Shown here: in pieces, positions 1 to 31,318 of the stretch | Layout of the letters: each line of letters begins with the position of its first letter | How positions within the stretch are numbered: position 1 is the first letter of the stretch | Assembly (NCBI GenBank): GCA_015523055.1 | Contig: WALD01000037.1 | Location: 1 to 31,318, forward strand | Length of the DNA stretch: 31,318 nucleotides | Direction: 5' to 3' | Source of the DNA: Candidatus Altiarchaeota archaeon | GTDB lineage: Archaea > Altiarchaeota > Altiarchaeia > IMC4 > QMZM01 | Position numbers and translations under genes: made by a program | The notes under the pieces: model-generated | Told to the model about the DNA's origin: nothing | The model's input: only the letters and a program-made list of their open reading frames with translations | Database searches by the model: none

Positions 1-1
1 T

Positions 2-97
2 GATGGAACAGGCCCTCTGGGAAAGGGACCATTTACCGGAAGGGGAGAGGGTTGCTGCGTTCTTCCTGCAGAGTGGCTTCAGATTGTGAGGGGGTGA
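2..97 (+). CDS. 3' end of a DUF5320-like small Gly-rich protein (partial, 5' end outside window)
   Basis: Frame 2 reads DGTGPLGKGPFTGRGEGCCVLPAEWLQIVRG* (stop 95-97). DGTGPxGxGPxTGRGxGxC is the motif I associate with DUF5320, which usually sits beside MinD-ferredoxin ATPase pairs. Confidence 0.65.
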   Translation, partial: DGTGPLGKGPFTGRGEGCCVLPAEWLQIVRG

Positions 98-182
98 ATT
101 CCAGCGGGATGAGGATTCTTGTTACCAAGGGAGCAGGTAGCTCTGAGGAATGCTCCATTATGCCAAAAAATAATCTGTAAAA

Positions 183-1109
183 ATGAAATATATCTTCGGC
201 CCCGTTCCTTCCAGAAGGCTTGGGGTTTCTCTGGGATTAGATCTAACACCCCACAAAATATGTTCCTTTGATTGTATCTACTGCCAGCTTGGAAGAACAA
301 CGGATAAGACCCTGGAGCGGAAGGAGTATATGCCTGTTGGGGAGATTTTAGCTGAACTCAGGGATTTCCTTGTTTCCAATCAGAAGCAGAGGATTGATTA
401 TATAACGCTATCCGGATCAGGTGAACCTACTCTGAACTCAGGTTCTGGTGAACTAATAAAGGGAATTAAAGAATTGACCGGGATTCCCGTTGCAGTATTA
501 ACCAATTCGTCCCTTATCTCTGATCCCGGGGTGAGGGCAGAACTAAGCCAGGCGGATCTAATTGTCCCTTCCCTTGATGCTGCAACCCAGGAGGTCTTTG
601 AAAGGGTAAACAGGCCTTGTAAGGGATTGCAGGTGAGAGATGTTATCAAGGGTCTGCAGGAGTTTAGAAAGGGATTCAGGGGCAGGATATGGCTTGAAAT
701 AATGCTCATTAAGGGATTCAATGACGGAAAAGGAGAACTGGAGAAATTGTCCAATGCAATCAAGTTGTTGAAGCCGGACAGAATTCAACTGAATACGGTT
801 GTCAGGCCTCCTGCAGAAGACTATGCTCGGCCTCTTTCGGTTGATAGAATTAATGCCATCGCGAAGATGTTAAATGCCGAGGTAATAGCAGAATTTGATA
901 GAAAAACCGTAGAAGCATACATGAGGGATAAAGAGGAGATGATATCGTCACTCCTGAAGAGGCGACCATGCACACTCGCAGACATATCGGGTTCCCTTGG
1001 GTTGCATCTAAATGAGGTGGTAAAATATATCGAGACGATGGAAAGGGATGGCAGGATCAAGGCGAGGATAATGAATGGGGAAAAATATTTTACATGGAGT
1101 GAGAGATGA
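183..1109 (+). CDS. Radical SAM Fe-S oxidoreductase (COG0731/TYW1-related family) with C-terminal HTH-like region
   Basis: N-terminal FGPVPSRRLGxSLG, CxxxCxxC (CSFDCIYC), GSGEPTL, LTNSSL, SLDA. Stop overlaps the next start (ATGA). Confidence 0.85.
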   Translation: MKYIFGPVPSRRLGVSLGLDLTPHKICSFDCIYCQLGRTTDKTLERKEYMPVGEILAELRDFLVSNQKQRIDYITLSGSGEPTLNSGSGELIKGIKELTGIPVAVLTNSSLISDPGVRAELSQADLIVPSLDAATQEVFERVNRPCKGLQVRDVIKGLQEFRKGFRGRIWLEIMLIKGFNDGKGELEKLSNAIKLLKPDRIQLNTVVRPPAEDYARPLSVDRINAIAKMLNAEVIAEFDRKTVEAYMRDKEEMISSLLKRRPCTLADISGSLGLHLNEVVKYIETMERDGRIKARIMNGEKYFTWSER

Positions 1110-1936
1110 TTATAGCAGTAGCCAGCGGGAAGGGAGGCACAGGAAAGACAACCGTCGCTGTAAATCTTGCAATCTCCCTGGAAAATGTCCAGCTGCTGGA
1201 CTGCGATGTTGAAGAACCGAATTCCAACCTGTTTCTTAATCTTAAACTGGAGCGAGTTGGGGATGCATCCATCCCAGTCCCTGTTATAGACCCTGAAAAA
1301 TGCACTCACTGTGGCATCTGCTCAAAAATCTGCGAATACAATGCTATAGCATCAATCCCCGGGAAAACTATGGTTTTCAGGGAGCTCTGCCATGGCTGTG
1401 GGCTCTGCCAGATGGCCTGTCCGGAGGGAGCAATCAGCGAAGAGGAAGAGGTTATCGGTGTTATAGAAAAGGGCAGTAACAACATAGAATTCCTCCGTGG
1501 GCTTCTTAACATAGGGGAAACGATGTCAACCCCCTTAATAAAAAAATTGAAGGAAAGAGTTGATAAAGAAAAAACCGTAATCCTTGATGTCCCCCCGGGA
1601 GCGGCATGTCCCGTTATTGAGGCTCTTTCCGGGGTGGACTACTGCATCCTCGTAACCGAGCCGACGCCGTTTGGACTCTACGACCTGAAGATTGCAGTTG
1701 AACTCTGCAGGGACATGAAAATTCCATTCGGTGTTATCATAAACCGGGACAATATCGGAAACCATGAAACTAGAGAATTCTGCAATCAGGAGAACATCCC
1801 GATCCTGCTTAGAATTCCTCAGGATAGAAGGATTGCAGAGCTCTATTCAAATGGAATTCCTTTCGTTAATGAGATGCCAGAGTGGAAGGAGAGGTTCAGG
1901 GAAATCTTTGAGATTATAAAAAATGAAAAGCTATAA
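1106..1936 (+). CDS. MinD-superfamily P-loop ATPase with inserted 2x[4Fe-4S] ferredoxin domain (COG1149-like)
   Basis: Deviant Walker A SGKGGTGKTT, DCDVEEPN, CxxCxxCxxxC twice (CTHCGICSKIC, CHGCGLCQMAC), DxPPG and VTEPTPFG. Confidence 0.9.
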   Translation: MIIAVASGKGGTGKTTVAVNLAISLENVQLLDCDVEEPNSNLFLNLKLERVGDASIPVPVIDPEKCTHCGICSKICEYNAIASIPGKTMVFRELCHGCGLCQMACPEGAISEEEEVIGVIEKGSNNIEFLRGLLNIGETMSTPLIKKLKERVDKEKTVILDVPPGAACPVIEALSGVDYCILVTEPTPFGLYDLKIAVELCRDMKIPFGVIINRDNIGNHETREFCNQENIPILLRIPQDRRIAELYSNGIPFVNEMPEWKERFREIFEIIKNEKL

Positions 1937-2402
1937 GAAATCACAAGACGAGTTCACACATCCTGAACGGATTTCACCCATAGGCATTATCCACTCACCT
2001 TATAACACCGTGAAAGAGATGCCAATCCAGCCTCCATTCTCAAAGGAGAATGGAGAGGTTGAAGTTCTAAAGGAGTACGAACCCGGTCTAAGGGGTCTGG
2101 AGGGATTTTCCCATATAATCCTTATATATCTGTTCCATGAATCTGAGGGTTATGAACCTCATGTGAAACCGTATCTGGATGAAACCCTGAGAGGCATATT
2201 CGCTACCAGAGCACCATGGAGACCGAACCCAATTGGGCTGTCCATAGTAAAATTGATAGAACGAAAAGGCAATATTCTGAGGGTTGAAGGCATTGATGTT
2301 CTGAATGAAACTCCTTTACTGGATATCAAGCCGTTTGTTCCTGAATTTGATATAAGGGAAAACGTAAGGATTGGCTGGCTGGAGGGAAAGATAGAAAAAT
2401 GA
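1923..2402 (+). CDS. tsaA: TrmO/TsaA (YaeB/UPF0066) SAM-binding beta-barrel protein; putative tRNA m6t6A37 methyltransferase, short archaeal form
   Basis: PIGIIHSPY, GLEGFSHIILIYLFH, GIFATRAPWRPNPIGLS, LNETPLLDIKP are YaeB family motifs. 159 aa. Confidence 0.85.
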   Translation: MKSYKKSQDEFTHPERISPIGIIHSPYNTVKEMPIQPPFSKENGEVEVLKEYEPGLRGLEGFSHIILIYLFHESEGYEPHVKPYLDETLRGIFATRAPWRPNPIGLSIVKLIERKGNILRVEGIDVLNETPLLDIKPFVPEFDIRENVRIGWLEGKIEK

Positions 2403-3250
2403 AAGAAATTCTCGTAATCAGCGGTAAAGGCGGAGCTGGGAAGACAACCATAACCGCGGCATTCTCTTCTCTCGCAAAAAATGCTGTCCTCGCCGACTGC
2501 GATGTCGATGCCCCCGATTTGCACATAATCCTGCAGCCAAAAATCCTGAGGGAGGAGCCCTTCTTCGCGATGAGAATTCCAGAGAAGAACGATTCCCTCT
2601 GCATAAGCTGTGGAAGGTGCAGGGATGTTTGCAGGTTTGATGCAATAGACGAGAATTTCAATCTCATTCCTGTTAGATGTGAGGGCTGTGGAGCGTGTGC
2701 TTTTATCTGCCCTACAAAGGCAATAAAGATGATTGACAGGGAGGCGGGGAAGATATATGTCTCGGAGACAAGATTCGGGCCATTTGTTCATGCCCAACTA
2801 AGGATTGGTGAGGAGGCATCAGGTAAGCTTGTTGCAGAGGTAAAAAAGAAGGCAAAGGAACTGGCAGAGAAAGAGGGAAGGGAAATCATCCTGCTCGACG
2901 GCTCCCCCGGTATCGGATGCCCTGTAATCGCTTCGCTTGCGGGTGTAGATCTGGCACTAATAGTAACCGAACCTACCGTCTCCGGAATCCACGACCTCAG
3001 GAGAATTCTAAAGGTAACAAAGCACTTCGGTGTAAAGGCGGCAGTCTGCATAAACAAATTCGACATCAACAAAGAGAAGGCAGAGGAGATTGAAAAATTC
3101 TGCATGAAGAACGGAATTCCTTTAATCGGTAGAATACCTTATAACCCGGACGTAACTGCATCAATGATTGCCCTGAAAACCCTTATTGAATTCTCATCTG
3201 AACTTGGTGGGGTGGTGAAGAATATCTGGGAAAAACTCATGCAGATCTAG
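2399..3250 (+). CDS. Second MinD-superfamily P-loop ATPase with inserted ferredoxin domain
   Basis: SGKGGAGKTT, DCDVDAPDL, CISCGRCRDVC, CEGCGACAFIC, SGKLV, DGSPGIGCPVIAS, VTEPTVSG. Confidence 0.9.
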   Translation: MKEILVISGKGGAGKTTITAAFSSLAKNAVLADCDVDAPDLHIILQPKILREEPFFAMRIPEKNDSLCISCGRCRDVCRFDAIDENFNLIPVRCEGCGACAFICPTKAIKMIDREAGKIYVSETRFGPFVHAQLRIGEEASGKLVAEVKKKAKELAEKEGREIILLDGSPGIGCPVIASLAGVDLALIVTEPTVSGIHDLRRILKVTKHFGVKAAVCINKFDINKEKAEEIEKFCMKNGIPLIGRIPYNPDVTASMIALKTLIEFSSELGGVVKNIWEKLMQI

Positions 3251-3275
3251 GTATTTCAAGGATCTCTGACAGGGA

Positions 3276-4541
3276 TCAGTCAAAGCAGTAGTGAATCCCT
3301 GTGAAATTTCCTTTGAGTTCGGCAACATCCTTCCGGACATTTTCCGGATCTTCTTTATCGATTGCAACCCTCTTCATCAGCTCGGCAATCTCTTTCATCT
3401 CGGATTCCTTCATCCCAATCCGGGTTATCTCTGATGTCCCAATCCTTATCCCCGACGGATTTCTTATCCTTTCAAGGTCGTCCCATGGAAGTAAATTTTT
3501 GTTTGTTATGATGTCTGCCTTTTCAAGGTCACTTGCAATCCTTTCTCCTCCTCCAATATCCGAGACATCAACAGCAACCTGATGCGACTCTGTAAAATCC
3601 TTATGTTCACACAGGACATTGAAACCCAGGTCATAGAGGGCCCTGGCCAATGCCTTGGAATTCTTGATTATCTGGTCTGCATAATCCTCCCCGAATTTCT
3701 CCATCTCGGCAAGTGCTACTGCAAATCCTGCAACATGGTGCAGGTGATGATTGCTCATCAACCCCGGAAATGCGGCATTATCGATTCTTTCACTGAATTC
3801 TTCCCTGCAGAATACAACACCTCCCTGAGGGCCGGGAAATGACTTATGCGTTGAAGATGTCATTATGTCTGCACCCTCTTTCAACGGATCTTGAAATCTT
3901 CCACCCGCCAATAAACCAAGAACATGGGCACCATCATACATTATAACCGCCCCAATCTCGTCTGCAACTTCTCTTAACTCCTCTACTGGATGAGGAAATA
4001 AAAACAAACTGCCACCAAGGATCATTATCTCTGGTTTTTCCTTTGCAACAAGTTTTATTGTCTTATCAACATCTATGTTCATCTCCTCGTTGTTAAAAGG
4101 GTAGGGCACTTCCCTGAGACCCATAACCCCCGCGGCACTGACATGGGTATGTGATATGTGACCCCCAGAGGGGATACTTAAACCACCAATTGTGCTTCCG
4201 TATTCTACAAGCGCATAATAAACGGTTAGATTTGCAATCGCCCCCGAAATAGGGACAACATTCGCGTGATCTGCATTGAAGATTTCCTCCGCGAGTTGCA
4301 TCGCAAGTGTTTCAACCTTATCGAAAAATTTCGTTCCCTGATAAAATCTATTAAAAATTCTAATTCCCTTTTCATCCCTTCCACCAAGAATTCCCTCGGC
4401 ATATCTGTGCTCAAAGTCAGAGCATACGGCTCTCCTGACAGAGGGAGATATTATATTCTCGCTGGCTATCATATTGATACAATTTCCCCTCCATTCCTCC
4501 TGCTGGTCTATTAGACTAAGAATTTCTTTATATGCATCCAT
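3276..4541 (-). CDS. glyA: Serine hydroxymethyltransferase, archaeal type
   Basis: NMIASEN, RYAEG, GGHISH, YDGAHVLGL, PLP-lysine motif STHKSFPGPQGG, SGIRIGT. Confidence 0.95.
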   Translation of the reverse strand: MDAYKEILSLIDQQEEWRGNCINMIASENIISPSVRRAVCSDFEHRYAEGILGGRDEKGIRIFNRFYQGTKFFDKVETLAMQLAEEIFNADHANVVPISGAIANLTVYYALVEYGSTIGGLSIPSGGHISHTHVSAAGVMGLREVPYPFNNEEMNIDVDKTIKLVAKEKPEIMILGGSLFLFPHPVEELREVADEIGAVIMYDGAHVLGLLAGGRFQDPLKEGADIMTSSTHKSFPGPQGGVVFCREEFSERIDNAAFPGLMSNHHLHHVAGFAVALAEMEKFGEDYADQIIKNSKALARALYDLGFNVLCEHKDFTESHQVAVDVSDIGGGERIASDLEKADIITNKNLLPWDDLERIRNPSGIRIGTSEITRIGMKESEMKEIAELMKRVAIDKEDPENVRKDVAELKGNFTGIHYCFD

Positions 4542-4932
4542 TTTTCATCTGTCTGTCCTCCATACACTTAATCATTGGCTTTTGACACTATTAAATGTAT
4601 GTGTTTAGCCACACATAACTATTCGTCTTGAGAAGCTAAAAACGATTGGATCGGAAATGTCTCTAACTTGTTAGCAATGAAAAACGAAATAAAATATGGA
4701 GTGGAAGAGGTGCATTTTTAGCAACAAAATGGGGAGTCTCCAGGATTTAATTATGGGTACGAAAACCTTCCCACTTCGTTTCGCAAACCTCACATATCCG
4801 CCACCCTCTAAACCTCAACATATATAAATATGAGGGAAAAGCATGGAAGATAAACTGACTCCGCATACAAAGAAAAAGGTATAAATCACATACAACAAAT
4901 CAAAACTAATAACCCCATAAAAGGGGAGAATT

Positions 4933-5652
4933 CTATGGGCAGTCAGGATCTGTACAGGTTACTCCATAATCCCCGGGGCATATACTGTCGCTATCGCCGC
5001 AATTATATATGCCTGAGCATATCATAACGCCCGATGACGCTATGCTTGTTGTGGATGTTGATGTTGTTGATGTTGTGGATGTTGATGTTGTTGATGTTGA
5101 TGTTGTGGACGTTGATGTTGTGGATGTTGAGGTAGTCGTTGTCACAGAGGTTGTTACTATCTGTAGATAGAAGTCGTAAAATCCTCTGATGACGCCTTTT
5201 TCATGACGTGGTATGTCTGTACCCCCTACACTTCCGATGTAGGATATATTAACCTGCAAAACGTATGGGTCACCTACCTGCCTTAACCTGTATGTGCACT
5301 TATTGGCATTAACAGGGATTATTTCATCCTTCCTTTTATTGCCCGTGCCGTTTGTTATGTTGCATTTCTTATGGGGGGGCCCGACAAGATTGACTATGGT
5401 GATATTTGTTATATTAACTGGATATCCTGCACCATTGACAAATATCCCTGAGAAGTTTCCGTCCGGGGTTAACAGGAGAGAGGACTCAAGTGGTTTAATC
5501 TTTGAGAATCCGGAGAATGTGGTTACCTTCTGCCTCACATCAAAGACTCCGAGATACCAGAGGGTTGCCCCTATTATCAGTATGACTATAATTGCCCAGC
5601 CGTAGGTCATTAGATATTCAAATGCACCCTGACCCCTATTACCCGAATTCAT
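4933..5652 (-). CDS. Class III signal peptide (type IV pilin-like) protein with Thr/Ser-rich stalk and C-terminal Cys/Asp-rich module
   Basis: MNSGNRG|QGAFEYLMTYGWAIIVILIIGATLWYLG: basic-Gly leader, Gln+1, Glu+5 and a hydrophobic helix. About 35-aa T/S tract, C-terminal CSGIYNCGDSDSICPGDYGVTCTDPDCP, several N-x-S/T sequons. Confidence 0.85.
   Translation of the reverse strand: MNSGNRGQGAFEYLMTYGWAIIVILIIGATLWYLGVFDVRQKVTTFSGFSKIKPLESSLLLTPDGNFSGIFVNGAGYPVNITNITIVNLVGPPHKKCNITNGTGNKRKDEIIPVNANKCTYRLRQVGDPYVLQVNISYIGSVGGTDIPRHEKGVIRGFYDFYLQIVTTSVTTTTSTSTTSTSTTSTSTTSTSTTSTTSTSTTSIASSGVMICSGIYNCGDSDSICPGDYGVTCTDPDCP
5048..5130. repeat. Coding tandem repeat encoding (TTSTS)n-like stalk
   Basis: GTTGTGGATGTTGATGTTGTTGAT occurs twice exactly in tandem (5048-5071, 5072-5095), followed by related 9-15-nt units. 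Confidence 0.9.
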
Positions 5653-5653
5653 T

Positions 5654-6211
5654 CTAAAAGGTTGATATCTGGCTTATTATCCCGTCGCAGCATGCCCATT
5701 CATAATATGTCCCCCCGTTTTTCCTGACACATCCCTCATAAGGTGAGCTGCAGGACGCGTGTGACACATCTGCAGTTACCCAGTCGGTACATCCACTGCA
5801 GTCTGCCCCAAGATTGCATCCTGTAGGTTGCGACGAGGTACTTGCATGAAGATGGAGCAGAGTGGTGTCCCCAAGAGTATATGTGTCTGTCCCGCCGAGA
5901 TATGAATCTGTCCCTCCGTCGGGGGTTACATTGAACATTATGTTCCTGCCATCATCAGCTGCAGTACCCGGGATATTGAAACTATACCATGTCTCTCCAT
6001 TGTCCTCAACCGCTGTCGTCTGTGCCCTGTATTCATAACTGCCATCCACATCAACATACGCCTTCACTATCGCATTGGACGCAGGAGAGCCATCAACCGT
6101 AACTTTACCCCAGAAGTTCGGGTATATAACCGGTTGTGCATACACTATAATGAGCAGTATCACAGCTATCAGAATGGTTGAACCCAAAACGATTACATTT
6201 CTTCCTTTCAT
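5654..6211 (-). CDS. Secreted protein: beta-sandwich-like domain plus C-terminal Cys-rich module
   Basis: Signal-like N-terminus (MKGRNVIVLGSTILIAVILLIIVYA), PNFWGKVTVDGSPA domain start, seven Cys in the last about 55 aa. 1-nt gap to the pilin gene. Confidence 0.75.
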   Translation of the reverse strand: MKGRNVIVLGSTILIAVILLIIVYAQPVIYPNFWGKVTVDGSPASNAIVKAYVDVDGSYEYRAQTTAVEDNGETWYSFNIPGTAADDGRNIMFNVTPDGGTDSYLGGTDTYTLGDTTLLHLHASTSSQPTGCNLGADCSGCTDWVTADVSHASCSSPYEGCVRKNGGTYYEWACCDGIISQISTF

Positions 6212-6245
6212 TTTTGAATGTTGATTAATGCTGGATGTTTACGAA

Positions 6246-7004
6246 TTAAGATGGCTCAAACGGAAAGGATATCAGGTTCCATCCCTCATTGAGGTTTATG
6301 ATGGAGCGGTCATAGACTATCGGACCGTCTATTACTGTGCTTGAGGTTGCAACAAAGCCATCAGAGCCGCTAAATCTGGAGGTATGGGTGCCGGGGGATA
6401 TACCTGAAACCTGAACTGAATACTGCTTCCCGTCCTTGTATTCACTCTGCGTGGTTGCATCTGAGAAATTCCCCGTTATGTTATATGGGGTGCCGCTCAC
6501 ATCTACATTCAGCCAGCCGGGGGCGTCATTATCCTGATCACTGTAGTACACCGTAAAGGTGAATGATGTGTTCCTATACCCTGTGGCGGGACTAACGCTT
6601 CCGTTCAGTGTGGGTGGGTTGTCACAGTTGTTGCAGGTGAGGTTAACCTCATCGATATTGCCTGAGTACCATACCGCTGTCTGGTCAGCACCAAACCCAT
6701 TTATCTTGAACACAAGGGTATCTCCGGTTCCCCCGCCGTCCTTCTCTGAAGTATCTGGATTATCAGGTAGAACTATGAGACCGGGGTCTGGATAATACCC
6801 ATATGTACCCTTTGTTCTGGATACATATCTCGAGGTGGTCATCTCAGTTCCATCAATCCATACCGTTATCTCCGTACCTATGGGCGCCCCAACCCCCTCC
6901 CGGGTTATACTCCCATAATAGGATGCGGGCATCAACTGGGAGGTTGTGGTATAGATCCCTGCAATGATTAAAATTCCGGTAATATAGTAGATATAGTCTC
7001 TCAT
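6246..7004 (-). CDS. Secreted multi-domain surface protein (beta-rich; ends in a lone GWNLIS motif)
   Basis: Hydrophobic N-terminus. First domain PASYYGSITREGVGAPIGT, CNNC linker, Ig-like second domain (SVSPATG...FTVYYSDQDND), C-terminus INLNEGWNLISFPFEPS. Confidence 0.75.
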   Translation of the reverse strand: MRDYIYYITGILIIAGIYTTTSQLMPASYYGSITREGVGAPIGTEITVWIDGTEMTTSRYVSRTKGTYGYYPDPGLIVLPDNPDTSEKDGGGTGDTLVFKINGFGADQTAVWYSGNIDEVNLTCNNCDNPPTLNGSVSPATGYRNTSFTFTVYYSDQDNDAPGWLNVDVSGTPYNITGNFSDATTQSEYKDGKQYSVQVSGISPGTHTSRFSGSDGFVATSSTVIDGPIVYDRSIINLNEGWNLISFPFEPS

Positions 7005-7011
7005 TTTGTTA

Positions 7012-7884
7012 CTATGGTTTTGTAGTTTCCGGGATTACCAATACATCATTCTCTTTCATCTTTATATAATATGCTCTTCCAGGAGTTATATTCTGAAGTG
7101 TCCACATTTTATCTCTGTATGTAGCAGGTACCTCCTCGATTGCGTATGTCCAATTACCCCGCTCATATGTTTCAACAAGGGTCCAGTTACTGCCCAGCGA
7201 TGCATTTAGCACATCCATCACAGATGCTGTATGGTCCCTCGGATAGCCCACCATATTCCATCCATCCCAATAGTCCTCTGAGTAGGTGGAGTTATACAAC
7301 GGTATCTCAATCTTTTTATAATAGTATATGCCTGTCGCAGTAATATTCTTGTCCACGCTCTGACTGATGTTGATCCAGTAACCCTGAAGATTGCTTATCG
7401 TCTTTATGTTATATGCGACCCCTGCCTTGTTTTGAATCCAGCAATAATACGGAGCCCCACAATATTCCTTGCTTTTGAGCCACATTAGGTTCCACTTTCC
7501 GTCCACATTTTCAAGGAACGAATTAAGTGTTTCATTTACGAGCTGATATGGAGTAGAGATAAAATTCCATCCGGGGTAGAGGGAGATATTATACTCCTGC
7601 ACGGGGGCCACCTCAAAGGTTACGGACTCACCTGTTCCATGGGTTTCTCCTTCAAGGGTGGCTATTCGAGAATGGCTGGTTATACTCCCCTCCAGAGGTC
7701 CCGTATTCTCGTGAGTTCCAATATTCCCCCCGGTTTCACCAGCAGTCCATATGCCGGTAATGAAATCCCATGCCCGGGTGAGTATGTTCGTCAAATCAGC
7801 CTTTTCAGCCTGCGCAATGGCGAAACCGGGCAGGAGAACCAGAATCACTGCTCCTATGCCGATAAAAACAAACCGTTTATTCAT
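7012..7884 (-). CDS. Secreted protein with two tandem GWN-type beta-domains, many N-glycosylation sequons
   Basis: Signal peptide (MNKRFVFIGIGAVILVLLPGFAIA). Repeat 1 LYPGWNFISTP...QGYWINIS, repeat 2 DGWNMVGYP...PGRAYYIKM. Sequons NIS, NET, NIT, NST, NAS, NWT. Confidence 0.75.
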   Translation of the reverse strand: MNKRFVFIGIGAVILVLLPGFAIAQAEKADLTNILTRAWDFITGIWTAGETGGNIGTHENTGPLEGSITSHSRIATLEGETHGTGESVTFEVAPVQEYNISLYPGWNFISTPYQLVNETLNSFLENVDGKWNLMWLKSKEYCGAPYYCWIQNKAGVAYNIKTISNLQGYWINISQSVDKNITATGIYYYKKIEIPLYNSTYSEDYWDGWNMVGYPRDHTASVMDVLNASLGSNWTLVETYERGNWTYAIEEVPATYRDKMWTLQNITPGRAYYIKMKENDVLVIPETTKP

Positions 7885-7885
7885 C

Positions 7886-8158
7886 TTAATTGAATATATA
7901 CCGGGCCTCCTTTGTGGTTATTCTCTGTCTTAACTCCTGATCCCTCCAGAGTTTTCTGAGGGGAATGTCATAGTTCAGGGGAAGGGTTTCCCTGTAGAGT
8001 TTCTTATTGTCCTCCCCCGGAGCTATTATGCAGAGGTCTATGTCAGACCTCTCACTATAGTCCCCCTTTGCCAGAGAACCATAGATAACTATCCCCAAAA
8101 CCCTCCCGAACAGGGGTTCAAAATTTTCCTTTATTGTCCCAACCTCTTTCTTATCCAT
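7886..8158 (-). pseudogene. Minimal nucleotidyltransferase (MNT/MntA-like antitoxin), probably internally deleted
   Basis: YGSLAKGDYSERSDIDL (GS...DxD). Only 90 aa, and NYDI runs straight into a C-terminal-looking RKLWRDQ segment. Its start overlaps the end of the HEPN pseudogene. Confidence 0.6.
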
Positions 8159-8571
8159 TCTTTAGCTATATCTGTAAATCTCTCCAGTCAGGCAAAACGC
8201 CCTTTATACCCCTATAGCTAAGAGATCATCTGTCCTGTTGTAGTGGTGAACGAGCCTATTCCTCAAGCCGTTGCACCCCATTAAAGCCTTTTCTATATCT
8301 TTCTGGAATATTCTGCCTTCATCTCTCTATGTCTTCTATGTTTGTATAATCGTCCTTTGGAATTATCTTCAGGTCCTTACATAACATTGCTGTTATATCT
8401 AGGAAGCCTCCACAACTCCTGAAAAGCCTTGTAGGTTGCAAGTTTTGTTCACTCGTCATTAATAAAATCTTTAGTGCTTATGCCGCTCCATTCCCGAATT
8501 TCAGCAATTCTGTTTAATATCACTTCTATCTTATCCCTATATCGTTTTAACCTATCCTCCTCAATATTCAT
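8131..8571 (-). pseudogene. HEPN/DUF86 (HepT-like) RNase toxin pseudogene
   Basis: ATG at 8571 gives MNIEEDRLKRYRDKIEV..., with an in-frame TGA at codon 41 (8449-8451). Several single-base frameshifts are then needed to join TKLATYKAFQE / DITAML / GLRNRLVHHYN (Rx4H at 8240-8263) / KEWIRKRLGQ*. Confidence 0.85.
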
Positions 8572-8618
8572 CCCTAATTAAGATTTGGTGGTTATGCTTA
8601 AATATTTGCACATTTCCG

Positions 8619-9863
8619 TTACCTGATGTCCCATTCCACCTCTACCTTATGCCTGGATTCACGCAGTGAATTCTCAATTGAATTCTTCAGGACTGAGATT
8701 CTTTCCTTAATCTGGGATTTTTTCCGTTTTAGCTTCTCAGGCTCCCTTTTAAGCTCGTTCAGTTTTGTGCTGAGATACTCTATCTCCCCTGCCAACTCCC
8801 TGCCCCTTCCGATTTTCCTGAAGGATGCAAGCTTCCTGGATACCCCTGCTATCTCTGATTCAATTGATGCGTGGAGCTCTCTCAGCCTCATAATCTCCCC
8901 GATGTTCTTTTCAACCCTCGCTATCTTCCCAAGTTCGCTCTTCTTTATTCTGAGTTTCCCTGAGTTAATTGCCTTCTTTATATCCATAATGATGGAACCA
9001 ATGTCCGTGCCCCCTGATATGAACCCCTGTACAGGATCCTTGATGTAGGCATCAATGTCTTTCCTCTTCATCTCCCTTTTGAATTTCTTGAGTGGCCTCT
9101 TCATCGGCGAGAGGTAGCTGTAAATCCCTGACTCAACCTCCTTCTTTCTCTCATCAAGTTCGTTCAGCCTGGTTTGTAGGGAGTGAAATTCCCTGAACTC
9201 CGGGCTGTGCTGAAAATTTCTGTAGCTCTGCATCAGTTTTTCCCTCTTCTCCATGGTCTTTTTTATCTCCTTTCTAATCTCTTTTTCCCTGAGATCAATC
9301 TCTCTCATCCTTTCGGCCTCTTTCTCAAGGCCTATGATACTGGCAGATACGACCTCATAAATCCTGTTCTTCGGGATAAAGCCCTTCAGCTCCGTTCCCT
9401 TCGCGACAACGAATTTCAATTCTTTGGTTATGTCCTGGATTATGTCGCCGAACGCTACCGACAGGTATCTGCCCTGGCTGTCTATTGCCCTCCCTATGCT
9501 GATAATAGGGGGCATGAGATTGCGGTGGAATTCTTCAATATTTTCCCTGCTAGAATTCTCAATACCCATGAGAGAATCGTGAATTCGCCTGACAAAGTCG
9601 GGTTTTGATATAAGAACTATCTTCCTTGCTCTCTTCGGGATGCTATTCGGGCAATCGCTCCTTTCAATCCTGTCTGCACATTCCTTTATCCTCTCAACTG
9701 AGGCTAAAATCTCATCAACAATTGGTCCGGCATCCCTGTAGCTTTTCCGTCCTTCCTCCTCTATCCTTCCCCGCAGCCAGTCATTAAGTTCGGAGAATCT
9801 AACCTTTTTTATCCTGACAGATGACCTGTCTTCCTTTCCAAAGAATCTATCAAATAATCTCAT
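8619..9863 (-). CDS. Hypothetical coiled-coil protein
   Basis: 414-aa open frame, K/E/R-rich heptad character, no catalytic motif recognised. Start overlaps the fni stop (ATGA). Confidence 0.7.
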   Translation of the reverse strand: MRLFDRFFGKEDRSSVRIKKVRFSELNDWLRGRIEEEGRKSYRDAGPIVDEILASVERIKECADRIERSDCPNSIPKRARKIVLISKPDFVRRIHDSLMGIENSSRENIEEFHRNLMPPIISIGRAIDSQGRYLSVAFGDIIQDITKELKFVVAKGTELKGFIPKNRIYEVVSASIIGLEKEAERMREIDLREKEIRKEIKKTMEKREKLMQSYRNFQHSPEFREFHSLQTRLNELDERKKEVESGIYSYLSPMKRPLKKFKREMKRKDIDAYIKDPVQGFISGGTDIGSIIMDIKKAINSGKLRIKKSELGKIARVEKNIGEIMRLRELHASIESEIAGVSRKLASFRKIGRGRELAGEIEYLSTKLNELKREPEKLKRKKSQIKERISVLKNSIENSLRESRHKVEVEWDIR

Positions 9864-10843
9864 CTCCTTACCCTGCCTCTGAGATCACCAACAGCATTGG
9901 AACCTGTAAGAAACATCGCTGTTTTTAACTCAGTGAGGAATTCGTTAAGGAATTTCCTGACCCCCTTTGTCCCATTTGCAGAGTATGCTTTCAGGATGGG
10001 GAGTGCCATCCCGACGCAGGTAGCTCCAAGGGCGATTGCCTTTGCAGCGTCCAACCCGTTCCTTATGCCCCCCGATCCTATGAGCGGCATATTGATGTCC
10101 GATAATTCCCTTATGCAGTCAGCCGTGGGAATTCCCCACCCGGCAAAGATTTTACCTATCTTCTCCTTATTGGCTCTGTATCCTTCCACAAGGCTCCATG
10201 ATGTTCCACCAGAACATCCAACATCTATTGCATCTACCCTGAGTTGAGCTGCAATATCCCTGGAGATTCCGGACCCGATCTCCTTTGCAATCACCGGTTT
10301 GTCTAGCTTTGAGGAGATATCATTCACCTTTTTGATAAGACCTGAGAAGTTCCTCTCTCCTTCAGGCTGGATCGCTTCCTGCAAGGGATTGAGGTGCAGG
10401 GCAAGGGCATCTGCATCAATCATCCTGACTGCATCCCTGCACTCAGACAGCCCGTATCCGTAGTTGAGCTGGATCGCCCCGAGGTTCGCTATGAGCAGTA
10501 TGTCCGGGGCGACATCTCTCACCATGTAGGTAGATCCCATCGCCTCGTCCTCTATCGCAATTCGCTGGCTTCCGACTCCGAACCCGATTCCAAACTCCTG
10601 CGAAATTTTAGCCAGGTCCCTGTTGATCTTTCCTGCCTGTTTCGTTCCGCCAGTAATTCCCTCAATGATAACCGGGAATTCCATCCTTTTCCCCAGAAAT
10701 TCAATATCCATTGAGATTTTGTCAAAGTCCACCTCAGGGAGTGCCTTATGCTCCAGCCTCACTTCATCAAACCCCGTGCTTCCCGCCTCCACATCTTCAT
10801 TGAGGCATATTTTTATGTGGTCTGATTTTCTTTTTTTCATCAT
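9860..10843 (-). CDS. fni: Type 2 isopentenyl-diphosphate delta-isomerase (FMN-dependent)
   Basis: RKSDHIKIC, ITGGT, GVGSQR, ANLGAIQL, HLNPLQEAIQPEG, KEIGSG, GGTSW, SGGIRNGLDAAKAIALGA. Confidence 0.95.
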   Translation of the reverse strand: MMKKRKSDHIKICLNEDVEAGSTGFDEVRLEHKALPEVDFDKISMDIEFLGKRMEFPVIIEGITGGTKQAGKINRDLAKISQEFGIGFGVGSQRIAIEDEAMGSTYMVRDVAPDILLIANLGAIQLNYGYGLSECRDAVRMIDADALALHLNPLQEAIQPEGERNFSGLIKKVNDISSKLDKPVIAKEIGSGISRDIAAQLRVDAIDVGCSGGTSWSLVEGYRANKEKIGKIFAGWGIPTADCIRELSDINMPLIGSGGIRNGLDAAKAIALGATCVGMALPILKAYSANGTKGVRKFLNEFLTELKTAMFLTGSNAVGDLRGRVRR

Positions 10844-10852
10844 TTTAATCTC

Positions 10853-10942
10853 TCAATAGCATCCTCGATCCTCTCGACTAGATTTTATTCTTTCTTTACC
10901 CAAAATATCGCTAAGAAACTCTATATCCCCTCTTTTAGACAT
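10853..10942 (-). pseudogene. N-terminal stub of a DUF86/HepT-like toxin
   Basis: MSKRGDIEFLSDIL begins overlapping the MNT stop (TATGTCTAA), the usual MNT-HEPN junction. The frame then ends after 29 codons with no Rx4H motif. Confidence 0.55.
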
Positions 10943-11237
10943 AGACTGCACCCCTCTCAATATCCTCGGCAACCTGTTTAATCCTTATAGCCTTTATGCC
11001 CTCAGGAGTTAAGATATCTACCTTTCTGCCTACTTGTTTTTCGACATATTCCGCAAAATCCATAAACCTAAAACCTATTGGTTTTTCAAACTCTACTAAA
11101 ACATCTATATCGCTATCTTCTCTCTGGACTTCCTTTGCAAAGGAACCAAATAAGGCCATTCTCTTGACACCATACGTAGAACCTAAAGAGGGAAGCTCCT
11201 TTCTCAAGATCTCAATCACCTTTCCCGTGGTCAACAT
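10935..11237 (-). CDS. Minimal nucleotidyltransferase (COG1669-like MNT antitoxin)
   Basis: YGVKRMALFGSFAK...EDSDIDVLVEF...GRKVDILT. Likely start ATG 11237 (or 11252); the longer ORF-track start lies inside the IS end. Confidence 0.85.
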   Translation of the reverse strand: MLTTGKVIEILRKELPSLGSTYGVKRMALFGSFAKEVQREDSDIDVLVEFEKPIGFRFMDFAEYVEKQVGRKVDILTPEGIKAIRIKQVAEDIERGAVYV

Positions 11238-11291
11238 CCTTTCGTTTCCCATATCACGCACAGATTCCTGTGCTATCTGTTTTGATTTCAT

Positions 11292-11525
11292 CTTATCTGG
11301 GGGCAAGGAGACCCCCTTCCAAAAGGGTGGGGAGGATTACCCCTTTAACATCCTTTTTAGTGTTGAAGGCGATATATCAACCGTTGAAGCGGTTCTGCCA
11401 GTTTTCCAACGATCGGATAGCCGGTAAACCTATCTTTGCGTTCCAATGATGGTTTGGGTTTTAATGCTGTGCATCTTGATTCAACTCCTATGGAAAGCCC
11501 CTTCCGATAGGGAGGGGTAGTTTAC
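11292..11525 (+). mobile_element. Non-autonomous IS200/IS605-family miniature element (PATE/MITE-like), 234 bp
   Basis: Related subterminal hairpins CCCCTTCC-AAAA-GGGTGGGG (11313-11332) and CCCCTTCC-GATA-GGGAGGGG (11498-11517). Preceded by TTCAT, ends in TTAC, no target duplication. Removing it restores LHE in the MBL gene. Confidence 0.85.
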
Positions 11526-11751
11526 GCAATCCAACCCTTGCATTGGTCTTCTCCACCATCATGTGGTTGCCTGCAACATGGTCATAATGGCAGTGGGTGT
11601 TTATTAAAAGCTTGATTTCAATATTTATCTTAGCAATTTTTCCAATGTGGTGAAGGGGGCTTATTTCCGCATCAATCATTACTCCTTCTCTATCGTCAGC
11701 TATCACATAACAATTGGATTCATAGGTGTTGCTCATAAAGGTGTGAACCAT
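11488..11751 (-). pseudogene. Metallo-beta-lactamase-fold hydrolase, interrupted and truncated
   Basis: SNCYVI, GVMIDA, THCHYDH (HxHxDH). Homology stops at NARVGL, where the IS end supplies RKLPLPIGRGFP*. Confidence 0.8.
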
Positions 11752-11801
11752 ATTAGGATAAATGATTCGGTCAAGATTAATGCCCGATATTCATTCATTA
11801 T

Positions 11802-11889
11802 GCCGAGGTGGCGGAGCCTGGATCAACGCGCGGGCCTTGAGAGCCCGTGTCCCTTTGGGGACACTTGAGTTCGAATCTCAACCTCGGCG
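11802..11889 (+). tRNA. tRNA-Ser(UGA)
   Basis: GCCGAGG/CCTCGGC acceptor, CGGGC-CTTGAGA-GCCCG anticodon arm, long variable arm, TTCGAAT T-loop. CCA not encoded. Confidence 0.95.
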
Positions 11890-11906
11890 AACTGTCACCA
11901 ATGGAG

Positions 11907-11941
11907 GTGAAATTCCTCAGCAAAAAGCAGGGGAATTCAAC
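11907..11941. repeat. Hairpin repeat unit downstream of tRNA-Ser
   Basis: GTGAAATTCCTCAGCAAAAAGCAGGGGAATTCAAC closely matches 14814-14847 downstream of tRNA-Leu. Confidence 0.6.
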
Positions 11942-12031
11942 AATGAGTATTCAGGTGTTGCCGAGCCGCTTATATGGTCGGGGTGATATGAAAAAACTAC
12001 ACAAGCTATAGCCATATCTCCGCCTGAGGGC

Positions 12032-12039
12032 TTATAAAT
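12032..12039 (+). promoter_or_regulatory. Candidate TATA box for the rps13 cluster
   Basis: TTATAAAT about 35-42 nt upstream of ATG 12074. Position-based only. Confidence 0.4.
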
Positions 12040-12073
12040 ATTAAATCACATAACTTACAACCTCATTTTGAGA

Positions 12074-12685
12074 ATGACTGAAGAGAAAGACGAAGGGCAG
12101 AAGGGGACTGGAGAAAAGAAGACGGAGGGAGTAGAGTCAAAACCTGAGAGGGGGAAGGGGGCTCGGAAGGGAAAGCCCGATAAGATGGGATATCCCAATA
12201 AGGTTAAAGACGGATTCAGGCACAGGGTAAGGGTTTTGAGAGTTATCATTGATGGAAACCTTGACATTCAAAGGGCATTGATGAATATAAAGGGCATAGG
12301 ACAGCACATCTCAGAGGTAATCACAAAAGAGTTGAGTATCGATAAAAAGACGAAGATTGGGAGCCTCACGGACAAGGAAATAGAGAGGATTGAGAATGCA
12401 GTCAAGAATTTACAAAATAGTGCTCCTGGATGGATAGTAAACCGGCAGAGGGATCCATATTCTGGCAAGAATATGCACGTCGTGGGCCCTGATTTGGAAT
12501 TAACGCACAGGGAGGACATAAACCTCCAGAAGAAACTCAAGTCATATATTGGGATAAGACACGCCCTTGGTCTTCCTGTAAGAGGTCAGAGAACAAGGAC
12601 CTCATTCAGGAAGGGAGCAACAATGGGAGTCAGCAGAAAGAAGGCACAGCCACAGACAAAGAATAAAGATGGAGGTAAGAAATAA
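12074..12685 (+). CDS. rps13: 30S ribosomal protein uS13 with charged N-terminal extension
   Basis: FRHRVRV, IKGIG, NRQRDPYSG, YIGIRHALGLPVRGQRTRT. Confidence 0.95.
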   Translation: MTEEKDEGQKGTGEKKTEGVESKPERGKGARKGKPDKMGYPNKVKDGFRHRVRVLRVIIDGNLDIQRALMNIKGIGQHISEVITKELSIDKKTKIGSLTDKEIERIENAVKNLQNSAPGWIVNRQRDPYSGKNMHVVGPDLELTHREDINLQKKLKSYIGIRHALGLPVRGQRTRTSFRKGATMGVSRKKAQPQTKNKDGGKK

Positions 12686-13377
12686 TGGGTGCCCCCAGAA
12701 AACAGAGAAGGAAGTATGAAAGACCGACACACCCATGGAAGTCTGAAAGGATAACTGAGGAAAAGGAACTCTGCAAGAAATACGGCCTTAAGAACAGAAA
12801 GGAGGTCTGGAGGGTGAAGTCAAGGATAAGGAGATTCAGGCAGCAGGCACGAAACCTTCTTGCATCTTCAGGGGAGGAAATTATGAAGGAGAAGATGGGA
12901 TTTTTTAACAAACTAAAAAAATTGGGAATTTATGAGAATCCAAGCATTGAGGACCTTCTTACAATAAAGGCTGATGACCTCCTGGCTCGGCGGCTGCAGA
13001 GCCAGGTATACTCAAGAGGTATTGCAAAAACCATGAAAGAGGCGAGGCAGCTCATAACCCACAACCATGTGATTGTTGGAAACAGAATCGTTAACATTCC
13101 AGGCTATACTGTATCAAAGAGTGAGGAGGAAGGTATAAGGCTCAAGAAGGGTATGAGGGTTATCAAGCTCGGAGGAAAACCAGAGTCAGAGAAGGGAGCA
13201 AAAGAGGAAAAAATAGAAGAGCCCAATACAGAATCAAAAGAACCTGAGAAAGAGAAGAAGGGGAAGGAGCCTAAAGGGGATGAAAAACCCGGAGGAGAGA
13301 AGGTAAGGAGGAAATCAAAATCACAGGAGACTAAAAAGGAGGAAGCAAAGGAGGGTGGCGAAGGCAGAAAAGACTGA
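12685..13377 (+). CDS. rps4: 30S ribosomal protein uS4 with K/E-rich C-terminal extension
   Basis: [51 protein letters not shown]. Confidence 0.95.
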
Positions 13378-13957
13378 AACGGAAGCAAAGGAGGAAGAGA
13401 AGACTGAACCAGAGCAGGGGAAGGTTGAGGAAGTGAATGGAGAAAAGGTAGAGGCAAAGCCCGAAAAGAAGGTAGAGGATTTCAAGGGTAAGGTAGAAAC
13501 AAAGGAGAATATCGGAAAGAGGACAGAAGAAAGATCAGAATCCACACAATTGAAGGGTAGAAAAAAAGATAATAGATTCTGGGGAGTTCTCCACATATAT
13601 TCATCAAAGAACAATACAATCCTACACGTTACTGATATAACTGGGGCAGAAACTATAAGCATAAAATCAGGCGGGCAGGTAGTGAAGTCGCAAAGGGAGG
13701 AATCCTCGCCTTATGCCGCGATGCAGGCCGCGATGCGAATTGCTGATGAGATAAAGGAGAAGGGTATAACAGGGCTACATATACAGGTAAGGGCACCTGG
13801 CGGGCATAATGGTCCGAAGTATATTGGAAAGGGGGCACAGGCCGCAATAAGATCAATCTCAAGGAGTGGCATTGCAATAGGCAGAATAGAGGATGTAACC
13901 CCGATCCCCCATGGAGGATGTACCCCTAAAGGGGGAAGGAGAGGGAGGAGGGTTTAG
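13355..13957 (+). CDS. rps11: 30S ribosomal protein uS11 with E/K-rich N-terminal extension
   Basis: [55 protein letters not shown]. Confidence 0.95.
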
Positions 13958-13963
13958 ACTAAA

Positions 13964-14551
13964 ATGAAAATAAAAATCATCAAAGAATATGACAACAGGC
14001 TTGAATTTAACATAAGGGGAATTGATGTCGCAATGGCAAACGCTCTGAGAAGGGCACTGATATCAAGGATACCGATGATGGCTATTGAGGAGGTCACGTT
14101 CTATGATAATTCATCGGCCCTTAACGACGAGGTTCTGGCGCACAGACTCGGTTTGATTCCCCTGAAGACTGATTTTGCTGGGCCAGAGACAATAGAATTA
14201 AGCTTGGAGTCAGATGGTCCCGGAACGGTTTACTCTGGGGAAATAAAGGTTAAGGAAATGAAAATAAAGGGGAAATCCATAAAACTAGAAAGCATAGCTG
14301 TATATGACAACATCCCGATTACAAAACTAACAGAGAAACAGAGCGTGAAGCTGGAAGCGAAAGCAAAAATAGGGACCGGAAAGGAGCATATGAAGTGGCA
14401 GGGCGGTCTAGCATCATACAATGTAAGGGAAGACGGCTCTATAGACTTTTTTGTCGAGTCATTCGGCCAGCTGGATGTCCAGAAGATGATAGAAAAATCA
14501 TTTGAGGTCGTTCAGCATGAAATCAAGGAGTTGAAATCAACGTTAAGATAG
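13964..14551 (+). CDS. rpoD: DNA-directed RNA polymerase subunit D (Rpo3), short form
   Basis: ANALRRALISRIP, LAHRLGLIPL, GPGTVYSG, GTGKEHMKWQ. 195 aa with no ferredoxin-like insert. Confidence 0.9.
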   Translation: MKIKIIKEYDNRLEFNIRGIDVAMANALRRALISRIPMMAIEEVTFYDNSSALNDEVLAHRLGLIPLKTDFAGPETIELSLESDGPGTVYSGEIKVKEMKIKGKSIKLESIAVYDNIPITKLTEKQSVKLEAKAKIGTGKEHMKWQGGLASYNVREDGSIDFFVESFGQLDVQKMIEKSFEVVQHEIKELKSTLR

Positions 14552-14567
14552 GAATATAAATCGATAT

Positions 14568-14702
14568 GCGGGGGTGCCCGAGTCCGGTCAAACACGAAGC
14601 TCAACCCCCTTATAATCACCACCCTGGGCCTCGTGGGCTAAAGGGGCACGGTTGAGGGCCGTGTGGCGCAGGCCTACGCGAGTTCGAACCTCGTCCCCCG
14701 CA
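14568..14702 (+). tRNA. tRNA-Leu(GAG) with a 50-nt D-loop intron (14592-14641, position 21/22)
   Basis: GCGGGGG/CCCCCGC acceptor, CACGG-TTGAGGG-CCGTG anticodon arm, TTCGAAC T-loop. Removing 14592-14641 gives the normal D-loop GGTCAAAGGGG, and the junctions fold into a BHB motif. Confidence 0.9.
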
Positions 14703-14705
14703 ACC

Positions 14706-14929
14706 CTTTCTTTGAGAAAGAAAGCGTTGACGGAAAGGAAAAAATTCGAGGGGTTCAACTGCGCTGAACCCCCCGGAGTGTGAACCGATGCGGAGCGAAG
14801 CGGAGCAGTTCAGGTTGAATTCCTCTGCGATTAGCCGGGGAATTCACGGTGCACTCAACCCTGAAGGGCTGATGTGCGCCAAAGCGTGAACCGATTTTGC
14901 GGTTCTGGAATTCAGAGGGAGAATTCAAC
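14706..14929 (+). ncRNA. Highly structured intergenic element between tRNA-Leu and rpl18e (candidate ncRNA, leader or REP-like repeat)
   Basis: Multiple stems (14750-14772, 14781-14812, 14814-14847, 14888-14905), a long-range 14814-14827/14913-14929 pairing, and direct repeat GTGAACCGAT twice. Confidence 0.45.
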
Positions 14930-14934
14930 AGAAG

Positions 14935-15300
14935 ATGCCTAGAACATTTGAGTATGAAGATCCGGGAAGGATTGGGTTGATAGAGGATTTAAAGAAAGCT
15001 TCAAAGGAGAATAAGACAGAGATATGGAGATCTATAGCCAGGGAGCTATCCAGATCCAGAAAAAATAGGAGGGAGGTCAACATCCGGAGGCTGAACAGGT
15101 ACACCTCGAACAATGAAACGGCAATAGTTCCGGGAAAGTTGCTGGGTGATGGAAATTTAGACCACAGGGTGGACGTAGCGGCATTCAAACTCACGAAGGG
15201 AGCAAAGGAGAAGATAGAGAAGTCTGGCGGGAATACAATGTCCATTCAAGATTTAATCAAAAAGAATCCGAAAGGTTCAAAGATAAAGATAATCGGTTAA
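14935..15300 (+). CDS. rpl18e: 50S ribosomal protein eL18
   Basis: IWRSIARELSRSRKNRREVN, IVPGKLLGDG, VAAFKLT, AKEKIE. Confidence 0.95.
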   Translation: MPRTFEYEDPGRIGLIEDLKKASKENKTEIWRSIARELSRSRKNRREVNIRRLNRYTSNNETAIVPGKLLGDGNLDHRVDVAAFKLTKGAKEKIEKSGGNTMSIQDLIKKNPKGSKIKIIG

Positions 15301-15301
15301 G

Positions 15302-15745
15302 ATGATTATAAACGCAGAAGGAGAGGTTTTGGGGAGGCTTTCATCATTTGTAGCAAAGAGTGCCCTTTTGGGCGAAGATGTCATTGTGGTGAATGCAGAG
15401 AAGGCTATAGTTAGCGGAAAGAGGGACCTCATAATCCAGAGCGAACTTAATAAGTTTCACAGAAGGAACAAAGCCTCCCCTCTGAGAGGACCGTTCCATT
15501 ATAAGAAACCGGACCGTTTTGTGAGAAAGAAGATAAGGGGCATGCTTCCATACAAAAAGACAAGAGGCAGGGAGGCTTTCAAGAGGATTACAGTTTATTC
15601 CGGAATCCCAAAGGATGAAATAAGGAGAAGGCACAACATAGATCTCAACAAGACAAATATTCATTCTCCGGACATGACAGATACGATTCATGGCAGGTAT
15701 ATGACTGTTGAGAAGATATGCGAGGCCATAGGAGGTAGGGTATAG
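15302..15745 (+). CDS. rpl13: 50S ribosomal protein uL13
   Basis: IINAEGEVLGRLSS, VVNAEKA, GPFHYKKPD, IRGMLPYK, RGREAFKR. Confidence 0.95.
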   Translation: MIINAEGEVLGRLSSFVAKSALLGEDVIVVNAEKAIVSGKRDLIIQSELNKFHRRNKASPLRGPFHYKKPDRFVRKKIRGMLPYKKTRGREAFKRITVYSGIPKDEIRRRHNIDLNKTNIHSPDMTDTIHGRYMTVEKICEAIGGRV

Positions 15746-15746
15746 G

Positions 15747-16160
15747 ATGGTAAAGGTAACACACAGGTCTGGAAAGAGGAAGACAGCGATCGCAAGAGCA
15801 ACAATCAAGGAGGGAAAGGGGAAGGTAAAGATAAATTCAATCCCTCTTGAAAACCATCAACCTGAACTCGCAAAGCTTAAGATTCAGGAGGCATTAATGA
15901 TAGCCTCTGATTATGTCGATCTAAGGAAGGTTGATATCGCGGTGAATTCTCATGGTGGAGGAATTTTTGGTCAGGCGGAGGCAATCTCATCCTCAATAGC
16001 CAGAGGCCTTGTTGAATTCACAGAGAGCGATAATTTGCTTCACACCTATACTGAGCATGACCGGACTCTCATTGCGGGGGATCACAGGCAGACAGAGCCC
16101 CATAAACCCTCGCAGAGCAGAAAAGGTCCGAGACATAAAAGACAAAAATCATATAGATAA
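15747..16160 (+). CDS. rps9: 30S ribosomal protein uS9
   Basis: SGKRKTAIARA, GGGIFGQAEA, DRTLIAGDHR, C-terminal RQKSYR. Confidence 0.95.
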   Translation: MVKVTHRSGKRKTAIARATIKEGKGKVKINSIPLENHQPELAKLKIQEALMIASDYVDLRKVDIAVNSHGGGIFGQAEAISSSIARGLVEFTESDNLLHTYTEHDRTLIAGDHRQTEPHKPSQSRKGPRHKRQKSYR

Positions 16161-16166
16161 GATAAG

Positions 16167-16364
16167 ATGATAATTCCAATAAGATGCTTTACATGCGGAA
16201 AGCCGATTGCGCAGGACTGGGAGGAGTATGACAAAAGAACAAAGAGGGGAGAAGACCCAAAGAAGGTTTTAGACTCTCTGGGTTATGAGAGGTACTGCTG
16301 TAGAAGGATGTTCCTCTCCCATTCAGAGATTATAGATGATATAATGCCCTATAAGAAGTATTGA
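16167..16364 (+). CDS. rpoN: DNA-directed RNA polymerase subunit N (Rpo10)
   Basis: [12 protein letters not shown]...[16 protein letters not shown]. Confidence 0.95.
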
Positions 16365-16428
16365 GGATAATTAAGGAATTTATGGCTATTATATCCAGAA
16401 GATAGATTATCAGGCAATCCAACAAAAA

Positions 16429-16617
16429 ATGGAATATACAAAATATGAGATCGCAAGGATACTTGGTGCAAGAGCACTGCAGATAAAAATGGGCGCCCCG
16501 ATTTTGATAAAGATTCCTAAAGGGGTGACAAGACCACAGGACATCGCCAGGTTGGAGTTTGAAAAGGACGCCCTACCATTAACGGTGAGAAGAAGAGAGG
16601 AACAAAATGGTGGATGA
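16429..16617 (+). CDS. rpoK: DNA-directed RNA polymerase subunit K (Rpo6)
   Basis: [22 protein letters not shown]...LPLTVRR. Confidence 0.95.
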
Positions 16618-17305
16618 TGATATAGGGGTAACAGAATCAGAGAGTGAGGATCTGCTTGTTCCGCTGGACGACTATCTTCTGAATGGAGTGCACATTGGTC
16701 TGAGGTATAAGGTTGCCGATATGAATGAATTCATCTACAAGGTAAGACCTGATAAGCTTTCTGTTTTTGACGTAAAGAAGATAGACGAAAGACTCATGAT
16801 TGCAGCGCGATTTATCTCCAGATATAAACCTGACGAGGTTCTTGTCGTATCCAACAGGATTTATGGCAGGAAACCAAGTATGGAATTTGCAAAGTATACC
16901 GGCTGCAATGCGGTGAATAAACGGTTCGTCTCCGGGACACTAACAAACCCGAATATAGGGGATTACATTGAACCAAAGCTCCTTCTTGTCACCGACCCTA
17001 GCTCAGACCAGCAGGCTATAAAGGAGGCAAGACTGATGGGAATACCTGTCGTGGCGATATGCGATACAAACACAAGGATCAAGAACATAGATCTTATAAT
17101 TCCCTCCAATAACAAAGGGAAGAATTCTTTGGCTTTGATATACTGGATTCTTGCAAGGGAGGTTTTGAGGAACAGAGGGGTTAAGAAATTTGATGTAGAG
17201 TTTGAGAAATTCATCTCTAAGGCCGAGCCTCAACCCCACATACTGAAGATGCATGAAATCCAGAGGAGACAGAATAGAAAGAAAAAAAAGGGGGGGAGGA
17301 AGTAA
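16607..17305 (+). CDS. rps2: 30S ribosomal protein uS2
   Basis: [60 protein letters not shown]. Confidence 0.95.
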
Positions 17306-17426
17306 ATTCATTGAATTTGAGGTGAATAAAGGTTTTGGGGATGGAGAATAAACCCTATTTGTAATTTTCATTTTTTAAGTTAAACTTCCCAATACCCTAA
17401 GATTATCGAAGAATCTGGAGGTTACA

Positions 17427-19376
17427 ATGCCAAAAAGCATCGTTCAGAAGATTCTGGAGGGGCACCTCGTAGATGGAGAATATGAACCCGACAAGGAGAT
17501 TGGTATACGGATAGACCAGACCCTTACACAGGATGCGACTGGAACAATGGCCTATCTGCAGTTTGAGGCAATGGGTATTCCCAGGACAAAGGCGGAATTA
17601 TCTGTCAGTTATGTTGATCATAATACAGTCCAGATTGGTTTTGAAAACGCTGATGACCATAGATACCTGCAGACCATAGCTGCGAAATATGGGATTGTTT
17701 ATTCCCGAGCTGGTAATGGAATCTGCCATCAGGTGCATCTTGAGAGGTTCGGTAAGCCGGGCAAGACCCTCTTAGGAAGTGATTCCCATACCCCGACAGG
17801 GGGAGGAATAGGTATGATTGCCATCGGATCTGGTGGCCTTGATGTCGCCGTTGCAATGGCTGGTGGACCCTTCTATTTAACCGTTCCGAAAGTTATACGA
17901 ATTAATCTTCATGGAAAGTTGAAGCCATGGGTCGCTGCAAAGGATGTCGTCCTGAAGATGCTTGATATCTTCACCACCAAGGGAAACGTCGGCTGCGTTT
18001 TTGAGTATGGAGGGGATGGGGTCAAGAGTCTTTCCGTCCCTGAAAGAGCAACTATAACCAATATGGGAGCCGAGTGTGGGGTCACAACCTCGATATTTCC
18101 AAGCGATGAAATAACTCGGAAGTTTCTGAGGTCCCAGGGAAGGGAAGGTGATTGGATGGAACTCAATGCTGATGAAGGAGCAGAATACTACAAGACAATC
18201 GACATCAATCTGGACGAGATAGAACCCCTTGCAGCAACGCCACATAGTCCAGGTAACATCGAGAAGATCAGCAATCTTAAGGATATAGAGGTTGATCAGG
18301 TGTGTATAGGGAGTTGCACCAATTCATCATATAAGGATCTGATGACTGTTGCCCACATATTGGATGGAAGGACGACCCACCCAAATGTCAGTTTCGTTGT
18401 TGCCCCGGGATCAAGGCAGGTGTTGGAGAACATTTCCCGGGAAGGGGCACTAAGTAAACTAATATCTGCGGGGGCAAGAATAGCCGAATCCGCCTGCGGT
18501 TTTTGTATAGGAAACAGTCAATCGCCGGGAACAGACGCAGTATCGCTCAGGACGAGCAACCGCAATTTTCTTGGCCGTTCTGGAACAAAGAGTGCAAACG
18601 TATACCTTGTAAGCCCTGAAACTGCTGCTGCTGCCGTTATCACTGGCAAAATAACAGATCCAAGAGGCCTCGAAAACATGGGTATTGAATATCCTGATAT
18701 CAAGATGCCAGAAAAATTTTACATCAATGATAATATGTTCATCTTTCCGGGGTATGTGAAGGGCAATGTGGAGATCTACAGGGGTCCAAACATCGGGGAG
18801 CCGCCACAAAGCGAGCCCCTTGCCGAGACAATAGACGGAAAGGTCACGATAAAGGTTGGAGATAAGATAACCACAGACCACATAATTCCCGCAGGATCCA
18901 AGATGAAGTACCGCTCCAATGTCCCCAAGTATTCGGAATTTCTGTTCGAGATCGTGGACCCTGAATTCTACAAGAGAGCCATCGAGATAAGGGATAGCGG
19001 AAAGCACAACATAATAGTCGCTGGACTGAGCTACGGTCAGGGCTCATCAAGAGAACACGCAGCTTTATGCCCGATGTTCGTGGGGGTAAAGGCAGTAATT
19101 GCAATGTCCATAGAGAGAATCCACAACGCCAACCTCATAAACTTTGGCATAGTGCCTTTGTTATTCAAGAATAAAAAGGACTATGAGGACATAGAGCAGG
19201 GTGACGAGTTAGAGATACCAGATATCAAAAAAATCATACAGGATGGCGGCTCATTAATAGTGAGGAACAAATCAAAGGGGACGGAGTTTGAGGTCGATTA
19301 CAACCTCTCGGACAGGGAGAAGCAAATCCTTCTCGCGGGAGGAACGCTCGCATACATGAAACAGCAGGGAGGATAA
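17427..19376 (+). CDS. acn: Aconitate hydratase (compact, Aquifex-type-like)
   Basis: TLTQDATG, DHN, GICHQV, GSDSHT, [4Fe-4S] ligands in GSCTNSS and ACGFCIG, NRNF, TTDHIIPAG, YGQGSSREHAA. RBS GGAGG upstream. Confidence 0.9.
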   Translation: MPKSIVQKILEGHLVDGEYEPDKEIGIRIDQTLTQDATGTMAYLQFEAMGIPRTKAELSVSYVDHNTVQIGFENADDHRYLQTIAAKYGIVYSRAGNGICHQVHLERFGKPGKTLLGSDSHTPTGGGIGMIAIGSGGLDVAVAMAGGPFYLTVPKVIRINLHGKLKPWVAAKDVVLKMLDIFTTKGNVGCVFEYGGDGVKSLSVPERATITNMGAECGVTTSIFPSDEITRKFLRSQGREGDWMELNADEGAEYYKTIDINLDEIEPLAATPHSPGNIEKISNLKDIEVDQVCIGSCTNSSYKDLMTVAHILDGRTTHPNVSFVVAPGSRQVLENISREGALSKLISAGARIAESACGFCIGNSQSPGTDAVSLRTSNRNFLGRSGTKSANVYLVSPETAAAAVITGKITDPRGLENMGIEYPDIKMPEKFYINDNMFIFPGYVKGNVEIYRGPNIGEPPQSEPLAETIDGKVTIKVGDKITTDHIIPAGSKMKYRSNVPKYSEFLFEIVDPEFYKRAIEIRDSGKHNIIVAGLSYGQGSSREHAALCPMFVGVKAVIAMSIERIHNANLINFGIVPLLFKNKKDYEDIEQGDELEIPDIKKIIQDGGSLIVRNKSKGTEFEVDYNLSDREKQILLAGGTLAYMKQQGG

Positions 19377-19378
19377 AA

Positions 19379-20653
19379 ATGGCACAGAGAGGCATAAGGG
19401 AATTTGATGGCAAGAAGATGCTTGCGAGATACTGGGGGGAGTATATCAGCAAGGATCTCTCCTTCCCTGGAAGGATTGTTCTGGTTGACCCGGAAACTAA
19501 ATTAGACGATTTACCCAATGAGTATTCCTGGCTTAAAAAAGAGAAACTGGTGGTCAAGCCCGATCAACTTTTTGGTAAGCGGGGCAAGCATGGCCTGATT
19601 GCGGCAAACGTAAGCTTTGAAGAGGCAAAGGAGTGGATTGCCGAGAGAATGAATAAGAAGACCACTATTGGAGGGGTGACCGGCACACTTACCCACTTTA
19701 TTATAGAGCCCTACATCCCACACGACAAAGAATTCTACATCGCTATCAAGAGTGTAAGAGAGGGCGACACGATATACTTCTCAAACCATGGGGGTGTTGA
19801 TATAGAATCCGTATGGGATACTGTTGCTGAGATTAATGTAGGGGTGATGGAAGACATCGATAAGATAAATATTGAAGACAAACTTCCAAAGGACACTCCC
19901 AATGAAAATAAAAGGGTGCTTGCCGACTTCATCAGGGGCCTGTTTAGGTTCTATCGGAACCTGGGCTATGCCTATCTGGAGATTAACCCCTTTGTAATCT
20001 CCGGTAAGGATATCGTCCCTCTGGATCTAGTAGCAAGGCTCGACGACACCGCCGTTTTTGAATTTGGTAGTAAATGGGGGGACATCAGATTCCCCGCCCC
20101 CTTTGGGAGGAATATATCTAAGGAGGAGGCCTACATAAAGAAGATGGATGCAAAGAGCGGCGCCTCCCTGAAACTAACGATTCTGAACCCCAAAGGTAGG
20201 ATCTGGACGATGGTCGCGGGCGGAGGAAGCAGCGTTATCTATGCAGATACCATAGTTGACCTAGGTTACAGTGATGAGCTTGCGAACTATGGGGAGTACA
20301 GCGGGAACCCATCAACTGACGAAACATATGAATATGCAAAGACAGTTATTGATTTAATGACAAGGGAGAGGGATATAAAAGGCCGCCCAAAGTTTCTGTT
20401 GATTGGAGGAGGGATTGCAAATTTCACCGATGTGGCAAAAACATTCAAAGGTATCATAATGGCGTTGCGAGAGTATAAGGAGAAACTGAAAAAAGTCGGT
20501 GTAAAGATTTACGTGCGGCGAGGGGGACCAAACTATCGGGAGGGATTGAAGAATATGAAGAAACTCGGTGAGGAGTTAGGGGTTCCAATTGAGGTTTATG
20601 GACCCGAGACCCATATGACCAGAATCGTTAATATGGCACTTGAGGGAAGTTAA
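19379..20653 (+). CDS. aclB: ATP-citrate lyase, small subunit (ATP-grasp plus citrate-binding)
   Basis: KPDQLFGKRGK, YLEINP, WTMVAGGGSSVIYAD, ANYGEYSG, IGGGIANFTDVAKTF, RRGGPNY. Confidence 0.92.
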   Translation: MAQRGIREFDGKKMLARYWGEYISKDLSFPGRIVLVDPETKLDDLPNEYSWLKKEKLVVKPDQLFGKRGKHGLIAANVSFEEAKEWIAERMNKKTTIGGVTGTLTHFIIEPYIPHDKEFYIAIKSVREGDTIYFSNHGGVDIESVWDTVAEINVGVMEDIDKINIEDKLPKDTPNENKRVLADFIRGLFRFYRNLGYAYLEINPFVISGKDIVPLDLVARLDDTAVFEFGSKWGDIRFPAPFGRNISKEEAYIKKMDAKSGASLKLTILNPKGRIWTMVAGGGSSVIYADTIVDLGYSDELANYGEYSGNPSTDETYEYAKTVIDLMTRERDIKGRPKFLLIGGGIANFTDVAKTFKGIIMALREYKEKLKKVGVKIYVRRGGPNYREGLKNMKKLGEELGVPIEVYGPETHMTRIVNMALEGS

Positions 20654-22531
20654 ATGGCAATAAAGGCGAAAAAGAAACCGGATTATGTCTTAATGGACAA
20701 AGATACCAAGGCAATTGTTTTTGGCTATCAACAGAATGCCGTCCAGCGGATGCTTGACTTTGACTACATATGCCGAAGAAAGGATCCCTCTGTCGTGGCT
20801 ATTGTCAATCCAACTCGCGACGGTCTTCATAAGTGTTTCTGGGGAACGAAGGAGATCCAAGTGCCCATGTATAAAACACTTGAACAGGCGACAAAAAAAC
20901 ATCCCGATGCCGATGTGATGGTAAATTTTGCATCAATGCGCTCTGCGTATCCAAGCACAAAGGAAGCATTGGAATCTGAAACAATCCGCACTGTTGCAAT
21001 CATTGCTGAAGGGGTTCCGGAGCACAGGACAAAGGAGCTGATTAAGATAGCCAAGGACAGGAACAAATGGATTATCGGCCCCGCAACAGTCGGTGGCATA
21101 GTTGCAGGGGGATTCAAAATAGGAAACACAGCAGGGATGCTGGACAACATCATTGCCTCAAAGCTCTATCGACCGGGGAGCGTAGCGTATGTTTCAAAAT
21201 CTGGCGGACTCTCTAATGAGTTGAATAACATCATTGCAAATAATACCGATGGGGTATACGAAGGAATTGCAATAGGTGGCGACCGTTATCCCGGCTCAAC
21301 ATTTCTTGACCATCTCTTGAGATATGAAAAGAACCCCAGGATTAAGATGATGGTCATGCTTGGCGAGGTTGGAGGAACTGATGAGTATGATGTGATAGAA
21401 GCGGTGAAGGAAGGGAAGATCAAGAAACCACTCGTTGCATGGTGCATTGGAACCTGTTCAAAGGTATTTCCGGCAGATATTCAGTTTGGTCACGCAGGGG
21501 CAAGAGCAGGGGCGGAGAAAGAGACTGCCGACGCAAAAAATAAGGCTCTGAAGGGGGTTGGAGTTATTGTTCCAGATACGTTTGATGACTTTGACAAGAG
21601 AATCAAGGAAACATTCGACATGCTTGTGAGATCAGGGAAGCACACACCACTGCCCGATGTAGAGCCACCTAAAATACCGATCGATTACGCTGTTGCCCTT
21701 AAAGAAGGAATCATCAGAAAGCCGACACAGTTTGTCAGCACGATATCTGATGACCGGGGAGAAGAGCTTCGATATTGTGGAATTCCCATTAGCAGGATTT
21801 TTGAGGAGGGATGGGGGCTTGGAGGTGTCATTGGCCTGTTATGGTTTAAGAAGAAGCTTCCAAAATGGGCGACTGAATTCATTGAGATGGTCGTTCTCGT
21901 TACAGCGGACCACGGTCCCGCTGTTTCAGGGGCACACAATGCGATTGTTGCTGCCAGAGCAGGAAAGGACCTTGTTTCCTCCCTTGCAAGCGGTCTGCTG
22001 ACAATTGGGCCAAGATTCGGAGGCGCCGTTCAGGGATCGGCAGACCATTTCACAACCTACCTGTACCAGGGCTCAGATCCCGCCTTCATGGTAAAGGACA
22101 TGAAAGATAAGAACATAAACATTCAGGGGATAGGGCACAGAATTAAATCAGTTACAAATCCTGATGTAAGGGTCGAGATATTGAAGAAATATGTAAAAAA
22201 GAATTTTCCCATAACAGAAACTCTGGACTATGCACTGGATGTTGAGAAGCTTACAACCGCAAAAAGGAACAATCTGATACTTAATGTTGATGGTTGTATA
22301 GGTGTTTCATTTTGCGACATGCTGAGGAGCATCGGCTACAGCAGAGAGGAGGTGCGTGAATTCGTAGATCTTGGCATCCTCAATGCATTGTTCGTGGTAG
22401 GGAGGAGCATCGGCTTCATAGGTCATATCATAGACCAGAAACGGCAGAAGGCAGGCCTGTACCGGCATCCATGGGATGATATATTATATGCGATGCCTGA
22501 TAAACCAGACGAGGTGAAAAGGGATGGATGA
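20654..22531 (+). CDS. aclA: ATP-citrate lyase, large subunit (CoA-binding, phospho-His, citryl-CoA lyase domains)
   Basis: [29 protein letters not shown] (phospho-His), [34 protein letters not shown]. Confidence 0.92.
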
Positions 22532-23723
22532 GTATATTGAAAAGGCAAAGGAACATTTTGGAAATATCCTTAAGGAACAGCTTGAAAGGGTTGAGAGGAT
22601 GAAGTCCGGGGATGACTGGATAGATTACAAATCACTGAAACCGATTATAATCGGTGTTGTAGGGGGTGATGGCATCGGTCCAATGATTTGTGAACATGCC
22701 CACAGGATTTTGGAGTTCCTGCTCAGGGATGAAGTGGAAAATGGAAAAATCGAATTCAGGGTGATAGAGGGTCTCACCATAGATAATCGCGCCAGAGTTA
22801 TGAAGTCCATACCAGACGACGTTCTTGAGGAGATAAAGAACTGCCATGTGATATTGAAAGGCCCTACCACCACCCCAAAGAAGGGGGATCCATGGCCCAA
22901 TATTGAGAGTGCCAACGTTTCTATGAGAAAACATCTTGACCTATTTGCAAACATCAGGCCAGTCAAGGTGCCAGAGAAGAACATAGACTGGATGTTCTTC
23001 AGGGAGAATACAGAGGGGGCATACGTCCTTGGAAGCCAGGGTGTAAACGTGACTGATGATCTTGCAGTGGACTTCAAGGTGATTACGACACAGGGTTCTG
23101 ATAGGATTATCCGTCTTGCATTCGACTACGCGAAGAAGAACAATATTAATAGGGTAACGGTAGTAACTAAGGCAAACGTTATAAAAACCACAGACGGAAA
23201 GTTCCTTCAGATTGCAGAGGATGTTGCGAAGGAATACCCAGGTATTGAGTGGGATGACTGGTTTATCGACATTATGACTGCAAAGCTGATAGACCCAGCG
23301 AGGGCGAGTCAGTTCAGGGTTGTTGTGATGCCGAATCTTTATGGTGACATTCTGACCGATGAGGCAGCCCAGCTGCAGGGTGGAGTTGGGACGGCAGGGG
23401 GAGCAAACATCGGGAAGAGGTATGCGATGTTTGAGGCAATTCACGGCTCTGCTCCACGAATGGTTGAGGAGGGCCGGGCACAGTACGCCGACCCATCCAG
23501 CATCATCAAGGCAGGTTCAATGCTTCTGAACCACATTGGCTACATCGAGCAATCCAGGAGACTGGACATGGCCCTTGAGATATGTGGCCAGTACGAGATG
23601 AAGTTCAGGGTGACCGGTCGCTCCGATGGTGCAACCGGAGAAGAATATGCCAGGTACATAATGGACACACTTCAGGACCCGGATCTGGAAAGTAAGTGGC
23701 AGAGCTATCAGGGGGAGAAGTAG
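22524..23723 (+). CDS. icd: Isocitrate dehydrogenase (isocitrate/isopropylmalate dehydrogenase family)
   Basis: [31 protein letters not shown] (S-x-N is typical of isocitrate specificity), [23 protein letters not shown]. Coupled to aclA. Confidence 0.8.
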
Positions 23724-23765
23724 ACCTCTCCCCTTTTGGATAGTGCTGGTTGCCTCCCCAAGACT

Positions 23766-24914
23766 CTAGTTGTACTCTGCATTAAGCTTTACATATCTGG
23801 GTGTAAGGTCGCAACCAAATGCAGTGGCACGGGCCTTGCCTGAATTGAGATCAACGAGAATTCTTATTTCCTTGCCCTTGAGAATCTTCTCCACCTTCTT
23901 TAAATCATTTACCTTACCCCGCTTCACAGCCACTGCTTTGCCTCTCTCTGATTGGAATTCTATATCTGTCTTTTCAAAATTCAGTTCCATGACTGAGCCA
24001 AGAGAAGACACAATTCTGCCCCAGTTTGGGTTCTCCCCATAAACGGCTGCCTTTACGAGATTTGATGATACGACTGCTTTAGCGCCCCTTCTCGCGGTTT
24101 CGTTATCAACAGCGCCAGAAACCTCCACCTCAATAAATTTTGTTGAAGACTCGCCGTCCTTTGCAAGCATCTTCGCCAGAACCATTGTGGCATAATCCAA
24201 CACTACTTCAAAATCCTCTGCTTTGCAGTCAAAACTCTCATTGCTGAGCAACAGAACAGTATCGTTGGTGCTCATGTCTCCATCAATGGAAAGCATGTTA
24301 AAACTATTCTCAATACTCTTTGCAAGAGCATCCTGCAGTTCTTCTCTGCCAAGATTGGCGTTTGTTGTGAGAAAGCAAAGCATCGTTGCCATATTCGGAG
24401 CAATCATTCCTGCACCCTTTGCTATTCCACCTATTTTTATACCCTTGAATTCAAGAGATATTTCCTTTGGGAGGGTATCGGTGGTCATGATTGCCTCTGC
24501 TGCAAGATGGCTTCCCGCCTCTGAGAGATTCTTACCTGCCTCCCTGATTAGTTTTCCGATAACCTCAATATCCAGTTCCTTTCCGATAATCCCTGTAGAG
24601 GCAACAGCAACATTATCCGGGTCCATACCCAATTCCTCTGCTGCTATCTCGCACATTTTTTCGGCGTCATTCAGAGCATTTTTAGTGCAGCAGTTGGCGT
24701 TTCCAGAATTCACTATGATTGCCTGAATTCCACTTTCCAATTTCTTTCTATCCAGTAAGATATGGGCAGCTTTGACATTATTTCTGGTAAATACCCCCAC
24801 ACTTTTACATAGATCGTCGTTTACGATAAGGGCAACCCCCTGATTACCTATCTTCAAACCAGAAGCCTTAAAGTTATCTATGCATATCCCATCCTTGTTT
24901 TTTTTTATATCCAC
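23766..24914 (-). CDS. argJ: Ornithine acetyltransferase / bifunctional ArgJ
   Basis: NSGNAN, VASTGIIG, IMTTDT, AKGAGMIAPNMATML (autocleavage Thr), DGDMSTND, NPNWGRI. Confidence 0.93.
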   Translation of the reverse strand: MDIKKNKDGICIDNFKASGLKIGNQGVALIVNDDLCKSVGVFTRNNVKAAHILLDRKKLESGIQAIIVNSGNANCCTKNALNDAEKMCEIAAEELGMDPDNVAVASTGIIGKELDIEVIGKLIREAGKNLSEAGSHLAAEAIMTTDTLPKEISLEFKGIKIGGIAKGAGMIAPNMATMLCFLTTNANLGREELQDALAKSIENSFNMLSIDGDMSTNDTVLLLSNESFDCKAEDFEVVLDYATMVLAKMLAKDGESSTKFIEVEVSGAVDNETARRGAKAVVSSNLVKAAVYGENPNWGRIVSSLGSVMELNFEKTDIEFQSERGKAVAVKRGKVNDLKKVEKILKGKEIRILVDLNSGKARATAFGCDLTPRYVKLNAEYN

Positions 24915-24953
24915 AGCAATTATTAAACTTTTGATAGGATATCTTTATATATT

Positions 24954-26318
24954 ATGAAGCCCCGTCATGAGTGTGCGGTCTTTGGTATAAAAGCAGATTC
25001 TGCAGTTTTTGATAAGATATATCTTGGTCTTTATTCCATGCAGCACCGTGGTCAGGAATCTGCAGGGATTGCAACCCGGGATGACAGGATCAAACTACAT
25101 AGAGATATGGGCCTCGTTTCCGAGGTCTTCAAAAACGTTTATCTTGAAGGAAACTCGGGGATTGGTCATGTCAGGTATTCAACAACCGGTGAGTCAGGAA
25201 TAGAGAACGCCCAACCCTTGCTAATAAACTATGCAAGGGGAAGTTTTGCTATCGCCCACAATGGAAATCTGATAAATTCCAGGGAGTTGAGAGATGAATT
25301 AGAGAAGAAGGGCAGCGTTTTTACTACGACTACAGATACCGAGATCATAGCTCAGCTTATAGTGCAGGAGCATCTAAAGAGCGAAGGGTTTATGGAAGGG
25401 TTGAGGAAGGCGATAAAGCAGCTTAGAGGTGCATACTGTCTCGTCATCCTAAAGGACGAGGAGATTATAGCCATAAGGGATCCATGGGCGATTCATCCTC
25501 TGGTTCTCGGGAAGTCAAGGGATAGCTATGTCGTAGCTTCAGAGAGCTGCGCTCTTGACACGATTGGTATACCTGTCCTGAGGGATATAAGACCAGGAGA
25601 GATTCTCGTCATAGGGAATGAAGTGAAATCATACTCTATTGGTAAGGAGAGTATATCCCATTGTGTATTTGAGTATGTATATTTTGCAAGGGCTGACTCT
25701 CTCCTGAATGGAATTAATGTTTATGATGTCAGAAAGAATCTTGGCAGAATACTATACAGAGAGGCGCCTGTAGATGCAGACATCATCACTGCGGTTCCTG
25801 ATTCTGGCATTACAACTGCAATCGGTTATGCTGAGGAGTCAAAAATTCCCTATGGAGAGAGCCTGATGAAGAACCGTTATCTGGGGAGGACATTTATAAT
25901 GCCAGAGCAGAAGGAGAGAGAGCAGGGAGTTAAGCTAAAGCTCAATCCGATAAAGAGCGAGATAAAGGGTAAGAAGATAATTCTTGTAGATGATTCAATA
26001 GTCAGGGGAACGACGATAAGAAATCTGATAAATCTCCTGAGGAGGGCAGGGGCAAAGGAGGTTCATGTGAGGATATCCTGTCCTCCAGTGAAGCACCCGT
26101 GTTTCTATGGAATTGACATGCAAAGAGAGGATGAATTTATAGCGGCTCGAAAATCAGTTAAGGAGATATGTGAGGAGATTGGCGCTGATTCCCTTGCTTA
26201 TACGAGTCTTGAGGGCTTAATAAAAGCGATTGGAATTCCCAAAAAGAATTTATGCCTCGCATGCCTTAACGGAGAATATCCAATAAAGGAGGAGCAAACG
26301 AAACTGAAGGTTGGATAA
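24954..26318 (+). CDS. purF: Amidophosphoribosyltransferase
   Basis: Propeptide then Cys (RHE|C), QHRGQESAG, GHVRYST, HNGNL, PRPP motif VDDSIVRGTT, CFYGID, CLAC. Confidence 0.95.
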   Translation: MKPRHECAVFGIKADSAVFDKIYLGLYSMQHRGQESAGIATRDDRIKLHRDMGLVSEVFKNVYLEGNSGIGHVRYSTTGESGIENAQPLLINYARGSFAIAHNGNLINSRELRDELEKKGSVFTTTTDTEIIAQLIVQEHLKSEGFMEGLRKAIKQLRGAYCLVILKDEEIIAIRDPWAIHPLVLGKSRDSYVVASESCALDTIGIPVLRDIRPGEILVIGNEVKSYSIGKESISHCVFEYVYFARADSLLNGINVYDVRKNLGRILYREAPVDADIITAVPDSGITTAIGYAEESKIPYGESLMKNRYLGRTFIMPEQKEREQGVKLKLNPIKSEIKGKKIILVDDSIVRGTTIRNLINLLRRAGAKEVHVRISCPPVKHPCFYGIDMQREDEFIAARKSVKEICEEIGADSLAYTSLEGLIKAIGIPKKNLCLACLNGEYPIKEEQTKLKVG

Positions 26319-26327
26319 TTGAAGAAT

Positions 26328-27005
26328 TCATCCCAACCCGCTAACCAGATCCATAAGAACAGCTCTTGGGTTCTTTGCCTTTATAACTCCAGAGGCAAGG
26401 AGTACCCCACATGCTCCAAGCTCTATGGCCTTCTTCACATCCTCTCCGGTTGAAATCCCAGCACCACAGAGAACACCAACATCTGGATTTAGATTCTTTA
26501 CTGCATCCACCGAGCCACTAATTATCTCCGGTCGTGTCTTTGAAACCGAGATACCAGAGCCAATCAGCTCCGGGGGCTCTATGGCCACGAAATCAGGGCC
26601 CATGGTAGCAGTAGCCTTTGTAACCTCAACATTGTTGGTGCATACAATAGAGACCATATCCAGCTCCCTTATCCTCCTGATATCTGCTTCGATATCTGAC
26701 AGCTTTAATCGCCTCTCTGAGTGGTTTATCAAACTTCCGACTGCTCCTGCAGCCTTAATAGATTCTGGAAGGATATACCCAGTATTGCTGCCAGGTTTTA
26801 CATTATCTATGTGTTGCGAATAGACAGGAATTTCAACAGCCTGTGATATCCTGTATATGTCTGTTAGCTGAGGGATTACTACTATCCTGGCATTCGTTTC
26901 CCTGGCAACCTCATCGCAGATTTTTGCAAGATTTAATGCTTTATCACCCGTCGACTCTTCATAGGTCTTGAAATTCAGGATTATATACTCTCTCATTAAC
27001 ATCAC
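26328..27005 (-). CDS. tpiA: Triosephosphate isomerase, archaeal type
   Basis: NFKTY, NHSERR, EPPELIG, GAGIS, LLASG. 225 aa. Confidence 0.95.
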   Translation of the reverse strand: MMLMREYIILNFKTYEESTGDKALNLAKICDEVARETNARIVVIPQLTDIYRISQAVEIPVYSQHIDNVKPGSNTGYILPESIKAAGAVGSLINHSERRLKLSDIEADIRRIRELDMVSIVCTNNVEVTKATATMGPDFVAIEPPELIGSGISVSKTRPEIISGSVDAVKNLNPDVGVLCGAGISTGEDVKKAIELGACGVLLASGVIKAKNPRAVLMDLVSGLG

Positions 27006-27173
27006 CTTCTGGATACTAATACTTTGTCGTGCTTACTTATATCTTTACACCCTATATTGGGGGTCAATACAGCCCGGAACCTTATGGTTATACTAAATTT
27101 AATGATTGATTGCATATATCCTTTATTACATACGTCCGGGTAGTTCAGGGGGGATCGTAGGTTCTCACACTAT

Positions 27174-27246
27174 GCGTCCATAGTCTAGTCTGGTAGGACT
27201 TCGGCCTTCCAAGCCGATAACTCGGGTTCAAATCCCGATGGGCGCA
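27174..27246 (+). tRNA. tRNA-Gly(UCC)
   Basis: GCGTCCA/TGGGCGC acceptor, TCGGC-CTTCCAA-GCCGA anticodon arm, TTCAAAT T-loop. Confidence 0.95.
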
Positions 27247-27269
27247 AACTCAAACGTCAGTTAATATAA

Positions 27270-27446
27270 CTACTCTTTTCTCTCCCCTCCGTTTTCCTTG
27301 CGGGGGGTATAGTGATTACATAGTCTTGCATAATCCCCCGTTATAACGATATTAAAACACTTGCAGAAATTTGCCGGAACCGAGTCCAGTTTTTTGCAAT
27401 ATTTGCAGTCATTACAGCTCCTTATCTCTTTCTCATATATACCCAT
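27270..27446 (-). CDS. Small Cys-rich protein (58 aa), putative metal-binding
   Basis: MGIYEKEIRSCNDCKYC...FCKC...LCNHY. The longer ORF-track version is a shadow of tRNA-Gln, so the start is moved to ATG 27446. Confidence 0.6.
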   Translation of the reverse strand: MGIYEKEIRSCNDCKYCKKLDSVPANFCKCFNIVITGDYARLCNHYTPRKENGGERKE

Positions 27447-27503
27447 TTTGCTCTTATCGGGTCTATATTTTAATATCTTAGTCAAGATTAATATATGTCT
27501 GAA

Positions 27504-27576
27504 AGCCCCGTAGGGTAGTGGACAATCCTGTAAGGCTTTGGACCTTACGACGGAGGTTCGAATCCTCCCGGGGCTA
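27504..27576 (+). tRNA. tRNA-Gln(UUG)
   Basis: AGCCCCG/CGGGGCT acceptor, TAAGG-CTTTGGA-CCTTA anticodon arm, TTCGAAT T-loop. Confidence 0.95.
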
Positions 27577-27607
27577 AACAGCTCGCTCCGTTTACACGCG
27601 GGCGATA

Positions 27608-27638
27608 ATGAGGGGGGAACTGTAGGTTCAACCCTCAT
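27608..27638. terminator. Hairpin between convergent tRNA-Gln and smc
   Basis: ATGAGGG..GAAC-TGTAG-GTTC..CCCTCAT. Terminator role is inferred from position only. Confidence 0.3.
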
Positions 27639-27649
27639 GTTCAAATTCT

Positions 27650-30600
27650 TCAGGTTAATTTAACACCAACAATCTGTGACAGACCATCATTCATAGAAAC
27701 GCCTATCACGGAATCGGCATGCTTTATAACATAATCGTTATGTGTTACTACCATAAATTGGGCTGCAGATTTCTTGAGCATCTCCGCAAACCTGATGGAA
27801 TTCTCTTTATCAAGGGGGGCGTCAAACTCATCCACGATGTAGAAATCAGCAGGCCGATATTGTTGTATTGCCAGTAAAAATGCCGAGCATGTTACTATCT
27901 TCTCACCACCGGACATGGAGTCCATGTTGACAAGCCTCTTTCCCCTGGGTGAGGCACTTATCAGCAAACCAGAGTCTGAGATATCTCTTGGGTTGCTCAG
28001 GGTTAGAGTGCCATCGCCCCCCGACAGATCGTGATACATCTCCTCAAAGTTCCCCTTGATAATATTAAAGGTTTCCATAAAGACCTCTTTTTTTCGTGCC
28101 TCAACCTTTTCCATAAACTCAAATATTGACTGCCTTTCTTCTTTAAGGGTGTTAAGCTTATCACTGACATCTCTGAACTCCTCATTCATTTTGTCATATG
28201 CTTCAATTGCCCTCATATTTACTGCCCCGAAACCCTCCAGTTGCACCTCGATATCTGCGACATGTTTCTCCATCTCCCTGAGACTATTATCCAGAATTTT
28301 GACATCATCATATGCCCTAAATTCCTGCTCAATATCCGAGAGTTTGGTTTCAATCTTCGCCTTATTTATCCGAGCCTTGTTTAGTCTTTCATTAATCGCA
28401 TTTATCTGATGCTCTGTCTCCCCCATACTTTCACCCAGCCGGGTTATAGCCTCCTCAATCTCCGCCCTTCGGTTCATCAGCTTCCCAACCCTCTCAGTTA
28501 TCTTATTGCTCTCTTTTATCTTGCTTTCCAATTCCTTTTCAAGACCTGCAACCTCATTCCTCCTCTGCTTCACCTCATCAGCAAGGGAACCCCTCTCTTT
28601 CTTAAGGGTAGAGATAGCGTCTCTGATTCCCCTGATTTGATCCTCTATCAACTGCTCTCTCTCCAGCAACTTGCCTTTTCCTATTTCAATGTCTCTCTTT
28701 TTGTCCCTCATTTCCTCCAGTTTACTAATATCATCTCTCTGTGCCCCATTTTCAATCTTCCTGAGTTCTTTTTCGTATACCCTGATATTTTCCTCTATCC
28801 GCTTTATCTCGGAATCGCCCATTGATATATCCTTTTTTAGATTCTTAATCTTGTCATTGATTTCATTAATTTTCTTTTTTATTTCCGCTATCCTTCCTTT
28901 TATCGAATCCTTTTCCACCTTTATTCTTTCAACATCGGTTCTTCCACTCCTCACGGGAGCCTCCAGTTCCAGGATTCTATCCTCCATTTTCTTTCTCTTG
29001 AGTTCAAGCTCCTGCTTCTCACCATCAAACTCAAGTATTCTTTTCTCAATATCCTTTATCTCGTTTTCGAGGTTTTCAGTGTTTAAGAAAGAGGGGAGAG
29101 TCCTTTTTGTATAACCTCCGGTCATAGCCCCGGAAAGCTCAAGAAGATCTCCATTTAAAGTAACCATTCTCCATTTTCCTATTCCCATAGACCTTGCATT
29201 CTCAAGATCATTTACGAGGATTGTGTCCCTGAAAACATACTCAAATATGGGCATGAATCTCTTTTTTGTGTCTATAAAATCTCTTGCAAAGCCTATTGAT
29301 CCCTTCGGAGCCTTGCTCTTTATTATCACCCTGACTCTGTTTAAGGGAAGGAATGTTGCCCTGCCTATCCTCTTCTCCTGGAGGTATTTTATGCATTTAC
29401 CTGCAGTATCCTCATTATCGACAACTATATTCATCATCCTGCCCCCAGCAGCTATTTGCAGGGCGGTTTCATACCTTGAATCAGAAACGGATCCAAGCTG
29501 CGAAACAGTGCCATGAATTCCCGGAAGTATCTCCTTTAGCTTCATTACGGCATCAACGCTCTTCATAATTCCACCAGAGTTCCTCTCCATAGTCTTTATC
29601 TCCGTCTTTTTCTCTGCCAGATCCAGCTTGAGCGAATTGAGTGAATTTTCAACTGCCCTCTCTTTCTTTAGAATGAATGGTAATTCCTCCCTGAGCTTCT
29701 TGAATTCGTCAAAATTTTTTTTATTCTGTGTTAGCTTCTCGTTTATGTTCCTTGCCAGAATTTTCTCATTCTCGAGGAGACCATTCATACTATCCTCCAG
29801 TTCCTGCACCTCCTTCTTCAGGGAGGATATGTCTCCCAGGTATCTGTCTTTCAGACCAAGAATCATGTCCCTCTTTGATTGCAGCTCAAATATCTTTGTT
29901 TTGAGTCCGTCCAGTTTACTATCCGCTTTAGAATCAACAACCCTTCTGGACTCTTTTTTTATCCTCTTTGACAGATCAGCAAGCCCTTTGTTGAATTCTT
30001 CGATATCCCTGGTTATCTTCTTTTTTTCTCTCCTGAATTCATTAACCTTTTTATCCCTTTCTGATATCTCAATATCTATTCTCCTAATGTCGTGCTCAAT
30101 GCCATCAATCCTGTCCTGCATTCTCAGAAGTTCGCTCTTAAGTTCATATATACCCCCCTGACCCTTTTCATTCTCAAACTTCAGAATCTCAGAGTTTATC
30201 TCATTCAGCTCTTTGTTTTTCTTTGAGATATCGCTCCTTATTGCAGATATGGAATTCTCCCGGTCTTCTATTTCTTTTCCAGTATCCTGAATCTCTTTAT
30301 CAATGTTCTTGAGCTTCTTCCTGTGTCGTTCTATGAGTATGCGAAGAATGTTTCCTTTATACTGCTTCAGATCGCTCGTAAATCTCCTGTATCTAAGTGC
30401 ATCATTCCTCTCTTTTTCCACCTGGTTTAGATAACCCTGCTTTTCACCGAGGATGAGCTGAGTATTAGATATTCTCTTCTCGACCTTCTCAAGCTCCCTG
30501 ATGGCCTTCTCCTTCTTCTTGTCATACTCCCCTATTCCGCAGAGTCCATCAATAATCTTTCTCCTGTCCCTTGGATTCATATCTATAATCTTTGTGATAT

Positions 30601-30994
30601 CGTCCTGGAGAATTATGTTGTATTCATTGTCCCCGAGCAGTTCGATTAGTTCCTGCTTTGTTGTCCTCTTGTTATCCTTCCGGTATATGCTCTTGCCTTC
30701 CCTGTCGATCTCCCTTGAAACCTTGACCTTATTTCCATTGCCGTCGTTGAGGTAGATGCTGACTACTGCAACATCCGAAGAATCAGCATGAAGCCCGCCG
30801 TTACATATGAGGTCCTGCATATTATTTGACCTTATACCCCTGTTCCAACCAAGAACGAAACATATGCTCTCGACAATGTTGCTCTTTCCTGCCCCATTTG
30901 GACCCACAATGGCAGTAAACTTGCTGGGGAATTCAAGAATTGTTTTATCTTTGAAGGATTTGAAACCCTTAATCTCTAGCTTATCAAGCTGCAT
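27650..30994 (-). CDS. smc: Chromosome segregation protein SMC
   Basis: Walker A GPNGAGKSN, long coiled coils, hinge (GIHGTVSQLG...GRATFLPL), signature MSGGEK, Walker B/D-loop IVDEFDAPLD, H-loop VVTH. Confidence 0.95.
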   Translation of the reverse strand: MQLDKLEIKGFKSFKDKTILEFPSKFTAIVGPNGAGKSNIVESICFVLGWNRGIRSNNMQDLICNGGLHADSSDVAVVSIYLNDGNGNKVKVSREIDREGKSIYRKDNKRTTKQELIELLGDNEYNIILQDDITKIIDMNPRDRRKIIDGLCGIGEYDKKKEKAIRELEKVEKRISNTQLILGEKQGYLNQVEKERNDALRYRRFTSDLKQYKGNILRILIERHRKKLKNIDKEIQDTGKEIEDRENSISAIRSDISKKNKELNEINSEILKFENEKGQGGIYELKSELLRMQDRIDGIEHDIRRIDIEISERDKKVNEFRREKKKITRDIEEFNKGLADLSKRIKKESRRVVDSKADSKLDGLKTKIFELQSKRDMILGLKDRYLGDISSLKKEVQELEDSMNGLLENEKILARNINEKLTQNKKNFDEFKKLREELPFILKKERAVENSLNSLKLDLAEKKTEIKTMERNSGGIMKSVDAVMKLKEILPGIHGTVSQLGSVSDSRYETALQIAAGGRMMNIVVDNEDTAGKCIKYLQEKRIGRATFLPLNRVRVIIKSKAPKGSIGFARDFIDTKKRFMPIFEYVFRDTILVNDLENARSMGIGKWRMVTLNGDLLELSGAMTGGYTKRTLPSFLNTENLENEIKDIEKRILEFDGEKQELELKRKKMEDRILELEAPVRSGRTDVERIKVEKDSIKGRIAEIKKKINEINDKIKNLKKDISMGDSEIKRIEENIRVYEKELRKIENGAQRDDISKLEEMRDKKRDIEIGKGKLLEREQLIEDQIRGIRDAISTLKKERGSLADEVKQRRNEVAGLEKELESKIKESNKITERVGKLMNRRAEIEEAITRLGESMGETEHQINAINERLNKARINKAKIETKLSDIEQEFRAYDDVKILDNSLREMEKHVADIEVQLEGFGAVNMRAIEAYDKMNEEFRDVSDKLNTLKEERQSIFEFMEKVEARKKEVFMETFNIIKGNFEEMYHDLSGGDGTLTLSNPRDISDSGLLISASPRGKRLVNMDSMSGGEKIVTCSAFLLAIQQYRPADFYIVDEFDAPLDKENSIRFAEMLKKSAAQFMVVTHNDYVIKHADSVIGVSMNDGLSQIVGVKLT

Positions 30995-31053
30995 CTTATT
31001 AATTATCTATTTAATTATCTATTCGCTATTGAGATTTAAAATTATTAATGCAG

Positions 31054-31318
31054 ATGATCTCGATACTCTATGATGTCGGCCGTTACCGTAAATTTCTGAA
31101 CAGGGGTGTGGATAAGGACGACACAGTCATAGAACTTGGACCCCATATCGGAGAGAGCACGAAGCTATATGTTAAGAAGACACGGCTTACTATTGCTGTG
31201 GATAAGAGCAGGCAGAGCGAAAAGGCGTTTGAGAGAATCTTACCTGAATATAAAAATTTGAGACTGGTAAGGGGTGATGTAAGAGAGTTTAATACCATAA
31301 AAAAGGTTATAACTCTAA
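31054..31318 (+). CDS. Class I SAM-dependent methyltransferase (5' part, runs off window)
   Basis: MISILYDVGRYRK...DTVIELGPHIGESTK...IAVDKS...RGDVR: motif I, acidic strand 2, GDV. Open to the window end and absent from the ORF track. Alternative start 31048. Confidence 0.75.
   Translation, partial: MISILYDVGRYRKFLNRGVDKDDTVIELGPHIGESTKLYVKKTRLTIAVDKSRQSEKAFERILPEYKNLRLVRGDVREFNTIKKVITL

Follow-up and report, generated by a model that had tools for sequence, protein, structure and literature searches.

A gene-less IS200/IS605-type element in an altiarchaeal genome is very likely an internal-deletion derivative of a TnpB-only transposon and keeps its omegaRNA scaffold

Positions 11292 to 11525 of the window, the whole 31,318-nucleotide stretch of DNA analyzed here, hold a 234-bp element that is very likely a PATE/MITE derived by internal deletion from a TnpB-only (IS1341-type) member of the IS200/IS605 family, keeping the ends and the omegaRNA scaffold of its parent. 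We observed its anatomy, its copies and its parent in the same genome, conservation of the target site, covariation in the RNA, and an empty site in relatives. The window is contig C37 of an archaeal MAG (G000) of 0.97 Mb in 109 contigs that is 85% complete. The element and its surroundings comprise the following features:

10935-11291, minus strand: nucleotidyltransferase (MNT-type) gene or its 5' region (Pfam NTP_transf_2, 1.1e-14), abutting the left end of the element
11287-11291, plus strand: TTCAT target/transposon-adjacent motif (TAM), belonging to the flank and lying outside the element
11292-11525, plus strand: whole non-autonomous element, 234 bp, its edges being the limits of similarity to the copies on C66, C35, and C103
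11292-11385, plus strand: left-end module, matching the left end of C103 at 90% identity as far as the tnpB start codon
11308-11311, plus strand: left DNA guide GAGA, directly 5' of the left hairpin
11313-11320 with 11325-11332, plus strand: left subterminal hairpin CCCCTTCC-AAAA-GGGTGGGG, with compensatory changes across the family
∼11354-11360 and ∼11371-11378, plus strand: AT-rich boxes of the tnpB promoter region (putative promoter role)
11386-11397, plus strand: deletion junction in place of ∼1.1 kb of tnpB coding sequence, with no counterpart in C103
11398-11525, plus strand: right-end module and predicted omegaRNA scaffold, ∼128 nt, 95% identical over 105 nt to C103 (tnpB 3' end plus right end)
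11416-11420 with 11430-11434, plus strand: helix 1 of the predicted scaffold, loop CCGGTAAAC
11464-11467 with 11471-11474, plus strand: helix 2 of the predicted scaffold
11494-11497, plus strand: right DNA guide AAAG, directly 5' of the terminal hairpin
11498-11505 with 11510-11517, plus strand: terminal hairpin CCCCTTCC-GATA-GGGAGGGG, near-identical to the left hairpin
11522-11525, plus strand: cleavage motif TTAC at the right end
11526-11545, plus strand: predicted omegaRNA guide segment, following immediately 3' of the right end, the position found in characterized TnpB systems (PMC10055086)
11526-11751, minus strand: N-terminal 75 codons of a metallo-beta-lactamase-fold (MBL) gene (Pfam Lactamase_B, 1.6e-11), cut exactly at the TTCAT site

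The initial annotation had proposed an IS200/IS605-type non-autonomous element of 234 bp with both ends intact, and copies in the same genome do share its exact boundaries. The junctions read ...GATTTCAT/CTTATCTGGGGG...GGGGTAGTTTAC/GCAATCC, slashes marking the edges, with GTTTAC as the element tip; TTCAT on the left and GCAAT on the right form no direct repeat, so that the lack of a target duplication reported earlier is exactly what the sequence reads. Terminal inverted repeats are absent, and subterminal imperfect hairpins stand at both ends in the same orientation, the right one being followed by TAG and then by TTTAC, the 3' tip. A single-sequence DNA fold preferred a GGGGG..CCCCC stem at the left end, which is not conserved in the family, and the hairpin after GAGA was chosen.

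Searching the element's own genome at the DNA level, together with local BLAST, yielded two further mini copies, a parent, and one more right end:

C66:7969-8203, minus strand: diverged mini copy, 84% identical along its entire length and sharing the internal junction
C35:1-106, minus strand: left end with 100% identity across 106 nt, cut off by the end of the contig
C103:7649-8978 (locus L005:1506-2835): parent element of 1330 bp, its first ∼94 nt 90% and its last 105 nt 95% identical
C71:13232-13262: right end of a second element, 31 nt

Other copies and a parent had been suggested as a check on the proposal, as had TTCAT at every left junction. Both were found, the latter at four of four junctions (C37, C35, C66, and C103), which read GATTTCAT/, ATCTTCAT/, GGGTTCAT/, and ATTTTCAT/. 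Because TTCAT occurs only ∼3.8 times per kb, both strands counted, this coincidence is not due to chance. The right ends of the copies finish in GTTTAC/ and continue into unrelated sequence, and the flanks of the four copies are mutually unrelated and free of repeats. The element carries no open reading frame with a Pfam match and has no coding capacity, its ends are common to the C103 parent, and mini copies lie on C37, C66, and C35, all of which is expected of a PATE/MITE. The deletion, which spans the tnpB start codon to the beginning of the conserved block at ∼11398, has the same junction in the C66 copy and the C35 fragment, between different flanks, which indicates that the element moved as a mini-element. 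The perfect identity of the C35 fragment over its 106 nt points to a recent spread in that form. The mini-element also has the two AT-rich boxes that the parent and related elements carry upstream of tnpB. Two exact-pattern metagenome scans, one with the mini-element junction and one with the left-end hairpin, gave 0 matches each and hence no independent contigs bearing on the context.

The parent on C103 encodes a tnpB of 403 codons, whose product matches Cas12f1-like_TNB (PF07282) at 1.2e-8 in Pfam, with weaker matches below the cut-offs to RuvC_1 (PF18516) and OrfB_IS605 (PF01385); its nearest solved chain in the PDB is the TnpB 9nzp_A (1.4e-11), and its sequence shows the motifs GVDVN, IGIEKL, and NSDRKAS. 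The gene is intact except for a single in-frame TGA at codon 160 (R160), where homologues have Arg (AGA or CGN), making it either a recent pseudogene or a sequencing error. It is the only tnpB of its family in the G000 assembly. C103 and C108 share their terminal 15 nt (CGGTAAACCTATTGC), oriented so that the two contigs overlap, and are probably genomic neighbors; matches of 12 nt between the element and these contig ends were set aside, being just this overlap.

A back-translated query run against one genome per species found 27 loci of the same TnpB family at 49 to 79% identity, L028, whose TnpB is intact, being at 79%. They lie in MAGs of Altiarchaeota (the closest), Iainarchaeota, Asgard, Thermoplasmatota, Micrarchaeota, Nitrososphaeria, Bathyarchaeia, and Aenigmatarchaeota, plus two labeled bacterial. 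At the 20 loci with a readable start and upstream DNA, the left-end features fall within ∼170 nt upstream of tnpB, which leaves no room for a tnpA; judged from these sequences, the family arrangement is TnpB-only (IS1341-type). The family left ends consist of NTCAT, 14 to 16 nt, GA(G/A/T)A, and a hairpin whose stem is genome specific and yet paired; an automatic finder of left-end hairpins failed in about half of the loci, which were read by eye. The right ends follow the pattern GGAAAG-hairpin-TAGTTTAC. TTCAT as a conserved target motif, proposed from the window, is thus borne out by the four left junctions in G000 and by NTCAT in related archaeal elements.

The initial annotation had also applied the IS608-type rule by which bases of the tetranucleotide at the hairpin foot pair with cleavage-site bases, and both GAGA/TCAT and AAAG/TTAC had appeared to satisfy it. 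The comparison supports this at the right end. Two elements, L044 and the one on C71 of the same genome, combine CAAG in front of the hairpin with TGAC as the tip, the double change that pairing of guide base 1 with cleavage base −3 would predict, so that AAAG/TTAC and CAAG/TGAC covary, and AATG occurs with TTAC in the C66 copy, L028, and L042, a change at the base that the rule leaves free. At the left end, guide and target bases are invariant in the family, which is consistent with the rule and uninformative about it.

The C71 element carries a second tnpB, intact and of 370 aa (C71:12109-13221; L006:378-1490), whose product is 27% identical to the C103 TnpB. Its right end, CCCCTTCC-GTTA-GGGAGGGG TAGTTGAC, is nearly the same as those of C103 and C37, and its left hairpin, CTCCTCCC-TTTT-GGGAGGAG, is unlike theirs, a pattern that suggests either a shared resident transposase or an exchange of right ends between unrelated TnpB elements. 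In the sister genome G001, a copy at ∼828-1590 of C138 (L025) still has the beginning of tnpB (MQRAILLQTD) and a right end whose hairpin is compensated; an oppositely oriented gene for a 204-aa LAGLIDADG endonuclease (Pfam, 1.2e-18), adjoining an integrase-like ORF, has taken the place of the interior.

To look at the right end as an RNA, we built an alignment of 26 elements over their final ∼140 nt and predicted the common structure with RNAalifold, using shuffled alignments and slid pairing partners as controls. Three helices were found, with compensatory changes on both sides in 17 of the 19 pairs. Paired cells amounted to 93.9%, versus 72.5% in the shuffles, none of the 500 shuffles reached the observed values on any of five measures, and sliding the partners by 1 to 3 columns collapsed pairing to 25 to 52%. 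Helices 1 and 2 are located 50 to 110 nt inside the end, within the tnpB reading frame, and their covarying versions alter the encoded residues. Only these two helices are specific for a role as RNA, since the terminal hairpin is required in the DNA as well. The family consensus of helix 1 is GAGUCC-CUGUAAAC-GGACUC; the mini-element has a different stem, GAUAG-CCGGUAAAC-CUAUC (11416-11434), even though this segment no longer codes for protein, and it also retains helix 2 and the terminal hairpin, the last of which is kept in the C66 copy through two compensatory changes (CTCC..GGAG and GC..GC).

An omegaRNA (reRNA) is expected to have a conserved structure, to overlap the tnpB 3' end, and to stop at the right boundary, all of which is seen here. 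The suggestion that the element might supply a guide-type RNA therefore fits as far as capacity goes, the 26-sequence covariation showing that the full scaffold of the TnpB parent is retained, and expression of this RNA is predicted. The RNA-model check proposed alongside it gave no support, as Rfam returned nothing relevant for the window at gathering thresholds or for 11200-11620 at E values up to 10. The single-sequence RNA fold of the element is unremarkable (z = −1.65). The predicted guide corresponds to the antisense strand of MBL codons ∼84 to 90, and the genome contains no second TTCAT-flanked match to it.

A transposase for the element was sought with the Y1_Tnp profile, which found no intact TnpA in the 85%-complete G000 assembly. 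Its only match, at 25.6 bits, is a C-terminal remnant of 32 residues on C101 (C101:3770-3865, minus strand; locus L007:1465-1611), a lone 48-codon ORF covering the last 31 profile positions, situated between a glycosyltransferase gene and a form III-like RuBisCO gene and with none of the element's hairpins nearby. Neither the element nor the C103 parent contains a tnpA, and TnpA matches were found in 13 of the 40 relatives searched. The full-length TnpA of G001 is flanked by a different hairpin (CCCATGGGC..) and so does not point to the cognate transposase. The interior of the element had been read, at low confidence, as a decayed TnpA start (GKLAEPLQRLIY). This reading fails: the stretch is the reverse strand of the tnpB promoter and deletion junction, the family lacks tnpA, and the Y1_Tnp search gives no signal in the element.

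The right flank of the element is a broken MBL gene, visible as an 87-codon minus-strand ORF (11488-11751) that matches Lactamase_B. Its relatives in the same genus, of 226 aa in G002 and 233 aa in G001, are 73% and 69 to 70% identical to the window fragment, and in both genomes the gene lies between the genes for ribosomal protein S13 and ABCE1. At the position of the break they read VHE (GTG CAT GAA) without interruption. GTG CAT GAA is TTCAT plus the homologous right flank on the other strand, so the insertion site is real; a failure of relatives to read across this point had been named in advance as evidence against the element, and both genomes do read across it.

Deleting 11292-11525 changes the minus strand from ...ARVGL-RKLPLP to ...ARVGL-HEIKTDSTGICA-stop, as had been described, and the frame ends 12 codons after the restored junction, as had also been pointed out. 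The claim that precise excision restores the host codons does not hold, since the left flank is the 5' end of the MNT-type gene and the real C-terminus of the MBL is on C35; the HE codons are nothing more than the target motif, which is present in all left flanks. C35 begins with the identical left end followed by ATGAA, MBL residues 196 to 226, and then ABCE1, the order of these two genes being the ancestral one seen in G001 and G002. Its junction falls at a second CAT GAA, which corresponds to LHE, residues 193 to 195 of the G002 protein. Joining the N-terminal part of the MBL to the C35 flank gives an in-frame product that lacks ∼102 codons, and these codons are absent from the assembly.

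To the left, the MNT-type gene is followed by the gene for type-2 IPP isomerase (fni). Relatives have ABCE1 after the MBL gene and isopentenyl phosphate kinase (IPK) before fni, so that the adjacency of MNT/fni and MBL is not ancestral. In G002, fni and MBL are on different contigs, and in G000 the IPK gene is at the end of C98, a 2.7-kb contig. A 20-nt AG-rich similarity between this contig end and the MNT-fni spacer was too weak to use. The MNT-type gene has no HEPN partner beside it and sits between fni and the position that IPK has in relatives.

The window also has a tRNA-Ser gene between S13 and the MBL fragment. This 90-nt tRNA-Ser(TGA), at 11801-11890, was called by ARAGORN and not reported by the Rfam tRNA model at the gathering score; both tools detected the remaining two tRNAs of the window. 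Ribosomal proteins S13, S4, and S11 (12068-13957) have long Lys/Glu-rich extensions, N-terminal on S13 and S11 and C-terminal on S4; the S13 extension is also present in the same-genus relatives.

The context of C37 may thus reflect a mis-join through the repeat, recombination of identical copies, or an unbinned middle piece of the MBL gene lying between two copies. There is close to an even chance that C37 was wrongly joined through the repeat and that the true neighbor of the MBL N-terminus is the MBL C-terminus with ABCE1 on C35, which implies either that ∼102 codons were lost in frame between two CATGAA sites or that two elements surround a short unbinned piece. Such a join would agree with the ancestral order that follows the identical left end on C35, with the separate contigs of fni and MBL in G002, and with the position of IPK, the ancestral neighbor of fni, at the end of C98. 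It would also agree with a bin that contains no contigs shorter than 2010 bp, from which short repeat-flanked pieces would be dropped, and with the fact that two left flanks and only one right flank were assembled for this sub-lineage. Against it, the contig crosses the whole 234-bp repeat, and a real recombination between two identical copies would leave exactly the same sequence.

Whatever its context, the element could be a fossil, its scaffold inherited and no longer transcribed or used and the element itself immobile in G000, a possibility that we regard as substantial, if somewhat short of even. The cognate tnpB being a pseudogene, the survival of TnpA as a remnant only, the missing second guide target, and the divergence of the C66 copy to 84% identity all speak for it. 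Movement must nevertheless have been recent for two copies with different left flanks to be 100% identical, the helices of the noncoding copies are kept by compensatory changes, including those in the C66 terminal hairpin, and the unassembled 15% of the genome could hold a tnpA or tnpB. It is improbable that the right 128 nt are conserved solely for a transposase acting on single-stranded DNA, with no guide RNA involved: while IS608-type transposition uses the terminal hairpin, the AAAG guide, and TTAC as signals in the DNA (established for IS608 and summarized in PMC10055086), helices 1 and 2 covary 50 to 110 nt inside the end, beyond the known reach of IS608-type TnpA, and their position, overlapping the tnpB 3' end and stopping at the boundary, is that of characterized omegaRNAs. 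Hardly credible is an unrelated structured repeat (REP-like, a CRISPR remnant, or a small-RNA gene) that happens to resemble transposon ends, as nothing beyond the presence of hairpins suggests it and both ends, with the target motif, recur in a full-length TnpB element.

For a deletion derivative of a TnpB-only element, we infer mobilization by TnpA, transcription, and use by TnpB as follows. Having retained the GAGA guide with the left hairpin, the tnpB promoter region, and the last ∼128 nt of its parent, the element would move as single-stranded DNA by peel-and-paste, served in trans by a Y1 (HUH) TnpA, and would insert 3' of TTCAT without target duplication. The retained AT-rich boxes and promoter could drive a scaffold transcript of ∼140 nt that continues into the right flank (GCAATCCAACCCTTGC...) as the guide. 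This RNA may load a TnpB of the family made elsewhere and direct it to cut TTCAT plus flank, that is, the empty site, which would favor retention of the element. Present-day activity in G000 is doubtful because the cognate tnpB has a nonsense codon and TnpA is reduced to its 32-residue remnant, although the same left end between different flanks in two copies argues for recent movement.

A bolder version, which we consider rather unlikely, makes the mini-element a free-standing, self-promoted omegaRNA gene that is a parasite of both TnpB and TnpA, and adds recombination at the two CATGAA sites. If it were true, deletion of nearly the whole ORF would have fused the tnpB promoter to the scaffold, the TnpB of other elements would defend the insertion sites, and copies at two in-frame CATGAA sites would have recombined, deleting ∼102 codons or rearranging the chromosome.

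PATEs that carry omegaRNAs are a kind of element already described (Meers 2023), and the present one leaves the understanding of how they work unchanged. As an archaeal case of an IS200/IS605 derivative that has no genes and an entire guide-RNA scaffold it is a clean one, and it comes with precisely defined ends, TTCAT motif, and covarying RNA for a TnpB clade found in DPANN, Asgard, Thermoplasmatota, and Nitrososphaeria MAGs, which should be of use in annotating such elements and in picking compact TnpB/omegaRNA pairs to test. It is also a warning that C37 may be mis-joined or rearranged at the repeat and that the damage to the MBL gene exceeds a simple insertion.

PATEs of the IS200/IS605 family were named in Haloquadratum (PMC3119063) and also occur in Geobacillus stearothermophilus, in a study according to which PATEs often encode omegaRNAs that need TnpB in trans (PMC10055086). 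Like them, the present element is gene-less, has the ends and subterminal hairpins of a resident IS200/IS605 element, exists in several copies, shows no target duplication, and would depend on TnpA in trans. Unlike them, it stems from an archaeal TnpB clade with TTCAT as TAM, its deletion has brought the tnpB promoter region right up against the scaffold, and its assembly shows no active TnpA or TnpB partner.

With IS608 of Helicobacter pylori it shares a tetranucleotide 5' of the hairpin foot that fits the cleavage site by the 1/−3, 2/−4, 4/−1 rule. AAAG/TTAC is the motif pair at the left end of IS608, whereas here it is at the right and GAGA/TCAT at the left; the spacings of 16 nt from TAM to guide and 3 to 4 nt from hairpin to TTAC differ as well, as does the lack of a tnpA in the element.

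Among the elements of Meers 2023, TTCAT is the TAM of the ISGst5 IscB and not of a TnpB (PMC10055086). Compared with TnpB-omegaRNA systems of the ISDra2 and ISGst types, the present RNA is unrelated in sequence (no Rfam match) and the TAM differs, but the organization is the same: the scaffold overlaps the tnpB 3' end and ends at the transposon boundary, the guide would be read from the flank, the TAM is the target motif of the transposase, and the parent TnpB has RuvC-type and zinc-ribbon (TNB) domains.

Follow-up and report, generated by a model that had tools for sequence, protein, structure and literature searches.

The window, i.e., the whole 31,318-nucleotide stretch of DNA analyzed here, harbors four consecutive + strand genes, acn-aclB-aclA-icd, with intergenic gaps of 2, 0, and -8 nt (an 8-nt overlap of aclA and icd). 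The first of them, acn (17427..19376, +; 649 aa), encodes a single-chain aconitate hydratase of the PRK07229/TIGR01342 type with its large and small parts fused, which scores 943 bits against NF005558 (cut-off 612), carries its Fe-S cysteines in IGSCTN at 294 and CGFC at 357, and shares 74-80% identity with Thermoplasmatota homologues. The gene following it, aclB (19379..20653, +; 424 aa), has ATP-grasp and citrate-binding domains and is assigned to the ATP-citrate lyase (ACL) beta subunit on account of its Citrate_synth_N (280 bits) and Citrate_bind (298 bits) matches, while the combination of CoA_binding, Ligase_CoA, and the C-terminal part of Citrate_synt identifies aclA (20654..22531, +; 625 aa; CoA-binding domain, phospho-histidine loop, and citryl-CoA lyase module) as encoding the alpha subunit. 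AclA can be aligned end to end with the alpha subunit of Methanothrix ACL (PDB 6HXI_B, 853 bits) and retains GHAGA (the phospho-histidine loop) at 279, DHGP at 419, GHRIK at 494, and NVDG at 544, the catalytic Asp of the lyase module (LNVDGCIG) being D at the same position in 6HXI_B and A in 6ZNW_B; AclB, AclA, and the lyase module thereby display the features expected of a predicted heteromeric ATP-citrate lyase (EC 2.3.3.8).

The fourth gene, icd (22524..23723, +; 399 aa; Iso_dh, 222 bits), encodes a predicted isocitrate dehydrogenase (ICDH) of the homodimeric type with a conserved N-terminal extension of ~42 aa, in which SANVSMR (the Ser-x-Asn isocitrate motif) at 129, NIRP at 143, and NLYGDILTD at 271 are found along with the Arg triad and the metal-binding Asp residues. 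It falls under every NCBIfam equivalog cut-off (top match NF006673, 262 bits vs. a cut-off of 509), has NAD-IDHs as its best PDB matches (6LKY, 200 bits), and is a divergent ICDH subtype that Thermoplasmatota also have. Its cofactor would be NADP, since HGSAPRM, including an Arg, occupies the Asp-Ile position of NAD-specific enzymes. An assignment of acn and icd to the leucine pathway was rejected, as separate LeuC-like (C35) and LeuB-like (C72) genes exist and icd has the Ser-x-Asn motif. All of the catalytic residues checked in the four operon proteins are intact, and the first-pass annotation, which had described tightly coupled genes with complete catalytic motifs, was accurate in this respect.

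The 121-nt spacer between rps2 and acn (17306..17426, +) contains an AT-rich stretch, TTTTTTAAGTTAAAC, which might be a TATA region of the archaeal kind, and the acn ATG has a ribosome-binding site, GGAGGT, 6 nt upstream of it; the spacer probably represents the operon's own promoter (a bacterial-type promoter scan carries no meaning for archaeal DNA). At the other end, a hairpin with a T-run (23711..23737, +; GGGGGAGA...TCTCCC) overlaps the icd stop codon within the convergent gap before argJ and is a possible transcript end, ranking first among the terminator-like sites, the number of which in the region is not above that of shuffled controls. The genes downstream of the operon are argJ (23766-24914, -) and, after it, purF (24954-26318, +), and neither citrate synthase, kor, nor frd is found in the window, both just as previously noted. 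The same gene order and both junctions with host genes recur on a 49-kb contig from ENA and on a contig from Logan, i.e., in two further assemblies, and, as S2, S9, and L13 encoded on the contig are also 76-87% identical to those of two congeners, mis-binning or a chimeric assembly was rejected.

The host is not a member of Thermoplasmatota, a congener is labelled Altiarchaeota, and the organism is probably a small sediment archaeon of the latter phylum. The operon, meanwhile, is 77-86% identical to ~45 Thermoplasmatota operons, and the Acl phylogeny suggested by the first-pass annotation for tracing a transfer origin nests the window operon within the Thermoplasmatota clade, its nearest relatives being Guaymas Thermoplasmata MAGs. 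This identity and nesting point to horizontal acquisition of the operon from Thermoplasmatota. A single origin of all Altiarchaeota ACLs is disfavored (AU test p = 0.02, for a group defined post hoc, with the tree already known). A clean insertion scar, or "empty site", was found in neither congener: S2 precedes enolase and other blocks there, not argJ, and the locus is better described as a synteny break. Base composition is uninformative on foreign origin, with a GC content of 0.46-0.47 for the operon and 0.43-0.46 for its flanks. Among the 61 genomes of the host phylum, ACL is encoded by four, citrate synthase by one, and succinyl-CoA synthetase (SCS) by three, and every known route to 2-oxoglutarate is missing from most of them.

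The host genome (0.97 Mb, 109 contigs) is 85% complete, and the gene absences given here are, therefore, probabilistic. Within this assembly, no stand-alone citrate synthase was found, and this search, proposed by the first-pass annotation, extended to the Re-type enzyme, which was rejected because both HMGL-like proteins exceed the isopropylmalate synthase cut-off and contain the LeuA_dimer domain. Also not found in the 85% complete genome were 2-oxoglutarate:ferredoxin oxidoreductase (KOR; the sole OFOR is PorGDAB, with PorA/B/G above the NCBIfam cut-offs), SdhA/FrdA (short N-terminal FAD-fold matches only), SCS (AclA is the sole Ligase_CoA match), malate dehydrogenase (MDH; no Ldh_1_C or Ldh_2 match), PEPC, PycB/OadA (pyruvate carboxylase), and malic enzyme. 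A complete reverse TCA (rTCA) gene set is, accordingly, absent from the assembled genome, which bears out the earlier caution that acl might not signify rTCA carbon fixation here. What the genome does encode is GTP-PEPCK on the oxaloacetate side and glutamate dehydrogenase (GDH) on the 2-oxoglutarate side, as well as class I fumarase alpha and pyruvate synthase, and aconitase, ACL, and ICDH constitute the sole link between C4 (oxaloacetate/aspartate) and C5 (2-oxoglutarate/glutamate) compounds found in it. Both congeners have CdhC and lack SCS, and PEPCK also occurs in the congener lacking ACL. The CODH/ACS cluster was not found in the present assembly, although both congeners carry it, which leaves the source of acetyl-CoA more uncertain in this genome than in those two.

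The operon is by no means restricted to this host: it also occurs in dozens of Thermoplasmatota MAGs, Bathyarchaeia, Micrarchaeota, and Methanosarcinales, so archaeal ACL extends beyond Methanothrix, the one archaeal case named by the first-pass annotation. The fourth position, after aclA, is taken by one of three unrelated ICDH types depending on the operon, a pattern in favor of selection having acted on the three-step unit as such; most Thermoplasmatota operons end with a monomeric IDH and not the 400-aa type seen in the window. In several Thermoplasmatota operons, an Lrp/AsnC-like regulator is found upstream, as is an acetyl-CoA synthetase of the AMP-forming type. Among five closed operon-bearing Thermoplasmatota chromosomes, the FrdA/SdhA (Succ_DH_flav_C) domain was found in none and no citrate synthase was found in four. 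ACL and a "partial rTCA" have been reported for Ca. Penumbrarchaeia/EX4484-6, and at least one ACL-bearing Thermoplasmatota class has been described as a peptide fermenter (PMC12220078).

Our preferred reading, to which we assign a probability of about 0.55, is that the operon is an acquired, self-contained citrate-node module that operates in the citrate-forming direction, is not part of an rTCA cycle, and provides the organism's only C4-C5 link. Pyruvate synthase and gluconeogenic steps would yield PEP, which GTP-PEPCK would carboxylate to oxaloacetate; ACL would then condense oxaloacetate and acetyl-CoA into citrate with conservation of ATP, aconitase and ICDH would convert citrate into 2-oxoglutarate, and GDH and the ArgJ pathway would consume the latter. 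Aconitase and ICDH are present without a complete cycle, as in a partial oxidative TCA pathway, with ACL as the putative citrate-forming enzyme, and the presence of GTP-PEPCK and GDH would make the branch from PEP through oxaloacetate, citrate, and 2-oxoglutarate to glutamate complete. The earlier proposal of a self-contained branch from acetyl-CoA and oxaloacetate to 2-oxoglutarate thus stands as far as gene content is concerned, its citrate-forming direction being something that we infer, as we do that of PEPCK, because gene content alone allows either flux. ACL works near equilibrium. PEPCK in archaea is usually gluconeogenic (which would suit the opposite flux), and no sequence feature fixes the ACL direction, both of which count against the citrate-forming reading. 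Altiarchaeales, on the other hand, have been described as Wood-Ljungdahl autotrophs with scant evidence of heterotrophic catabolism (PMC4975002), and this matches the anabolic use of the same activities proposed for ANME (PMC9012536). The more specific scenario, that one transfer of a benthic Thermoplasmatota operon gave an Altiarchaeota genus its only C4-C5 route, with ACL acting there as an ATP-conserving citrate synthase, we hold tentatively, at slightly under even odds.

The same inventory could be run backwards, with imported glutamate being converted by GDH into 2-oxoglutarate and then by ICDH, aconitase, and ACL into oxaloacetate and acetyl-CoA, feeding aspartate, PEPCK-dependent gluconeogenesis, and acetate/ATP. 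GDH and GTP-PEPCK would serve such a reductive module, the genome yielded no PEPC, pyruvate carboxylase, MDH, or malic enzyme, and the ICDH Arg in place of the NAD-type Asp suits NADPH-driven carboxylation; the peptide-fermenting class mentioned above is in keeping with it, and, as most genomes of the phylum have no known route to 2-oxoglutarate, reliance on glutamate import may date back to an ancestor. It would, however, spend both ATP and GTP in a lineage described as autotrophic, the retention of PEPCK in the congener without ACL indicates that the PEPCK role is independent of the operon, and the adjoining argJ (arginine biosynthesis) points to anabolic glutamate consumption, which is why we consider this direction rather unlikely. 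Neither direction might be a dedicated one, the net flux being set by the availability of aspartate/C4 versus glutamate/C5: ACL has been called fully reversible, aconitase and NADP-ICDH are reversible as well (PMC12137691), the module is the sole C4-C5 link found, and the operon is kept in hosts of very different lifestyles. Such a shunt is hard to distinguish from either directional reading by sequence, and we regard it as improbable.

A complete ACL-type rTCA cycle, the remaining genes of which would reside in the 15% of the genome missing from the assembly, is by far the hardest to reconcile with the data and is judged very improbable indeed. Fumarase and pyruvate synthase are there, the genome is incomplete, and rTCA has been inferred for two Thermoplasmatota MAGs by Garritano et al. 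2022; nevertheless, no fewer than four distinct functions (KOR, FRD, SCS, and MDH) would have to have been missed by chance, SCS is found in neither of the two congeners, the closed operon-bearing chromosomes are uniform in having no FrdA/SdhA domain, and, given the CODH/ACS of the congeners, a second CO2-fixation pathway would be redundant.

In metagenomic surveys, acl is used as a diagnostic rTCA gene. As the operon is a portable unit of three activities found without fumarate reductase, scoring acl as CO2 fixation would be wrong for these lineages, i.e., the host and the five closed Thermoplasmatota chromosomes. The case also indicates that central carbon metabolism has moved between archaeal phyla as a single unit, here into a reduced-genome lineage. 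If the more specific scenario of one operon transfer is true, glutamate prototrophy would have been gained by horizontal gene transfer, and acl would be a poor rTCA marker across uncultured archaea.

Compared with known systems, the rTCA cycles of Chlorobium, Nitrospira, and Campylobacterota have ACL, aconitase, ICDH, and pyruvate synthase in common with the window genome and differ in KOR, fumarate reductase, SCS, and MDH, which were not found in the latter. The ACL of Methanothrix soehngenii (Methanosaeta concilii; PDB 6HXI/6ZNW) is, like that of the window, a two-subunit AclB/AclA enzyme with the phospho-His loop kept, and in a Methanosarcinales locus (L062), acn-aclB-aclA is likewise followed by an Iso_dh gene, ~1 kb downstream; Methanosarcinales AclA, however, is only ~59% identical to that of the window, whose operon falls within the Thermoplasmatota clade and whose host belongs to another phylum. 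Benthic Thermoplasmatota operons match the window in gene order and share 74-86% identity in all four proteins, yet the window genome lies outside that phylum and most such operons differ in their terminal IDH. Desulfobacter postgatei, as cited in PMC12137691 (Möller et al. 1987), has a citrate-forming, ATP-yielding ACL in place of citrate synthase, converting thioester energy into ATP as proposed here. In that bacterium, ACL is part of a complete oxidative cycle by which acetate is catabolized, whereas the window would encode a three-step anabolic branch alone. For ANME-1 and ANME-2c, a partial oxidative TCA with ACL running toward ATP production has been proposed (Chadwick et al. 2022, PMC9012536): the same three activities would lead to 2-oxoglutarate against a Wood-Ljungdahl background with no complete TCA, while the lineage differs and the window operon appears to be a recent foreign one in a phylum otherwise without both TCA branches. 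ACL working in the citrate-forming direction is an idea already in the literature (for ANME, Chadwick 2022; for Desulfobacter, Möller 1987), and what the present analysis adds includes the operon as an apparent horizontal acquisition in a phylum otherwise nearly devoid of citrate metabolism.

The operon that the first-pass annotation had proposed for 17427-23723 is borne out by its ORF layout, by the identities its products receive from the Pfam and NCBIfam profiles used for family assignment, and by conserved residues. Four ORFs lie in the same orientation (+ strand), with 2 nt, 0 nt and finally an 8-nt overlap between neighbours: acn (17427-19376; single-chain aconitate hydratase, NF005558, 943 bits versus a cut-off of 612), aclB (19379-20653; AclB, with Pfam Citrate_synth_N and Citrate_bind), aclA (20654-22531; AclA, with CoA_binding, Ligase_CoA and the C-terminal Citrate_synt part) and icd (22524-23723; Pfam Iso_dh). 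Over its full length AclA matches the alpha subunit of the structurally solved Methanothrix ATP-citrate lyase (ACL; PDB 6HXI_B, 853 bits), keeping the GHAGA phospho-histidine loop and the Asp of LNVDGCIG, a position occupied by Ala in 6ZNW_B, and all three Fe-S cysteines are found in the aconitase. The icd product scores under every NCBIfam equivalog cut-off; its closest solved structures are isocitrate dehydrogenases (ICDHs), and it carries the isocitrate-specific Ser-x-Asn motif (SANVSMR), together with the Arg and the metal-binding Asp residues. That acn and icd might be leucine-pathway enzymes was ruled out, as separate LeuB-like and LeuC-like genes exist elsewhere in the genome. The ICDH also has an N-terminal extension of ~42 aa (22524-22650), missing from solved IDHs, which tblastn matches of ~390 aa suggest to be kept in Thermoplasmatota homologues. 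Upstream of acn lies a 121-nt AT-rich spacer containing a GGAGGT site, a hairpin and T-run overlap the icd stop codon, argJ and purF adjoin the operon, and this gene order, rps2-acn and icd-argJ junctions included, recurs in a 49-kb ENA contig and a Logan contig.

All genome-wide absences refer to a 0.97-Mb assembly of 109 contigs, rated 85% complete, of which the window is contig C37 and in which neither a complete reverse TCA cycle (rTCA) gene set nor a separate citrate synthase, the two findings that the first-pass annotation had named as speaking against its interpretation, was encountered. No citrate synthase domain was found outside AclA, and a Re-type enzyme was argued against, the only two HMGL-like proteins both having LeuA_dimer and scoring as isopropylmalate synthase. 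AclA is the only Ligase_CoA protein genome-wide, and therefore there is no succinyl-CoA synthetase (SCS); likewise not found across the assembly were SdhA/FrdA, malate dehydrogenase and PEP carboxylase (both types of each), malic enzyme, pyruvate carboxylase/oxaloacetate decarboxylase, and any 2-oxoacid:ferredoxin oxidoreductase besides one with four subunits, identified by score as PorA, PorB and PorG. Present are the alpha subunit of a class I fumarase, a full-length GTP-dependent PEPCK and a glutamate dehydrogenase (GDH).

The operon genes define a stand-alone link between oxaloacetate plus acetyl-CoA and 2-oxoglutarate plus CO2, and we favour, with a probability of roughly 0.55, its operation in the anabolic, citrate-forming direction: PEPCK would form oxaloacetate, from which, with acetyl-CoA, ACL would form citrate, recovering ATP, and the resulting 2-oxoglutarate would drain into GDH and arginine biosynthesis. 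This direction is preferred because PEPCK is the sole oxaloacetate-forming and ACL the sole citrate-forming enzyme found, because GDH and arginine biosynthesis serve as sinks, because ATP is recovered and the thioester energy is not lost, and because the host lineage has a Wood-Ljungdahl autotrophic background, the Altiarchaeales being described as Wood-Ljungdahl autotrophs with heterotrophic catabolism little in evidence (PMC4975002). Of the 61 genomes returned by a search of the host's phylum, 18, both congeners among them, encode CdhC of the CODH/ACS complex; it was not found in the host's own assembly. The same gene set is compatible with reverse flux, glutamate being converted into oxaloacetate and acetyl-CoA that feed PEPCK-driven gluconeogenesis, which we consider possible, if rather unlikely; a shunt whose direction depends on conditions appears more doubtful still, and a full rTCA is highly improbable, as it would require four or more separate functions to fall, every one of them, within the missing 15% of the genome. 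The earlier proposal, that ACL replaces citrate synthase in a branch leading to 2-oxoglutarate and that acl need not signify an rTCA, is thus partly supported: it agrees with the missing full rTCA and the lack of another citrate synthase, and the citrate-forming direction is the likelier one.

The host is most likely an altiarchaeote rather than a member of Thermoplasmatota. Within its phylum, ACL is confined to four of the 61 genomes (the host's, one congener and two of a second genus), a true citrate synthase to one and SCS to three; ~55 of the 61 lack all three alike. AclA is 91% identical to that of the congener and 77-86% identical to those of ~45 MAGs labelled Thermoplasmata, Thermoplasmatales or Thermoplasmatota (acn 74-80%, aclB 69-80%, icd 79-85%), whereas ribosomal protein S2 shares only 82-83% identity among congeners and 64-73% across the family. 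In the maximum-likelihood tree the two congeneric ACL sequences pair with 100% support and nest in a starred group of 29 rows, of which Thermoplasmatota make up 26, itself nested in a fully supported 41-row clade; ACL of the second Altiarchaeota genus falls elsewhere, beside a Micrarchaeota sequence, and uniting all three Altiarchaeota sequences, a group named post hoc from the tree, lowers the log-likelihood by 71 units (AU p = 0.02). Both congeners have S2 followed by enolase and other blocks, which in the host's genome are on other contigs, so that the operon lies at a break in synteny. The broken S2-enolase adjacency involves rps2 (16607-17305), which here abuts the operon, and G000:C54 (L108:3456-4721); enolase is on another contig of the host's genome. 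The ACL-bearing congener has the operon in another neighbourhood, ending in monomeric IDH.

The second genus (locus L099, G004:C156:4000-13639; also G004:C165 and G005:C35) has the order acn-icd-aclB-aclA, matching Micrarchaeota locus L058, as well as sucCD; its AclA, which clusters with Micrarchaeota, shares just 64-65% identity with the host's. The genus seems to have gained the operon independently, perhaps as part of a fuller TCA set.

Across nearly all related loci acn-aclB-aclA is kept, and directly after aclA stands one of three unrelated ICDH types: that of the window (~400 aa), another Iso_dh type (~405 aa) or monomeric IDH (~750 aa). Such exchange of ICDH types speaks for selection acting on the three-step unit. 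Among five closed chromosomes bearing the operon, none has a Succ_DH_flav_C domain and four lack a full citrate synthase. One closed operon-bearing chromosome also encodes, at G064:C1:988620-989324, a protein of 260 aa that matches citrate synthase in the enzyme's C-terminal half only and is a candidate stand-alone citryl-CoA lyase. In several related loci the upstream genes include those for an AMP-forming acetyl-CoA synthetase and an Lrp/AsnC-like regulator. One closed Thermoplasmatales chromosome, CP070724.1, bears two operon copies (L020, L025), one with a monomeric IDH ORF of just 493 aa (profile positions 1-485 of 734), perhaps the result of truncation or a frameshift. The aclA and monomeric IDH genes of one Thermoplasmatota MAG are separated by an insertion encoding a 467-aa protein with the RRXRR domain (PF14239; L037:1939-3342), a domain known from IscB-type mobile-element nucleases. 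Operons on contigs labelled Anaerolineae, Chloroflexota, Heimdallarchaeota, WOR-3 and Syntrophomonadaceae (L040, L041, L079, L057 and L047) fall inside or beside Thermoplasmatota clades, representing either further transfers or mis-binned/mislabelled MAG contigs.

ACL and a "partial rTCA" have been reported for Thermoplasmatota (PMC12220078, PMC9802188); what is new is the Altiarchaeota host, the transfer of the operon between phyla, the near absence of TCA enzymes from the rest of the host's phylum, and the exchange of one ICDH type for another within the operon. ACL has been called fully reversible (PMC12137691), and in Desulfobacter postgatei it was shown to be an ATP-yielding, citrate-forming enzyme (Möller 1987, as relayed in PMC12137691), which is the role proposed here for the ACL of the host.
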